Origin: a virus
Taxonomy: Duplodnaviria > Heunggongvirae > Uroviricota > Caudoviricetes
Strand: one strand, 5' to 3'
Length of the DNA: 36,503 bases
Virus record (IMG/VR): IMGVR_UViG_2718218136_000002
Coordinates: 1-36,503 of that record
Part shown: positions 1-36,503 of the stretch, piece after piece
How positions within the stretch are numbered: the first letter of the stretch is position 1
How the letters are laid out: each line of letters starts with the position of its first letter
Program-made: the position numbers and the translations under genes
Notes under the pieces: model-generated
What the model saw: the letters and a program-made list of their open reading frames with translations, nothing else
What the model was told of the DNA's origin: nothing
Database searches by the model: none

Positions 1-690
1 GTGAATGAGTTCAAGGGGATATTATTTGATAAAAATAGAAGGTCTTCAGAGTTTCTACTTAATTTTTATGAATGTTGCTATGAGTTTTTACCAAGAGCGC
101 AGCCTCAGGATAAAATCGAAAGCTATAATTCAGCACTGCAAGCTTTCTCCATCTTTTGTTCATCTACGTTGATACATAATAATATAGGCTTTGATTTCAA
201 ATTATTTCCAGAAGTCAAACTGTGTGGGGAAAATCTTGAAACGGTATTCAAATATAAAAATGGCGATGATGTCCGGGAGATAGCCAAAATTAACATTGCT
301 CTCCAAAAAGAAGAGGATGGTTTATATAATTTAGGTGGATTGGATTTTAAGGGATGCTTCTTTTCTGGACAGAACTTCAGTAACTATGATATTCAATATG
401 TGAACTGGGGAACGTCATTGTTTGATCTTGATACTCCGTGTATTTTTAATGCGCCTGCTTACAACAAGAGTAATGAAAAATCATTAAAACCTGTGAGCGA
501 AAACGGTTTAAGTGGAGTCTTGACTGATCGTAATAATAAAATAAAACTCATCACGGGCGTGGCACCATTCGATGATATTTTATTTATGGATGATGACTTT
601 GATGATAGTTCCTCTGAGGATGATCCCGTTGAGAATAGTCCTGTTGTGACTAGTCCCGTTGTATCAAGTTCTAAAAGCAGTTTTCAATGA
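1..690 (+). CDS. Hypothetical protein, possibly 5-prime truncated by the window edge; AT-rich, with an acidic Ser/Asp-rich C-terminal tail
   Basis: Open frame of 229 codons from position 1 (GTG) to a stop at 688-690. Composition is visibly AT-rich compared with the prophage. No family recognised. Confidence 0.4.
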   Translation: MNEFKGILFDKNRRSSEFLLNFYECCYEFLPRAQPQDKIESYNSALQAFSIFCSSTLIHNNIGFDFKLFPEVKLCGENLETVFKYKNGDDVREIAKINIALQKEEDGLYNLGGLDFKGCFFSGQNFSNYDIQYVNWGTSLFDLDTPCIFNAPAYNKSNEKSLKPVSENGLSGVLTDRNNKIKLITGVAPFDDILFMDDDFDDSSSEDDPVENSPVVTSPVVSSSKSSFQ

Positions 691-776
691 TTAATAAATG
701 GCTATTTTTACAAAGAGATAATAACGTAGATTGAAACAATATGTATTATTGATTGATTAAACGGGATTATTTTTTA

Positions 777-870
777 CACTACAACCATTTTGCTGCCACT
801 ACCAAAGAAAAAGGGGCTACGCTTTCACGTAACCCCTTGATTTATTTGTTGAGCTGGCGGTGTCTGAATT
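777..870. repeat. Second, degenerate copy of the ssrA 3-prime flank: terminator hairpin plus decayed tmRNA 3-prime end (old att remnant)
   Basis: 795-848 matches 35392-35445 with one mismatch. The next ~15 bp (tgttgagctggcggtg) is a decayed version of tggtggagctggcggg. About 12-20 bp upstream (ccattttgc-gccactacc) is also shared with 35374-35391. Confidence 0.7.
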
Positions 871-984
871 GGTGCTGTAATTGGTTGAAATATTTATTCT
901 AATGTCTGGTTCAACTTTCCTTAGCTGCCTGAAAGTTTTTTTGATCTTACCCATCAATAATAGGGTTACGGTACACCACGCCTG

Positions 985-1225
985 ACTGATGAACTGCGTG
1001 CTCAGGGTTACCTCTTCAACGTAAAACCGTGGCAGGAGGTCCGGACTGAAAAAACTGCTCAGGACATTATCGGCGGTGGACGCACGGGTAGTCTGTAAAC
1101 CGAACCGACTGGGGCGCAGTATGTGGCATCTTGTCGTGCTGTTGGAGGAGCTGTGCAAACGTGGTATTAACTTTCGTGCTCTGGCCCAATCTATATTTGC
1201 CCAACAATGGGGGGACGAATGCTGT
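985..1225 (+). pseudogene. Serine DNA invertase (Pin/Gin/Hin family) fragment, frame-disrupted
   Basis: Translated fragment KPNRLGRSMWHLVVLLEELCKRGINFRALAQSI resembles LDRLGRSMRHLVTLIEELRQRGVNFRSLTDSI of the intact invertase at 26978-27544. A DNA stretch aaaaaactgctcaggacattatcggcggtgga is nearly identical to 27111-27142. The frame is broken and both N- and C-terminal parts are missing. Confidence 0.6.
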
Positions 1226-1593
1226 AAAAGTAAAAGAATCTGCGATCTCAAAGTTATTGTGTTATTTTTATGTGAGCAGAAGATATTCATCAGAAACGAT
1301 TATGTAAATCATTTTATTTTGCCGACGGCCTGATTGTCGAAAGAAAAGAATACCCCCGTATTCCCTGAATAGATTGACTTTTTTATCCAACCATACTTCA
1401 GCGCACTGCGTTTAAAAAATGCTTCTTTCTTATGTGGAATATCATCATTTCATCATGATGTCTTTGATGAGCGGTGAACACAATACACTTGCGCTGTCTC
1501 TTCAGGATGAATCCCCTGGTCTGGTGCCTGTGGGCTGATGTTGCAGCAGAGCTAAGGTCGCTTAAACGCTACTCAGTATTCACTTTTCAGAGG

Positions 1594-4500
1594 ATGAAAT
1601 TTATGAACAGGACCAGTCCCCATTATTGTCGCCGCTCAGTACTTTCCTTATTGATATCTGCCTTGATATATGCCCCGCCTGGGATGACGGCCTTCACTCC
1701 TGATGTTATTGGTGTGGTAAACGATGAGACTGTAGATGGCAGCCAAAGAGTAGATGAACGAGGTACAACAAATAACACTCATATTATCAACCATGGCCAG
1801 CAGAATGTTCATGGCGGGGTATCTAATGGAAGTCTTATTGAATCGGGTGGATATCAAGATGTAGGAAGTCATAACAATTTTGTGGGGCAGGCTAATAATA
1901 CAACCATTAACGGAGGAAGACAGACAATTCATGACGGGGGCATTTCCACCGGTACGATAATCGACAGTGGCAATCAGGACGTTTATACAGGTGGTATCAG
2001 CAATGGAACGACAATTAAGGGTGGTAATTCACACATAAGTGGGGGGACTGCGAATGGAACCATCATTGATGGTGGAGGGCAGAAAGTAACAACTCAGGGG
2101 CATGTTGATGGTACAACGATAAATAAGTCCGGTTATCAGGACATCACGCAAGGAAGTATTGCAACGAACACAATCATAAATGGTGGACGACAGTATGTTG
2201 AACAGAGCACAGTAGGAACAACCACCATTAAAAATGGCGGTGAGCAAAGAGTATATGAAAGCCATGCGCTGGACACGACGATTGAAGGTGGAACTCAGTC
2301 TCTGAATAATAAGTCAACGGCAAAAATACTCAGATCTATTCTGGTGGTACGCAAATTGTTGATTACACCAGCTCCTCGGATGTTATTGAAGTTTATTCCG
2401 GTGGCGTGCTTGATGTTAGTGGTGGTACGGCAACAAATGTTACCCAGCACGATGGTGCAATTTTAAAAACAAACACTAACGGTACGACGGTGAGCGGTAC
2501 GAATAGTGAAGGTGCATTCTCCATCCACAATCACGTGGCAGACAATGTGTTGCTGGAAAACGGTGGTCATTTAGACATAAACGCATATGGTTCGGCAAAC
2601 AAGACGATTATTAAAGATAAAGGAACAATGTCAGTTTTAACGAATGCTAAAGCTGATGCGACCCGAATAGATAACGGCGGGGTAATGGATGTTACCGGAA
2701 ACGCGACCAATACCATAATCAATGGTGGTACACAGAATATTAATAATCATGGTATTGCCACGGGTACCAATATCAACGGCGGAACGCAAAATATCAAGAG
2801 CGGCGGGAAAGCTGACACGACAATTATATCCTCCGGGAGCCGGCAGGTTGTTGAGAAAGATGGTACGGCAACTGGCAGCAATATTAGCGCCGGAGGCTCG
2901 CTGATTGTCTATACCGGTGGTATTGCACATGGGGTTAACCAGGAGACGGGCAGTGCTTTAGTTGCCAACACGGGCGCAGGGACTGATATTGAAGGATACA
3001 ACAAGCTCTCTCACTTCACTATTACCGGAGGGGAGGCTAATTATGTTGTGCTGGAAAATACCGGCGAACTGACGGTAGTGGCTAAAACCTCGGCGAAAAA
3101 TACTACCGTTGATGCTGGCGGTAAGCTGATTGTCCAGAAGGAGGCTAAAACAGATACCACCAGACTTAATAATGGTGGCGTTCTGGAGGTTCAGGACGGT
3201 GGTGAGGCTAAGCATGTTGAGCAACAATCCGGCGGCGCATTAATTGCTTCCACAACTTCCGGAACCCTTATCGAAGGAACCAACAGTTATGGTGATGCTT
3301 TCTACATCAGGAATTCAGAAGCTAAAAATGTAGTGCTGGAAAACGCTGGCTCATTAACAGTCGTCACTGGTTCCCGGGCAGTTGATACGATTATTAATGC
3401 CAACGGCAAAATGGATGTTTATGGAAAAGATGTTGGCACTGTACTCAATAGTGCTGGCACCCAAACAATATATGCCAGTGCCACTTCTGATAAAGCAAAT
3501 ATCAAAGGTGGCAAGCAAACGGTATATGGATTAGCCACTGAGGCAAATATCGAAAGTGGTGAACAAATTGTTGATGGTGGGTCAACAGAGAAAACACACA
3601 TCAATGGTGGCACGCAAACCGTTCAGAATTATGGTAAGGCAATCAATACCGATATCGTCTCTGGCCTACAACAAATTATGGCAAACGGGACAGCGGAAGG
3701 TTCCATTATTAATGGGTGTTCACAGGTAGTTAATGAGGGCGGTCTGGCTGAAAACTCGGTGCTTAATGACGGCGGCACACTCGATGTGCGGGAGAAAGGC
3801 AGCGCAACGGGGATACAGCAGAGTAGCCAGGACGCTTTGGTTGCAACCACCAGGGCGACGCGGGTCACAGGAACACGCGCGGATGGCGTCGCGTTCAGCA
3901 TCGAGCAGGGTGCGGCGAACAATATCCTGCTGGCAAATGGCGGCGTGTTAACCATGGAGTCAGACACCTCTTCTGACAAAACACAGGTCAATACGGGCGG
4001 ACGGGAGATCGTCAAAACAAAAGCCACTGCGACAGGCACGACGCTCACCGGCGGCGAACAAATCGTCGAGGGGGTGGCGAATGAGACAACGATTAACGAC
4101 GGCGGAATACAAACAGTTTCAGCTAACGGAGAGGCAATAAAAACAAAGATCAATGAAGGCGGTACGCTGACAGTTAACGATAATGGCAAAGCGACAGATA
4201 TCGTCCAGAACAGCGGTGCCGCTCTCCAGACGAGCACGGCTAACGGTATTGAAATCAGCGGTACTCACCAGTACGGCACTTTTTCCATTTCCGGCAATTT
4301 AGCGACCAATATGTTGCTGGAAAATGGCGGTAATTTATTGGTATTAGCAGGTACCGAAGCTCGCGACTCCACGGTTGGCAGCGGTGGAGCCGCCAACGGC
4401 AGTTATCGCAGCAACGGGCTGGGCGGTCACATTGAAACCGGGATGCGATTTACCGATGGTAACTGGAACCTGACGCCGTATGCATCGTTAACGGGGGTTC

Positions 4501-4863
4501 ACCGCTGATAACCCTGAATATCATTTATCCAATGGCATGGAATCGAAATCAGTCGATACCCGCAGTTTATATCGTGAACTGGGTGCAACGCTGAGTTACA
4601 ACATGCGTCTGGGGAACGGTATGGAAGTTGAGCCGTGGCTGAAGGCGGCTGTGCGCAAAGAATTTGTCGATGATAACCGGGTGAAAGTGAATAGTGACGG
4701 TAATTTCGTCAATGATTTGTCGGGCAGACGTGGAATATACCAGGCAGGTATTAAAGCCTCATTCAGCAGTACGTTAAGCGGGCATCTTGGGGTGGGGTAT
4801 AGCCATGGTGCCGGTGTGGAATCCCCGTGGAACGGGGTAGCTGGTGTGAACTGGTCGTTCTGA
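1594..4863 (+). pseudogene. Autotransporter adhesin (AIDA/YpjA-like passenger repeats plus C-terminal beta-domain), disrupted by frame changes
   Basis: Signal-peptide-like start (MKFMNRTSPHYCRRSVLSLLISALIYAPPGMTA). Long arrays of about 19-aa repeats (..G.ATNT.INGG.Q.V..). Three consecutive ORFs in different frames (1474-2466, 2406-4508, 4537-4863). The last ends in the typical autotransporter terminal W-S-F, but the beta-domain is too short. Confidence 0.6.
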
Positions 4864-4874
4864 CCATCAACGAA

Positions 4875-4896
4875 AAAGCCCACATCTGTGGGCTTT
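4875..4896. terminator. Hairpin with flanking A- and T-tracts just after the autotransporter stop (possible bidirectional terminator)
   Basis: aaagcccaca tc tgtgggcttt forms a perfect 10-bp stem. A run of 5 T follows on the minus strand and 3 T on the plus strand. Confidence 0.4.
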
Positions 4897-5022
4897 CATG
4901 TCACCAGGAGCCGCGGCTCCTTTGCGTATCCTTTTATGTCTCTTCACCGTCTGGTCGGTGTCCTGCTGAGACTGCTAACTTCCTGTTTTTATTGGTGTTG
5001 TCCTTATACCGTCCAATCATGA

Positions 5023-5068
5023 TTGGTGGAGCTGGCGGGAGTTGAACCCGCGTCCGAAATTCCTACAT
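5023..5068. repeat. Distal att core: direct repeat of the tmRNA 3-prime end (prophage boundary on the integrase side)
   Basis: ttggtggagctggcgggagttgaacccgcgtccgaaattcctacat is identical to 35443-35488, which lies inside the tmRNA 3-prime end. Confidence 0.85.
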
Positions 5069-5185
5069 ACCATTTTTACACTAACGAAATCATATTTTTT
5101 CATTTTAAATCATGATGTTATTGTTAATCTGTGTTTGCTTGTTTTACTTGTTTTTAGTGCTCTGCCGCCAAAGTGCCGCCATTTA

Positions 5186-6211
5186 TTAGCGATGCCAGTT
5201 GAGGTTATGAAGTGGATTTTTGGTAACGGCATCTTCCAGATGATCCGGTGCAAAATGGGCATAAATCATGGTCATTTTAATATCAGCGTGCCCTAAAATA
5301 TCCCTCAATACTAAAATGTTTCCGCCGTTCATCATAAAGTGGCTGGCGAAAGTGTGGCGCAGAACGTGGGTACATTGACCTTCAGGTAGTTCAATTCCAG
5401 CTCGTTTTACCGCACGCTCAAAAGCCTTTCGGCATGGTGTGAATAACTTTCCCCTGTTTTTGGGTAATTCTTCATACAGTTCCTGAGAAATAGGAACAGT
5501 TCGGTTTTTCTTTCCTTTTGTTTTGGTATAGGTAATTCGATACTTTGATATCTGGTTACCTTGCAGGTTTTCGGCTTCGCTCCATCTTGCCCCGGTTGCC
5601 AGACAAATCTTGGCAATCATTAGCAGACTGGGACTTTGAGATTCAGCACAAGCGTCAAGCAGGCGTTTGATTTCATCAGCAGCAAGGAACGCCAGTTCAC
5701 CCTCTGCAATTTTGAAAGTTGGCAGACCGGCGAGAGGGTTGGGTGCAGACCAATGTCCCAGCTTTTTCAGTGTGCCAAAAACTGAGGATAGGTTACGTTG
5801 TTCAAGGTTCACCGTTCTGGGCTTAACTGGTGACATGAGCACACCATCTTCGTTTTTGACCTCACCTTTTAATCTGGCTTCCCGGTATTTTGTGAAATCA
5901 CCTGCTGTCAATTCAGAAGCGATGGGATCGCCAAGCCCATTACAAATGATTTTTAACTTAGCCATTAATCGCTTAGGGTCAGCGAGTGTCTGACCGTACA
6001 GGGAATACCATTGCTCAATCACTTCTGACAGTTGTCGCCGATCTTCCTTTTCTCCCAGCCAAGGTTTCTTGTTTACCTCGTCCATGGTGAAATTCTCAAA
6101 CGCAATGGCTTCGCCTTTCGTCGCAAATTGTTTGCGTACGCGTTTGCCATCTCGCCCGTTTGGGTAGCATTCACATAACCACTTTCCGTTCGGCTGTTTT
6201 CTGATGGTCAT
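5186..6211 (-). CDS. int: Phage integrase, tyrosine recombinase (P2/186 Int type)
   Basis: 341 aa with the C-terminal catalytic region ...HVLRHTFASHFMMNGGNILVLRDILGHADIKMTMIYAHF (R..H..Y motif context). Lies next to the att repeat. Confidence 0.93.
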   Translation of the reverse strand: MTIRKQPNGKWLCECYPNGRDGKRVRKQFATKGEAIAFENFTMDEVNKKPWLGEKEDRRQLSEVIEQWYSLYGQTLADPKRLMAKLKIICNGLGDPIASELTAGDFTKYREARLKGEVKNEDGVLMSPVKPRTVNLEQRNLSSVFGTLKKLGHWSAPNPLAGLPTFKIAEGELAFLAADEIKRLLDACAESQSPSLLMIAKICLATGARWSEAENLQGNQISKYRITYTKTKGKKNRTVPISQELYEELPKNRGKLFTPCRKAFERAVKRAGIELPEGQCTHVLRHTFASHFMMNGGNILVLRDILGHADIKMTMIYAHFAPDHLEDAVTKNPLHNLNWHR

Positions 6212-6212
6212 A

Positions 6213-6845
6213 TCAAAGGCTCTTAATGATTTTCAGTGCGCGGCCTATTACCTTAATGTCATCCAGTTCGCACTCAAACGATGAATCATCCTGATGCACT
6301 ACTAATCTGTTTCCCGGGAGTCGTGTCAATTTTACAATGCTTTTTATCCCGTCGATGTCCACTAACCACGTACCATTTACTGGTGGTGTTTGGTTGCGAT
6401 CTATTAAATAAGAATCACCAGAAGTAGTCACCAGCAGCAGGTTGCTTGAGTCTGAGGGGAGTATGCTGCTATCAATGATTGCTTTTCCAGCATCGACCAA
6501 TAAACCACCGTTGAGAGTTGCCTTTTCAATTTCAGGAGATACAAGCTCAGAAAGAGGTTTAACCTTGCTGGGGTTCACGGAATTGATATTTTTTTTAGGG
6601 TCAATGTTTGAACCTGGCTCGCCCTGTCCGGTGGTTAGCCATAGTAAAGAAACTCCTGTTTCCAAGGCGCACTGAATCACCCATTCTGCGGGAAAGCTAT
6701 CTCTTAAGTATCTGTTTGCCATAGTGCTTTTTGATGCACCTAAGTGATCGCAAAGTTGCTGTCTGGACTTGAAATCATAGGCTGCCATTAGTCTATGGAT
6801 AGCCTCTCTTCCCCCTGTATTCTCGCCAGCTTTTACCTGTATCAT
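6213..6845 (-). CDS. cI: 186-type CI immunity repressor
   Basis: 210 aa. N-terminal ...NRYLRDSFPAEWVIQCALETGVSLLWLTTGQGEP matches the 186 CI-type HTH region as I recall it. Sits directly upstream of int on the same strand. Confidence 0.8.
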   Translation of the reverse strand: MIQVKAGENTGGREAIHRLMAAYDFKSRQQLCDHLGASKSTMANRYLRDSFPAEWVIQCALETGVSLLWLTTGQGEPGSNIDPKKNINSVNPSKVKPLSELVSPEIEKATLNGGLLVDAGKAIIDSSILPSDSSNLLLVTTSGDSYLIDRNQTPPVNGTWLVDIDGIKSIVKLTRLPGNRLVVHQDDSSFECELDDIKVIGRALKIIKSL

Positions 6846-6857
6846 TTCTTAATCCTA

Positions 6858-6909
6858 TTGACGTATCAAATATTGGATCGTAGTATCTCGATGTATCAAA
6901 TATTGAATC
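6858..6909 (+). promoter_or_regulatory. pR-like early promoter with two 17-bp direct repeat operator candidates
   Basis: TTGACG (6858-6863), 17-bp spacer, TAGTAT (6881-6886). Repeats GTATCAAATATTG(G/A)ATC at 6863-6879 and 6893-6909, 30 bp apart, lie between divergent cI and apl. Confidence 0.45.
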
Positions 6910-6964
6910 TAATAAAACAAGATAAAACTACATAAACCAAACCTTAATCGAGAGATACTGCACT

Positions 6965-7213
6965 ATGAGCAACGACATTTCAATTCGTGTACCAAAAGTG
7001 ATGGCGACACCTGCAGAGTTCGCGGAATGGGAAGGCCGCTCTCGCGGTTCGGTATATCAAATGATTCATAATGGTAAACTCGCTAAGTTTTTGGAAAGAA
7101 AGGAAAAACCGAAAGACAGAGTATGTATACGTTACCTTGAGTACAAAAAGGAACAAGTCAGGAAAAACATGGGCCAATCCAATTTCAACTTTAATGTCAT
7201 CGTTGGTGACTAA
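6965..7213 (+). CDS. apl: Apl/Cox-like small DNA-binding excisionase/regulator
   Basis: 82-aa basic protein, first gene of the rightward early operon opposite cI. Position and size match 186 Apl. Confidence 0.6.
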   Translation: MSNDISIRVPKVMATPAEFAEWEGRSRGSVYQMIHNGKLAKFLERKEKPKDRVCIRYLEYKKEQVRKNMGQSNFNFNVIVGD

Positions 7214-7245
7214 GTTCAATTATGAGAACTTTCTAAGGTGGCAGC

Positions 7246-7755
7246 ATGTTTGATTACAAAATTTCCAAACATCCGCATTTTGATGAAGCCTGTAGAACTT
7301 TTGCACTACGTCACAATATGGCGAAGCTGGCAGAACGTGCAGGAATGAATGTCCAGACTCTGCGAAACAAACTCAACCCAGATCAACCGCATCAGCTCAA
7401 TGCGCCAGAAATCTGGCTGCTTACCGATCTGACTGAAGATTCAACGCTGATAGATGGTTTTCTGGCACAGATTCACTGCCTGCCATGTGTACCGATTAAT
7501 GAGGTAGCAAAAGAGAAACTGCCGCATTACGTCATGAGTGCAACCGCAGAGATCGGGCGTGTTGCTGCAGGTGCGGTATCTGGCAATGTAAAAACCAGTG
7601 CAGGTCGTCGTGATGCTATCAGCAGCATTAACTCTGTAACACGACTGATGGCGCTGGCTGCTGTTTCATTGCAGGCCCGTTTACAGGCTAACCCGGCGAT
7701 GGCGAGTGCAGTTGATACCATGACTGGCCTTGGTGCTTCATTCGGTTTGCTGTGA
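7246..7755 (+). CDS. cII: CII-like lysogeny establishment activator (186 CII type)
   Basis: 169 aa, MFDYKISKHPHFDEACRTFALRHNMAKLAERAGMNVQTLRNKLNP... resembles 186 CII from memory, and the position after apl fits. Confidence 0.75.
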   Translation: MFDYKISKHPHFDEACRTFALRHNMAKLAERAGMNVQTLRNKLNPDQPHQLNAPEIWLLTDLTEDSTLIDGFLAQIHCLPCVPINEVAKEKLPHYVMSATAEIGRVAAGAVSGNVKTSAGRRDAISSINSVTRLMALAAVSLQARLQANPAMASAVDTMTGLGASFGLL

Positions 7756-7762
7756 GGTGCTT

Positions 7763-7963
7763 ATGCTTACGAAAGAACCATCATTTGCATCGCTGCTGGT
7801 TAAACAAAGCCCGGCAATGCACTACGGTCACGGCTGGATCATGGGTGAGGATGGTAAACGCTGGCATCCGTGCCGTTCACAAGATGAATTGCTGGCAGAA
7901 CTATCTACGAAAAAACGGGGGAACAAATGGCTATTGAAGGCGCTGCGGCGACTGTTCCATTAA
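7763..7963 (+). CDS. Hypothetical early protein
   Basis: 66-codon ORF with GAGGTG upstream of the ATG. The alternative overlapping frame 7752-7937 looks less protein-like. Confidence 0.35.
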   Translation: MLTKEPSFASLLVKQSPAMHYGHGWIMGEDGKRWHPCRSQDELLAELSTKKRGNKWLLKALRRLFH

Positions 7964-8268
7964 GCCCCGGTCAACGCCTGAATGGACTTAATCACATTGC
8001 GGAGTTAAGGGCGAAAGTTTTTGGTCTGAATATTGAGTCAGAGCTTGAGCGGTTTATTAAAGATATGCGTGATCCACGCGATATTAATAGCGAACAAAAT
8101 AAACGGGCACTGGCTGCCATATTCTTTATGGCAAAAATTCCAGCTGAACGTCATAGCATCAGCATTAATGAGCTGACCACTGACGAAAAGCGGGAGTTGA
8201 TTAAAGCAATGAATCATTTTCGTGCAGTGGTGAGCTTATTTCCCAGACGGCTAACCATGCCGAATTAA
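7927..8268 (+). CDS. Hypothetical early protein
   Basis: 113-codon ORF with a G-rich RBS, in the early operon. Confidence 0.5.
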   Translation: MAIEGAAATVPLSPGQRLNGLNHIAELRAKVFGLNIESELERFIKDMRDPRDINSEQNKRALAAIFFMAKIPAERHSISINELTTDEKRELIKAMNHFRAVVSLFPRRLTMPN

Positions 8269-8335
8269 CCAACTAATGAAATTAATGGCGTAAACCCGCC
8301 GGGCATCCCTTTATCTAAATTCAGGAGAATTGCTT

Positions 8336-8569
8336 ATGCGTAATATTGAAACCCTCACGACCAAAACCGGACCGGATGATGCAGGTCTTAATCTTTTACT
8401 GACAGAGGCTCGTCTGGAAGAACGCCGGGCAAGGGCTGAAGCAATGGCTGCTCGCCTCGATAGCCTGGCGTGTCATATCACCTCCCGCCAGCTAAACCAC
8501 GTCGAAGCGGCAGAACTGCTGCGTGTGACTGCTGAAGCAATCCAGAACGAAGCGCAGGAGATCCACTGA
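8336..8569 (+). CDS. Hypothetical early protein (coiled-coil, Ala/Glu-rich)
   Basis: ATG at 8336 with AGGAG 8 nt upstream. Its stop overlaps the next start (ATGA). Confidence 0.5.
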   Translation: MRNIETLTTKTGPDDAGLNLLLTEARLEERRARAEAMAARLDSLACHITSRQLNHVEAAELLRVTAEAIQNEAQEIH

Positions 8570-8796
8570 TGGCTGATGCAATGGATCTCGTACAGCAGCG
8601 CGTTGAAGAAGAACGCCAACGCCATATCCGTGCTGCCCGTGCCAAAACGCCGGGCGTGTCCCGCGTGCTTTGCGTTGAGTGTGAAGCGCCAATTCCGCCA
8701 GCACGCCGCCGTGCCATTCCTGGAGTGCAGCTTTGCATTACCTGCCAGGAAATCGCAGAGCTGAAAGGCAAACATTACAACGGAGGTGCTGTATGA
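8569..8796 (+). CDS. TraR/DksA-family C4 zinc-finger protein
   Basis: 75 aa with CVEC...17 aa...CITC (C-x2-C-x17-C-x2-C). Confidence 0.65.
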   Translation: MADAMDLVQQRVEEERQRHIRAARAKTPGVSRVLCVECEAPIPPARRRAIPGVQLCITCQEIAELKGKHYNGGAV

Positions 8797-9650
8797 GCAC
8801 CATCCTGAAATGGGCGGGTAATAAAACCGCCATTATGTCCGAACTGAAAAAATACCTTCCTGCTGGCCCGCGACTGGTTGAACCTTTCGCGGGTTCTTGT
8901 GCTGTGATGATGGCGACGGATTACCCCAGCTATCTGGTTGCGGATATTAATCCTGATTTAATCAACCTCTATAAAAAGATTGCCGCTGATTGCGAAGCGT
9001 TTATATCTCGTGCCAAAGTTTTATTTGAGGAAGCAAACAGTGAGCTGGCTTATTACAACATAAGACAGGAGTTTAATTACTCAACTGAAATTACTGATTT
9101 CATGAAGGCGATATATTTCCTGTATCTCAATCGTCACGGTTACCGTGGTTTATGTCGCTATAACAAGAGCGGGTATTTCAACATTCCCTACGGTAATTAT
9201 AAAAATCCGTATTTCCCTGAAAAAGAAATTCGCGCATTTGCAGAGAAAGCCCAGCGGGCAACGTTTATCTGCGCGAGCTTTGATGAAACGCTGGCGATGC
9301 TGCAGGTGGGGGATGTGGTGTATTGCGATCCGCCGTATGACGGTACGTTTTCCGGCTATCACACTGATGGTTTCACTGAAGATGACCAGTATCACCTGGC
9401 ATCCATTCTTGAACATCGGTCATCAGAAGGACATCCGGTCATTGTTTCTAACAATGACACATCCCTGATTCGTTCGCTGTATCGCAATTTTACTCACCAC
9501 TATATCAAGGCAAAACGCAGCATCGGCGTGTCAGCTGGCGAGGGTAAATCTGCAACAGAAATCATTGCTGTTTCCGGGCCGAGCTGCTGGTTGGGATTTG
9601 ATCCTTCGCGTGGCGTGGATAGTTCTGCCGTGTACGGAGTGTGTGTATGA
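8793..9650 (+). CDS. dam: DNA adenine N6-methyltransferase (Dam family, orphan)
   Basis: Motif [10 protein letters not shown] and motif IV DPPY (VYCDPPYDG). No adjacent restriction endonuclease gene. Confidence 0.9.
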
Positions 9651-12061
9651 GTCATGACGATATGAACAATTGCAGCGGCTTTAACGAGGCCGCCGCAGCA
9701 TTTTCATGGAACGGCTCGAAAAAGGCCATTAACCCTTATCTGGACCCGGCGGAAGTTGCGCCGGAGTCTGCACTTTCAAACCTGATCACTCTGTACGCTG
9801 CCGATAACGAGCAGGAACAACTGCGCCGCGAGGCACTGAGTGAGCAGGTCTGGGAGCGTTATTTCTTTAATGAATCCCGTGATCCTGTCCAGCGCGAAAT
9901 GGAGCAGGATAAGCTCATTAGCCGGGCAAAGCTGGCGCATGAGCAGCAGCGTTTTAATCCGGACATGGTCATTCTGGCGGACGTAAACGCCCAGCCTTCC
10001 CATATCAGCAAGCCGCTGATGCAACGTATTGAATACTTCAGCAGCCTGGGCAGGCCAAAGGCTTATTCCCGCTATTTGCGTGAGACGATTAAGCCATGTC
10101 TGGAGCGACTGGATTGTGTACGTGACAGTCAGCTATCTGTTTCTTTCCGTTTTATGGCAAGCCATCAAGGGCTGGAGGGTCTGCTGATCCTGCCTGAAAT
10201 GAGCCAGGATCAGGTGAAACGCCTGTCCACCCTGGTAGCAGCGCATATGAGCATGTGTCTTGAGGACGCTTGTGGTGATTTGTATGCCACCGATGACGTT
10301 AAGCCAGAAGAAATCCGCAAGACATGGGAAAAGGTGGCAGCGGAAACCCTGCGTCTGGATGTTATCCCGCCTGCGTTTGAGAAACTTCGTCGGAAAAGAA
10401 ACCGCCGCAAACCAGTGCCCTATGAACTCATCCCGGGTTCGCTGGCGCGTATGTTGTGTGCCGACTGGTGGTATCGGAAATTATGGAAGATGCGTTGCGA
10501 ATGGCGGGAAGAGCAGTTGCGTGCTGTCTGCCTGGTCAGCAAAAAAGCATCCCCCTATGTCAGCTATGAAGCCGTGATGCATAAACGTGAGCAGCGCCGT
10601 AAGTCGCTGGAGTTTTTTCGTTCTCATGAACTGGTGAACGAAGACGGCGACACGCTGGATATGGAAGATGTGGTAAACGCCAGCAGCAGCAACCCGGCGC
10701 ATCGCCGCAATGAGATGATGGCCTGTGTTAAAGGTCTGGAGCTTATCGCGGAAATGCGCAGTGACTGTGCCGTTTTCTACACTATCACCTGTCCGTCGCG
10801 TTTCCATTCCACGCTCAATAACGGCAGACCAAACCCGACCTGGACAAACGCGACGGTAAGACAAAGTAGCGATTATCTGGTCGGCATGTTTGCTGCATTT
10901 CGTAAGGCTATGCATAAAGCCGGGTTGCGCTGGTATGGCGTGCGGGTAGCTGAGCCGCATCATGACGGTACTGTGCACTGGCATCTCATGTGTTTCATGC
11001 GTAAAAAAGACCGCCGAGCCATCACTGCATTACTGCGTAAGTTTGCCATCCGTGAAGACCGTGAGGAGCTGGGCAATAACACGGGACCACGCTTTAAGTC
11101 TGAGCTGATAAACCCGCGCAAAGGTACGCCAACAAGCTATATCGCGAAATACATCAGTAAGAACATTGACGGGCGTGGTCTGGCTGGGGAGATCAGCAAG
11201 GAAACGGGTAAATCCCTGCGTGATAACGCTGAATACGTTAATGCCTGGGCGTCTCTGCATCGTGTTCAGCAATTCCGCTTCTTTGGCATTCCGGGGCGTC
11301 AGGCTTACCGTGAACTGCGATTGCTGGCTGGTCAGGCGGCAAGGCAACAGGGTAACAAAAAAGCAGGTGCGCCGGTACTGGATAACCCGCGTCTTGATGC
11401 AATCCTGGCTGCTGCTGATGCTGGTTGTTTTGCCACCTACATCATGAAGCAGGGCGGCGTACTGGTTCCCCGCAAATATCACCTCATCAGAACTGCTTAT
11501 GAAATCAACGAAGAACCGACCGCATATGGCGATCACGGTATTCGTATTTATGGCATCTGGTCACCCATTGCAGAGGGCAAGATCTGCACTCATGCGGTGA
11601 AGTGGAAAATGGTTCGTAAGGCCGTTGACGTTCAGGAGGCGGCAGCCGACCAGGGCGCTTGCGCCCCTTGGACTCGTGGCAATAACTGTCCCCTTGCTGA
11701 AAATTTGAACCAACAGGAGAAAGATAAATCAGCTGATGGGGACACCAGAACGGATATTACCTGCATGGATGACAAGGAGTTGCACGATTACCTGCACAGT
11801 ATGAACAAAAAAGAGCGCCGGGAACTGGCTGCAAGGTTACGTCTGGTTAAACCGAAACGGCGTAGAGACTACAAACAGCGAATTACAGACTATCAACGAC
11901 AGCAGCTCGTCTATGAACTGAAGTCCAGAGGATTTGATGGCAGCGAGAAAGAGGTCGATTTACTCCTTCGCGGCGGCAGTATTCCGTCAGGAGCAGGCTT
12001 GCGTATCTTCTATCGGAACCAGCGTTTGCAGGAAGATGATAAGTGGCGAAACCTGTATTAA
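9647..12061 (+). CDS. A: Replication initiation endonuclease (P2 gpA / 186 A, rolling-circle initiator)
   Basis: About 805 aa with the conserved catalytic region ...[14 protein letters not shown].... Position after the early genes. Confidence 0.9.
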
Positions 12062-12153
12062 TTACGCGGGTTAACAATTCGTGCTCTTAATAATACCAGG
12101 CATATCAGGCTGATGAACGTAAAAAAACGTTTTACATCAGTAAGATTATTATA

Positions 12154-12173
12154 TACTGTAAATATAAACAGTG
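12154..12173. promoter_or_regulatory. LexA (SOS) box
   Basis: TACTGTAAATATAAACAGTG = CTGT-N8-ACAG, matching the consensus taCTGTatatatatACAGta. About 40 bp upstream of the 12215 ORF. Confidence 0.65.
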
Positions 12174-12214
12174 GTTATACATACAGTATTGCTTGTGGTG
12201 TCATAGGAGGAAAG

Positions 12215-12403
12215 ATGCAGGACTATTTTTTGGAGTCTTTGAAGCTCCAGCGCATTGATTTTTTTCTTAAGCTTGTAGCGGCTAGTGAGTGTAGTGATGA
12301 AGAGAAGGGGCTGGCCCTGCAGTGGGTTTCTGAACTGACAGATGAACTCATGGCAAAAATCAGAAGCCACGAATACAACCGCTCAATGGATGTCATCAGC
12401 TGA
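12215..12403 (+). CDS. Small hypothetical protein, candidate antirepressor-module partner (Tum-like N-terminal part?)
   Basis: 62 codons with AGGAGG RBS. Immediately downstream of the LexA box and 10 nt upstream of the DinI-like gene. Confidence 0.45.
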   Translation: MQDYFLESLKLQRIDFFLKLVAASECSDEEKGLALQWVSELTDELMAKIRSHEYNRSMDVIS

Positions 12404-12413
12404 GGGGTCTTTT

Positions 12414-12647
12414 ATGCGCATTGAAATAATGATCGATAAAGAGCAGAAGATTAGCCAGTCTACCCTGGACGCCCTTGAATCCGAGCTTTACCGCAATCTG
12501 CGCCCCCTGTATCCCAAAACGGTAATTCGTATCCGCAAAGGTAGCTCTAACGGTGTGGAACTGACTGGGCTGCAACAGGACGAAGAAAGAAAACAAGTGA
12601 TGAAAATTATGCAGAAGGTGTGGGAAGACGACAGCTGGCTGCATTAA
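12414..12647 (+). CDS. DinI-family protein (SOS-associated; Tum C-terminal domain-like)
   Basis: MRIEIMIDKEQKISQSTLDALESELYRNLRPLYPKTVIRIRKGSSNGVELTGLQQDEERKQVMKIMQKVWEDDSWL resembles E. coli DinI (MRIEVTIAK...ISEILQETWESADDW). Confidence 0.75.
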   Translation: MRIEIMIDKEQKISQSTLDALESELYRNLRPLYPKTVIRIRKGSSNGVELTGLQQDEERKQVMKIMQKVWEDDSWLH

Positions 12648-12782
12648 GAAACGTTGCTGGCGTCTGAACTTGCTTCTGGCGTCAGCAAGGTTGAACAACG
12701 AGCCCTTGCGAGGCGTTAGCTCTGTAGTGCATGTCTATGCCGCATGAGATCGCATGATCGTTTGAGGATCGTTTTTGCTAAG

Positions 12783-12806
12783 GCCCGCCAGAACTGGCGG
12801 GCTTTT
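12783..12806 (+). terminator. Rho-independent terminator ending the early rightward operon
   Basis: GCCCGCCAG aa CTGGCGGGC stem followed by TTTT. Confidence 0.6.
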
Positions 12807-12851
12807 GCGTAGATCATGCAGGTGCATGAAAACCACTACATAAAGCGGGCA

Positions 12852-12870
12852 GGCGTGGCGGGGATACGAG
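12852..12870. other. Putative cos site (cohesive-end sequence)
   Basis: GGCGTGGCGGGGATACGAG. The first 13 nt match the P2/186 cohesive end as I recall it (GGCG(A/T)GGCGGGGAAAGCA-). Located between the early-operon terminator and the Q gene, where P2-like cos lies. Confidence 0.4.
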
Positions 12871-12954
12871 CGCGCGCAACGGGGTAAAATGGCCAAAATC
12901 CGGCACAGCCTCTGGCCCGCTGGCGGCCTCATTTAGTGGAGGGGGGAGATGTCA

Positions 12955-12994
12955 GGGCAAAAAGAAACGCCCCGCAGAATGCTGCTGAGGCGTT
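12955..12994 (-). terminator. Rho-independent terminator downstream of Q (end of the leftward P-Q operon)
   Basis: On the minus strand: AACGCC stem, loop, GGCGTT, then TCTTTTTGC. Confidence 0.55.
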
Positions 12995-13029
12995 GTGAGA
13001 GTTGGTCGGTTATTGATGTTATGAGTATG

Positions 13030-14073
13030 TCAGCTTCGTTTGCCCTTAAGTCCTAAGTCATAGGCTTCAAAACGGATAACCTCTTCATCCAGCCAGTCAT
13101 TCAGCTCCTGCAGTCGCTTTTGCAGGGGCATCAGTTCATTGCGGACGAAGACACGGCTCGCTTTTTCCACATCCCCAAAGCCGCCAGTGTTGTTGGGAAT
13201 GATGCCCATCATTTGCGGCGGTACGCGGTGAGCCGCCATCATGTCATCGCGGCTGACGTTCTTGATGTTCAGAAATTCATCCTTCGCCGCGACTTCCGAC
13301 AACGGGATAATCTGAATGCCATCTTTTTTGCCGTTAGGCGAGTACATAAACAGGTTGCGGAAGTTGCCCGGTCCTTTAGCACTTTTCATTGCCTTGCGGA
13401 TGTTGTTCACATCCTCCTGGTTCTGTGCGGCGTCGGTCATGTACATGATGAAGCCTGCGTGGCTGCCGTTAATGTAATACTTGCGGCGGAACAGCGTGGC
13501 GGATTCGTTGAGCAGAGCTGACGGAATGGCAGAAAGGTAACCCGGCAGACCATAAATCTCCTGGTTGATATCCGGCTCCATCAGGTGGAAGACGTTACCT
13601 TTTGTGAACTGATACGGCTGTGTCGTCAGGCTGTATTGCACAAACCAGTATGTTTCAAGGTCAAGCCCGCGTCGGGTGTATTTTGCCAGTGCAGGCTCCA
13701 GCGAAATAACTTCACCAAAGCGGTTCGTGCGTTTCTCCAGGTAGGCGTTACCAAAAACCAGATAGTCCTGCACAAAACGGGTAAATGCCTGCTGGCTGAG
13801 AAGGCGATGTGGAATATAGGTACTGCTGATAATGTCACGCTTAACACTGATCGGGGAGCTGTGGTGCACGGCGGCGCGGAAGGTGCGCGCCAGTCCGTCA
13901 AAGCTGACGGGCGGCTCATACCAGCGATCCATCTGTACGCATTCCACATAGTCCAGCAGTTCGCGGCGGTCCAGTACAGGAATGGGATCACCAAAGCTGA
14001 AAGCCTCCGCAACGGGTTTTTTAGTTTCTTCTGCAGTTACGGTTTCGCCTGGCGCGATATGTTCTTTCATCAA
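13030..14073 (-). CDS. Q: Portal protein (P2 gpQ-like)
   Basis: 347 aa. Size, order (Q then P leftward) and sequence character match the P2 portal. Confidence 0.92.
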   Translation of the reverse strand: MMKEHIAPGETVTAEETKKPVAEAFSFGDPIPVLDRRELLDYVECVQMDRWYEPPVSFDGLARTFRAAVHHSSPISVKRDIISSTYIPHRLLSQQAFTRFVQDYLVFGNAYLEKRTNRFGEVISLEPALAKYTRRGLDLETYWFVQYSLTTQPYQFTKGNVFHLMEPDINQEIYGLPGYLSAIPSALLNESATLFRRKYYINGSHAGFIMYMTDAAQNQEDVNNIRKAMKSAKGPGNFRNLFMYSPNGKKDGIQIIPLSEVAAKDEFLNIKNVSRDDMMAAHRVPPQMMGIIPNNTGGFGDVEKASRVFVRNELMPLQKRLQELNDWLDEEVIRFEAYDLGLKGKRS

Positions 14074-15836
14074 AAAATCTCCACAATATTGCTGGTATTG
14101 GCGGACTCGCCCTGCAGCGGTTCGTTAAACAGTGCGTGCATGGTTGCCCATGCCAGATCGGCATGGCTGGCTTCTTCGCTGCGGCTGGCTTCGTAGGTCG
14201 GGCGGTTGCCACTGGCGGTGGTGGCGCGACGGATTGCCATGAATGACTGCGCAATGTCGGTATGTCCGGCGTCAAACTCCAGACGGCGGTGGCTGATAAT
14301 GTCGTAGGCCTTGAGTACCAGGGCGTTTTTAACGTTGGGGTTGTAGACAAACTCCCGGACGGCAGGAAAGAACGCTTTCACGTTCTCGTAAACCCCGTGA
14401 CCGACGCCGGTTGAGTCGATACCGATATAGGTCACGTTGTACTGTTCGGTCAGTTTTTTGATGGCGTCAGCCTGGGCGCGGAAGTCCATCCCGCGCCACT
14501 GGTGACGCTCAAGAATGCGGAACTTACCGCCTGGCACGGCTGGCGGTGCCACCACCACGCATCCGGCGCTGTCGCCGTTCTGCGTACCTTTTGCCGGGTC
14601 ATAACCGATCCACACTTCGCGCCAGCCAAACGGGCGCAGGGCCAGTGCATGAAAGTCGGTCCAGACTTCCCAGCTGTCCACCATGCACGCCTGCAATTCG
14701 CTGAGCGGGAACACAGATGCGAGATCGTCAACGAACTCGCACATCAGCAGGTTCTGGTATTCGTCCGGGCTGTACTCCATGCGCAACTGGTCGAGGTCGA
14801 ACAGGTTACAGCCGCCGCGTACCGCATCTTCCACGGTGACTATCTGGCGGTATTGCCCGTCTGCGCACAGCAGGCCGGGGGCCAGATTGCTGTGGGACAG
14901 GTCGATGTCCACCTTATCGGCTTTGTTGCGCCCACGGTTGAACAGCGCACCGGACCAGAACGGATAAGCACTGTGTGTCAGGCTGGATGGCGTGGAAAAA
15001 TAGGTCTGTCGCCATTTCTTGTGAATAGCCATACCGGAAGCCACTTTGCGCAGCTCCTGGAATTTCGGTATCCAGAAATATTCATCCAGATACAGGTTGC
15101 CGTGGTAACTCTGGGCCGTGCGGGCATTGGTGCCGAGGAAATACAGTGTGGCCCCGTTGGGAAGCACCATCGGATCGCCTTTCAGCTCCACCTCCACTTC
15201 TTTGGCGAAGTCGATGATGTACTGCTTAAAGACGTGAGCCTGTGCCTTACTGGCAGAAAGGAAAATCTGGTTACGTCCGGTAAGCAGGGCGTCAATCAGG
15301 GCTTCACGGGCAAAGTAAAAGGTCGCACCGATCTGGCGTGACTTCAGCAGGTTGCGGATGCGGTTGGTTTTTCCGGCTTCCCACCAGTGGCGCTGATAGT
15401 TGAACATGGAGGAATGGAAGATTTCTTCCAACTTCTCAATCTGTTCATCGGTGAAAACGTTCTTTTCCGGCTGACGACGCGGGCCTTTGTTGCGGTTGGC
15501 GACGTTAGGGTTTAAGTCGGCTTCGTTGCCGCCATTGTTAAACTTGCCGATCCGCGCATGGCGCTCCGACTGGCGCGCCAGCAGATCAATCTCTTTGAAA
15601 TCTTTCCCTTCTTTGTGCTCCTTCATAATGAGCTGGCAGTAGCGTGCGGCGGTGGTGAGCTGCATCTGATCCAGCGGCCCATAGTCACCCCACTTGTCGC
15701 GTTTTTTCCAGCTGTGAACGGTTGCAACTTTCTCGCCCAGCATTTCAGCAATGCGGGCTACGCGGTATCCCTGAAAGTACAGCAGCATGGCCTGCCGACG
15801 GGGATCGAGATCTGCGGGTGTCAGTGTGGTGTTCAT
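14070..15836 (-). CDS. P: Terminase large (ATPase) subunit (P2 gpP-like)
   Basis: 588 aa. Start overlaps the Q stop. Divergent from O as in P2. Confidence 0.93.
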   Translation of the reverse strand: MNTTLTPADLDPRRQAMLLYFQGYRVARIAEMLGEKVATVHSWKKRDKWGDYGPLDQMQLTTAARYCQLIMKEHKEGKDFKEIDLLARQSERHARIGKFNNGGNEADLNPNVANRNKGPRRQPEKNVFTDEQIEKLEEIFHSSMFNYQRHWWEAGKTNRIRNLLKSRQIGATFYFAREALIDALLTGRNQIFLSASKAQAHVFKQYIIDFAKEVEVELKGDPMVLPNGATLYFLGTNARTAQSYHGNLYLDEYFWIPKFQELRKVASGMAIHKKWRQTYFSTPSSLTHSAYPFWSGALFNRGRNKADKVDIDLSHSNLAPGLLCADGQYRQIVTVEDAVRGGCNLFDLDQLRMEYSPDEYQNLLMCEFVDDLASVFPLSELQACMVDSWEVWTDFHALALRPFGWREVWIGYDPAKGTQNGDSAGCVVVAPPAVPGGKFRILERHQWRGMDFRAQADAIKKLTEQYNVTYIGIDSTGVGHGVYENVKAFFPAVREFVYNPNVKNALVLKAYDIISHRRLEFDAGHTDIAQSFMAIRRATTASGNRPTYEASRSEEASHADLAWATMHALFNEPLQGESANTSNIVEIF

Positions 15837-15882
15837 GGCACAAACCTACAGCCTTGAATGAAGGCTTTCCCCGCCTGCGGTT

Positions 15883-15900
15883 TGTGTGGTTGTCGGTACA
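15883..15900. promoter_or_regulatory. TGT-N12-ACA dyad, candidate Ogr-type late activator site (O promoter)
   Basis: TGTgtggttgtcggtACA in the P/O divergent intergenic region. Confidence 0.45.
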
Positions 15901-15978
15901 AATACCGCGCATTGTTTCACTGCCCCCATCACCGCAACCATAAGGCTCCAGTAAGTTTTTTCTAACGGAGCACGGCTC

Positions 15979-16812
15979 ATGACAGTGAAAGCAAAGCGTT
16001 TTCGCATCGGGGTGGAAGGTGCCACCACCGACGGACGCGAAATCCAGCGTGAATGGCTGGAACAGATGGCAGCCAGCTACAACCCGGCGGTGTATACCGC
16101 TCTGATTAACCTTGAGCACATCAAGTCTTATCTGCCGGACAGCACCTTTAACCGCTACGGCAAGGTGACGGCGCTGTTTGCTGAAGAAATCACGGAAGGT
16201 CCGCTGGCGGGCAAGATGGCGCTGTATGCCGACGTTGAGCCAACGGAATCCCTGGTGGAGCTGGTGAAAAAAGGCCAGAAATTATTCACCTCTATGGAAG
16301 TCAGCCCGAAGTTTGCTGATACGGGCAAAGCCTACCTGGTTGGCCTGGCCGCCACTGATGATCCAGCCAGTCTGGGTACGGAAATGCTGACATTCAGCGC
16401 CAGTGCAGCCCATAACCCGCTGGCAAACCGCAAGCAGAATCCCGCCAATCTTTTTACCGCTGCAGAGGAAACGGTGATCGAACTGGAAGAAATCCAGGAT
16501 GACAAACCGTCCCTGTTTTCCCGCGTCACGGCGCTGTTTACCAAAAAAGAGCAGTCCGACGATGCCCGGTTCTCTGATGTGCATAAGGCCGTGGAGCTGG
16601 TCGCCACTGAGCAGCAAAACCTGAGCGTGCGCACCGAAAAATCCCTGTCTGAGCAGGAAGAACGCCTGTCTGAGCTGGAGACTGCTCTGCAGGAGCAGCA
16701 AACCGCCTTTAACGAACTGGTGAATAAGCTGAGTCAAGAAGACAGCCGCCAGGACTACCGCCAGCGTGCAACAGGCGGTAACGCCCCCGCTGACACTCTG
16801 ACCAATTGCTGA
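15979..16812 (+). CDS. O: Capsid scaffolding protein (P2 gpO-like)
   Basis: 277 aa. ..RFRIGVEGATTDGREI.. and C-terminal ..ATGGNAPADTLTNC resemble P2 gpO. Confidence 0.92.
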   Translation: MTVKAKRFRIGVEGATTDGREIQREWLEQMAASYNPAVYTALINLEHIKSYLPDSTFNRYGKVTALFAEEITEGPLAGKMALYADVEPTESLVELVKKGQKLFTSMEVSPKFADTGKAYLVGLAATDDPASLGTEMLTFSASAAHNPLANRKQNPANLFTAAEETVIELEEIQDDKPSLFSRVTALFTKKEQSDDARFSDVHKAVELVATEQQNLSVRTEKSLSEQEERLSELETALQEQQTAFNELVNKLSQEDSRQDYRQRATGGNAPADTLTNC

Positions 16813-16828
16813 TGGAGCACAAAACCTG

Positions 16829-17887
16829 ATGAAGAAGAATACCCGCTTTGCTTTTAACGCTTACCTGCAGCAGCTGGCGCGTCTGAACGGTGTGGCAGTT
16901 GAAGAGCTGTCCAGCAAGTTCACCGTGGAGCCGTCCGTGCAGCAGACGCTGGAAGACCAGATCCAGCAGTCCGCCGCTTTCCTGACGCTGATTAATGTCA
17001 CCCCGGTGACTGAACAGTCCGGTCAACTGCTGGGGCTGGGTGTTGGTAGTACCATTGCCGGAACCACTGATACCACCGCAAAAGAGCGTGAGCCTGTCGA
17101 TCCGACGCTGATGGTCGATGTGGAATATAAATGCGAGCAGACCAACTTTGACACGGTGCTGACCTACGCGAAGCTGGACCTGTGGGCGAAATTTCAGGAT
17201 TTCCAGGTGCGTATCCGTGACGCCATCGTGAAACGTCAGGCACTGGACCGCATCATGATCGGCTTTAACGGCGTGAAGCGTGCGAAAACCTCCAACCGTA
17301 GTGAAAACCCGCTGCTGCAGGATGTGAACAAAGGCTGGCTGCAGAAAATCCGTGAAGATGCACCGGATCACGTCATGGGTAGCACCACCACGGGCGGTGA
17401 AACCACACCGGGTGCGGTGAAAGTCGGGAAAGGTGGCGAATATGCCAACCTGGACGCCGTGGTGATGGATGCCGTCAATGAGCTTATCGACGTGGTCTAC
17501 CAGGACGATGACGATCTGGTGGTGATTTGCGGTCGTGAACTGCTGTCTGACAAGTATTTCCCGCTGGTCAACAAAGAGCAGGAAAACAGTGAAAAACTGG
17601 CAGCCGATATGATTATCAGTCAGAAACGCATGGGCGGTCTGCAGGCCGTGCGTGCGCCGTTCTTCCCGCCGAATGCGCTGCTGATCACCCGTCTGGATAA
17701 CTTGTCCATCTACTGGCAGGAAGACACCCGCCGCCGTTCAGTTATCGACAACCCGAAACGTGACCGGATTGAAAATTTTGAATCCGTTAACGAAGCCTAT
17801 GTGGTTGAGGACTACCGCTGCGCCGCACTGGTGGAAAACATCCAGATTGGCGATTTCAGCGCCGCTGCAGTAGAAGCCGGAGCGTAA
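16829..17887 (+). CDS. N: Major capsid protein (P2 gpN-like)
   Basis: 352 aa, follows the scaffold gene. Confidence 0.93.
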   Translation: MKKNTRFAFNAYLQQLARLNGVAVEELSSKFTVEPSVQQTLEDQIQQSAAFLTLINVTPVTEQSGQLLGLGVGSTIAGTTDTTAKEREPVDPTLMVDVEYKCEQTNFDTVLTYAKLDLWAKFQDFQVRIRDAIVKRQALDRIMIGFNGVKRAKTSNRSENPLLQDVNKGWLQKIREDAPDHVMGSTTTGGETTPGAVKVGKGGEYANLDAVVMDAVNELIDVVYQDDDDLVVICGRELLSDKYFPLVNKEQENSEKLAADMIISQKRMGGLQAVRAPFFPPNALLITRLDNLSIYWQEDTRRRSVIDNPKRDRIENFESVNEAYVVEDYRCAALVENIQIGDFSAAAVEAGA

Positions 17888-17890
17888 CCC

Positions 17891-18541
17891 ATGAGCCTGA
17901 GTCCCGCACGGCAGCATCGCCTGCGCGTTCAGGCTGAACAGGCCGCCCGCGAGGGCGGCAGCGTTCGCCACGCGTCGGGCTATGACCTGATGCTGCTGCA
18001 ACTGGCGGAAGACCGCCGCCGTCTCAAGGGCGTTCAGTCCACGGTGAAAAAAGCGGAAATCAAGGTGGAGCTGTTGCCGAAATATGCCGCCTGGGCGGAG
18101 GGCGTCCTGGCTGCCGGAGGCGCTCAACAGGATGACGTGCTGATGTACGTGATGCTGTGGCGCATTGATGCCGGAGATTATGCCGGGGCGCTGGAGATCG
18201 GGCGTCATGCCCTGCGTCATGGCTGGGTGATGCCGCTGGGTAACCGCAACGTGCAGACCGTGCTGGCAGAGGAAATGGCAGACGCGGCGCAGAGCGCAAT
18301 GCTTGCCGCCACCGGCTTTGATGCCGATCTGTTGCTGCAGACGCTGGAGCTGACAGACGGTCTGGATATGCCGGACCAGTCACGGGCGCGTCTGCATAAA
18401 GCGATTGGCGCTGTCCTGAGTGAAAGCAACCCGGCTTCCGCCCTTAATCATCTCAACCATGCGTTACAGCTCGATCCCCGCTGTGGCGTGAAAAAAGACA
18501 AACAGCAGCTGGAGCGCAGACTGCGCAATGACAGCCGCTGA
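17891..18541 (+). CDS. M: Terminase small (endonuclease) subunit (P2 gpM-like)
   Basis: 216 aa, position after N. Confidence 0.88.
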   Translation: MSLSPARQHRLRVQAEQAAREGGSVRHASGYDLMLLQLAEDRRRLKGVQSTVKKAEIKVELLPKYAAWAEGVLAAGGAQQDDVLMYVMLWRIDAGDYAGALEIGRHALRHGWVMPLGNRNVQTVLAEEMADAAQSAMLAATGFDADLLLQTLELTDGLDMPDQSRARLHKAIGAVLSESNPASALNHLNHALQLDPRCGVKKDKQQLERRLRNDSR

Positions 18542-18636
18542 CAGAACGTGCCCCCGCGCACGGGCGGCACGGGGTGGCGAAAGGCACTGCCACATCAAAA
18601 CCCCGTCCACCGCCCTCTATTTCAGGAGAAAGCAGC

Positions 18637-19101
18637 ATGAAGTTTGTTGCGCCAGAACAGGCACCGGAACAGGCGGAAATCATCAGGAATACGCCGTTCT
18701 GGCCTGATGTGGACCTGTCGGAGTTTCGCAGCGTGATGCGCACTGACGGCACGGTGACGCAGCCGCGTTTAAAGCAGGTTGCGCTGTCGGCAATTTCGGA
18801 GGTCAACGCAGAGCTGTATGAGTTTCGCAGACGCCAGCAGATGCTGGGGTATGCCTCGCTGGCAGAGGTTCCGGCGGAACAGCTGGACGGCAAAAGTGAG
18901 CGCATTCAGCACTATTTCAACGCGGTTTACTGCTGGGCACGCGCCATGCTCAACGAACGTTACCAGGACTATGACGCCACGGCGTCCGGTGTGAAGCGGG
19001 GCGAGGAACTGGCGGAAGCAAGCGGTGATTTGTGGCGTGACGCACGCTGGGCCATCAGCCGGGTGCAGGATGCGCCGCACTGCACAGTGGAGCTTATCTG
19101 A
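18637..19101 (+). CDS. L: Head completion/stabilisation protein (P2 gpL-like)
   Basis: ATG at 18637 with AGGAG RBS. About 154 aa, position after M. Confidence 0.85.
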   Translation: MKFVAPEQAPEQAEIIRNTPFWPDVDLSEFRSVMRTDGTVTQPRLKQVALSAISEVNAELYEFRRRQQMLGYASLAEVPAEQLDGKSERIQHYFNAVYCWARAMLNERYQDYDATASGVKRGEELAEASGDLWRDARWAISRVQDAPHCTVELI

Positions 19102-19304
19102 TGAAAGTGCGTGCGCATCAGTATGACACGGTGGACGCGCTTTGCTGGCGTCATTACGGGCGCACGCAGGGTGTCACGGAGCAGGTACTGAAGGCAAATC
19201 CGGGGCTTGCCGAATACGGCCCCTTTTTACCTCACGGGCTGCAGGTGGAGCTGCCGGACATTCCGACCACCACCACCGTGCAGACCGTCCAGCTATGGGA
19301 CTGA
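19101..19304 (+). CDS. X: Tail protein X (P2 gpX-like)
   Basis: 67 aa. ..DTVDALCWRHYGRTQGVTEQVLKANPGLAEYGPFLPHG..VELPD resembles P2 gpX. Confidence 0.85.
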   Translation: MKVRAHQYDTVDALCWRHYGRTQGVTEQVLKANPGLAEYGPFLPHGLQVELPDIPTTTTVQTVQLWD

Positions 19305-19307
19305 ATT

Positions 19308-19523
19308 ATGACGCTTGAGCGAATCAGCGCCTTTATCACGTATTGCATCGCCGTCGTGCTGGCCTGGCTGGGCGATTTGTCCATCAAGGATGCCTCAACG
19401 CTGGGCGGCCTGATGATTGGTGTGCTGATGCTGGCTATCAACTGGTACTACAAACACAAAGCCTACCAGCTTCTGCGCGACGGGCAGATCTCGCGGGAGG
19501 ACTATGAATCCATCAATCGTTAA
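19308..19523 (+). CDS. Holin
   Basis: 71 aa with two hydrophobic segments and a charged C-terminus. First gene of the lysis cassette. Confidence 0.7.
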   Translation: MTLERISAFITYCIAVVLAWLGDLSIKDASTLGGLMIGVLMLAINWYYKHKAYQLLRDGQISREDYESINR

Positions 19524-20016
19524 ACGCTGCCTTGTCGGGACCGTGCTGGCTATTGCTGCCACGCTGCCGGGTTTTCAGCAGCTTCACACCTCCGTGGAGG
19601 GGCTGAAACTGATTGCCGATTACGAAGGCTGTCGTCTGCAGCCGTATCAGTGCAGCGCGGGTGTCTGGACCGACGGCATTGGTAATACATCGGGCGTCAT
19701 TCCCGGCAAAACCATTACGGAGCGACAGGCAGCGGAAGGGCTGATCTCCAACGTGCTGCGTGTGGAGCGGGCGCTGGAAAGGTGTGTGAAGCAACAGCCG
19801 CCGCAGAAGGTGTATGACGCGGTGGTGTCGTTTGCCTTCAACGTGGGAACGGGCAATGCCTGCAGTTCCACGCTGGTGAAATTACTCAACCAGCGGCGCT
19901 GGGCGGATGCGTGCCGACAGTTGCCGCGCTGGGTTTATGTGAAAGGTGTTTTTAATCAGGGGCTGGATAACCGCCGTGCGCGGGAGATGGCCTGGTGCTT
20001 ACAGGGAGCAAACTGA
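19504..20016 (+). CDS. Endolysin, lysozyme family; likely SAR (signal-anchor-release) type
   Basis: Weakly hydrophobic Gly/Ala-rich N-terminus (CLVGTVLAIAATLPG) followed by a lysozyme-like E...D/C...T region (SVEGLKLIADYEGCRLQPYQCSAGVWTDGIGNT). Confidence 0.85.
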   Translation: MNPSIVKRCLVGTVLAIAATLPGFQQLHTSVEGLKLIADYEGCRLQPYQCSAGVWTDGIGNTSGVIPGKTITERQAAEGLISNVLRVERALERCVKQQPPQKVYDAVVSFAFNVGTGNACSSTLVKLLNQRRWADACRQLPRWVYVKGVFNQGLDNRRAREMAWCLQGAN

Positions 20017-20017
20017 A

Positions 20018-20395
20018 ATGAAAAAGAAATTAATCAGCGGGCTGTTTCTGATGTTATGGATGGGGCTGTTGATCGCAACAATGATGTATCCACAGGGGAT
20101 TTTTCCGGTACTGGCAGCATCTGGTGTCTGGGTAGCCTGTCTGCTGACATGGGCAGTAATTCCGGTAGCACTGGCTGCGTTAATTAAGAACGGTCCGCTC
20201 TGGCAGGAGTTGAGGGCATCTTTGCTGAAGAGCATTACCCGAAAAGAAAACGTATTTATCAGCTGGGTGATGCGATTGCTGATTGTCGTCAGTCTCGCCT
20301 GGACGGGGTGGGCCATTACCCTGGTCTTTTATCTGCTGACCGTTATTGCCTTCTGGATCACCCGTAATCAGATGGCGCAACAGGTAGCAGCATGA
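20018..20395 (+). CDS. Lysis-associated membrane protein (P2 LysA-like)
   Basis: 126 aa with about four predicted transmembrane helices, between endolysin and spanins. Confidence 0.6.
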   Translation: MKKKLISGLFLMLWMGLLIATMMYPQGIFPVLAASGVWVACLLTWAVIPVALAALIKNGPLWQELRASLLKSITRKENVFISWVMRLLIVVSLAWTGWAITLVFYLLTVIAFWITRNQMAQQVAA

Positions 20396-20820
20396 ACCGG
20401 TTGATGCTGGTTGTGCTGACGTTATTACTGGCGGCGCTGGGCTGGCAGACGTGGCGGCTGGCTGATGCCAGCCAGACCATCAGCACGCAGGCAGACGAGC
20501 TGCAGAGCAAAAGCCAGGCACTGGCAAAGAGCAACAGCCAGCTTATCAGCCTGTCCATTCTGACTGAAACCAATAACCGGGAGCAGGCGCGGCTCTATGC
20601 CGAAGCAGAACAGACCAGCACGCTGCTGAGACAACGACAACACCGGATCGAGGAACTGAAACGTGAGAACGAGGATTTACGCCGCTGGGCTGATACTCCT
20701 TTGCCTGCTGACATTATCCGGCTGCGGAAACGTCCGGCACTCACCGGAGGTATGGCTTACCGTCAGTGGTTGTCCGCGAGTGACGCCGTGTCGGCTGGAT
20801 CAGGCAACGCCGCGCACTAA
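20392..20820 (+). CDS. Inner-membrane spanin (LysB/Rz-like)
   Basis: N-terminal TM segment then a coiled-coil periplasmic domain. Confidence 0.7.
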   Translation: MNRLMLVVLTLLLAALGWQTWRLADASQTISTQADELQSKSQALAKSNSQLISLSILTETNNREQARLYAEAEQTSTLLRQRQHRIEELKRENEDLRRWADTPLPADIIRLRKRPALTGGMAYRQWLSASDAVSAGSGNAAH

Positions 20821-20953
20821 CGGTGATCTGAACGCGTTGCTGGATGAAACGGAGGCCGCCTGGGCGGTCTGTGCAGACAAAGTGGACATGATTATTGCGT
20901 GTCAGGAGCGAAACAGTGAACAAACCACAATCCCTGCGCCACGCCCTCAATAA
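20663..20953 (+). CDS. Outer-membrane lipoprotein spanin (LysC/Rz1-like), overlapping the LysB 3-prime end in another frame
   Basis: Lipobox LTLSGC after a short hydrophobic signal. GTG start. Pro-rich. Overlapped arrangement as in P2 lysB/lysC. Confidence 0.65.
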   Translation: MRTRIYAAGLILLCLLTLSGCGNVRHSPEVWLTVSGCPRVTPCRLDQATPRTNGDLNALLDETEAAWAVCADKVDMIIACQERNSEQTTIPAPRPQ

Positions 20954-21347
20954 AGCGGTGCCTTATGTCCGCAATAACCCGGACAAACTGCATCTGTTTG
21001 TGGATAACGGTTCGCTGGTTGCCACGGGGGCCAGCTCCATGTCGTGGGAGTACCGTTACACACTGAACGCGGTGATTGAGGATTTCAGCGGCGACCAGAA
21101 TCTGCTGATGGCCCCGGTTTTGCTGTGGCTGAGGGATAACCAGCCCGATGCCATCAATAACCCGGCGTTACGGGAAAAGCTATTCACCTTTGAGGTGGAT
21201 ATTCTGCGCAACGATGTCTGTGATATCAGCCTGAACCTGCAACTGACGGAACGTGTGCTGGTCAGCACTGACGGCAGTGTGTCGAGCGTTGAAGCTATAG
21301 CGGAACCTGATGCACCTGAAGAAATGTGGACGGTGAAACGTGGCTGA
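20895..21347 (+). CDS. R: Tail completion protein (P2 gpR-like); start may instead be GTG at 20916
   Basis: ..FVDNGSLVATGASSMSWEYRYTLNAVIEDFSGDQNLL.. resembles P2 gpR. Confidence 0.85.
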   Translation: MRVRSETVNKPQSLRHALNKAVPYVRNNPDKLHLFVDNGSLVATGASSMSWEYRYTLNAVIEDFSGDQNLLMAPVLLWLRDNQPDAINNPALREKLFTFEVDILRNDVCDISLNLQLTERVLVSTDGSVSSVEAIAEPDAPEEMWTVKRG

Positions 21348-21786
21348 ACTGCAGAAGGTGGACGACTGGCTGAGTGCCTTGCTGGCGAATCTGGAACCAG
21401 CCTCGAGAAGCCGCATGATGCGCCAGCTGGCGCAGGAACTTCGCCGGACACAGCAGCAGAATATCAGGATGCAGCGCAATCCTGACGGCAGCAGCTATGA
21501 ACCGCGACGGGTAACAGCACGCAGTAAAAAAGGCCGTATCAAACGTCAGATGTTTGCAAAGCTGCGCACCACAAAATACCTGAAAACTGCCGCCAGCACC
21601 GACTCTGCCAGCGTGCAGTTTGAAGGCAAGGTGCAGCGCATTGCCCGCGTTCACCATTACGGCCTGCGAGATCGCGTCAGTCGTAAGGGACCGGAGGTGC
21701 GTTACGCAGAGCGTCGCCTTCTGGGTGTAAATGATGATGTTGAGGCAATGACCCGCGACATGATTCTGCAATGGCTGGCGGGGTGA
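21340..21786 (+). CDS. S: Tail completion protein (P2 gpS-like)
   Basis: 148 aa. GTG start overlapping the R stop. Confidence 0.85.
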   Translation: MAELQKVDDWLSALLANLEPASRSRMMRQLAQELRRTQQQNIRMQRNPDGSSYEPRRVTARSKKGRIKRQMFAKLRTTKYLKTAASTDSASVQFEGKVQRIARVHHYGLRDRVSRKGPEVRYAERRLLGVNDDVEAMTRDMILQWLAG

Positions 21787-21790
21787 TCTT

Positions 21791-21808
21791 TGTATCAGCA
21801 CTGATACA
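21791..21808. promoter_or_regulatory. Perfect palindromic TGT-N12-ACA dyad, candidate Ogr-type late promoter element (V promoter)
   Basis: TGTATCAGCACTGATACA, centred about 55 bp upstream of the V start codon. Confidence 0.5.
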
Positions 21809-21854
21809 AGTTGCAGCACTGCCGCCTTTCTTCCCCTGATGGCAACCTTTCCCT

Positions 21855-22433
21855 ATGAACGCACAATTAACCGAAATCATGCGCCTTATCACCAACCTGA
21901 TCCGCACAGGGGTAGTCACCGAAGTGGACAGGGAAAACTGGCTTTGCCGGGTGAAAACGGGCGAGCTTGAAACCAACTGGATCAGCTGGCTGACGCTGCG
22001 TGCCGGGAATGCCCGTACATGGTGGCGACCATCGGAAGGTGAGCAGGTGGTGCTGCTGAGTCTGGGCGGCAATCTGGAAACCGCCTTTGCGCTGCCCGCT
22101 GTCTATTCGAATCAGTTCGCACCACCGTCGACGTCGGCGGACGCCTGCGTGACAGAACATCCTGACGGTGGCTGGTTTGAATACGAACCCGCCACCGGGC
22201 GCTGGTATGTCAGGGGCATCAAATCAATGGTCATTGAGGCTGCTGACAACATCACCATGAAAACCAGTGAGTTTGTACTGGAGGCTGACCGCACGCGCAT
22301 TAACAGCGAAGTGGTGATCAATGGTGGCGTTACCCAGGGCGGCGGAGCGATGAGTTCTAACGGGATCGTGGTTGATGCGCATCAGCATACTGGCGTCCTG
22401 AAAGGCGGCGATACAACCGGAGGCCCGGTATGA
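21855..22433 (+). CDS. V: Baseplate spike/assembly protein (P2 gpV-like)
   Basis: 192 aa, ..WISWLTLRAGNARTWWRPSEGEQVVLLSLGGNLETAFALPAVYS.. resembles P2 gpV. Confidence 0.9.
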   Translation: MNAQLTEIMRLITNLIRTGVVTEVDRENWLCRVKTGELETNWISWLTLRAGNARTWWRPSEGEQVVLLSLGGNLETAFALPAVYSNQFAPPSTSADACVTEHPDGGWFEYEPATGRWYVRGIKSMVIEAADNITMKTSEFVLEADRTRINSEVVINGGVTQGGGAMSSNGIVVDAHQHTGVLKGGDTTGGPV

Positions 22434-22789
22434 CGCTTTATAGCGGGATGAACAATACCAGCGGCAAAGTCATTACTGATATTGATCATCTGCGCCAGTC
22501 GGTGCGGGACATTCTGCTGACACCGCAGGGTAGCCGTATTGCCCGCCGGGAATATGGTTCCCTGCTGTCGGCACTGATAGATCAGCCACAAAATCCGGCA
22601 TTACGCCTGCAGGTCATGTCGGCAGTGTATGTGGCGCTGAGTCGCTGGGAGCCACGGTTGACGCTGGATTCCATCACCATCAACAGTAATTTTGACGGTT
22701 CAATGGTGGTGGAGCTGACCGGGCGGCGGAATAACGGTGTGCCTGTGTCCCTTTCCGTATCAACAGGAGCAGAGAATGGCAGTGATTGA
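22430..22789 (+). CDS. W: Baseplate protein (P2 gpW-like, gp25 family)
   Basis: 119 aa. Start overlaps the V stop. Confidence 0.88.
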   Translation: MTLYSGMNNTSGKVITDIDHLRQSVRDILLTPQGSRIARREYGSLLSALIDQPQNPALRLQVMSAVYVALSRWEPRLTLDSITINSNFDGSMVVELTGRRNNGVPVSLSVSTGAENGSD

Positions 22790-23684
22790 CCTTTCGCAGT
22801 TGCCTGCGCCGCAGATTGTGGATGTGCCGGACTTTGAGACGCTGCTTACCGAACGCAAGGCAGAATTTGTGGCGCTTCATCCGAAAGATGAGCAGGAAGC
22901 AGTGATCCGCACGCTGGAACTGGAATCTGAACCCGTCACCAAATTGTTGCAGGAGAATGCTTACCGTGAGTTGCTTCTGCGCCAGCGCATTAACGAAGCC
23001 GCGCAGGCTGTGATGGTGGCTTACGCGATGGGCGGCGATCTTGACCAGCTCGCTGCCAACTACAACGTGAAACGCCTGACGGTGACGCCTGCTGATAATG
23101 ACGCTGTGCCGCCCGTTGCGGCTGTGATGGAAAGCGATGAAGCGTTACGCCTGCGTGTGCCTGCAGCCTTTGAAGGGCTTTCAGTTGCGGGGCCAACTGC
23201 AGCTTATGAATTTCATGCCCGAAGCGCCGACGGTCGGGTGGCGGATGCCAGTGCAACCAGCCCGGCACCTGCAGAGGTGGTGCTGACTGTCCTTAGCCGC
23301 GAAGGCGATGGAACCGCAGAAAAAGACCTGCTGGACGTGGTGGAAAAAGCTCTGAACAGTGAGAACGTCCGCCCGGTGGCTGACCGTCTTACGGTTCGCA
23401 GCGCAGAAATCATCCCGTATCGCGTGGAAGCCACCATTTTTCTCTATCCTGGACCGGAAGCAGAGCCGGTAATGGCAGCGGCAAAAGCCAGCCTGCAGAA
23501 GTACATCGCCAGTCAGACGCGTCTTGGTCGGGATATTCGCCGTAGCGCCATCTTTGCCGCCCTGCATGTTGAGGGGGTGCAGCGTGTGGAGCTGGCTTCT
23601 CCTCTGGCGGATGTGGTCCTGAACAAAACACAGGCGGCATCATGTACGCAGTGGAGCGTAACCAACGGAGGAACGGATGAATAG
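22776..23684 (+). CDS. J: Baseplate assembly protein (P2 gpJ-like)
   Basis: ATG at 22776 with AGGAG RBS. About 302 aa. Confidence 0.9.
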   Translation: MAVIDLSQLPAPQIVDVPDFETLLTERKAEFVALHPKDEQEAVIRTLELESEPVTKLLQENAYRELLLRQRINEAAQAVMVAYAMGGDLDQLAANYNVKRLTVTPADNDAVPPVAAVMESDEALRLRVPAAFEGLSVAGPTAAYEFHARSADGRVADASATSPAPAEVVLTVLSREGDGTAEKDLLDVVEKALNSENVRPVADRLTVRSAEIIPYRVEATIFLYPGPEAEPVMAAAKASLQKYIASQTRLGRDIRRSAIFAALHVEGVQRVELASPLADVVLNKTQAASCTQWSVTNGGTDE

Positions 23685-24282
23685 TCTGCTGCCACCGGGT
23701 TCAACACCACTGGAGCGCCGACTGGCGCAAACCTGCAGCGGGATTTCTGATCTGCAGGTGCCGCTTCGTGACTTGTGGAATCCGGCAACCTGTCCGGTCA
23801 GTTTCCTGCCTTATCTCGCCTGGGCGTTCTCTGTGGATCGCTGGGACGAGGGCTGGACAGAAAGCGTCAAGCGCCAGGTGGTGAAGGATGCTTTTTATAT
23901 TCATCAGCATAAAGGGACCACCAGTGCCGTGCGGCGGGTGGTGGAGCCGTTCGGATTCCTGATCCGCATTATTGAGTGGTGGCAGACCGGAGAAACACCG
24001 GGCACGTTTCGCCTGGATATCGGCGTGCAGGACCAGGGCATCACTGAAGATACCTATCTGGAACTTGAGCGACTGATAAGCGATGCCAAACCATGTAGCC
24101 GCCACATGATCGGCATGTCCATCAATCTGCAGACCAGCGGCCCGCATTGGGTGGGAGCCGCCAGCTATCTTGGCGAAGAAATCACGATCTATCCGTATAT
24201 CAACGAAACGATTATTTCCGGTGGCACCGCGCATGAAGGCGGGGCGGTCCATGTTATTGACACAATGAGAGTGAATCCATGA
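23677..24282 (+). CDS. I: Baseplate protein (P2 gpI-like)
   Basis: 201 aa. Overlaps the J stop and H start. Confidence 0.88.
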   Translation: MNSLLPPGSTPLERRLAQTCSGISDLQVPLRDLWNPATCPVSFLPYLAWAFSVDRWDEGWTESVKRQVVKDAFYIHQHKGTTSAVRRVVEPFGFLIRIIEWWQTGETPGTFRLDIGVQDQGITEDTYLELERLISDAKPCSRHMIGMSINLQTSGPHWVGAASYLGEEITIYPYINETIISGGTAHEGGAVHVIDTMRVNP

Positions 24283-25958
24283 GCACAAAATTTTATACCC
24301 TGCTGACGGATATTGGCGCGGCGAAACTTGCCAGCGCCGCCGCGCTCGGTGTGCCGCTAAAAATTACCCATATGGCGGTGGGCGATGGCGGTGGAGTATT
24401 GCCAACGCCGGACGCAAAGCAGACGGCACTGGTAAATGAGAAACGCCGGGCTGCGCTGAATATGCTTTATATCGACCCGCAGAACCGCAGCCAGATTATT
24501 GCCGAACAGGTGATCCCTGAAAACGAGGGCGGTTGGTGGATACGTGAAGTGGGCTTGTTTGATGAGTCCGGGGCATTGATTGCCGTGGGCAACTGCCCGG
24601 AAAGCTATAAGCCGCAACTGGCTGAAGGTAGCGGGCGCACTCAGACCGTGCGCATGGTGCTGATTACCAGCAGCACGGACAATATCACCCTGAAAATCGA
24701 CCCTGCTGTAGTGCTGGCAACCCGCAAGTATGTGGATGACAAGGCACTGGAGCTGAAGGTGTACGCGGATGATCAGATGGCAAAACATCTTGCCGCACCG
24801 GACCCGCATTCACAGTACGCGCCAAAAGCCAGCCCGACATTTACCGGAACCCCCAAAGCGCCAACGCCAGCGGCGGGGAATAATACCACGCAGGTTGCGA
24901 CCACTGCGTTTGTACAGGCGGCACTGACGGCCCTTATTAATGGTGCGCCAGCCACGCTGGACACGCTGAAAGAAATAGCCGCAGCCATTAACAATGATCC
25001 GAATTTCAGTACCACCATTAACAATGCGCTGGCACTAAAAGCACCGTTGTCGAGTCCGGCACTCACCGGAACGCCAACAGCCCCCACGGCGGCGCAGTCG
25101 GTCAACAATACACAGATTGCCACTACGGCTTTTGTGAAATCGGCGATTGCAGGAATGGTGGGTTCTGCACCTGCTGCACTGGATACACTGAACGAACTGG
25201 CGGCGGCACTGGGGAATGATCCGAACTTTGCCACGACAATGCTTAATGCGCTGGCAGGTAAACAACCGCTGGACAATACGCTTACCAATTTGAGTGGAAA
25301 GGATGTAGCTGGTCTTCTCAAATACCTTGGTTTGGGAGCATCGGCTTTCGGGCTAAAAAACGTTGTGTATTACACATCGGCTCAGGTCGTGCAGTGGCCT
25401 GTACCAGATATCCTGAAACAAGGGCGCCGTTGCTACGTCGTCGTGATTGGTGGTGGTGCTTCGGGGGCATACGGTAACGAAAAAGCAGGTGGAACGGGTG
25501 GTTCGTCAGGGGGCCGGTCAGAAAAAATCGTAGACCTGACCGGTGTTGATGAGGTGACGGTAACAGTTGGGGCTGGCGGGGCTGCGATAGACTCAAATAA
25601 CTCGGCAGGTAACCCAGGAGCTACTTCATCATTCGGCACTTATTTATCAGCAACAGGAGCGCCAGCTACAAACATATTCTCGAGTCAACCAGGTGGGAAA
25701 GGAATTGGTGGGGATGTGAATATTGCAGGATTTCCAGGAACGCCTGCGGTTGTTTGTTCCACTGATGGAAAAAGGATAGGGGGTAATGGTGGCGGCCCAG
25801 GGGCTGGAGCAGGGAAATATGACACCACTCAGCAGGGAGCTGAGTATGAGCGAAATGCTCGATTCCCCGGCTCAGGCGGGGCTGGTCTTGCGTACTATTC
25901 CGGGTTGACAGGTTCTACAGGACGCGGTGCTGATGGTGCCGTATACATCTACTGGTGA
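24279..25958 (+). CDS. H: Tail fibre protein (P2 gpH-like constant N-terminal part fused to a glycine-rich variable C-terminus lying inside the invertible segment)
   Basis: N-terminus MSTKFYTLLTDIGAAKLA... Repeated ..PALTGTPTAPT..NNTQIATTAFV.. and DTLNELAAALGNDPNFATTMLNALAGKQP motifs typical of side tail fibres. Crossover site inside the gene at 25315-25340. Confidence 0.9.
   Translation: MSTKFYTLLTDIGAAKLASAAALGVPLKITHMAVGDGGGVLPTPDAKQTALVNEKRRAALNMLYIDPQNRSQIIAEQVIPENEGGWWIREVGLFDESGALIAVGNCPESYKPQLAEGSGRTQTVRMVLITSSTDNITLKIDPAVVLATRKYVDDKALELKVYADDQMAKHLAAPDPHSQYAPKASPTFTGTPKAPTPAAGNNTTQVATTAFVQAALTALINGAPATLDTLKEIAAAINNDPNFSTTINNALALKAPLSSPALTGTPTAPTAAQSVNNTQIATTAFVKSAIAGMVGSAPAALDTLNELAAALGNDPNFATTMLNALAGKQPLDNTLTNLSGKDVAGLLKYLGLGASAFGLKNVVYYTSAQVVQWPVPDILKQGRRCYVVVIGGGASGAYGNEKAGGTGGSSGGRSEKIVDLTGVDEVTVTVGAGGAAIDSNNSAGNPGATSSFGTYLSATGAPATNIFSSQPGGKGIGGDVNIAGFPGTPAVVCSTDGKRIGGNGGGPGAGAGKYDTTQQGAEYERNARFPGSGGAGLAYYSGLTGSTGRGADGAVYIYW
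25315..25340. promoter_or_regulatory. Left 26-bp Gin/Pin-type inversion crossover site, inside the tail fibre gene
   Basis: TTCTCAAATACC TT GGTTTGGGAGCA. Half-sites resemble the gix-type half-site TTATCCAAAACC. Its right half-site is the reverse complement of the left half-site at 26897-26908. Confidence 0.6.
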
Positions 25959-25968
25959 GGTAATTATG

Positions 25969-26133
25969 TGGGCACGAATTGAAAATAATATTGTACTGGA
26001 ATTGACCGATATAGACCCCGCCGGTCGTTTCCATCCGTCACTAATTTGGGTTGAATGCCCTGCGGATACTCAGCAGGGCTATATTTACAGCAACGGCGAA
26101 TTTACGCCACCGCCGGAGGTGTTGGCCAGTTGA
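25969..26133 (+). CDS. Small hypothetical protein after the active tail fibre C-terminus (possible fibre chaperone or remnant)
   Basis: 54 codons, MWARIENNIVLELTDIDPAGRFHPSLIWVECPADTQQGYIYSNGEFTPPPEV, with GGTGAGG RBS. No confident family. Confidence 0.35.
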   Translation, partial: WARIENNIVLELTDIDPAGRFHPSLIWVECPADTQQGYIYSNGEFTPPPEVLAS

Positions 26134-26536
26134 TATCCGGTGCGCTGGATGTGTCCACAGCTTCCAGCGCGTCCAGATAATCCAGCCACAAATTATATTG
26201 CGCCAGTTCCTCACCTTTCAGACGACCAATAGCCGCTTTACCAGGCCATTGTTTACTGTTCATATAATCGTTGGCCTGATTAATCAGTTGCTGCTTTTCC
26301 TGTTCGGCTGCAGCAATCTGTTCCTCATGTGTTGGTGGTGGAATTTCAGACCATGCAGGAAAACCATTTTCTCCAGCGATACGGATTTTTCCTTTCGGCG
26401 GTAATCCGGAAAACGCAATATACACTTGCTCATCAACTTCAACAGCATCATCTGGCCATGAGTCAGCTTGAGTGTAATCCTCTTTCATCTCCAGCGGATA
26501 GAAAGAGTTTGTAGTCGCGGAATATATGTAATTCAT
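26102..26536 (-). CDS. Tail fibre assembly protein (Tfa, lambda/e14 TfaE-like), belonging to the alternative (currently silent) fibre orientation
   Basis: 144 aa, MNYIYSATTNSFYP... with C-terminal ..LWLDYLDALEAVDTSSAPDINWP.., the conserved Tfa signature. Confidence 0.85.
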   Translation of the reverse strand: MNYIYSATTNSFYPLEMKEDYTQADSWPDDAVEVDEQVYIAFSGLPPKGKIRIAGENGFPAWSEIPPPTHEEQIAAAEQEKQQLINQANDYMNSKQWPGKAAIGRLKGEELAQYNLWLDYLDALEAVDTSSAPDINWPTPPAVA

Positions 26537-26557
26537 TTTTCACTCCATATAGCTAAA

Positions 26558-26908
26558 TTAACAGCCTAACGCTAAAAATGAAGCGCCGAGGCCAGGAGTA
26601 CTGGCTCTGGATATAAATTTAACCGGGTCGGGACTAAAACCTGCACAGGCAATATAACCAACAGCCCCGCTATCTGGTGTGTAGTCTTGTGAGACCAAAA
26701 CACGCAGACATCTGTTTGGAAATGCAATCGGGAAATGGGTTACTACATCCTGTGCAATACCTGGTGCGCCGATTGAGCCCCACTGAAGAATAAAACCTGA
26801 TGGTAATTTTTGATATCCAGTACCTGAAACAGAAAGCGTGAAGCTACCCATATCAGGTATCTGATTCGCCCCTGTCCCTACATCCCGTTTTGCCGCTTCT
26901 CCCAAACC
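26558..26908 (-). other. Alternative tail fibre C-terminal coding segment (Hv-prime), promoterless and start-less in the current orientation
   Basis: Open frame continuous from the crossover site. It reads ..[14 protein letters not shown].. in the same phase as the constant H segment ..KYLGLGAS.., so inversion would fuse it in frame. Confidence 0.65.
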
Positions 26909-26922
26909 AACGTTTAAGAAAA
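26897..26922. promoter_or_regulatory. Right 26-bp Gin/Pin-type inversion crossover site
   Basis: TTCTCCCAAACC AA CGTTTAAGAAAA. Inverted relative to 25315-25340. 56 bp upstream of the invertase start. Confidence 0.6.
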
Positions 26923-26977
26923 TGCAGAGGTAACAGCTAACTGGCATCATCTCCGGTTTTTATTCAGGGGATTGATC

Positions 26978-27544
26978 ATGCTAATTGGCTATGTACGCGT
27001 GTCAACAAATGACCAGAACACCGATTTGCAACGTAATGCACTGAACTGCGCGGGATGTGAGCTGATTTTTGAGGACAAAATCAGTGGCACTAAGTCCGAC
27101 AGACCGGGGCTTAAAAAACTGCTCAGGACACTATCGGCAGGTGACACACTGGTTGTCTGGAAGCTGGACAGGTTGGGGCGCAGTATGCGGCATCTTGTTA
27201 CGCTGATAGAAGAGTTGCGCCAGCGCGGCGTGAATTTCCGAAGCCTGACTGACAGTATTGATACCAGCACCCCAATGGGCCGTTTCTTTTTTCATGCCAT
27301 GGGTGCCCTGGCTGAAATGGAACGCGAACTGATAGTTGAACGTACCAGGGCGGGGATTGCTGCAGCTCGTGCTAAAGGCAGAGTAGGTGGACGCCGTCCT
27401 AAGTTGACCACTGAACAGTGGGCACAGATTGGACGTTTACTCGAGGCCGGAGAATCAAGACAGCGTATTACACTGATTTTTGATGTAGGCGTTTCTACCA
27501 TTTATAGAAAATTTCCGGCAAATAAGAGCAATGAATCCCCCTGA
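26978..27544 (+). CDS. Serine DNA invertase (Gin/Pin/Hin/Cin family)
   Basis: MLIGYVRVSTNDQNTDLQRNAL... with the catalytic Ser in the YVRVST context, ..VWKLDRLGRSMRHL.., and a C-terminal HTH. ATG at 26978. Confidence 0.92.
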   Translation: MLIGYVRVSTNDQNTDLQRNALNCAGCELIFEDKISGTKSDRPGLKKLLRTLSAGDTLVVWKLDRLGRSMRHLVTLIEELRQRGVNFRSLTDSIDTSTPMGRFFFHAMGALAEMERELIVERTRAGIAAARAKGRVGGRRPKLTTEQWAQIGRLLEAGESRQRITLIFDVGVSTIYRKFPANKSNESP

Positions 27545-27592
27545 ATCAGCATAATTTTGATTATCCCTGCAAGCAGACAAATACCGTCATTT

Positions 27593-27610
27593 TGTGTGAA
27601 TAACGGTACA
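27593..27610. promoter_or_regulatory. TGT-N12-ACA dyad, candidate Ogr-type late promoter element (FI promoter)
   Basis: TGTgtgaataacggtACA, about 75 bp upstream of the FI start. Resembles the dyad at 15883-15900. Confidence 0.5.
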
Positions 27611-27686
27611 ACTGCGCTTAGCTGTTTGTCAGGCACAATCACTTCAACATAGGGCGAAGCCTAATCCAATCAGGAGGTTCGCCACT

Positions 27687-28859
27687 ATGGCTCAGGATTA
27701 CCACCACGGGGTGCGCGTTGTTGAAGTCAACGAAGGCACCCGATCTATTACCACGGTGAGCACCGCCATCGTGGGTATGGTCTGCACGGGCGATGATGCC
27801 GATGCAAAAATGTTTCCTCTTAATAAACCCGTGCTGATCACTGATGTGCTGACTGCCAGCGGTAAAGCGGGTGAGTCAGGTACTCTGGCCCGTTCGCTGG
27901 ATGCCATCGCTGACCAGGCAAAACCCGTGACCATTGTTGTGCGTGTGCCACAGGGTGAAACGGAAGACGAAACCACGACCAATATCATCGGCGCAGTGAC
28001 TGCTGAAGGTAAAAAAACAGGTATGAAAGCCCTGTTATCTGCCCAGTCACAGCTCGGCGTTAAACCGCGCATTCTCGGCGTGCCAGGCCACGACACCAAG
28101 GCGGTAGCTACTGAGTTGCTGAGCGTGGCGCAAAGCCTGCGTGGATTTGCTTACCTGTCAGCGTATGGCTGCAAGACAGTGCAGGAGGCGATCACTTACC
28201 GCGAAAACTTCAGCCAGCGCGAAGGGATGCTGATCTGGCCTGACTTTACTGGCTGGGACACGGTGCTGAATGCCGAAGCAACGGCATATGCCACCGCCCG
28301 TGCGCTTGGTCTGCGCGCCAAAATTGACGAGCAGACCGGATGGCACAAAAGCCTGTCCAACGTGGGCGTGAACGGTGTCACCGGAATTTCTGCAGATGTG
28401 TTCTGGGATCTGCAGGACCCGGCAACCGATGCAGGTCTGCTGAACCAGAACGACGTCACCACGCTTGTGCGTAAAGACGGTTTCCGCTTCTGGGGTTCCC
28501 GCTGCCTGAGTGATGACCCGCTCTTTGCCTTCGAAAACTACACCCGCACGGCGCAGGTGCTGATGGACACGATGGCAGAAGCACACATGTGGGCGGTGGA
28601 TAAACCGCTTAACCCGTCGCTGGCCCGCGACATTATCGAAGGTATCCGCGCCAAAATGCGCAGCCTGGTCAGTCAGGGCTATCTCATTGGTGGTGATTGC
28701 TGGCTGGATGAGTCGGTGAACGACAAAGACACGCTGAAAGCCGGAAAACTCACCATCGACTACGACTACACGCCAGTGCCGCCACTTGAAAACCTGATGC
28801 TGCGTCAGCGCATCACCGATCAGTACCTGGTGAATTTCGCCAGCCAGGTCAGCGCGTAA
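27687..28859 (+). CDS. FI: Tail sheath protein (P2 gpFI-like)
   Basis: 390 aa, [32 protein letters not shown].. typical contractile sheath N-terminus. Confidence 0.93.
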
Positions 28860-28868
28860 GGGGACAAC

Positions 28869-29384
28869 ATGGCTTTACCACGCAAATTAAAACACCTGAA
28901 CCTGTTTAACGACGGGAACAACTGGCAGGGGATCGTTGAGTCGCTGACGCTGCCGAAATTTACCCGCAAATATGAGAAGTATCGCGGCGGCGGAATGCCG
29001 GGTGCGGTGGATGTGGATCTGGGGCTTGATGACAGTGCGCTGGACACAGAATTTTCCATTGGTGGTACTGAATTGCTGCTGTTTAAACAGATGGGTAAAG
29101 CCACGGTGGATGGCATCCAGCTGCGCTTTACCGGCTCTATTCAGCGTGACGATACCGGGGAAGTGCAGGCCGTGGAGCTTGTCGTGCGTGGACGTCACAA
29201 AGAAGTGGATTCCGGCGAGTGGAAGACGGGCGAAAGCAACACGACCAAAGTGACCAGTACCAACAGCTACGCGAAGCTGACCATCAATGGTGAGGTGCTC
29301 TATGAAGTGGACCTTATCAACATGGTGGAAACTGTGGACGGTGTGGACCTGATGGAAGCGCACCGCAACGCCCTCGGCCTCTGA
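28869..29384 (+). CDS. FII: Tail tube protein (P2 gpFII-like)
   Basis: 171 aa, follows the sheath gene. Confidence 0.92.
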   Translation: MALPRKLKHLNLFNDGNNWQGIVESLTLPKFTRKYEKYRGGGMPGAVDVDLGLDDSALDTEFSIGGTELLLFKQMGKATVDGIQLRFTGSIQRDDTGEVQAVELVVRGRHKEVDSGEWKTGESNTTKVTSTNSYAKLTINGEVLYEVDLINMVETVDGVDLMEAHRNALGL

Positions 29385-29438
29385 TATATCTGAACGGCGC
29401 GGGATACCGCGCCAGAACCCAATTGACAGGACAGTAAA

Positions 29439-29741
29439 ATGAGCGATAAGCAGACTGAAAAGACCATTCAACTGGATACCCCCATCAAGCGCGGTAAAAC
29501 AGAAATCACCGAAATTGTGCTGCGTAAACCGCAGTCTGGTGCGCTACGCGGTACACGCCTGCAGGCCATTATGGATATGGATGTGAACGCGATGATGACC
29601 GTGATCCCCCGCATCTCCAGCCCGGCACTGACTGCACAGGAAATTGCAGAGATGGACCCGGCAGATCTCACTGCCATGTCGGTTGAGGTTGTCACTTTTT
29701 TGTTGAAGAAGTCGGTGCTTGCCGGTTTACCGACAGCCTGA
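29439..29741 (+). CDS. E: Tail assembly chaperone E (P2 gpE-like)
   Basis: 100 aa, immediately upstream of the tape measure gene. Contains the slippery heptamer near its 3-prime end. Confidence 0.8.
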   Translation: MSDKQTEKTIQLDTPIKRGKTEITEIVLRKPQSGALRGTRLQAIMDMDVNAMMTVIPRISSPALTAQEIAEMDPADLTAMSVEVVTFLLKKSVLAGLPTA

Positions 29742-29875
29742 CGGTTGACGATCTGGTGGCAGATATCGCCACCATTTTTCACTGGCCGCCATCCGTTACT
29801 GACGTTATGCCGCTGACCGAAGTGCTGGAATGGCGGTATAAAGCGATTCAGAGAAGCGGGGCCAACGATGAGTGA
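29439..29875 (+). CDS. E+E-prime: -1 programmed frameshift extension of E (lambda G/GT analogue)
   Basis: TTTTTTG at 29696-29702. The -1 frame is open for 57 further codons (..VEEVGACRFTDSLTVDDLVADIATIFHWPPSVTDVMPLTEVLEWRYKAIQRSGANDE) to a stop at 29873-29875, overlapping the T start. Confidence 0.7.
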
Positions 29876-32800
29876 TAATAACCTGCGCCTGCAGGTCATT
29901 CTTAATGCGGTTGACAAACTCACCCGCCCATTCCGTGCTGCACAGGCCAGTTCGAAAGAGCTGGCTGGCGCAATCAGAAACTCCCGTGACGCATTAAAGC
30001 AACTCAATCAGGCGGGTAACAGCCTGGAAAAATTTCGCAAGCTGCAGGCCGATAACAAAAAGTTAGGCGACAGGCTGAACTATGCCAGACAGAAGGCAAA
30101 TTTGCTTAGCTCTGAGCTGGAGTCGATGGAACAACCATCACAACGGCACCTTGTGGCTTTAGGTCGGCAAACGCTGGCAGTCCAACGTCTGGAAGAACAA
30201 CAAAAATATTTGCAGAAGCAAACGGCGCTTGTGCGTGCAGAACTGTACCGGGCGGGAATTTCTGCGAAAGATGATGCGGGAGCAACTGCCCGTTTAGCCC
30301 GTGAAACATCACGTTATAACCAGGAACTGTCGAAACAGGAGGCGCGGCTGAAGCGACTGGGGGAAGCTCAGCGCAGGATGAATGCAGCGCGTGCCAGTTA
30401 TGCCCGTTCGCTGGAGGTGCGTGATCGTATTGCAGGTGCCGGAGCCACCACCACGGCTGCAGGGCTGGCAATGGGTGCGCCAGTGATGGCGGCAGTAAAA
30501 AGCTATACCAGCATGGAAGATGCCATGAAAGGTGTGGCAAAGCAGGTCAATGGTCTGCGTGACGATAATGGCAACCGCACTGCACGTTTTTATGAAATGC
30601 AGGATGCCATCAAGGCTGCCAGCGAACAGTTGCCGATGGAAAACGGTGCGGTGGACTTCGCTGCACTGGTTGAAGGTGGTGCGCGCATGAACGTCGCAAA
30701 CCCTGACGACAGCTGGGAAGATCAGAAACGTGACCTGCTGGCCTTCGCCAGTACGGCAGCAAAGGCGGCAACAGCCTTTGAGCTGCCAGCGGATGAACTG
30801 TCAGAAAGTCTGGGGAAAATCGCCCAGCTCTACAAAATACCTACCCGCAATATTGAACAGCTCGGTGATGCGCTGAACTATCTGGATGATAACGCCATGT
30901 CGAAAGGGGCGGACATCATTGATGTGATGCAACGCCTGGGCGGTGTGGCTGACCGTCTCGATTATCGTAAAGCGGCGGCGCTGGGTTCCACCTTCCTGAC
31001 ACTGGGCGCTGCGCCGGAGGTTGCAGCCAGTGCAGCAAACGCGATGGTGCGTGAATTGTCCATTGCCACCATGCAAAGCAAGAGTTTCTTTGAAGGGATG
31101 AATCTGCTGAAACTCAATCCTGAAGTGATTGAAAAGCAGATGACGAAGGATGCGATGGGAACTATCCAGCGTGTGCTGGAGAAGGTGAACGCACTGCCGC
31201 AGGACAAGCGTCTGTCTGCCATGACCATGTTGTTTGGTAAAGAGTTTGGTGATGACGCGGCGAAACTGGCAAACAACCTTCCGGAACTGCAGCGCCAGCT
31301 AAAACTGACAGCGGGCAATGATGCGCTCGGTTCCATGCAGAAAGAATCCGACATCAACAAAGACTCACTTTCTGCTCAGTGGTTGCTGGTCAAAACCGGA
31401 GCGCAGAACACCTTCAGCAGCCTGGGCGAAACGCTGCGCCAGCCGCTGATGGATATTCTGTACACGGTGAAAAGCATCACGGGAGCGTTGCGCCGCTGGG
31501 TGGAAGCTAACCCGGAACTGACAGGCACACTGATGAAAGTAGCGGCTGTTGTGGCTGCGGTTACCGTAGGCCTCGGCACCTTAGCGGTGGCGCTGGCTGC
31601 AGTGCTGGGGCCGCTGGCAGTGATCCGTCTGGGATTCTCTGTGCTGGGTATCAAAACGTTACCTTCCGTTACGGCAGCAGTAACTCGAACCAGCAGCGCG
31701 TTGTCCTGGCTGGCTGGCGCACCACTGGCACTGCTGCGACGCGGGCTTGCTTCATCGGGCAACGCAGCGGGTTTACTTACTGCTCCGTTGTCGTCTTTGC
31801 GTCGCACGGTATCACTGATGGGGAATGTCCTGAAAACTGTAGCAGGTGCGCCGGTTGCACTTTTGCGGTCTGGATTATCCGGTTTACGTGCTGTTGCTGT
31901 GATGTTTATGAATCCACTGGCAGCACTACGCGGTGGACTGGCTGCCGCAGGCGCGGTGCTTCGTGTGCTTGCATCTGGTCCGCTGGCGATGCTGCGCGTT
32001 GCCCTGTATGCCATATCTGGTCTGTTAGGTGCTCTGCTCAGTCCGATAGGTCTTGTGGTTACTGCACTGGCGGGCGTGGCGCTGGTTGTCTGGAAATACT
32101 GGCAACCCATCACCGCATTTCTCGGTGGCGTGGTGGAGGGATTCAAAGCGGCGGCAGGTCCCGTCAGTGCCGCATTCGAACCACTTAAGCCTGTGTTCCA
32201 GTGGATTGGCGACAAAGTGCAGGCGCTGTGGGGCTGGTTTACTGACCTGCTGACGCCCGTTAAGTCGACCTCTGCCGAACTGCAGAGTGCAGCGGCAATG
32301 GGGCGACGATTCGGGGAGGCTCTGGCGGAAGGGCTGAATATGGTCATGCATCCGCTGGACTCCCTGAAATCCGGCGTTTCCTGGTTGCTGGAGAAACTCG
32401 GCATTGTCAGTAAAGAGGCCGCAAAGGCAAAACTACCGGAAAGCGTGACGCGTCAGCAACCTGCGACGGTGAATGCAGACGGCAAAGTGATGATGCCATC
32501 GGGTGGTTTTCCATCATGGGGATATGGCTTTGCGGGGATGTATGACAGCGGCGGGTATATCCCGCGCGGGCAGTTTGGCATCGTCGGTGAAAACGGGCCG
32601 GAAATTGTTAACGGCCCGGCAAATGTGACCAGCCGGAGAAATACAGCTGCACTGGCTGCCGTTGTTGCCGGAATGATGGGCGTTGCTGCCGCGCCAGCAG
32701 AGCTTCCACCGTTGCACCCCTTGGCACTTCCCGCGAAAGGTGGAGAAGCAATTGTGAGTCGCGCAGCCACTGTGCCGCTCGTTCAACGGATTGAGGCACC

Positions 32801-32945
32801 GACGCAGATCATCATTCAGACGCAGCCAGGACAAAGTGCGCAGGATATTGCGCGGGAGGTGGCACGCCAGCTTGATGAACGTGAACGCAGGCTGAAGGCA
32901 AAAGCCAGGAGTAACTACAGCGATCAGGGGGGATACGACGCATGA
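29868..32945 (+). CDS. T: Tail tape measure protein (P2 gpT-like)
   Basis: 1025 aa, coiled-coil N-terminal half, internal hydrophobic repeats. Position between E/E-prime and U. Confidence 0.9.
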   Translation: MSDNNLRLQVILNAVDKLTRPFRAAQASSKELAGAIRNSRDALKQLNQAGNSLEKFRKLQADNKKLGDRLNYARQKANLLSSELESMEQPSQRHLVALGRQTLAVQRLEEQQKYLQKQTALVRAELYRAGISAKDDAGATARLARETSRYNQELSKQEARLKRLGEAQRRMNAARASYARSLEVRDRIAGAGATTTAAGLAMGAPVMAAVKSYTSMEDAMKGVAKQVNGLRDDNGNRTARFYEMQDAIKAASEQLPMENGAVDFAALVEGGARMNVANPDDSWEDQKRDLLAFASTAAKAATAFELPADELSESLGKIAQLYKIPTRNIEQLGDALNYLDDNAMSKGADIIDVMQRLGGVADRLDYRKAAALGSTFLTLGAAPEVAASAANAMVRELSIATMQSKSFFEGMNLLKLNPEVIEKQMTKDAMGTIQRVLEKVNALPQDKRLSAMTMLFGKEFGDDAAKLANNLPELQRQLKLTAGNDALGSMQKESDINKDSLSAQWLLVKTGAQNTFSSLGETLRQPLMDILYTVKSITGALRRWVEANPELTGTLMKVAAVVAAVTVGLGTLAVALAAVLGPLAVIRLGFSVLGIKTLPSVTAAVTRTSSALSWLAGAPLALLRRGLASSGNAAGLLTAPLSSLRRTVSLMGNVLKTVAGAPVALLRSGLSGLRAVAVMFMNPLAALRGGLAAAGAVLRVLASGPLAMLRVALYAISGLLGALLSPIGLVVTALAGVALVVWKYWQPITAFLGGVVEGFKAAAGPVSAAFEPLKPVFQWIGDKVQALWGWFTDLLTPVKSTSAELQSAAAMGRRFGEALAEGLNMVMHPLDSLKSGVSWLLEKLGIVSKEAAKAKLPESVTRQQPATVNADGKVMMPSGGFPSWGYGFAGMYDSGGYIPRGQFGIVGENGPEIVNGPANVTSRRNTAALAAVVAGMMGVAAAPAELPPLHPLALPAKGGEAIVSRAATVPLVQRIEAPTQIIIQTQPGQSAQDIAREVARQLDERERRLKAKARSNYSDQGGYDA

Positions 32946-33427
32946 TGATGGTGCTGGGATTGTACGTGTTTATGCTGCGCACCGTTCCGTATCAGGAACT
33001 GCAGTATCAACGCAGCTGGCGACATGCGGCAAACAGTCGGGTAAACCGACGTCCGTCCACGCAGTTTCTGGGACCGGAAAACGACATGCTGACGCTTTCC
33101 GGTGTTCTTATGCCGGAAATAACAGGCGGCAGGCTGTCGTTGCTGGCACTGGAGCAGATGGCAGAACAGGGGAAAGCATGGCCCCTGATTGAAGGCAGCG
33201 GCACGATTTACGGCATGTATGTGATTGAGGGACTGAATCAGACTAAAACGGAGTTTTTCCGCGACGGTATGCCGCGCCGGATTGAGTTCACCCTGTCGCT
33301 CAAACGGGTGGATGAATCCCTGTCCGATATGTTCGGTGATCTCAGTGCGCAACTGAATAATCTGCAGGAAACGGCAACGTCTGCCTTAAGCGATATCAGT
33401 AAAACGGTGGGAGGGCTGCTGTCGTGA
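32942..33427 (+). CDS. U: Tail protein U (P2 gpU-like)
   Basis: 161 aa. Start overlaps the T stop. Confidence 0.88.
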   Translation: MMMVLGLYVFMLRTVPYQELQYQRSWRHAANSRVNRRPSTQFLGPENDMLTLSGVLMPEITGGRLSLLALEQMAEQGKAWPLIEGSGTIYGMYVIEGLNQTKTEFFRDGMPRRIEFTLSLKRVDESLSDMFGDLSAQLNNLQETATSALSDISKTVGGLLS

Positions 33428-34524
33428 ATTTCAGCTCTGAACTGCTTAACAAAGGCAACAAAACTCCCGCATTCAGCATCAGTATTGAGGGCAGGGATAT
33501 CACCACTGTGCTGGATAACCGCCTGATGAGTTTGACGCTGACGGATAACCGGGGCTTTGAAGCGGACCAGCTTGATCTGGAGCTGGATGACGCTGACGGA
33601 AAAATCGTGCTGCCGCGCCGTGGTGCGGTCATTACGCTGGCGCTGGGCTGGAAGGGGCAGCCGCTTTTCCCTAAAGGGGCATTCACAGTGGACGAGATTG
33701 AACACACTGGCGCACCGGACCGCCTGACTATCCGGGCGCGAAGTGCTGATTTTCGGGAAACGCTGAATACCCGCCGTGAAAAATCGTGGCATAAGACCAC
33801 CGTCGGGGAAGTGGTGAAGGAAATAGCCGCGCGGCACAAGCTGAAGATGGCACTGGGTAAAGACCTGTCGGATAAGCCCGTGGAGCATATAGACCAGACT
33901 AATGAGAGTGACGGCAGTTTTCTGATGCGGCTGGCGCGACAGTACGGTGCCATCGCGTCGGTGAAAAATGGCAATCTGTTATTCATCCGGCAGGGGCAGG
34001 GCAAAAGCGCCACTGGTAAACCTCTGCCAGTGATCACTATCACACGCAAGGACGGCGACAGTCACCGATTTACCCTGGCAGATCGCGGAGCCTACACGGG
34101 CGTAATTGCCAGCTGGTTGCATACCCGCGAACCTGCGAAGAAAGAAAGCACCACGGTGAAGCGTAAGCGCAGAACTAAGAAGCAGAAGAAAGAGCCAGAA
34201 GCGAAGCAGGGCGATTACCTGGTGGGTACGGATGAAAACGTGCTGGTACTTAATCGCACTTATGCCAACCGGAGCAACGCCGAACGAGCGGCGAAAATGC
34301 AGTGGGAACGCCTGCAACGCGGCGTTGCGTCATTTTCGCTACAACTGGCAGAAGGGCGGGCAGATCTCTACACGGAAATGCCTGTGAAGGTCAGTGGTTT
34401 TAAACAGCCGATAGATGATGCGGAATGGACCATTACGACTCTGACACATACCGTCAGCCCGGATAACGGTTTTACAACCAGTATTGAACTCGAAGTGAAG
34501 ATTGATGATCTTGAAATGGAATAA
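33424..34524 (+). CDS. D: Tail protein D (P2 gpD-like)
   Basis: 366 aa, GTG start overlapping the U stop. ..TPAFSISIEGRDITTVLDNRLMSLTLTDNRGFEADQLDLELDDADGKI.. resembles P2 gpD. Confidence 0.9.
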   Translation: MNFSSELLNKGNKTPAFSISIEGRDITTVLDNRLMSLTLTDNRGFEADQLDLELDDADGKIVLPRRGAVITLALGWKGQPLFPKGAFTVDEIEHTGAPDRLTIRARSADFRETLNTRREKSWHKTTVGEVVKEIAARHKLKMALGKDLSDKPVEHIDQTNESDGSFLMRLARQYGAIASVKNGNLLFIRQGQGKSATGKPLPVITITRKDGDSHRFTLADRGAYTGVIASWLHTREPAKKESTTVKRKRRTKKQKKEPEAKQGDYLVGTDENVLVLNRTYANRSNAERAAKMQWERLQRGVASFSLQLAEGRADLYTEMPVKVSGFKQPIDDAEWTITTLTHTVSPDNGFTTSIELEVKIDDLEME

Positions 34525-34592
34525 AGCGTTCTCAATATTGATATTTTGTGTATCATTACAATAATTCTGATAGCAAAGGTAGGGATCTGGAT

Positions 34593-34811
34593 ATGATGAA
34601 TTGTCCAAAGTGTGGTCATGCGGCACACACAAGGAGCAGTTTTCAAGTAACTGAAAGCACCAAAGAGCGTTACTGCCAGTGCCAAAATATTAACTGCGGG
34701 AGCACTTTTGTTACCCATGAAACAGTGGTCCGGTTTATTGTGACACCCGCACTGATTGCTACTGCTCCTCCACATCCATTGCCAGGTGGTCAGGGGCATA
34801 TGAATTTTTGA
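34593..34811 (+). CDS. ogr: Late gene transcriptional activator, Ogr/Delta zinc-finger family
   Basis: MMNCPKCGHAAHTRSS...TKERYCQCQNINCGSTFVTHETV..PHPLPGGQ resembles P2 Ogr (CPLCQHAAHART..KERYHQCQNVNCSATF..PHPLPSGQ). Confidence 0.88.
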   Translation: MMNCPKCGHAAHTRSSFQVTESTKERYCQCQNINCGSTFVTHETVVRFIVTPALIATAPPHPLPGGQGHMNF

Positions 34812-34818
34812 GAAAGAG

Positions 34819-34839
34819 AACCTGCTACGGCAGGTTTTT
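34819..34839 (+). terminator. Terminator hairpin after ogr, overlapping the convergent stop of the WYL-BRCT gene
   Basis: AACCTGC tacg GCAGGTT followed by TTTATT. Confidence 0.5.
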
Positions 34840-35320
34840 ATTCATCTGGGATCTCACCCGTTTCAAGAAAATGTATAAAGCCAGGCTCATCTATGATGAT
34901 TGTGCCTTTCATCCTGGCTGCCGATACTTTTGATGGGCCTGCATTGTAACCGCAACAGAGCATCTGAAGGCTTTGGGTTACAGAGGTTCTTACCGTTAAT
35001 CCTTGTTCATTCGCCTTATCAACCAATCTTTCTTTATCTGCTTTCTTAAATCCGGTGAAACACACATCGAATGTATTTTTTTTCGGACCAGACTGCTTAG
35101 TGAGATGTGAGTAGTTTTCGGGGAGGAATGATGTGCATTCCTGAATGGCTTGTTCTGGTGAATCGTACTGTTTAAGAATGCGGTCTTTTCGGAAGGTTTT
35201 TATTCGATCGGTGTTCTTACAAATGCCCTGTATATGATTTTCGCTATAACTGATGCTCTGTATAGAGTGAACACCGATACGACCATTTGCATTGATGTAA
35301 ACAAAGTGAAGTTCTTCCAT
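34838..35320 (-). CDS. Cargo gene between ogr and the ssrA junction: small two-domain protein with a WYL-like N-terminal domain and a C-terminal BRCT-like domain; function unknown
   Basis: 160 aa. AGAGG RBS 7 nt before the ATG. N-terminal KTFRKDRI resembles the WYL-domain RtFRldRI motif. C-terminal DVCFTGF..(20 aa)..TVRTSVTQ..GYNAGPSKVSAARMKGTIIIDEPGFIHFL resembles the LigA-type BRCT fold signature. The gene looks AT-richer than the late operon. Confidence 0.6.
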   Translation of the reverse strand: MEELHFVYINANGRIGVHSIQSISYSENHIQGICKNTDRIKTFRKDRILKQYDSPEQAIQECTSFLPENYSHLTKQSGPKKNTFDVCFTGFKKADKERLVDKANEQGLTVRTSVTQSLQMLCCGYNAGPSKVSAARMKGTIIIDEPGFIHFLETGEIPDE

Positions 35321-35346
35321 GTCAAACCTCTTTGCATGATTTCAAG

Positions 35347-35385
35347 ATGGCGACAGGCAAGATGGACGCAAAAGTCTGTCGCCAT
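35347..35385. repeat. Inverted repeat (10-bp arms, 19-bp spacer) upstream of the WYL-BRCT gene
   Basis: ATGGCGACAG ...19 nt... CTGTCGCCAT, followed by TTT on the plus strand. Lies 27 bp upstream of the WYL-BRCT start codon. Confidence 0.4.
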
Positions 35386-35401
35386 TTTGCCGCCACTACC
35401 T

Positions 35402-35433
35402 AAGAAAAAGGGGCTACGCTTTCACGTAACCCC
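35402..35433 (-). terminator. ssrA rho-independent terminator
   Basis: Hairpin GGGGTTACG tgaaag CGTAGCCCC followed by TTTTTCTT on the minus strand, immediately 3-prime of the tmRNA. Confidence 0.7.
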
Positions 35434-35442
35434 TTGATTTAT

Positions 35443-35488
35443 TTGGTGGAGCTGGCGGGAGTTGAACCCGCGTCCGAAATTCCTACAT
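35443..35488. repeat. Proximal att core (within the tmRNA 3-prime end), direct repeat of 5023-5068
   Basis: Identical 46-bp sequence. Identity breaks exactly at both ends. Confidence 0.85.
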
Positions 35489-35806
35489 CCTCGGTACTAC
35501 ATGCTTAGTCAGTCTTTACATTCGCTTGCCAGCTGCGGACGGACACGCCACTAACAAACTAGCCTGATTAAGTTTTAACGCTTCAACCCCAGGCAGGGCT
35601 TCCACGCGATCTCTTTTGGGTTTGACCTCTCTTGATCCCCGTCCTAAGAGCGGAGGCTAGGGAGAGAGGGCTCTAAGCAGGTTATTAAGCTGCTAAAGCG
35701 TAGTTTTCGTCGTTTGCGACTATTTTTTGCGGCTTTTTACGAGGCCAACCGCCCCTCGGCATGCACCTTGGGTTTCGCAAATCCCGTCGAATCCAGAATC
35801 AGCCCC
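35444..35806 (-). ncRNA. ssrA: tmRNA (transfer-messenger RNA, SsrA)
   Basis: Reverse complement starts GGGGCTGATTCTGGATTCGACGGG and ends ...CCCGCCAGCTCCACCA. Contains the tag reading frame GCAAACGACGAAAACTACGCTTTAGCAGCTTAA (ANDENYALAA). Length 363 nt. Confidence 0.95.
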
Positions 35807-36020
35807 AATGTGTAAAGGTAAGTATACCAGATTTATGAGCGCCATGACCAGCCTCAATGGCGTTATCGTTAAAGATTTAGCACCCATGTAGCCTGATTTT
35901 TATTCGATTAAGCAATGGGATGGCAACATTTGTGTCGGATGTGATAGCCAATAAGATGTTCATTCGCGCCGCCGGAGAGGGAGGCGCGGTGAGGAACTGG
36001 TCAATAATTGGAGTGCAGGT

Positions 36021-36503
36021 TTAACGGTGGGCGTTTTTCATGATACGTGCTTTATCCACCTGCCATTCGCGTTCTTTGATATCTGAACGTTTATCGTGCT
36101 GTTTTTTACCTTTGGCGACGCCGATTTTCACTTTGCACCAGGCATTTTTCCAGTACAGGGAGAGCGCCACTACGGTATAGCCTTCTCGATTGACGCGACC
36201 GTACAATGAGTCCAGTTCGCGTTGGTTGAGAAGTAACTTGCGGGTACGGGTAGGATCGCACACCACATGCGTGGAGGCCACGGCCATTGGCGTGATGTTA
36301 GCGCCAAACAGAAATGCCTCTCCGTCACGCAGAAGGACGTAGCTGTCGCTGATATTGGCTTTTCCTGCGCGCAGGGATTTAACCTCCCAGCCTTGCAGGG
36401 CAAGTCCCGCTTCGAACTCTTCTTCGATAAAGTATTCGTGACGGGCGCGCTTGTTAAGCGCGATGGTCGCTGAACCAGGTTTATGTGCTTTTTTCTTCGT
36501 CAT
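36021..36503 (-). CDS. smpB: SsrA-binding protein SmpB
   Basis: 160 aa, [72 protein letters not shown]... Start codon at the last bases of the window. Confidence 0.95.

Follow-up and report, generated by a model that had tools for sequence, protein, structure and literature searches.

The window analysed here, a stretch of 36,503 nucleotides, contains a single tmRNA gene (ARAGORN), a P2-like prophage inserted at its 3' end and, on the far side of the prophage, a series of short relics and gene remnants that extends to the chromosomal gene ypjCB. From this boundary to ssrA the features are:

1-690, plus strand: 3' part of ypjCB (DUF5508), the chromosomal boundary (Pfam E 2e-153; RefSeq)
785-851, minus strand: terminator hairpin (811-838) with one arm-type repeat, GCTGCCA (793-799); the proposed deepest layer
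852-867: degenerate remnant, about 16 nt, of the extreme ssrA 3' end (TTGAGCTGGCGG region), aligning to 35449-35465
868-922: putative right-end relic of a CP4-57-type (P4-integrase) island, by similarity to the K-12 CP4-57 right end
1037-1195, plus strand: fragment of a pinH-type DNA invertase, resolvase N-terminal part (Pfam, DNA identity, RefSeq)
1474-4863, plus strand: ypjA/ehaD-type autotransporter pseudogene with AIDA repeats and a truncated beta-barrel (ORFs, Pfam, RefSeq)
4873-5022, minus strand: putative relic, from the attP arm of a temperate phage of PhiNP/LLS type, that includes a terminator hairpin of its own (4873-4896)
5023-5068: displaced 46-nt ssrA 3' end, the distal prophage junction, an exact repeat of 35443-35488
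5069-35442: P2-like prophage (Peduoviridae, Fels-2/Elveevirus-type), apparently intact (PHROGs, identity to phage genomes, absence from strain W21)
5164-5181, plus strand: pair of putative 186-type Int arm-binding repeats, GCCGCCA-N4-GCCGCCA, in the int-side attP arm
5186-6211, minus strand: int, tyrosine integrase (phrog_1 integrase match, E 1e-83)
6213-6845, minus strand: CI repressor (PHROGs transcriptional repressor family; RefSeq "phage repressor protein CI")
35378-35395, plus strand: pair of putative 186-type Int arm-binding repeats, GTCGCCA-N4-GCCGCCA, in the ssrA-side attP arm
35408-35435, minus strand: phage-borne intrinsic terminator hairpin, the predicted present end of ssrA transcription (terminator scan, fold)
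35443-35488: ssrA-proximal 46-nt att core, the prophage junction inside ssrA, an exact direct repeat of 5023-5068
35444-35806, minus strand: ssrA, the intact tmRNA gene (ARAGORN; tag ANDENYALAA)

The ssrA gene is 100% identical to that of K-12. It owes its last 45 nt to the core copy of the prophage, which consists of these and one further nucleotide. The initial annotation had noted the tmRNA 3' end at both prophage junctions, and indeed the two 46-nt copies match without a mismatch; an exact repeat of this length is expected about 1e-19 times by chance in 36.5 kb. Removing 5069-35488 from the window leaves the sequence of strain W21, without a single mismatch over 5,068 + 1,015 bp, and in this strain 5023-5068 is part of the annotated ssrA, just as it forms the 3' end of the gene in prophage-free strains. 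W21 and the exact repeats show the insertion of the prophage to be precise, and this supports the earlier proposal that ssrA was used repeatedly and that the present prophage entered a regenerated site. A further "copy" of the core with 61% identity (9737-9782) was discarded as chance.

The 30.4 kb bracketed by the two copies hold, judged by gene content, a complete prophage of a known type, P2-like with a 186/Fels-2-type integration module at ssrA. Ten full-length ORFs have PHROGs matches, among them portal, large terminase, major head, sheath, tape measure, gpD-type tail protein and gpA-type nickase; replication, capsid and invertase genes are also present. A 25-kb query from the prophage matches deposited Peduoviridae phage genomes with about 95% identity over 94% of its length. 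With the Fels-2/SopEPhi/Elveevirus-type phages found in ssrA it shares the P2-like gene set, the 186-type integrase, the CI repressor, the core made of the ssrA 3' end, the tgccGCCActt arm repeats and the hairpin in the P arm; there is no essential difference, and the cargo ORF at 34838-35320 varies among the relatives. In modules of the 186 type, the core is flanked on both sides by at least two direct arm repeats that follow the Int-binding consensus tgccGCCActt (PMC3448106). Each arm of the prophage carries a pair of repeats matching this consensus, and the paired GYCGCCA motif occurs twice in the window, both times at a prophage end (0.15 expected). The paired repeats are kept in four phage attP regions, including those of Cartapus, SEN8 and MLG42. 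Going by the consensus, Int presumably binds these repeats. A separate repeat, 14993-15017 and 35363-35387, was treated as chance.

The hairpin that now adjoins ssrA is not confined to this prophage. On the minus strand, identical 12-bp hairpins lie at 838-811 and 35435-35408, each with a predicted folding energy of -19.8 kcal/mol (z about -5.6, with -5.55 for the prophage copy), and across 10 arms compensatory changes occur at 4 of the 12 pairs. The same hairpin is found in ssrA-adjacent phage or prophage arms of Salmonella, Yersinia, Raoultella, Sodalis, Xenorhabdus and Photorhabdus. In the latter two genera these arms carry P2-type GTCCAC repeats instead of the 186-type ones, and thus the arm repeats track the integrase and not the host. 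In the free phage genomes of Cartapus, SEN8 and MLG42 the 46-nt core lies between the two arms and is contiguous with the hairpin segment in attP. Because free phages carry the hairpin there, the terminator adjoining ssrA is phage DNA. In the cell, the hairpins probably do end ssrA transcription.

A third copy of the tmRNA core together with a terminator hairpin had been placed at 777-870. The similarity is real and the hairpin even identical, with 59 of the 61 nt of its terminator flank matching the prophage arm; it spans 785-867, however, and contains about 16 of the 46 core nucleotides, and is thus not a decayed 46-nt core. The segment 785-851 is 96% identical to 35382-35448, and the gapped alignment to the prophage/ssrA junction continues through TTTG-TTGAGCTGGCGG to position 867, so that 72 of 77 aligned positions are shared in the same register. 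At its other end (785-803) the relic keeps one 186-type arm repeat with one mismatch, and the homology to phage breaks inside the second arm repeat. Identity of 785-851 to other arms is 95% for Cartapus, 92% for SEN8, 87% for MLG42 and 86% for a Raoultella prophage. Because one 186-type arm-binding repeat is retained, 785-851 most likely goes back to an earlier Fels-2/186-type prophage, of whose P arm it would be a truncated remainder; less probably, it may be ancestral ssrA flank. W21, which lacks the prophage, has the relic exactly as in the window. In K-12 an orthologous relic lies between ypjB and pinH; it shares the left boundary and the arm-repeat remnant and is clearly more diverged, with a broken hairpin pair.

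The adjoining 852-867 looks to be the short core of an older att site of the P4/CP4-57 type, the counterpart of psaA in K-12; the expectation that the older material has an att remnant of its own is thereby borne out. From 868 onward the sequence resembles the right end of CP4-57 and not decayed ssrA: 846-922 matches the K-12 CP4-57 attR and right end with 76.6% identity over 77 nt (E 5e-10, local database), and outside the core the similarity of 868-922 is moderate, roughly 70%. The arrangement is therefore that of CP4-57-type elements, a short att core at the extreme ssrA 3' end followed by conserved right-end sequence. K-12 shares both this core and the neighbourhood (ssrA ... ypjA-pinH-ypjB/C-ileY) with the window. 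There, CP4-57 with psaA stands in front of ypjA, and the P4-type integrase gene intA lies directly downstream of ssrA with the terminator of the island. Such an integrase gene is absent from the window, as is the cryptic prophage CP4-57 itself (intA to ypjF); what is present would be the right end of an older relative, and it lies on the opposite side of ypjA from the position of CP4-57 in K-12.

A different element family is indicated directly behind the displaced 46-nt end. The 150 bp at 4873-5022 match phage LLS (E. coli K-12), in the region annotated as attP and tmRNA pseudogene, with 88% identity, and PhiNP (Citrobacter rodentium), which integrates into the 25-bp 3' end of ssrA (PMC6456863), with 86.6%. 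The hairpin at 4873-4896 (-16.8 kcal/mol, z -3.9) is placed as the terminator is in these phages, in whose attP the matching arm (86-88% identity) borders the ssrA 3' end. Unlike in the phages, ypjA follows the arm immediately, and neither a PhiNP/LLS-type integrase nor structural genes were found behind it among the ORFs and Pfam matches of the window.

Between these relics lies debris. That 871-5022 holds gene remnants had been recognized correctly: the ypjA pieces (Pfam AIDA and Autotransporter beta-domain) are split over three frames and are called "frameshifted" in RefSeq, and the pinH fragment matches Pfam Resolvase at 68-103 of 145 (E 1.3e-4), its RefSeq homologue being labelled "recombinase family protein, incomplete". 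At the DNA level the fragment is 80-82% identical to phage invertase genes and 75% to the invertase gene of the prophage. We considered pinH as part of the same old Fels-2-type prophage as 785-851 and rejected this, as the CP4-57-type junction lies between the two; neither pinH nor ypjA can be assigned to a particular element. A candidate IS3-like peptide at 961-1030 has no Pfam match, and ORF and Pfam searches found no integrase gene in 871-5022, the only one in the window being that of the prophage. Across the whole ypjA region, most E. coli genomes share 90-95% identity. As bounded here, the ypjA-pinH block appears to be flanked by att relics of different element families, and the 3' part of ypjCB forms the boundary beyond the relics and is not part of them. 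The reading of 871-5022 as one decayed island must be given up in favour of a patchwork in which at least two unrelated elements have left relics, together with the ypjA/pinH debris. The comparison with known ssrA islands that had been suggested for this interval thus returned a CP4-57-type right end at one margin, but a PhiNP/LLS-type arm at the other.

Among 5,426 complete E. coli genomes, 2,528 (47%) show the prophage-free ground state, in which 4873-5022 abuts ssrA as its 3' flank, and at least 170 have the junction of the present phage. An unoccupied site was sought with a synthetic junction of ypjCB flank, hairpin and ssrA, which was covered by none of the 5,426. For the prophage, the suggested comparison with an empty-site strain is provided by W21. 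In other Enterobacterales the search went through 80 smpB loci, Salmonella-type loci having ssrA beyond the fetched flank, and about 55 smpB-ssrA loci likewise yielded no unoccupied flank: every recovered outgroup 3' flank belonged to an element-arm class, P4-type (GCCCGC terminator), PhiNP-type or P2-type, and an S. houtenae contig has a P4-type arm and then an IS. For 785-851, a phage origin is therefore deduced from the arm repeat and the phage arms, since neither the E. coli genomes nor the outgroup loci offer a native flank by which it could be demonstrated directly.

At least three earlier mobile elements appear to have left remnants at this ssrA site. We consider it probable that elements entered it one after another by site-specific integration and formed a stack downstream of ssrA, in which the newest lies nearest the gene. 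Each incoming element would bring a copy of the ssrA 3' end and a terminator of its own; integration would therefore regenerate ssrA and push the earlier 3' end outward. Both displaced fragments, the 46 nt at 5023-5068 and the roughly 16 nt at 852-867, are in ssrA orientation. How many older events there were, and in which order, is a reconstruction, which would run as follows. The newest layer would be the P2-like prophage, whose 186/Fels-2-type integrase would have recombined within the last 46 nt of ssrA and which would now supply both the 3' end of the gene and its hairpin terminator. The second would be the displaced 46-nt end attached to the PhiNP/LLS-type arm, the ground state of about half of E. 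coli, and the third the debris with the ypjA pseudogene and the pinH fragment. Beyond it, a fourth would comprise the CP4-57-type right end with its core remnant, and the fifth the 67-nt piece 785-851, with the hairpin of the present phage and one putative Int arm repeat, from an older Fels-2/186-type P arm. Of the two arrangements named in the initial annotation, nested and tandem, it is the tandem one that applies.

It could instead be argued, in line with the initial annotation, that 785-851 is the ancestral terminator and flank of ssrA, that Fels-2-type phages carry a captured "mimic" of it and that the rest is one decayed island. The segment lies at the far end of the array beside an ssrA 3' remnant, as a displaced flank should, it is a strong intrinsic terminator by scan and fold, and none of the 5,426 E. 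coli genomes offers another candidate for a native terminator. Moreover, 186-type phages have host-derived identity blocks of 50-110 nt beyond the tRNA gene (PMC3448106). However, 785-851 contains one 186-type arm repeat and ceases to match the phages within the second. Such repeats are also present in the int-side arm, whose phage nature is beyond doubt, and the hairpin recurs in element arms from distant genera with differing flanks. A single island does not fit either, because the interval holds arms of two unrelated element families. We therefore regard this explanation as unlikely. Of the earlier idea that the prophage mimics the ssrA flank, it stands that the prophage supplies the terminator, but 785-851 is probably not the original flank being imitated, and the mimicry probably runs in the opposite direction.

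The close match of 785-867 to the prophage could also be recent, an old relic having been overwritten by recombination or gene conversion with an incoming Fels-2-type arm. The 59 identical positions out of 61 would suit this, as would the clearly more diverged K-12 orthologue with its broken pair and the 90-95% identity of the ypjA region among most E. coli genomes. Yet the prophage-free W21 has exactly the same relic, and the K-12 copy has the same left boundary and arm-repeat remnant; the structure of the relic therefore predates the divergence of the strains, and overwriting seems very improbable. That the match arose by chance, or reflects an intergenic repeat scattered through the genome with no relation to ssrA, might be suspected from the short 16-nt core remnant by itself, but is already refuted by the 72 of 77 positions shared in register with the hairpin/ssrA junction, by the paired-motif and repeat statistics, and by the copy number. 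Megablast detects the segment in 972 of 5,426 E. coli genomes; in these it occurs 1-3 times (median 1), always at the ssrA region or in a phage arm, and is thus no common intergenic repeat. The stack of successive integrations remains our preferred explanation.

Layering at ssrA is real but ordinary, a well-known feature of an integration hotspot, and tandem use of the gene was already known. Serial and tandem integration at the tmRNA gene was reportedly treated by Williams in 2003 under the title "Traffic at the tmRNA gene". Our analysis brings out no mechanism that was not known before: the phage families concerned are documented, as is the way in which elements use ssrA in series and restore it. 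ssrA is the most enriched integration target, and its tandem arrays have been catalogued (PMC4383910). With the tandem islands of Islander/TIGER the locus shares the intact gene at one end, 3' fragments in direct orientation at the element ends and restoration of the target gene by the element. It differs in that the older layers persist as arms of 60-150 bp, an integrase being present in the newest element alone. Islander demands an integrase gene of every member of a tandem array (PMC4383910), and under this rule the locus is therefore one element with relics and not a formal array. The main value lies in annotation, that is in the true ends of the prophage and in the att relics that bound the ypjA-pinH block, together with the point that a "terminator of ssrA" can belong to a phage. 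The locus is also a worked example of how an integration history can be read from arm relics of 60-150 bp, in which Int arm repeats separate phage-derived from host-derived DNA.

A more far-reaching possibility, which we put forward tentatively and hold to be somewhat less than an even prospect, is that E. coli lacks any native ssrA 3' flank and that the tmRNA end and its terminator are mobile-element DNA in every complete genome examined. If so, a fixed PhiNP-type phage arm would end ssrA in about half of the genomes, three unrelated integrase families would each bring their own structurally conserved terminator, and even the deepest relic would be a phage arm. An essential-pathway RNA would then depend permanently on phages for its termination and 3' processing. 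No deletion between the direct repeats 785-867 and 35382-35465 was seen among the 5,426 E. coli genomes. The relic arms, as 83-nt direct repeats 34.6 kb apart of which one has a putative Int arm site, could still serve as recombination substrates.

Repeated use of the ssrA 3' end by integrating elements is real at this locus, and the initial annotation, which read a prophage and an older decayed element at the same site, was largely correct overall; what had to be revised is the idea of a single older island and, probably, the direction of mimicry. The relevant features of the window, which is E. coli chromosome and in which smpB is situated behind ssrA, are:

Features of the ssrA locus
35444-35806, minus strand: ssrA (tmRNA gene), tag ANDENYALAA, the sole tmRNA gene of the window
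35443-35488: 46-nt core, made up of the 45 terminal nt of ssrA and one further base
5069-35442: P2-like prophage with a full P2-like gene set
4873-5022: PhiNP/LLS-type arm relic, 150 bp, adjoining the distal core

The core at 35443-35488 recurs at 5023-5068 with zero mismatches (repeat family D3), at a chance expectation of about 1e-19 for such an exact repeat. A further pair, 785-851 and 35382-35448, is 96% identical (repeat family D4); without the core, the flank of this third copy and the prophage arm agree at 59 of 61 positions, and a gapped alignment extends via TTTG-TTGAGCTGGCGG up to 867. Both D4 copies carry the same 12-bp hairpin and T run on the ssrA strand, each folding at -19.8 kcal/mol (z about -5.6). 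Because of the core repeat, the D4 alignment and the shared hairpin, the repeats described in the initial annotation hold with two adjustments: the third copy extends over 785-867, and it contains no more than about 16 of the 46 core nucleotides. It is not a dispersed repeat, the 94-nt relic occurring one to three times per genome in complete E. coli genomes.

The prophage encodes an integrase, a CI-type repressor, a gpA-type nickase, portal, large terminase, major head, sheath, tape measure and gpD-type tail proteins and a tail-fibre invertase, and is about 95% identical to deposited Peduoviridae genomes over 94% of a 25-kb query. The E. coli strain W21, without a prophage at ssrA, has window positions 1-5068 joined to 35489-36503 with no mismatch. 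The insertion therefore measures 30,420 bp, the prophage plus one core copy, and the comparison with a prophage-free strain that had been proposed confirms a precise empty site. Between the late-gene end and attP, in the typical P2 'moron' position, lies a 160-aa cargo ORF (34838-35320, minus strand) with a sub-threshold BRCT match (E 0.0011); in relatives it is called 'putative exonuclease', 'BRCT domain-containing protein' or 'DNA ligase', and phage SEN8 has a different small ORF in this slot. Directly upstream of the CI repressor gene, an intergenic 20-nt direct repeat (6860-6879 and 6890-6909, 30 bp apart, 90% identical; D13) probably represents operator or switch-region repeats.

In the attP of phages Cartapus, SEN8 and MLG42, hairpin segment, 46-nt core and int-side arm are contiguous. 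Thus, the hairpin now following ssrA is phage DNA, in line with the proposal that the prophage supplies the ssrA-adjacent terminator. The aligned attP regions have in common two GYCGCCA-N4-GYCGCCA heptamer pairs, one on each side of the core, which occur in the window only at 35378-35395 and 5164-5181 (0.15 expected) and match the published 186-type integrase arm-binding consensus tgccGCCActt (PMC3448106). The hairpin lies between arm repeats and core. Ten arms adjoining ssrA, from E. coli, Salmonella, Yersinia, Raoultella, Sodalis, Xenorhabdus and Photorhabdus, all keep it, and 4 of its 12 pairs show compensatory changes, which argues for selection on its structure; we infer that it acts as a terminator. 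A 25-nt similarity (80%) between 14993-15017, near the terminase/portal region, and 35363-35387 includes GTCTGTCGCCATTT, one arm-type heptamer, and is treated as chance (D8).

In plus orientation, TTGAGCTGGCGG and then TGTCTGAATTGGTGCTGTAATTGGTTG... come after 785-851, and this stretch aligns with the attR and right end of the cryptic prophage CP4-57 of K-12 (76.6% over 77 nt). What follows TTGAGCTGGCGG is not decayed ssrA. In K-12 the CP4-57 att duplication is already annotated, with the short core as pseudogene psaA, and K-12 has an orthologous relic between ypjB and pinH. Because of the end alignment, the psaA core and this relic, we read 852-922 as the attR-type junction left by an older island of CP4-57 type, whose recombination would have taken place within the final ~16 nt of ssrA. 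The segment 785-851 is then whatever adjoined ssrA downstream when that island integrated, either native flank or DNA of a still earlier element. It carries tGCTGCCActacc, a 186-type arm repeat that deviates at one position, and its homology to phage arms breaks off within the second repeat; the same repeats are present on the int-side arm, which is clearly of phage origin. Photorhabdus and Xenorhabdus have the same hairpin followed by P2-type GTCCAC repeats instead, and therefore arm repeats track the integrase, not the host. These comparisons make it fairly likely that 785-851 is a truncated P arm from an earlier Fels-2/186-type prophage rather than native flank, so that the assumed mimicry of the ssrA flank by the prophage probably runs in the reverse direction.

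At the other end of the interval, the arm relic 4873-5022 matches PhiNP at 86.6% identity and, at 88%, a phage LLS region with the annotation 'tmRNA pseudogene / attP'; a hairpin terminator of its own lies at 4873-4896 (-16.8 kcal/mol, z -3.9). PhiNP lysogenises K-12 and uses the 25-bp 3' end of ssrA for integration (PMC6456863). Related arms adjoin ssrA in E. albertii, Xenorhabdus, Proteus, Providencia and Yersinia; in the last two, large ORFs convergent on ssrA follow that look like putative tail-fibre genes. The E. albertii arm, directly after ssrA (L005 6062-6176), is 83-88% identical to the window, and no ypjA follows within the ~2 kb of available sequence, hence arm and ypjA need not have come together. 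The interval further holds a pinH invertase fragment and ypjA pieces (AIDA-repeat and beta-barrel, in three frames), and no integrase gene was found in 871-5022. With two different arm relics and such debris between them, 871-5022 combines pieces of at least two unrelated elements, and it is not the one decayed island originally proposed; these sequence relationships among the layers are directly observed. The pinH relic (1043-1176) is 75% identical in DNA to the prophage tail-fibre invertase gene (27107-27240; D2) and 80-82% to its best phage matches, P2-like/myovirus invertases, which suggests that it probably derives from yet another phage. Between the CP4-57-type end and pinH, 961-1030 (frame starting 901) encodes the peptide GYGTPRLTDELRAQGYLFNVKP, possibly a putative IS3-family transposase OrfB fragment, with no Pfam match.

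Williams reportedly described in 2003 how tRNA and tmRNA genes are used serially and in tandem, how the island restores them and how ssrA is enriched as a target. Such reuse, gene regeneration by the island and ssrA enrichment as target are established (PMC4383910), as is integration of Fels-2 and SopEPhi in ssrA, according to work cited in PMC3448106. In its attP, each tyrosine-integrase element carries the ssrA 3' end as far as its own crossover region (a 46-nt identity block in the P2-like phage, ~25 nt in PhiNP-type phages, ~16 nt in CP4-57-type islands), together with its own intrinsic terminator. Integration would replace the 3' end by the element copy, leaving ssrA intact and terminated and displacing the old end. 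As the regenerated gene is a fresh target, newer elements would lie nearest ssrA, and older ones would then be worn down to arms by deletion; from this we infer the order of integration events. The locus falls outside the strict Islander tandem-array definition because its older layers lack an integrase, although it works as that framework describes. The finding is ordinary in kind; what the analysis adds is a reading in four layers, two further arm relics and a likely phage origin for the deepest hairpin.

Among 5,426 complete E. coli genomes, ssrA directly abuts a PhiNP-type arm and the ypjA flank in 2,528 (47%), an arrangement that is the prophage-free ground state. The window's phage-arm/ssrA junction is present in at least 170 of the 5,426, K-12 has CP4-57 at this position, and ssrA plus hairpin contiguous with the ypjCB flank occurs in none of the 5,426. 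At the smpB-ssrA loci of about 55 Enterobacterales genomes (L004-L083), only element-type arms of a few classes follow ssrA, and none of these flanks is obviously unoccupied; a GCCCGC...GCGGGC terminator is common to the P4-type arms. In Salmonella and certain relatives (L008-L011), inserted genes separate smpB from ssrA, and an S. houtenae contig (L088 1-662) has a HlyD-type type I secretion component (locus tag STM2692) just upstream of ssrA, so that smpB and ssrA are over 5 kb apart at these loci.

Follow-up and report, generated by a model that had tools for sequence, protein, structure and literature searches.

Genomic setting of the module

The stretch of DNA analysed here, called the window throughout (36,503 nt), holds a P2-family prophage whose immunity and replication genes are of the 186 type. 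Between the replication gene A (9641–12061) and the portal gene Q (13030–14073, minus strand) lies a short module made up of a predicted LexA (SOS) box at 12154–12173, a 62-codon gene (ORF1, 12215–12403, plus strand) and a 77-codon gene of the DinI family (ORF2, 12414–12647, plus strand, ATG to TAA). The prophage also carries the integrase gene (5186–6211, minus strand), the gene for the immunity repressor CI (6213–6845, minus strand), an apl-like gene (6965–7213) and cII (7246–7755). CI, the presumed target of ORF1, matches the Pfam families Phage_CI_repr, which is its HTH domain, and Phage_CI_C. The gene for the terminase P (14070–15836, minus strand) lies on the other side of the portal gene.

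The module is the last operon ahead of the right genome end and falls within the final 600 nt before a cos-like site (GGCGTGGCGGGGATACGAG, 12852–12870), the first 13 of whose 19 nt are the same as in the annotated cos of 186. A 701-nt query around the module (12050–12750) found a copy of 100% identity in Escherichia coli strain 2824, where it also sits in a prophage with unchanged gene order. The preliminary description had taken this slot for a variable-cargo position equivalent to that of tin and old in P2, and the comparison bears this out: the equivalent slot of P2 holds orf91, tin and old ahead of cosR. Relatives of the window carry other cargo at the point after the DinI-like part, phage 500465-1 having a TIR-domain gene there, for instance, and the differing contents of 500465-1 and P2 agree with a variable slot.

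LexA box, promoter and transcript end

The predicted LexA box (TACTGTAAATATAAACAGTG) is supported by its match to the consensus and by its conservation. Its core, CTGTAAATATAAACAG (12156–12171), is the only CTGT-N8-ACAG in the window, although a 16-mer core by itself is within chance expectation, with 0.49 expected per window and at least one occurrence in 44 of 100 shuffles. The complete 20-mer is far more specific: it differs from the consensus TACTGTATATATATACAGTA at three positions, is single in the window and was equalled in none of 100 window shuffles (0.00 expected). Among 270 related loci taken from bacterial genomes and viral contigs, 257 also have the exact core no more than 120 nt ahead of the homologous gene. 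The shuffles of the 20-mer and this conservation together rule out a chance occurrence of the box. The arrangement first read from the sequence, a consensus LexA box ahead of a 62-codon ORF with a DinI-family gene following after 10 nt, is thus present in all its parts.

A putative SOS promoter, the counterpart of p95 in 186, can be read from the plus strand as a −35 hexamer TTTACA (12131–12136), a spacer of 17 nt and a −10 hexamer TACTGT (12154–12159) that lies within the left arm of the LexA box. TTTACA with a 17-nt spacer recurs in 22 of the 26 box-carrying upstream regions of the Fels-2 type, the sequence class to which ORF1 belongs. The annotation of 186 p95 (U32222) likewise gives TACTGT as the −10 hexamer; it makes up the left LexA-box arm, and TTCACA stands 18 nt upstream of it. 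The promoter geometry of the PSP3- and 186-type loci is equivalent to that of the window. A consensus promoter scan returned 0 sites because TACTGT fits TATAAT at only three of six positions. Since the box covers the −10 hexamer, bound LexA would occlude it.

A second, degenerate LexA-like element (CAGTGGTTATACATACAGTA, 12169–12188) lies in the 5′ UTR. A second ACAG located 10–12 nt past the box is present in 19 of 33 upstream regions of the Fels-2 type versus 0 of 200 regions of the other three types. In promoters of the Fels-2 type, such an element may serve as a further, weak LexA site by which the induction threshold is tuned.

Two RNA structures were predicted downstream of the genes, both on the plus strand. 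A hairpin directly after ORF2 (12650–12692; MFE −23.5 kcal/mol, z-score −3.6) has no U-run and is possibly a partial terminator like t95a of 186, a likeness that is one of position only. A GC-rich hairpin followed by UUUUG (12780–12806; MFE −25.1 kcal/mol, z-score −5.0) has the form of an intrinsic terminator and is the probable end of the operon; it was missed by a terminator scan and detected by folding. An Rfam search of positions 12000–13100 gave no meaningful match.

ORF1 and its kinship with the N-terminal part of Tum

ORF1 runs from the ATG at 12215 to the TGA at 12401–12403. Four nucleotides ahead of its start is a strong Shine–Dalgarno sequence, AGGAGG (12205–12210, plus strand), which is kept as AGGAGG in relatives. 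Gene callers differ on the start of this gene, giving products of 62 to about 100 aa. A 96-aa form (12113–12403), common in gene calls, would extend across both the promoter and the LexA box, and 18 of 33 relatives have stop codons in frame within the added stretch; the 62-aa form is therefore the correct one.

In comparisons with relatives at a dS of about 0.9 (range 0.8–1.1), the dN/dS of ORF1 was 0.04–0.12, which denotes strong purifying selection, and third codon positions held 20–22 of about 30 differences. Clustering of the family at 50% identity gives 67 representatives, almost all of them 55–75 aa long. AlphaFold2, run with the family alignment, predicted a two-helix hairpin (helices 2–23 and 28–61) with a pLDDT of 88. 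This fold is uninformative: a Foldseek search of the model against the PDB returned generic helical hairpins only, none with E ≤ 0.001, and a sequence search of the PDB with the family profile returned nothing. Pfam and NCBIfam contain no family for ORF1, and the protein is labelled ‘hypothetical’ almost everywhere in the records. Judged by the conservation of its sequence, ORF1 is a real gene.

Pairwise BLASTP found no similarity between ORF1 and Tum of coliphage 186, with which it shares about 21% identity, and profile methods were therefore needed to detect their kinship. ORF1 matched three PHROG families, phrog_698 (E = 6e-38), phrog_8554 (E = 1e-8) and phrog_1993 (E = 2e-3), and the first 70 residues of 186 Tum matched these three as well, in register with ORF1 (E = 6e-6, 3e-12 and 1.5e-23, respectively). 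When a 28-member alignment of the ORF1 family was compared with a 17-member alignment of the N-terminal part of Tum (Tum-N) in hhalign, the two were aligned over 48 columns, from residue 1 of both onward, with a probability of 96.5% and E = 7e-10. These profile comparisons support homology between ORF1 and the antirepressor part of 186 Tum at its N-terminus. The preliminary description had named an untranslated ORF, or one unrelated to Tum, among the outcomes that would speak against it; the selection on ORF1 and the hhalign match point the opposite way.

ORF2, a DinI-family gene

ORF2 starts 10 nt past the stop codon of ORF1, with GAGGGG at 12402–12407. Its product belongs to the Pfam family DinI (PF06183), matching profile positions 1–63 of 63 with E = 3e-23 and 82.3 bits against a cut-off of 24.2. 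It aligned over its full length with E. coli DinI (PDB 1GHH; E = 1.6e-6) and retains the acidic C-terminal segment ...WEDDSW. It is under purifying selection as well (dN/dS 0.03–0.10). Although it shares its Pfam family with the chromosomal DinI of E. coli, it scored 43.8 bits against the NCBIfam DinI equivalog NF007893, below the cut-off of 111. By these profile scores, ORF2 is a phage DinI-like paralogue and not the host gene. From its first residue, it aligns with residues 71–145 of 186 Tum at 41% identity (42% in a second comparison), and from residue 1 onward also with Tum95.5, which 186 makes from a GTG start inside tum and which the 186 record labels a modulator of SOS induction.

The claim that the functions of Tum are here divided over two cistrons is therefore supported at both ends of the protein, ORF1 corresponding to the N-terminal part and ORF2 to residues 71–145.

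Comparison with known SOS-controlled phage operons

The closest counterpart of the module is found in Fels-2 of Salmonella LT2, where STM2728 and STM2726.1 follow gene A in the same order and with the same 10-nt spacer as ORF1 and ORF2. ORF1 is 97% identical to STM2728 and ORF2 99% identical to STM2726.1, and the LexA box, the −35 hexamer and the spacing between them are all identical to those of the window. Fels-2 differs in having a third gene downstream, STM2726 (243 aa), which equals orf97 of 186 in length and position and which the window lacks, and its CI is only 57% identical to that of the window (N-terminal domain 82%, C-terminal domain 59%).

PSP3 also has a split pair behind a LexA box that overlaps TACTGT, and its TumB is 77% identical to ORF2. 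However, its TumA, at about 22% identity to ORF1, represents a separate sequence class of one family; its intergenic spacer is 3 nt and its promoter spacer 18 nt, and its CI N-terminal domain is of another class. In the PSP3 GenBank record, the description of tumA reads ‘similar to 5' end 186 tum; UV induction of prophage’, while that of tumB reads ‘similar to dinI and 3' end of 186 tum’.

In 186, the p95 operon (tum, orf97) likewise lies between gene A and cos with a LexA box over the −10 TACTGT, and the CI protein has the same two Pfam domains. The N-terminal part of its Tum is homologous to ORF1 and its C-terminal part, which is also made alone as Tum95.5, is related to ORF2. As had been stated at the outset, 186 Tum is a single LexA-controlled polypeptide with a DinI-like second half, of 146 aa according to U32222, our alignment and Lemire 2011 (PMC3121763). 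In the window, by contrast, the two parts are separated by the TGA at 12401–12403 and the 10-nt spacer, and the module thus belongs to the split tumA/tumB variant rather than to 186 Tum proper. The orf97 of 186 is also absent: on the plus strand from 12647 to the portal gene there is no ORF of at least 60 aa, hence no orf97 homologue.

The two-cistron arrangement is already known from the PSP3 record and from Lemire 2011 (PMC3121763), according to which tum is divided by a stop codon in both Fels-2 and PSP3, with Bunny 2002 given as the source. The same article reports, second-hand from a personal communication, that the upstream gene of PSP3 bears the antirepressor activity. The title of Bunny 2002 (J Bacteriol) states that the lethality of a lexA null mutation is owing to the Fels-2 prophage. 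A literature search for the names ‘TumA/TumB’ found nothing.

A more distant parallel is offered by the dinI-gfoA/gftA-irsA operons of the prophages Gifsy-1, -2 and -3, which are LexA-repressed and combine a DinI homologue with a small antirepressor directed against a non-cleavable repressor (Lemire 2011, PMC3121763). Here, the likeness is drawn from their description; in these lambdoid phages, dinI comes first, so that the order is reversed, and the repressors are of another family.

Distribution and gene architecture

Of the 5426 complete E. coli genomes, 1124 (21%) contain the module, and it also occurs in 56–66 records of phages of Klebsiella, Escherichia, Salmonella, Yersinia and Cronobacter. 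Many prophages of Klebsiella, Salmonella, Citrobacter, Enterobacter and Pantoea carry it as well. The gene architecture was surveyed in 274 loci, namely the best matches to four seed sequences representing the 186, PSP3, Fels-2 and ESSI-2 types of the N-terminal part. In the 186 type, this part was fused to a DinI-like part in 79 of 80 loci, none was split and one was solo, that is, without a DinI gene. Fusions were found in none of the other types: the 80 loci of the PSP3 type comprised 50 split and 30 solo forms, the 34 loci of the Fels-2 type, which is that of the window, 21 split and 13 solo forms, and 79 of the 80 loci of the ESSI-2 type were solo, with no split form. Across the four types, the fusion in Tum is therefore peculiar to the 186 lineage and is not the rule. 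Given that solo Tum-N genes also stand behind a LexA box, the DinI gene is dispensable for the persistence of the module.

A proposed model of SOS induction

We consider, with high confidence, that this region serves a Fels-2/186-like (P2-family) E. coli prophage as its SOS-induction operon, in the split tumA/tumB form. The model described for 186 is that LexA represses the operon, that DNA damage removes LexA, and that Tum then binds CI reversibly and blocks its binding to the operators, whereupon the prophage is induced (Shearwin 1998 and Lamont 1989, cited second-hand; Lemire 2011, PMC3121763). The CI of the window has the domains PF07022 and PF16452, as does 186 CI, and gave no match to an S24 peptidase domain. 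For a CI of the 186 type without a matched peptidase domain, an antirepressor route is needed.

Applied to the window, this model would run as follows. In a healthy lysogen, LexA on the box at 12154–12173 would cover the −10 hexamer and keep the operon silent. After DNA damage, LexA self-cleavage stimulated by RecA would free the promoter and give rise to a single mRNA ending at 12780–12806. The product of ORF1 would then bind CI, which has no self-cleavage domain, and keep it off its operators, so that the lytic promoter becomes active and induction of the prophage follows. The product of ORF2, as the counterpart of the C-terminal part of Tum, would not be an antirepressor but would tune RecA filaments; it probably modulates their activity, and hence the SOS signal in its strength or timing. 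We infer LexA binding, transcription and the interaction of ORF1 with CI from the likeness to 186 and its relatives, and the same holds for the inactivation of the window's CI by its own ORF1, which would act via the N-terminal domain of CI.

Covariation of Tum-N with the CI repressor

The CI of the window is 34% identical to 186 CI and 57% identical to Fels-2 CI. Set beside the 97% identity of ORF1 to its Fels-2 counterpart, the latter value weakens the case for a functional pairing of ORF1 with CI. The same discrepancy extends to other phages: where ORF1 is 97–98% identical to that of the window, the CI proteins are only 39–57% identical to the window's. The divergence falls in the linker and C-terminal domain, and identity in the HTH domain at the N-terminus is 62–100% among phages with the ORF1 type of the window, as against 38–42% for 186 and PSP3.

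The identity of Tum-N was correlated with that of the CI N-terminal domain (r = 0.84) over 215 unique Tum-N/CI pairs from the best matches to the four seed sequences, a signal that amounts to three or four independent classes and to contrasts between them only, the correlation within classes being weak or absent. Correlations of Tum-N with the CI C-terminal domain (0.69), the adjacent A gene (0.61–0.67) and cII (0.49) were lower. The partial correlation was 0.66 for the N-terminal domain given the C-terminal domain and 0.03 for the C-terminal domain given the N-terminal one. At the 50% identity level, there were 4 Tum-N classes, 3 classes of the CI N-terminal domain and 27 of the C-terminal domain, and a class-to-class rule between Tum-N and the CI N-terminal domain was obeyed by 211 of the 215 pairs. 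Among the pairs of the Fels-2 type, 26 of 27 fell in one CI N-terminal-domain class, while the TumA type of the window was paired with 6 clusters of the CI C-terminal domain and the ESSI-2 type with 18. One exception to the rule is a Pantoea stewartii locus (L040) that combines the ORF1 type of the window with a CI of the 186 type. The apl gene, which is part of the immunity module, covaries too.

It is possible, though we hold the idea tentatively and as somewhat short of an even chance, that Tum-N and TumA recognise the N-terminal HTH domain of CI and not its C-terminal oligomerisation domain; the covariation of sequence classes described here is what points to it. Only the second LexA-like element and the covariation of Tum-N with the N-terminal domain of CI go beyond the existing record, both as hypotheses.

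The divergence of CI among phages with nearly identical ORF1 proteins, along with the mixed pair in Pantoea stewartii, would also be expected if mosaic recombination had left the module mismatched to its own CI, so that it is still SOS-induced yet acts in trans on a co-resident P2-like prophage, or is idle. Antirepressors acting in trans are documented for Gifsy and Fels-1 (Lemire 2011, PMC3121763). We regard such a mismatch as very improbable: the changes in CI are concentrated outside the N-terminal domain, which stays within a single class in nearly all pairs of the Fels-2 type, and purifying selection persists on both ORF1 and ORF2.

The respective roles of ORF1 and ORF2

The reading of the module as a split tum operon assigns the antirepressor function to ORF1. 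A different division of labour, in which ORF2 is the true effector of induction, for example via RecA filaments, and ORF1 is accessory or unrelated, would fit the annotation of the two proteins, ORF2 alone having a curated family match. It would also fit U32222, which records that truncated, DinI-like Tum products ‘modulate SOS induction’. We nevertheless judge this very unlikely on several grounds. The CI of the window offers RecA no self-cleavage domain as a target, and ORF1 type follows the type of the CI N-terminal domain. Genes of the Tum-N type are kept under a LexA box with no DinI gene alongside in 79 of 80 loci of the ESSI-2 type, 30 of 80 of the PSP3 type and 13 of 34 of the Fels-2 type. 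In PSP3, the antirepressor activity is reported for the upstream gene, and in Gifsy a non-polar dinI deletion left induction unaffected (Lemire 2011, PMC3121763).

That ORF1 is a fortuitous, untranslated frame in the 5′ leader of a LexA-controlled dinI gene, as its mere 62 codons, its lack of a Pfam or NCBIfam family and its disputed start might suggest, is scarcely credible for a sequence with a strong ribosome-binding site, a low dN/dS and third-position bias, full-length conservation over at least 67 clusters at 50% identity, homology to the coding N-terminal part of Tum and a confidently predicted fold.

Implications for P2-family prophages

As a split tumA/tumB operon, the module is what allows DNA damage, and hence SOS-inducing antibiotics, to induce a P2-family prophage despite an uncleavable repressor. 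The practical value of the present analysis lies in better annotation, with ORF1 recorded as a tumA-like antirepressor, and not in discovery. The covariation with the CI N-terminal domain adds a hint at the binding surface and at possible crosstalk between prophages. If TumA does recognise that domain, one TumA type could inactivate CI repressors that share an N-terminal class despite very different C-terminal domains, and cross-induction among co-resident P2-like prophages would be possible.

Start of the SOS operon and its upstream region

The first gene of the SOS operon, the tumA-like ORF1 (12215–12403, plus strand, 62 aa), is called by many gene callers as a longer form of 96 aa (or 84–101 aa), corresponding to 12113–12403 of the window. 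This form starts 5′ of the promoter and its frame runs through the LexA box. The extension from 12113 was rejected as an artefact because in-frame stops interrupt it in 18 of 33 relatives.

A degenerate LexA-like element, CAGTGGTTATACATACAGTA, was found at 12169–12188, overlapping the right arm of the true LexA box (12154–12173). Its right half, ACAG, is perfect, while its left half reads GTGG in place of CTGT. A second ACAG at the same spacing is present in 19 of 33 Fels-2-type upstream regions, the sequence class to which the window belongs, compared with none of 200 from ESSI-, PSP3- or 186-type loci.

Phages related to ESSI-2 keep the LexA box and the TumA-like gene and have no DinI gene. 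The TumA-like gene lies at 901–1113 in the compared locus of Escherichia phage ESSI2_ev015 (L008), and the corresponding ORF of Cronobacter phage ESSI-2 (L009, about 863–1070) lacks any annotation.

Variable cargo downstream of the DinI-like gene

Among relatives, the cargo that follows the DinI-like gene varies. Both 186 and Fels-2 (STM2726) carry a homologue of orf97 3′ of the DinI-like part, whereas no such homologue is present in the window (12648–13029). At the same position, phage 500465-1 (L010) has a TIR-domain gene starting at 1633, SEN8 a DNA-binding protein and PSP3 gp37/gp38. A cos-like cohesive-end site, GGCGTGGCGGGGATACGAG, whose first 13 nt are those of the annotated 186 cos, occurs at 12852–12870; towards the right end of the packaged genome, the SOS operon is therefore the final transcription unit.

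Host flank of the prophage

The prophage adjoins a host autotransporter similar to ypjA/ehaD, which in the window is split into three ORFs (1474–2466, 2406–4508 and 4537–4863, within 1474–4863) but is a single CDS in Escherichia coli strain 2824 (L004, 1–10492). In strain 2824, ypjA and the integrase are also separated by an island of about 7 kb, with an AbaSI-family endonuclease, P4-like remnants and an AAA ATPase plus HNH, and the portal gene carries an IS26; the window has neither.

Variability of the CI repressor

In PSP3 (L016) and Klebsiella phage 4LV2017 (L012), the annotated cI frames run on upstream, in frame. The extension holds a second partial HTH-like segment (e.g. ...VIVRCCLDTGADINWLVNGE... 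in PSP3) and brings CI to roughly 290–310 aa.

Among 27 Fels-2-type TumA/CI pairs, the sole clear exception is Pantoea stewartii ATCC 8199 (L040, 2189–2764 and 9001–9186), which combines a Fels-2-type TumA, 84% identical to ORF1, with a 186-type CI, 60% identical to 186 CI. In this locus, the 110 nt upstream contain no exact LexA core.

The CI of Fels-2 is only 57% identical to that of the window, yet the tum genes of the two are 97–99% identical. When the CI domains of the window (cI, 6213–6845, minus strand) and of loci L019–L291 were compared, clustering at 50% identity (215 loci) placed the C-terminal domain in 27 clusters and the N-terminal HTH domain in 3. The C-terminal domain of this immunity repressor is hypervariable.

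Follow-up and report, generated by a model that had tools for sequence, protein, structure and literature searches.

A probable Gin/Cin/Pin-type inversion switch for the tail-fibre tip of a P2-like prophage, with a glycine-rich tip cassette

The late tail operon of this E. coli prophage carries at its end a 1.58-kb segment that is, with high probability, a Gin/Cin/Pin-type site-specific inversion switch for the tail-fibre tip and its matching chaperone. The analysis covered the whole 36,503-nucleotide stretch of viral DNA (hereafter the window), and positions are counted from its first letter. The switch is of a well-known kind, common and routinely annotated in E. coli P2-like prophages; its sole unusual part is the glycine-rich tip cassette with its predicted 55-residue mini-chaperone. 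A switch of the Mu G, P1 C and e14 P type had been proposed in an earlier, sequence-only reading, and this assignment holds, as all structural elements are intact and both orientations occur in natural populations with breakpoints on the sites. In systems of this type, a constant fibre N-terminus lies outside the invertible segment, which carries two opposed in-phase C-termini, each with a dedicated assembly protein downstream. The same layout was found here, with one of the two assembly proteins atypical (55 aa, single domain).

The late gene order (gpV, W, J, I and H, then sheath, tube, gpU, gpD, gpA and 186-type CI/CII) and the domain matches (Tail_P2_I, Phage_sheath_1, Phage_GPA, Phage_P2_GpU, Phage_GPD, integrase and CI/CII) agree with the P2-family assignment made previously. 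In members of this family (Peduoviridae), the order V-W-J-I-H ... FI-FII-E-T-U-D is accompanied by the replication protein gpA, an integrase and an activator of Ogr type. The matching E. coli flank carries an annotated ogr/Delta-like gene, the prophage is inserted beside ssrA, and a TGT-N12-ACA motif lies at 27593-27610. The features of the switch are as follows.

24279-25958, plus strand: fibre gene H in its present orientation, full ORF
24279..25328, plus strand: constant part of H, codons 1-350 (Pfam Phage_tail_fib N-terminal domain, 1.2e-64)
25315-25340: left crossover site, TTCTCAAATACC-TT-GGTTTGGGAGCA, core TT at 25327-25328, inside H
25329..25958, plus strand: variable tip now fused to H, 209 residues and stop (Pfam Gly_rich_2, 3.9e-09)
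25966..26133, plus strand: small ORF, 55 codons, GAGG 6-7 nt upstream of the ATG
26102-26536, minus strand: Tfa-type tail-fibre assembly chaperone (Pfam Caudo_TAP, 1.6e-39; PHROG 188, 3e-65)
26558..26908, minus strand: alternative tip, 116 residues and stop (Pfam Gp53-like_C, 4.6e-15)
26897-26922: right crossover site, TTCTCCCAAACC-AA-CGTTTAAGAAAA, core AA at 26909-26910
26978-27544, plus strand: Gin/Cin/Pin-family serine DNA invertase, 188 aa, intact
27000..27062, inside the invertase gene: candidate Fis-dependent recombinational enhancer, two Fis-consensus 15-mers

Crossover sites, invertase and candidate enhancer

Din systems use two 26-bp, imperfectly symmetric inverted sites, each with 12-bp half-sites and the same non-palindromic 2-bp core. 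Both 26-bp sites proposed for the window were confirmed exactly in position and sequence, and they are inverted relative to each other. The left site lies inside H, as had been claimed, and codes for ..L-K-Y-L-G-L-G-A.. within it; the core dinucleotides are indeed complementary (TT versus AA on the top strand), non-palindromic and identical when the sites are read in inverted orientation. In a repeat search, the sites formed the top inverted repeat (31 nt, 77%), and the right site matched the reverse complement of the left site at 20/26 positions. An exact 12-nt run, CTCCCAAACCAA, is common to both and comprises 10 nt of half-site plus the 2-nt core. The right site is upstream of the invertase as stated, at a distance of 55 bp from the ATG rather than 56, and an upstream TTG lies at 49 bp.

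Scored against the Din (Hin/Gin) consensus TTCTCNNAAACCNNGGTTTNNGAGAA at 20 positions, each of the two sites reached 18/20, whereas the next-best 26-mer in the 36.5-kb window scored 13 and the maximum in 200 shuffles was 16. These scores, together with the location of the sites exactly at homology breakpoints, rule out a chance inverted repeat. A looser site pattern recovered just these two sites in the window and just gixL and gixR in a 6.2-kb Mu stretch (L008). We also rejected a third site or a multi-inversion Min/shufflon-like system, as found in one EPEC P2-like prophage, since no other 26-mer of the window scored 14 or more. The left inner half-site ends in GCA, where the consensus has GAA, and reads GGTTTGGGAGCA here versus GGTTTGGGAGAA in P2-like relatives. 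The right outer half-site shows two departures from the consensus and is identical in relatives known in both orientations; the right site as a whole is identical and identically placed in loci L001, L002 and L005.

Din invertases are small serine recombinases (~190 aa): the serine nucleophile sits in a resolvase catalytic domain at the N-terminus, and an HTH follows at the C-terminus. The intact Gin/Pin-family invertase that had been reported is a full-length ORF matching Gin from end to end. It showed Pfam matches to Resolvase (2.1e-52) and HTH_7 (4e-14) and a match to PHROG 125 DNA invertase (5e-99); the closest solved structure was Mu Gin 3UJ3 (E 5e-91, 306 bits, residues 1-184), to which the catalytic serine motif YVRVSTNDQ was aligned. 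Residues Q150, R153 and L154 align with Q151, R154 and L155 in Hin's DNA-binding domain (1HCR), which contact Fis and are uniquely conserved in Fis-dependent invertases (PMC3798978).

One Fis-consensus 15-mer lies at 27000-27014 on the minus strand (6/7) and the other at 27048-27062 (7/7); their centres, 27007 and 27055, are 48 bp apart, and the proximal one is ~97 bp from the core of the right site. Din enhancers lie within the invertase gene, in its 5' part, ~100 bp away from the closer site, and Johnson et al. in 1987 (cited in PMC3798978) reportedly placed the Fis sites of the enhancer ~48 bp apart. The P1 cin enhancer is annotated at nt 19-90 of that gene, and the candidate falls inside its homologous stretch here; the blocks TCAACAAATGA and GGATGTGA are conserved across the window, Mu gin and P1 cin. 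The frequency of identical codons in this stretch was no higher than in the rest of the invertase gene, so the case for an enhancer is one of homology, spacing and consensus only. We infer that 27000..27062 may function as an enhancer and that the switch would depend on Fis.

In the proposed mechanism, the invertase would bind both 26-bp sites, with host Fis probably bound to the enhancer in the first ~90 nt of the invertase gene. Cleavage at the 2-bp cores (25327-28 and 26909-10), strand rotation and religation would then invert the 1,580 bp between the cores.

Fibre gene H, its two tips and their assembly proteins

The constant part of H, common to both fibre forms, ends at the crossover core, and H is collinear with E. 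coli and Klebsiella P2-like relatives at 95-99% identity up to 25338-25346. The 1.58-kb segment carries two opposed tip cassettes, as had been noted, arranged as convergent tip-plus-chaperone units. The tips are asymmetric as stated, with lengths of 209 and 116 residues, when counting starts at the codon that follows the core, instead of ~206 and ~115. In-silico inversion fused H in frame to the minus-strand tip and gave a 466-aa protein, H', so the claim that this alternative C-terminus is in phase was upheld. H' is identical at 454/466 residues to the annotated H of L005, an E. coli relative in the flipped state, and the alternative tip differs from the expressed H tip of L005 and L007 at one position (115/116 identical).

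The AlphaFold2 (AF2) model of the glycine-rich tip had a pLDDT of 91.7, and its best PDB match was the fibre of cyanophage Pam3 (7ypx_A, E 4e-7, TMq 0.72, 20% sequence identity). The expressed tip is thus modelled as a TNF-like plus glycine-rich domain resembling Pam3 gp24, and homologues of this tip attach to various fibre N-termini at an LGLG motif. The tip protein gave no match against species-representative genomes; exact-protein look-ups of H and of the invertase found no record, and an NCBIfam search with the glycine-rich tip, the small ORF, Tfa and the alternative tip returned no match for any of them.

A short plus-strand ORF beside the glycine-rich tip had been reported with 54 codons; it is present, with 55. 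It follows the glycine-rich tip in the window and in L003, L004, L009 and L010, has no Pfam or PHROG match either, and is without a CDS annotation in both RefSeq records checked. We considered that it might be spurious or a truncated Tfa remnant; a spurious ORF is ruled out by pN/pS values of 0.09-0.19 (versus L003, L004 and L009) and by a conserved short family of 22 clusters, all of 50-84 aa. Its AF2 model (pLDDT 90.5) had only one credible PDB match, the Pam3 chaperone gp25 (7ypx_a, TMq 0.74, 32% identity over 56 columns), and corresponds to the N-terminal client-binding beta-sandwich of gp25 (residues 1-55) alone. The two-domain chaperone architecture of beta-sandwich and helical trimerisation domain is thus absent from this single-domain ORF. 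A trimerisation domain is thought to be essential in Tfa-type chaperones. Because only the N-terminal domain is present, the 55-aa protein would work like a full Tfa/gp25-type chaperone without being one. The model suggests that it is likely a stand-alone beta-sandwich serving as the cognate mini-chaperone of the glycine-rich tip, and it may have descended long ago from a two-domain chaperone.

The Tfa-type chaperone gene previously placed on the minus strand was confirmed by its Caudo_TAP and PHROG 188 matches. It serves the alternative tip and, in the present orientation, is antisense to the late transcript and hence silent. In the sequenced orientation, the 350-codon constant part of H would carry the 209-residue TNF-like/glycine-rich tip, with the 55-aa protein co-transcribed; after inversion, H would carry the 116-residue gp53-like tip, with the classical two-domain Tfa co-transcribed. 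Both tips probably have a receptor-binding role, and with two alternative H tips, a lysogen population would release particles with two receptor specificities.

Orientations among relatives and exchange of the tip cassette

The window itself contains one orientation. Compared with L005, its flanks are collinear and 26109-26913 is inverted, with breakpoints on the sites. The whole segment is likewise inverted between L007 and L006, and L012 and L003, which have the glycine-rich/gp53-like architecture of the window, share flanks at 99.3-99.9% identity with a 1,566-bp segment inverted at 99.7%. In a census of 5,426 complete genomes of E. coli, 845 have the gp53-like tip beside the invertase and 228 have it fused to H. 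Both orientations were therefore found across strains, not within one culture of the window's strain. The exact junction of H with the glycine-rich tip occurred in 0/5,426 of these genomes, and the exact 26-nt inner-junction pattern was absent from the genome, viral and metagenome contigs searched; with this junction absent from the complete genomes and the proteins unrecorded, flipping of this particular allele combination was not seen. We nevertheless infer that the switch is probably active in this strain.

The single orientation raises the alternative of a frozen switch, in which the parts are intact but no inversion takes place in this strain and the glycine-rich fibre alone is made, for example because of the GCA variant, an unexpressed invertase or a defective enhancer. 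The departure of the left inner half-site from that of P2-like relatives points in this direction, as does a promoter and terminator scan of 25200-27750, which gave no more matches than shuffles and so no backing for an invertase promoter. Moreover, in L009 and L010 (~10-kb loci) the glycine-rich cassette is accompanied by one site only and no invertase was called, which indicates that such cassettes do become fixed. However, the GCA variant affects a single position, on the half-site's outer edge, and both sites equal in score those of relatives known in both orientations. The invertase is of full length and keeps its catalytic and Fis-contact residues, and the silent cassette is intact, its tip being nearly identical to expressed copies. 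We therefore regard a frozen switch as unlikely.

It is far less probable still that the orientations seen among strains arose from rare homologous recombination at short repeats, or from horizontal cassette replacement, instead of the invertase. The cassettes are clearly mosaic: whereas the flanks match P2-like prophages, unrelated prophage types hold copies with 89-92% identity to the glycine-rich cassette (25327 to ~26215-26308). Against this explanation, the exact repeat shared by the sites is 12 nt, far below what efficient RecA-dependent recombination uses, and three unrelated contexts show a break of homology at the core dinucleotide; for L009 and L010, both unrelated elements, homology begins at 25327 and 25316, respectively. 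Each of the seven P2-like loci examined has a cognate invertase beside the site, and inversion has been shown by sequencing, at the population level, in the P2-like prophages of EPEC E2348/69 (PMC4272514). These results favour the invertase-driven switch.

A further, tentative reading, to which we give slightly less than even weight, is that the glycine-rich tip, fused directly to a P2-type shaft and paired with a 55-residue single-domain chaperone, is an uncharacterised enterobacterial receptor-binding module (Pam3 gp24 / S16 gp38-like), one that passes among P2-like, CPS-53-like and e14/Mu-baseplate-like elements through exchange precisely at the crossover core. As textbook bet-hedging for phage host range, the switch is not conceptually new. 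Its crossover cores mark the exact module boundaries of fibre-tip exchange between unrelated prophages, which is of value for annotation and engineering, and the silent-cassette ORFs that RefSeq lists as separate 'gp53-like' or 'glycine-rich domain' proteins are in fact alternative H C-termini. Together with its minimal partner, the glycine-rich tip could serve as a compact, portable module for receptor binding, and the 55-aa partner could show if a trimerisation domain is needed by a Tfa-type chaperone.

Comparison with known systems

The nearest relatives are P2-like prophages with an invertible H tip; those compared were from strains L73 and 23-AB02114, Escherichia phage 500465-1, Cartapus, Klebsiella phage KP12 and the EPEC E2348/69 prophages. 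They share the order I, H, cassette, cassette', invertase and sheath, with the same two sites at the same positions and flanks of 95-99% identity. L012 and L003 also have a glycine-rich tip and small ORF opposite Tfa and a gp53-like tip, in both orientations, but the glycine-rich tip allele of L012 is just 102/215 identical to that of the window, whose closest copies lie in remnants of non-P2 prophages (P0001, 92%; P0002, 90%).

The Mu G segment resembles the present switch in several respects. Gin is the closest solved relative of the invertase, which in both cases lies downstream on the strand of the fibre gene; the 26-bp sites are built alike around a non-palindromic 2-bp core, the left one lies within the fibre gene, and 54 bp separate the end of gixR from gin, compared with 55 bp here. 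Both have convergent tip-plus-chaperone cassettes (Sv-U / U'-S'v in Mu). By contrast, the G segment is ~3 kb rather than 1.58 kb, the constant part is ~170 rather than 350 codons, the cores are TC/GA (NC_000929) rather than TT/AA, and both Mu chaperones are two-domain Tfa proteins. Mu is also a transposable phage, whereas the present one is P2-like.

The P segment of e14 with PinE and the C segment of P1 with Cin have the same invertase family and mechanism, and RefSeq names some neighbouring invertases pinE. The P1 cin enhancer has its homologous stretch here, with the two conserved blocks 48 bp apart, but cin lies on the other side of its segment, with cixL at the cin 3' end; e14 differs as a remnant of lambdoid type whose StfP constant part is short. 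Salmonella Hin with the H segment is a Fis/enhancer-dependent invertase acting on 26-bp sites, and its Fis-contact residues are conserved here; however, it flips a promoter and so switches flagellin expression, with no exchange of coding C-termini.

Pam3 (7YPX) offers the structural counterpart of the cassette: gp24 has a TNF-like plus glycine-rich (stacked GRM) module, gp25 has a beta-sandwich, and the fibre gene precedes the chaperone gene. In gp25 (162 residues in total), residues 1-55 form the N-terminal beta-sandwich that binds the gp24 module (PMC9608196). Its C-terminal helical trimerising domain is missing here and in all 22 family clusters, the Pam3 fibre lies outside any inversion switch, and identity is low for both the tip and the chaperone domain (20% and 32%).

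The P2-family prophage and its probably invertible tail-fibre segment

As the sequence-only reading had proposed, the window contains a P2-family prophage; the host is E. coli. Ahead of the tail genes it carries an integrase, 186-type CI/CII, a Dam-type methylase, gpA, portal and terminase, and the late order after portal/terminase is V-W-J-I-H, followed by sheath, tube, gpU and gpD. The genes ssrA and smpB lie directly beyond the ogr end, in a flank with 99.7% identity to E. coli chromosomes, which places the element at an ssrA-adjacent integration hotspot. A 96-aa ORF without a family match precedes the DinI-like gene (both within 12113-12647). Two overlapping ORFs at 1474-4508 (330 and 700 aa), located just outside the prophage at its integrase end and downstream of the DUF5508 gene at 1-690, each have repeats of the AIDA autotransporter stalk, suggesting a single adhesin gene broken by a frameshift near 2406-2466.

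Features of the window (window positions)
8733-9650: D12-class (Dam-type) adenine methyltransferase, upstream of gpA
12342-12647: DinI-like protein, between gpA and the portal gene
24279-25958: tail-fibre gene H, 559 aa; P2-type tail-collar N-terminal domain and C-terminal Gly_rich_2
25327-28: left-site core TT, from the site sequence
25966-26133: small ORF, 55 codons, directly after H
26102-26536, minus: Caudo_TAP (Tfa) gene, by domain match
minus, reading frame extending through the right site: Gp53-like_C tip
26909-10: right-site core AA, from the site sequence
26978-27544: invertase, 188 aa; Resolvase and HTH_7 domains
27000-14, minus: proximal Fis-like 15-mer, 6/7 consensus positions
27048-62: distal Fis-like 15-mer, 7/7 consensus positions
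35444-35806, minus: ssrA (tmRNA, tag ANDENYALAA)
36021-36503, minus: smpB

The two 26-bp inverted sites are present exactly at 25315-25340 and 26897-26922, and were the top inverted repeat in a search of 24200-27700. When the left site is reverse-complemented, it agrees with the right site at 20 of 26 positions, and the two share an exact 12-nt run, CTCCCAAACCAA. Scored against the palindromic Din consensus TTCTCNNAAACCNNGGTTTNNGAGAA, each site fits 18 of the 20 specified positions; the runner-up 26-mer in the whole window scored 13, and shuffles (n = 200) reached at most 16. With a looser site pattern, the window yielded just these two sites, and a 6.2-kb stretch of phage Mu (NC_000929) just gixL and gixR. 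The cores TT and AA are complementary, as claimed, and also non-palindromic, like TC and GA in Mu.

Among solved structures the invertase is closest to Mu Gin (3UJ3, E 5e-91); the alignment spans residues 1-184 and takes in the catalytic serine motif, and the assignment to the Gin/Pin family holds. The right site does lie upstream of this gene, but 55 bp rather than 56 bp before the ATG (Mu gixR lies 54 bp before gin). Similarly, the short plus-strand ORF and the two unequal tips exist, but with lengths of 55 codons, not 54, and 209 and 116 residues, not about 206 and 115. In-silico inversion of 25329-26908 joined H codon 350 to the minus-strand tip in frame, giving a 466-aa protein and bearing out the predicted phase. 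In the silent orientation, the frame of the alternative tip crosses the right site to an ATG at 26950, forming a 130-aa ORF (26558-26950, minus). Its RefSeq equivalents are free-standing "gp53-like domain-containing" or "glycine-rich domain-containing" proteins; these are alternative H C-termini, not separate genes.

The stretch that separates the invertase stop from the sheath gene contains a TGT-N12-ACA motif (TGTGTGAATAACGGTACA) at 27593-27610. This is the binding pattern of Ogr/Delta-type late activators at P2-family late promoters, and its position fits insertion of the invertase and segment between the V and F late operons.

Both orientations among related prophages

Because the window has one orientation only, relatives were compared. 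The annotated H genes of E. coli NRZ14408 and 160-11H1 are exactly 1,401 nt each, and their products are identical to the predicted inverted product at 454 and 450 of 466 positions, respectively, with tips matching the window's alternative tip at 115 of 116. Window and NRZ14408 are collinear to 25346 and again from 26896, with 26109-26913 reversed; the breakpoints thus coincide with the crossover sites. The whole segment of 160-11H1 is the same DNA as that of another P2-like locus (L006), in the opposite orientation.

E. coli L73 and 23-AB02114 provide the most direct evidence for inversion. They carry one and the same P2-like prophage (flanks 99.3-99.9% identical; identical protein accessions for invertase, Tfa and sheath), in which a segment of 1,566 bp, 99.7% identical between the two, runs in opposite directions. 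Its architecture is that of the window, with a Gly-rich tip and small ORF facing Tfa and a gp53-like tip. In a set of 5,426 complete E. coli genomes, 845 have the gp53-like tip beside the invertase and 228 have it fused to the window-type H constant part.

A candidate Fis-dependent enhancer

The 5' part of the invertase gene likely contains a Fis-dependent enhancer, judging from homology, spacing and fit to the Fis consensus. The Cin enhancer is annotated in the P1 record at nt 19-90 of cin, and the homologous window stretch is 26996-27067, in which the blocks TCAACAAATGA and GGATGTGA are kept in the window gene, Mu gin and P1 cin. Both blocks fall within 15-mers fitting the classical Fis consensus GNNYRNNWNNYRNNC; these lie 48 bp apart centre to centre, the proximal centre being 97 bp from the right-site core. 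This spacing agrees with the Hin geometry of "~100 bp" and a 65-bp enhancer (PMC3798978). Hin Q151, R154 and L155 in the DNA-binding domain, uniquely conserved in Fis-dependent invertases (PMC3798978), are all conserved here as Q150, R153 and L154. However, identical-codon frequency was not raised in the enhancer-homologous stretch, and we therefore grade the expected enhancer as likely but unproven.

A sigma-70-like match, TTGACA-16-TAGCAT (10/12; 27005-26978, minus), is directed into the silent cassette and overlaps the proximal Fis-like site; such matches were no more numerous in that region than in shuffles.

The Gly-rich tip, its small gene and known systems

The exact H::Gly-rich junction occurred in 0 of 5,426 complete E. 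coli genomes, and the cassette had no match in phage records, species-representative genomes, or viral or metagenome contigs. Protein relatives, few in number (63) and all of at most 361 aa, are silent ORFs or are fused at an LGLG motif to several unrelated fibre N-termini. The closest copies occur in two non-P2 prophage remnants, the Mu/e14-like baseplate remnant L009 (92% amino-acid identity) and the CPS-53-like remnant L010 next to intS (90%). In window positions, DNA homology begins for L009 at the core dinucleotide itself (25327) and for L010 at the second base of the 26-bp site (25316), and the inner half-site GGTTTGGGAGCA moves together with the cassette; the crossover site thus doubles as an inter-element module boundary. 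Gene calling gave no invertase in the fetched loci (L009 5022 and 6877; L010 5326), where the cassette has just one recognisable crossover site at its border; these look like fossilised switches. In L009 a different tip occupies the expressed fused position.

Modelled with AlphaFold2 (pLDDT 91.7), the tip matches gp24, the fibre of cyanophage Pam3 (7ypx_A, E 4e-7, TMq 0.72), as well as tail-tip proteins of Bxb1; there is also a weak match to the glycine-rich domains of ALK/LTK. Pam3's TNF-like/glycine-rich module is its proposed receptor-binding end (PMC9608196).

In all loci examined, the small ORF comes after the Gly-rich tip; it shows pN/pS of 0.09-0.19 in the part outside the tfa overlap. 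Its 55-aa product had no match in Pfam, PHROG or NCBIfam; the family, from E. coli, Xenorhabdus and Leclercia, comprises 22 clusters, all of 50-84 aa, with 12 invariant residues. The RefSeq records of 23-AB02114 and L73 have no CDS for it, and in both the interval that separates H (or the glycine-rich ORF) from tfa is left empty; this conserved 52-55-aa gene lies at 25966-26133 in the window, 4023-4181 in the 23-AB02114 locus and about 3520-3690 in the L73 locus. The sole credible PDB match of its model (pLDDT 90.5) was the Pam3 chaperone gp25 (7ypx_a), with a TMq of 0.74 and 56 aligned columns at 32% identity. What aligns is gp25's N-terminal beta-sandwich, residues Met1-Ala55, the part that binds the Pam3 fibre at its TNF-like/glycine-rich junction; nothing in the 55-aa protein corresponds to the helical trimerisation domain (Pro64-Phe162). 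From these predicted structures we infer a single-domain mini-chaperone.

The sites, invertase, phase and both orientations among relatives support the proposed inversion switch of the Mu G/P1 C/e14 P type, which is presumably active in the window's own strain. What modest interest remains attaches to the cassette of Gly-rich tip and mini-chaperone, and to the crossover core as a module boundary precise to the base. The switch itself is of a familiar type that already has near equivalents in RefSeq, and P2-like prophages give experimental precedent; Goldberg et al. found coexisting orientations by sequencing in P2-like prophages of EPEC E2348/69 and verified e14 inversion by PCR (PMC4272514).

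What the first reader, a model, noticed from the sequence alone, without database searches (positions are those of the whole stretch)
34838..35385. Unassigned WYL-like/BRCT two-domain cargo gene wedged between ogr and the ssrA junction
A 160-aa minus-strand ORF sits where P2-type genomes normally go straight from ogr to att. Its N-terminal half carries a WYL-like signature (..GRIGVHSIQSISYSENHIQGICKNTDRIKTFRKDRI..) and its C-terminal half a BRCT-like signature (..DVCFTGF..TVRTSVTQ..GYNAGPSKVSAARMKGTIIIDEPGFIHFL). It has no HTH and no partner effector gene. WYL domains are ligand or nucleic-acid sensors that regulate several phage-defence operons, and BRCT domains bind DNA ends or phosphoproteins. 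A compact fusion of the two as a stand-alone prophage moron is not a family I can name. It is transcribed with ssrA and against the late operon, is flanked by a 10-bp-arm palindrome (35347-35385) and looks AT-richer than its neighbours. I read it as a lysogenic-conversion or defence/anti-defence candidate. The domain calls are by eye.
Basis: partly seen in the sequence, partly recalled or inferred. Interest (0 to 1): 0.78.

Follow-up and report, generated by a model that had tools for sequence, protein, structure and literature searches.

The report
Prophage WYL–BRCT gene beside attR
A small gene at the end of a P2-like prophage encodes a real two-domain (WYL plus BRCT) protein of unknown function that belongs to the phage's repressor–integrase (lysogeny) module and most likely binds DNA ends or single-stranded DNA to exclude foreign DNA.

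Summary

It is not an orphan. It is PHROG 2561 (mislabelled "DNA ligase"), RefSeq calls it "BRCT domain-containing protein", and the WYL+BRCT fusion was listed in 2014. No function is known.

New context found here:
- The prophage spans about 5069-35442 and sits in ssrA.
- In phage genomes the order is cI → int → attP → this gene.
- In many other P2-like prophages the gene follows the repressor directly and precedes int.
- About 30% of the top family representatives carry N-terminal membrane anchors.
- Neighbouring genes are often defence cargo.
- The "palindrome" is what chance predicts, and one arm is a conserved putative Int arm-type site of attP.

Best reading (confidence about 0.4): an effector-less binder of ssDNA and 5'-phosphate DNA ends, made in lysogens, that acts as a superinfection-exclusion or defence factor. 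Rival readings are a DNA-damage sensor for the lysis-lysogeny switch, an anti-defence or end-protection protein, and an adaptor for neighbouring cargo. It is an uncharacterised variant of known kinds, of moderate interest.

The parts
34838..35320 (-). WYL-BRCT protein gene (160 aa plus stop codon)
   Evidence: ORF list. Homologues at E down to 1e-101. phrog_2561 at 3.6e-77 over the full length. AF2 model with pLDDT 92.
35159..35320 (-). WYL / Sm-like five-strand barrel, residues 1-54. It carries the signature K41-T-F-R-K-D-R-I48 and an H29-I-Q strand that corresponds to the W-Y-L motif.
35072..35158 (-). Linker, residues 55-83: two short helices and then a lower-confidence segment
   Evidence: pLDDT falls to 71 for residues 71-80. 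pTM is 0.53, so the relative orientation of the two domains is not fixed by the model.
34841..35071 (-). BRCT domain, residues 84-160, of the LigA/RFC1 type. The phosphate pocket T89-G90 ... K131 is invariant, and K92, K93, K96 and R111 are conserved basic residues.
35327..35331 (-). Shine-Dalgarno-like AGAGG, six bases upstream of the ATG
   Evidence: Read directly from the sequence.
35347..35385 (.).
   Evidence: It is the only such repeat in the window, and 1.1 are expected by chance. The left arm is not conserved outside the E. coli lineage.
35377..35395 (.). Pair of 8-mers, TGTCGCCA and TGCCGCCA, 11 bp apart. They are putative Int arm-type sites of the P' arm of attP. The first one overlaps the right arm of the palindrome.
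   Evidence: The same pair, in the same orientation, lies at 5163 and 5174 beside attL. The block GTGGCGGCAAAATGGCG is invariant in 8 phages or prophages whose flanking sequence has diverged. Calling them Int sites is an inference by analogy with P2-type attP.
35408..35435 (-). Intrinsic terminator of ssrA, supplied by the phage side of attR
   Evidence: Terminator scan: 12-bp stem followed by a T run. It lies left of the 46-bp core, so it is phage DNA.
35443..35488 (.). attR core, a 46-bp exact repeat of attL 5023-5068, equal to the 3' end of ssrA
   Evidence: Longest shared substring search.
5023..5068 (.). attL core. The prophage therefore spans about 5069-35442.
   Evidence: int is at 5186-6211 (-) and cI at 6213-6845 (-).
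35444..35806 (-). ssrA (tmRNA), directly upstream of the gene on the same strand
   Evidence: ARAGORN. Rfam RF00023, 295.8 bits.
34819..34836 (.). Hairpin shared by the convergent ogr and WYL-BRCT genes, a likely bidirectional terminator
   Evidence: Terminator scan and the sequence itself.
34593..34811 (+). ogr (late-gene activator), convergent with the WYL-BRCT gene
   Evidence: ORF translation MMNCPKCG.... RefSeq annotation of identical DNA reads 'ogr/Delta-like zinc finger family protein'.

Best explanation
The gene encodes a small protein with no enzymatic effector domain. It is a conserved accessory of the lysogeny (repressor-integrase-attP) module of P2-like phages.

Proposed mechanism:
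- The N-terminal WYL barrel binds single-stranded nucleic acid.
- The C-terminal LigA/RFC1-type BRCT domain binds a 5'-phosphorylated DNA end or nick.
- Together they recognise ss/ds junctions, gapped DNA or cohesive ends.
- The protein is made in lysogens. In many relatives it is translated right behind the repressor. Here it sits across attP from int and just downstream of ssrA.
- It acts by occupying or sequestering such DNA structures on incoming or replicating foreign DNA. In about a third of the best-scoring family representatives this happens at the inner face of the membrane. The outcome is superinfection exclusion or defence.

Shown: both folds, the conserved motifs, the gene order, the membrane-anchored relatives and the defence-rich neighbourhood.

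Inferred: the ligands, expression in this lysogen, and the exclusion phenotype.
For: Folds and motifs:
- WYL fold: best matches are ssDNA-sensing WYL proteins.
- BRCT fold.
- Closest sequence relatives of the BRCT half are the LigA and RFC1 BRCT domains.
- T89-G90 and K131 are invariant in 52 sequences. They correspond to the Ser/Thr-Gly plus Lys phosphate pocket (PMC10386641).
- The isolated RFC1 BRCT prefers 5'-phosphate ends with a 3' ssDNA overhang, with Kd about 10 nM (PMC9293009).
- WYL domains of CapW and DriD bind ssDNA (PMC11662680).

Gene order:
- Cartapus virion genome: repressor → int → RES-domain cargo → attP → this gene.
- Yersinia MLG42: cI → int → gene.
- Xenorhabdus: cI → gene → int.
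- Serratia: HTH → Flk_N → gene → int.
- Mannheimia PHL101: the gene starts 3 bp after the cI stop, and its annotated RBS lies inside cI.
- Vibrio PV94.
- At least 13 of 30 same-strand upstream neighbours in a genome survey are phage repressors.

Membrane anchors: 45 of the top 150 cluster representatives have hydrophobic TM-like segments, mostly N-terminal. One is a P2-like prophage in which an S24 repressor is followed by a 3-TM WYL-BRCT protein and then gpD.

Neighbours: at least 10 of 50 genes within two positions match PADLOC defence or candidate-defence models.

Precedent: genes between repressor and integrase in lysogeny modules encode superinfection-exclusion proteins, for example the membrane-associated Sie2009 (PMC7693887). 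Lambda rexA is described as a DNA-binding exclusion protein; that rexAB lies in the cI operon is from my own knowledge.
Against: - No phenotype, binding or expression data exist for any member of the family. Three literature searches found none.
- The window protein has no membrane anchor.
- Its overall pI is about 7 and the BRCT half is acidic, pI 5.3.
- The two arginines that flank the WYL strand and contact ssDNA in CapW are absent; the equivalent residues are N28 and G32.
- The only PADLOC match is to the BRCT part of candidate PDC-S48.
- In this prophage the gene is cut off from cI-int by integration. It lies behind a strong terminator with no convincing promoter, so expression in the lysogen is uncertain.
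- The defence-neighbour count has no baseline.
Confidence: 0.4

Rival explanations
1. DNA-damage sensor for the lysis-lysogeny switch. The WYL domain senses ssDNA produced by damage or replication stress. The BRCT domain relays this by binding a partner or DNA, and so modulates prophage induction, commitment or integration. The analogies are lambda RexA biasing the switch and DriD/PafBC/CapW sensing ssDNA.
For: - The gene is tightly coupled to the immunity repressor gene across many P2-like phages.
- The best structural matches of the WYL domain are ssDNA-sensing regulators (PMC11662680).
- RexA is described as a DNA-binding protein that biases the lambda switch (abstract of 10.1101/2023.08.31.555690); its co-transcription with cI is from my own knowledge.
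Against: - There is no HTH or other output domain.
- The upstream repressors are of unrelated types (186-type CI in 7 cases, HTH plus S24 peptidase in 5), so a conserved direct contact with the repressor is unlikely.
- Membrane-anchored variants and occurrences outside prophage immunity regions do not fit a switch component.
- In this window the gene is physically separated from cI by 28 kb in the prophage state.
Confidence: 0.2
2. Anti-defence or self-protection factor. The protein caps or masks the phage's own DNA ends or ssDNA intermediates. This would protect them from RecBCD or other nucleases, or hide the ssDNA signal that derepresses WYL-controlled host defences such as CapW/BrxR-regulated CBASS and BREX. 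It would work as a competing decoy WYL domain.
For: - It is small, has no effector domain, and consists only of nucleic-acid-binding modules.
- In the circular phage genome it lies downstream of cI-int, so it could be made early after infection.
- A 162-aa structural match exists in Vibrio phage SSP002, which is not P2-like.
Against: - Known anti-defence genes are usually early lytic genes, not genes translated behind the lysogenic repressor (my own knowledge).
- Membrane tethering of many relatives is hard to reconcile with protecting replicating phage DNA.
- The neighbours are defence genes, not anti-defence genes.
Confidence: 0.15
3. Sensor or adaptor for neighbouring cargo. The WYL-BRCT protein would be the sensing subunit that activates or regulates whatever variable defence gene follows it in the cI-int slot. 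The copy in this window would then be an orphaned sensor.
For: - In several loci the gene is the first gene after cI and is followed by variable cargo, such as a KAP NTPase (PifA/QatA-like) or PDC-S20, before int.
- WYL regulators typically head defence islands (PMC9122601, listed).
- An uncharacterised domain is fused to it or encoded next to it in some relatives.
Against: - There is no recurrent partner family.
- Many copies, including all ~170 in E. coli, stand alone yet are conserved at 95% identity or more.
- PHL101, PV94 and the window have no effector-like neighbour.
Confidence: 0.1
4. Accessory factor for site-specific recombination. The protein would bind DNA at or near attP and help Int-mediated integration or excision at ssrA.
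For: - The gene abuts attP. The putative Int arm-type repeats lie 57-75 bp upstream of its ATG.
- It is always close to int in phage genomes.
Against: - It has no sequence-specific DNA-binding domain.
- Across phages it tracks the repressor gene rather than int or attP, with variable genes between it and int.
- It also occurs in loci with no nearby integrase.
- The P2/186 systems already have Cox/Apl and IHF for this role (my own knowledge).
Confidence: 0.05

Closest known systems
wHTH-WYL-WCX regulators (CapW, BrxR, PafBC, DriD)
   Different: There is no winged HTH and no WCX domain; a BRCT domain takes their place. The arginines flanking the WYL strand that contact ssDNA in CapW are missing. 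It is therefore not a transcription factor of this family.
BRCT domains of NAD-dependent DNA ligase (LigA) and of RFC subunit 1
   Same: These are the closest sequence relatives of residues 84-160. The fold is the same, and so is the T-G ... G-x-S-K phosphate-pocket pattern.
   Different: There are no ligase or clamp-loader catalytic domains. The public labels 'DNA ligase' (PHROG, RefSeq phage records) and 'putative exonuclease' (Cartapus) rest on the BRCT match alone.
Superinfection-exclusion genes of lysogeny modules (lactococcal Sie2009, S. thermophilus Ltp, K139 Glo) and lambda rexAB
   Same: The position matches: between or next to the repressor and integrase genes and co-oriented with the repressor (PMC7693887). 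Many relatives have an N-terminal membrane anchor, as Sie2009 does. RexA is a DNA-binding exclusion protein. Glo has a role in phage exclusion in the P2-like phage K139 (PMC8537503).
   Different: There is no sequence or fold relationship. The window protein is soluble. No exclusion phenotype has been shown.
PADLOC candidate PDC-S48
   Same: It shares a C-terminal BRCT domain (E=1.8e-7 over profile positions 335-406 of 411).
   Different: Only the BRCT part aligns. The 330-residue N-terminal part of PDC-S48 is absent here, and the WYL domain is not matched.

Membership tests
WYL domain (Pfam PF13280) | Sm-like / SH3-like five-strand beta-barrel fold | tested here: met
WYL domain (Pfam PF13280) | Profile match at the Pfam gathering score | tested here: inconclusive
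   The window protein gives no hit even at E<=10. 4 of 52 homologues hit at E<=0.01. Family members L047 (27.5 bits), L049 (34.9), P0195, P0200 and P0184 exceed the 21.8-bit cut-off. Membership therefore rests on transitive homology.
WYL domain (Pfam PF13280) | Signature strand (W-Y-L) followed by the R-x-F-R-x-D-R-[IV] motif | tested here: met
   H29-I30-Q31, with an aromatic residue or His in 96% of sequences, followed by K41-T42-F43-R44-K45-D46-R47-I48. T42 is invariant; F43 and R44 are at least 90% conserved. The segment aligns to PafBC 'YFEAYCHSKAGVRNFRLDRV'.
WYL domain (Pfam PF13280) | Binding of ssDNA or ssRNA in the basic pocket (CapW S144, R164, R168, R184) | not testable with these tools
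   The arginines flanking the WYL strand are absent (N28 and G32). K41, R44, K45 and R47 are conserved. The ligand needs a biochemical test.
BRCT domain (Pfam PF00533) | beta-alpha-beta-beta-alpha-beta-alpha fold | tested here: met
BRCT domain (Pfam PF00533) | Profile match at the Pfam gathering score | tested here: inconclusive
   The window protein scores 19.6 bits against a 21.3-bit cut-off, E=1.1e-3. 37 of 52 homologues hit, and many relatives score well above the cut-off. A profile against PDB sequences finds LigA and RFC1 BRCT at about 3e-5.
BRCT domain (Pfam PF00533) | Phosphate-binding pocket: Ser/Thr-Gly after beta1 and Lys at the start of alpha2 | tested here: met
   T89, G90 and K131 are invariant in 52 sequences. 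The pocket is defined in PMC10386641. Actual binding was not tested.
wHTH-WYL-WCX transcription regulators (BrxR/CapW/PafBC/DriD) | N-terminal winged HTH and C-terminal WCX domain | tested here: not met
   The protein begins with the WYL barrel at residue 3 and ends with the BRCT domain. There is no HTH hit in Pfam or NCBIfam.
NAD-dependent DNA ligase (the label used by PHROGs and RefSeq phage records) | Adenylation domain, OB fold, Zn finger and HhH domains | tested here: not met
   At 160 aa, the matches to LigA models cover only the C-terminal positions of the models, about 550-690. Scores are 11-20 bits against cut-offs of 369-1051.
DEDDh exonuclease (the label used for phage Cartapus) | DEDDh exonuclease domain | tested here: not met
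   The match to NF004719 covers only profile positions 229-307 of 331, the BRCT tail, with 26 bits against a cut-off of 389.
PADLOC candidate defence gene PDC-S48 | Full-length match to the ~411-position model | tested here: not met
   Only profile positions 335-406 align, to residues 83-153.
Lysogeny-module superinfection-exclusion genes (functional class) | Location in, and co-orientation with, the repressor-integrase module | tested here: met
   In the window it is met only in the circular map (int → attP → gene).
Lysogeny-module superinfection-exclusion genes (functional class) | Membrane association | tested here: not met
   The window protein has no hydrophobic segment. 45 of the 150 top family representatives do have one.
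Lysogeny-module superinfection-exclusion genes (functional class) | Confers resistance to superinfecting phage | not testable with these tools
   This needs plaque and DNA-entry assays.

The most novel reading that the evidence does not exclude
WYL-BRCT proteins are a widespread, so far unrecognised class of single-protein anti-phage or anti-plasmid factors with no enzymatic effector. They are carried in prophage immunity operons. They recognise a generic feature of entering or replicating foreign DNA (ssDNA next to a 5'-phosphate end, for example cohesive ends, nicks or gaps). They neutralise it by sequestration alone, often at the membrane, for example by blocking cos-end ligation or circularisation in competition with LigA.
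Probability: 0.25. Interest if true: 0.75.

Novelty: new variant of a known kind. Interest (0 to 1): 0.55.

Why it matters
If the main reading is right, a 160-aa protein built from only two nucleic-acid-recognition modules would be a new and very compact way for prophages to exclude competitors.

It would also be the first functional role for a WYL domain outside transcription factors, helicases and Cas accessory proteins.

It would correct a widespread mis-annotation ("DNA ligase" or "exonuclease") in phage genomes.

The family is common: about 3% of complete E. coli genomes, at least 214 clusters at 50% identity, and several bacterial phyla (most loci are Pseudomonadota). It is easy to test.

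The arrangement across attP is a further point of interest. Integration uncouples the gene from cI-int and places it behind ssrA, which could give different expression in the circular and the integrated state.

Tried and rejected
1. A direct Pfam call of WYL on the window protein gave no hit. I resolved this through homologues and structure.
2. An N-terminal profile against PDB sequences gave only a non-significant PafBC match, E=1.1.
3. I rejected the palindrome as an operator. It occurs at chance frequency, it is not conserved outside E. coli, and the protein has no HTH.
4. A search for a sigma-70 promoter between the ssrA terminator and the ATG found none by scan or by eye.
5. I looked for a recurrent partner gene. 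There is none. The neighbours are repressors upstream and heterogeneous cargo downstream.
6. Pfam annotation of the extra domain that is fused or adjacent in some relatives gave no hit.
7. The literature yielded no functional study. The P2 hotspot papers do not describe the ogr-att side as a hotspot or mention this gene.
8. I rejected the ligase and exonuclease readings, because only the BRCT tail matches.
9. The BFVD fold search added nothing beyond BRCT and ligase matches.
10. Kobayashi 2010 (PMC2843171), on the RFC1 residues that bind the 5' phosphate, is not held. I used PMC9293009 and PMC10386641 instead.
Full report
**1. What is there**

The window holds a 186/P2-like prophage integrated in ssrA.
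- A 46-bp exact repeat (5023-5068 and 35443-35488) marks attL and attR, so the prophage spans about 5069-35442.
- At the left end lie int (5186-6211, -), cI (6213-6845, -), and apl- and cII-like genes.
- At the right end lie gpD (33424-34524, +) and ogr (34593-34811, +).
- tmRNA occupies 35444-35806 (-).
- Between ogr and attR lies the ORF in question, 34838-35320 (-), 160 aa, with an AGAGG ribosome-binding site six bases upstream.
- The gene is 41% GC, against 53% for the prophage.

**2. The domain calls are correct**

BRCT domain:
- Pfam gives a marginal hit for this protein, E=1.1e-3 and 19.6 bits against a 21.3-bit cut-off.
- 37 of 52 diverse homologues hit BRCT.
- A family profile finds the BRCT domains of T. 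filiformis LigA and of RFC1 in the PDB at 3e-5 to 1e-4.

WYL domain:
- This protein has no Pfam WYL hit. Four homologues in the alignment do (best E 1.5e-5).
- More distant family members pass the gathering score for both WYL and BRCT.
- The motif K41-T-F-R-K-D-R-I48 corresponds to the R-x-F-R-L-D-R-[IV] signature of WYL domains.

**3. Conserved residues point to nucleic-acid recognition**

- Nine columns are invariant across 52 sequences. They include T89, G90 and K131.
- These three residues occupy the positions of the BRCT phosphate pocket: Ser/Thr-Gly after beta1 and Lys at the start of alpha2 (PMC10386641).
- The local pattern FTG…G-x-S-K is the one seen in LigA and RFC1.
- The isolated RFC1 BRCT binds DNA with Kd about 10 nM. 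It prefers a 5'-phosphate end, especially one with a 3' single-stranded overhang (PMC9293009).
- WYL domains of CapW and DriD bind ssDNA (PMC11662680). PafBC and PIF1 are reported to do so as well (my own knowledge).
- Conserved basic residues are K41, R44, K45 and R47 in the WYL half, and K92, K93, K96, R111 and K131 in the BRCT half.

Caveats:
- The two arginines flanking the WYL strand that contact ssDNA in CapW are not present here.
- The BRCT half is acidic overall.
- The model's pTM of 0.53 says the domains are flexibly linked.

**4. It is a known but uncharacterised family**

- The protein matches phrog_2561 over its full length (3.6e-77). That PHROG is annotated "DNA ligase".
- RefSeq calls identical E. 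coli genes "BRCT domain-containing protein" or "hypothetical protein".
- Phage records call it "DNA ligase", "putative exonuclease" or hypothetical.
- The ligase and exonuclease labels rest only on the BRCT tail.
- Makarova et al. 2014 listed BRCT among the domains fused to WYL (PMC4012209).
- An exhaustive profile search finds 214 clusters (50% identity) at E<=1e-30 and 894 at E<=1e-10.
- Most genomic loci are in Pseudomonadota. A few are in Desulfuromonadales, Myxococcales, Verrucomicrobiota and a Synechococcus MAG.
- Three literature searches found no functional study.

**5. Genomic context: a lysogeny-module gene**

Arrangements seen in phages and prophages:
- Phage Cartapus (virion genome): repressor → integrase → RES-domain cargo → (attP) → WYL-BRCT, all on one strand, with ogr and gpD convergent.
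- Yersinia phage MLG42: cI → int → gene.
- Xenorhabdus P2-like prophage: cI → gene → int.
- Serratia: HTH → Flk_N → gene → int.
- Mannheimia PHL101: the gene starts 3 bp after the cI stop, with its annotated RBS inside cI.
- Vibrio PV94: the gene starts 26 bp after the repressor gene.

Survey of 49 genome loci:
- Six repeat the window's smpB-ssrA-gene-ogr-gpD layout, in Erwinia, Klebsiella, Plesiomonas, Tatumella and Citrobacter.
- At least 13 of 30 same-strand upstream neighbours are phage repressors: 7 Phage_CI_repr and 5 HTH plus S24 peptidase. The gaps are typically under 30 bp.
- Between the gene and int there are often zero to two variable genes.
- Of 50 neighbours within two positions, at least 10 match PADLOC defence or candidate-defence models (PDC-S20, PifA/QatA-type KAP NTPases, PDC-S39, AbiTii, type IV and type II restriction enzymes, PD-T4-2_A). 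No partner family recurs.

**6. In E. coli the gene is a fixed part of one phage lineage**

- 176 of 5426 complete genomes carry it, all at 95% identity or more.
- 169 carry the whole gpD-ogr-gene block.
- Every hit that extends past the ssrA-terminator homology into the P' arm also carries the gene (172 genomes).
- The matching int gene is far more divergent, mostly about 80% identical.
- Three other E. coli P2-like prophages, at tRNA-Ile and at ybjL, run straight from ogr to the host junction.
Within this lineage, however, the slot is not a variable hotspot.
- Recent surveys of P2 hotspots list gpA-portal, int-att, int-primase and tail-gene hotspots, and not the ogr-att side (10.64898/2026.02.27.708500; PMC9122126).

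**7. The palindrome**

- 35347-35385 is a perfect inverted repeat with 10-bp arms.
- It is the only one in the window, and shuffled sequence gives 1.1 on average.
- Its right arm is one of two 8-mers (TGTCGCCA at 35377 and TGCCGCCA at 35388) spaced 11 bp apart.
- The same pair, in the same orientation, lies next to attL at 5163 and 5174.
- The block GTGGCGGCAAAATGGCG is invariant in eight phages whose surrounding sequence has diverged. The P arm of MLG42 carries the same repeats.
- This is the pattern expected of integrase arm-type sites of attP, by analogy with P2. It is an inference.
- The left arm is confined to the E. coli lineage and is imperfect in phage 500465-1.
- So the palindrome is best read as attP architecture plus coincidence (or a third Int site), not as an operator for a protein that has no HTH.

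**8. Expression**

- The phage-borne ssrA terminator (35408-35435) lies between ssrA and the gene.
- No credible sigma-70 promoter is found in the 87 bp between that terminator and the ATG.
- In the lysogen, expression would therefore depend on terminator read-through from the very strongly transcribed ssrA, or on a weak promoter.
- In the circular genome the same terminator lies between int and the gene.
- In relatives with the cI → gene order, co-expression with the repressor is straightforward.
- Expression in this lysogen is thus inferred, not shown.

**9. Membrane-anchored and fused relatives**

- Of the 150 best cluster representatives, 65 are 200 aa or longer. 45 of these carry hydrophobic TM-like segments, mostly one to three N-terminal helices, followed by a low-complexity linker and the WYL-BRCT module.
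- One such protein sits in a Pasteurellaceae P2-like prophage: an S24 repressor, a 9-bp gap, a 3-TM WYL-BRCT protein, then gpD.
- Other relatives carry an uncharacterised domain with the motif GYAxGW…ALDIKLTP…WTQG. It is fused at either end or encoded next door, and has no Pfam match.

**10. Interpretation**

The evidence has four strands:
- The two domains' characterised relatives bind ssDNA and 5'-phosphorylated DNA ends.
- The gene is placed in the immunity/integration operon.
- Many relatives are tethered to the membrane.
- The neighbours are rich in defence genes.

Taken together, these best fit a lysogen-expressed factor with no enzymatic effector. It would recognise ss/ds junctions, nicks, gaps or cohesive ends on foreign DNA and block their processing, giving superinfection exclusion or defence.

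Precedents are Sie2009-type genes between repressor and integrase (PMC7693887), Glo of the P2-like phage K139 (PMC8537503) and the DNA-binding RexA of lambda.

I put this at about 0.4. The rivals are:
- an ssDNA-sensing modulator of the lysis-lysogeny switch (0.2);
- an anti-defence or end-protection protein (0.15);
- a sensor or adaptor for adjacent cargo (0.1);
- a recombination accessory factor (0.05).

None can be excluded without experiments.

**11. Verdict**

- Novelty: an uncharacterised variant of known kinds (WYL sensors and lysogeny-module morons).
- Interest: moderate, 0.55. The family is common, mis-annotated, cheap to test, and has a concrete structural hypothesis.

Noticed in passing
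window 5163-5181 and 35377-35395: Two pairs of 8-mers (TGCCGCCA / TGTCGCCA), 11 bp apart and in the same orientation, lie about 95-110 bp from attL inside the prophage and about 50-65 bp from attR. They are conserved in eight related phages. They look like integrase arm-type binding sites of an ssrA-specific P2-like attP.
   Followed up: partly
window 35382-35443: The phage-borne copy of the ssrA terminator region matches 3166 of 5426 E. coli genomes at about 89-97% identity. The phage therefore replaces the host's ssrA 3' flank with a close copy, and homology between phage and host extends beyond the 46-bp exact core.
   Followed up: partly
window 1-4863: Beyond attL lie a DUF5508 protein (1-690) and an AIDA-repeat autotransporter adhesin split into three ORFs (1474-2466, 2406-4508, 4537-4863). 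It looks frameshifted or pseudogenised, probably a remnant of another island at ssrA.
   Followed up: no
window 8733-9650 and 12342-12647: The prophage carries a D12-class (Dam-like) adenine methyltransferase just upstream of gpA and a DinI-like protein between gpA and the portal gene. The classical P2 gpA-portal hotspot here holds only small ORFs and no large defence system.
   Followed up: no
L064 1508-2713 (phage Cartapus): Cartapus has a 402-aa 'RES protein, NAD+ binding domain' gene between int and attP. This is cargo in the int-att slot that is empty in the window (118 bp between int and the attL core).
   Followed up: no
P0121, P0124, P0157, P0185; L025 5502-6098; L058 3587-4036: An uncharacterised domain of about 150-230 aa (motif GYAxGW…ALDIKLTP…WTQG…F.EGD) is fused to WYL-BRCT at either end or encoded immediately next to it. 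It has no Pfam match. It may be a partner module.
   Followed up: partly
window 5186-6211 compared with 34838-35320, across E. coli genomes: The WYL-BRCT gene is at least 95% identical in all 178 E. coli records that match. The int gene of the same prophage type is mostly about 80% identical. This suggests mosaic exchange of the integration module around a conserved right end.
   Followed up: partly
L047 4536-5492; L049 4719-5519: Pasteurellaceae P2-like prophages encode membrane-anchored (1-3 TM) versions of the protein directly after the repressor gene. The annotated Mannheimia PHL101 homologue (172 aa) lacks the anchor.
   Followed up: partly
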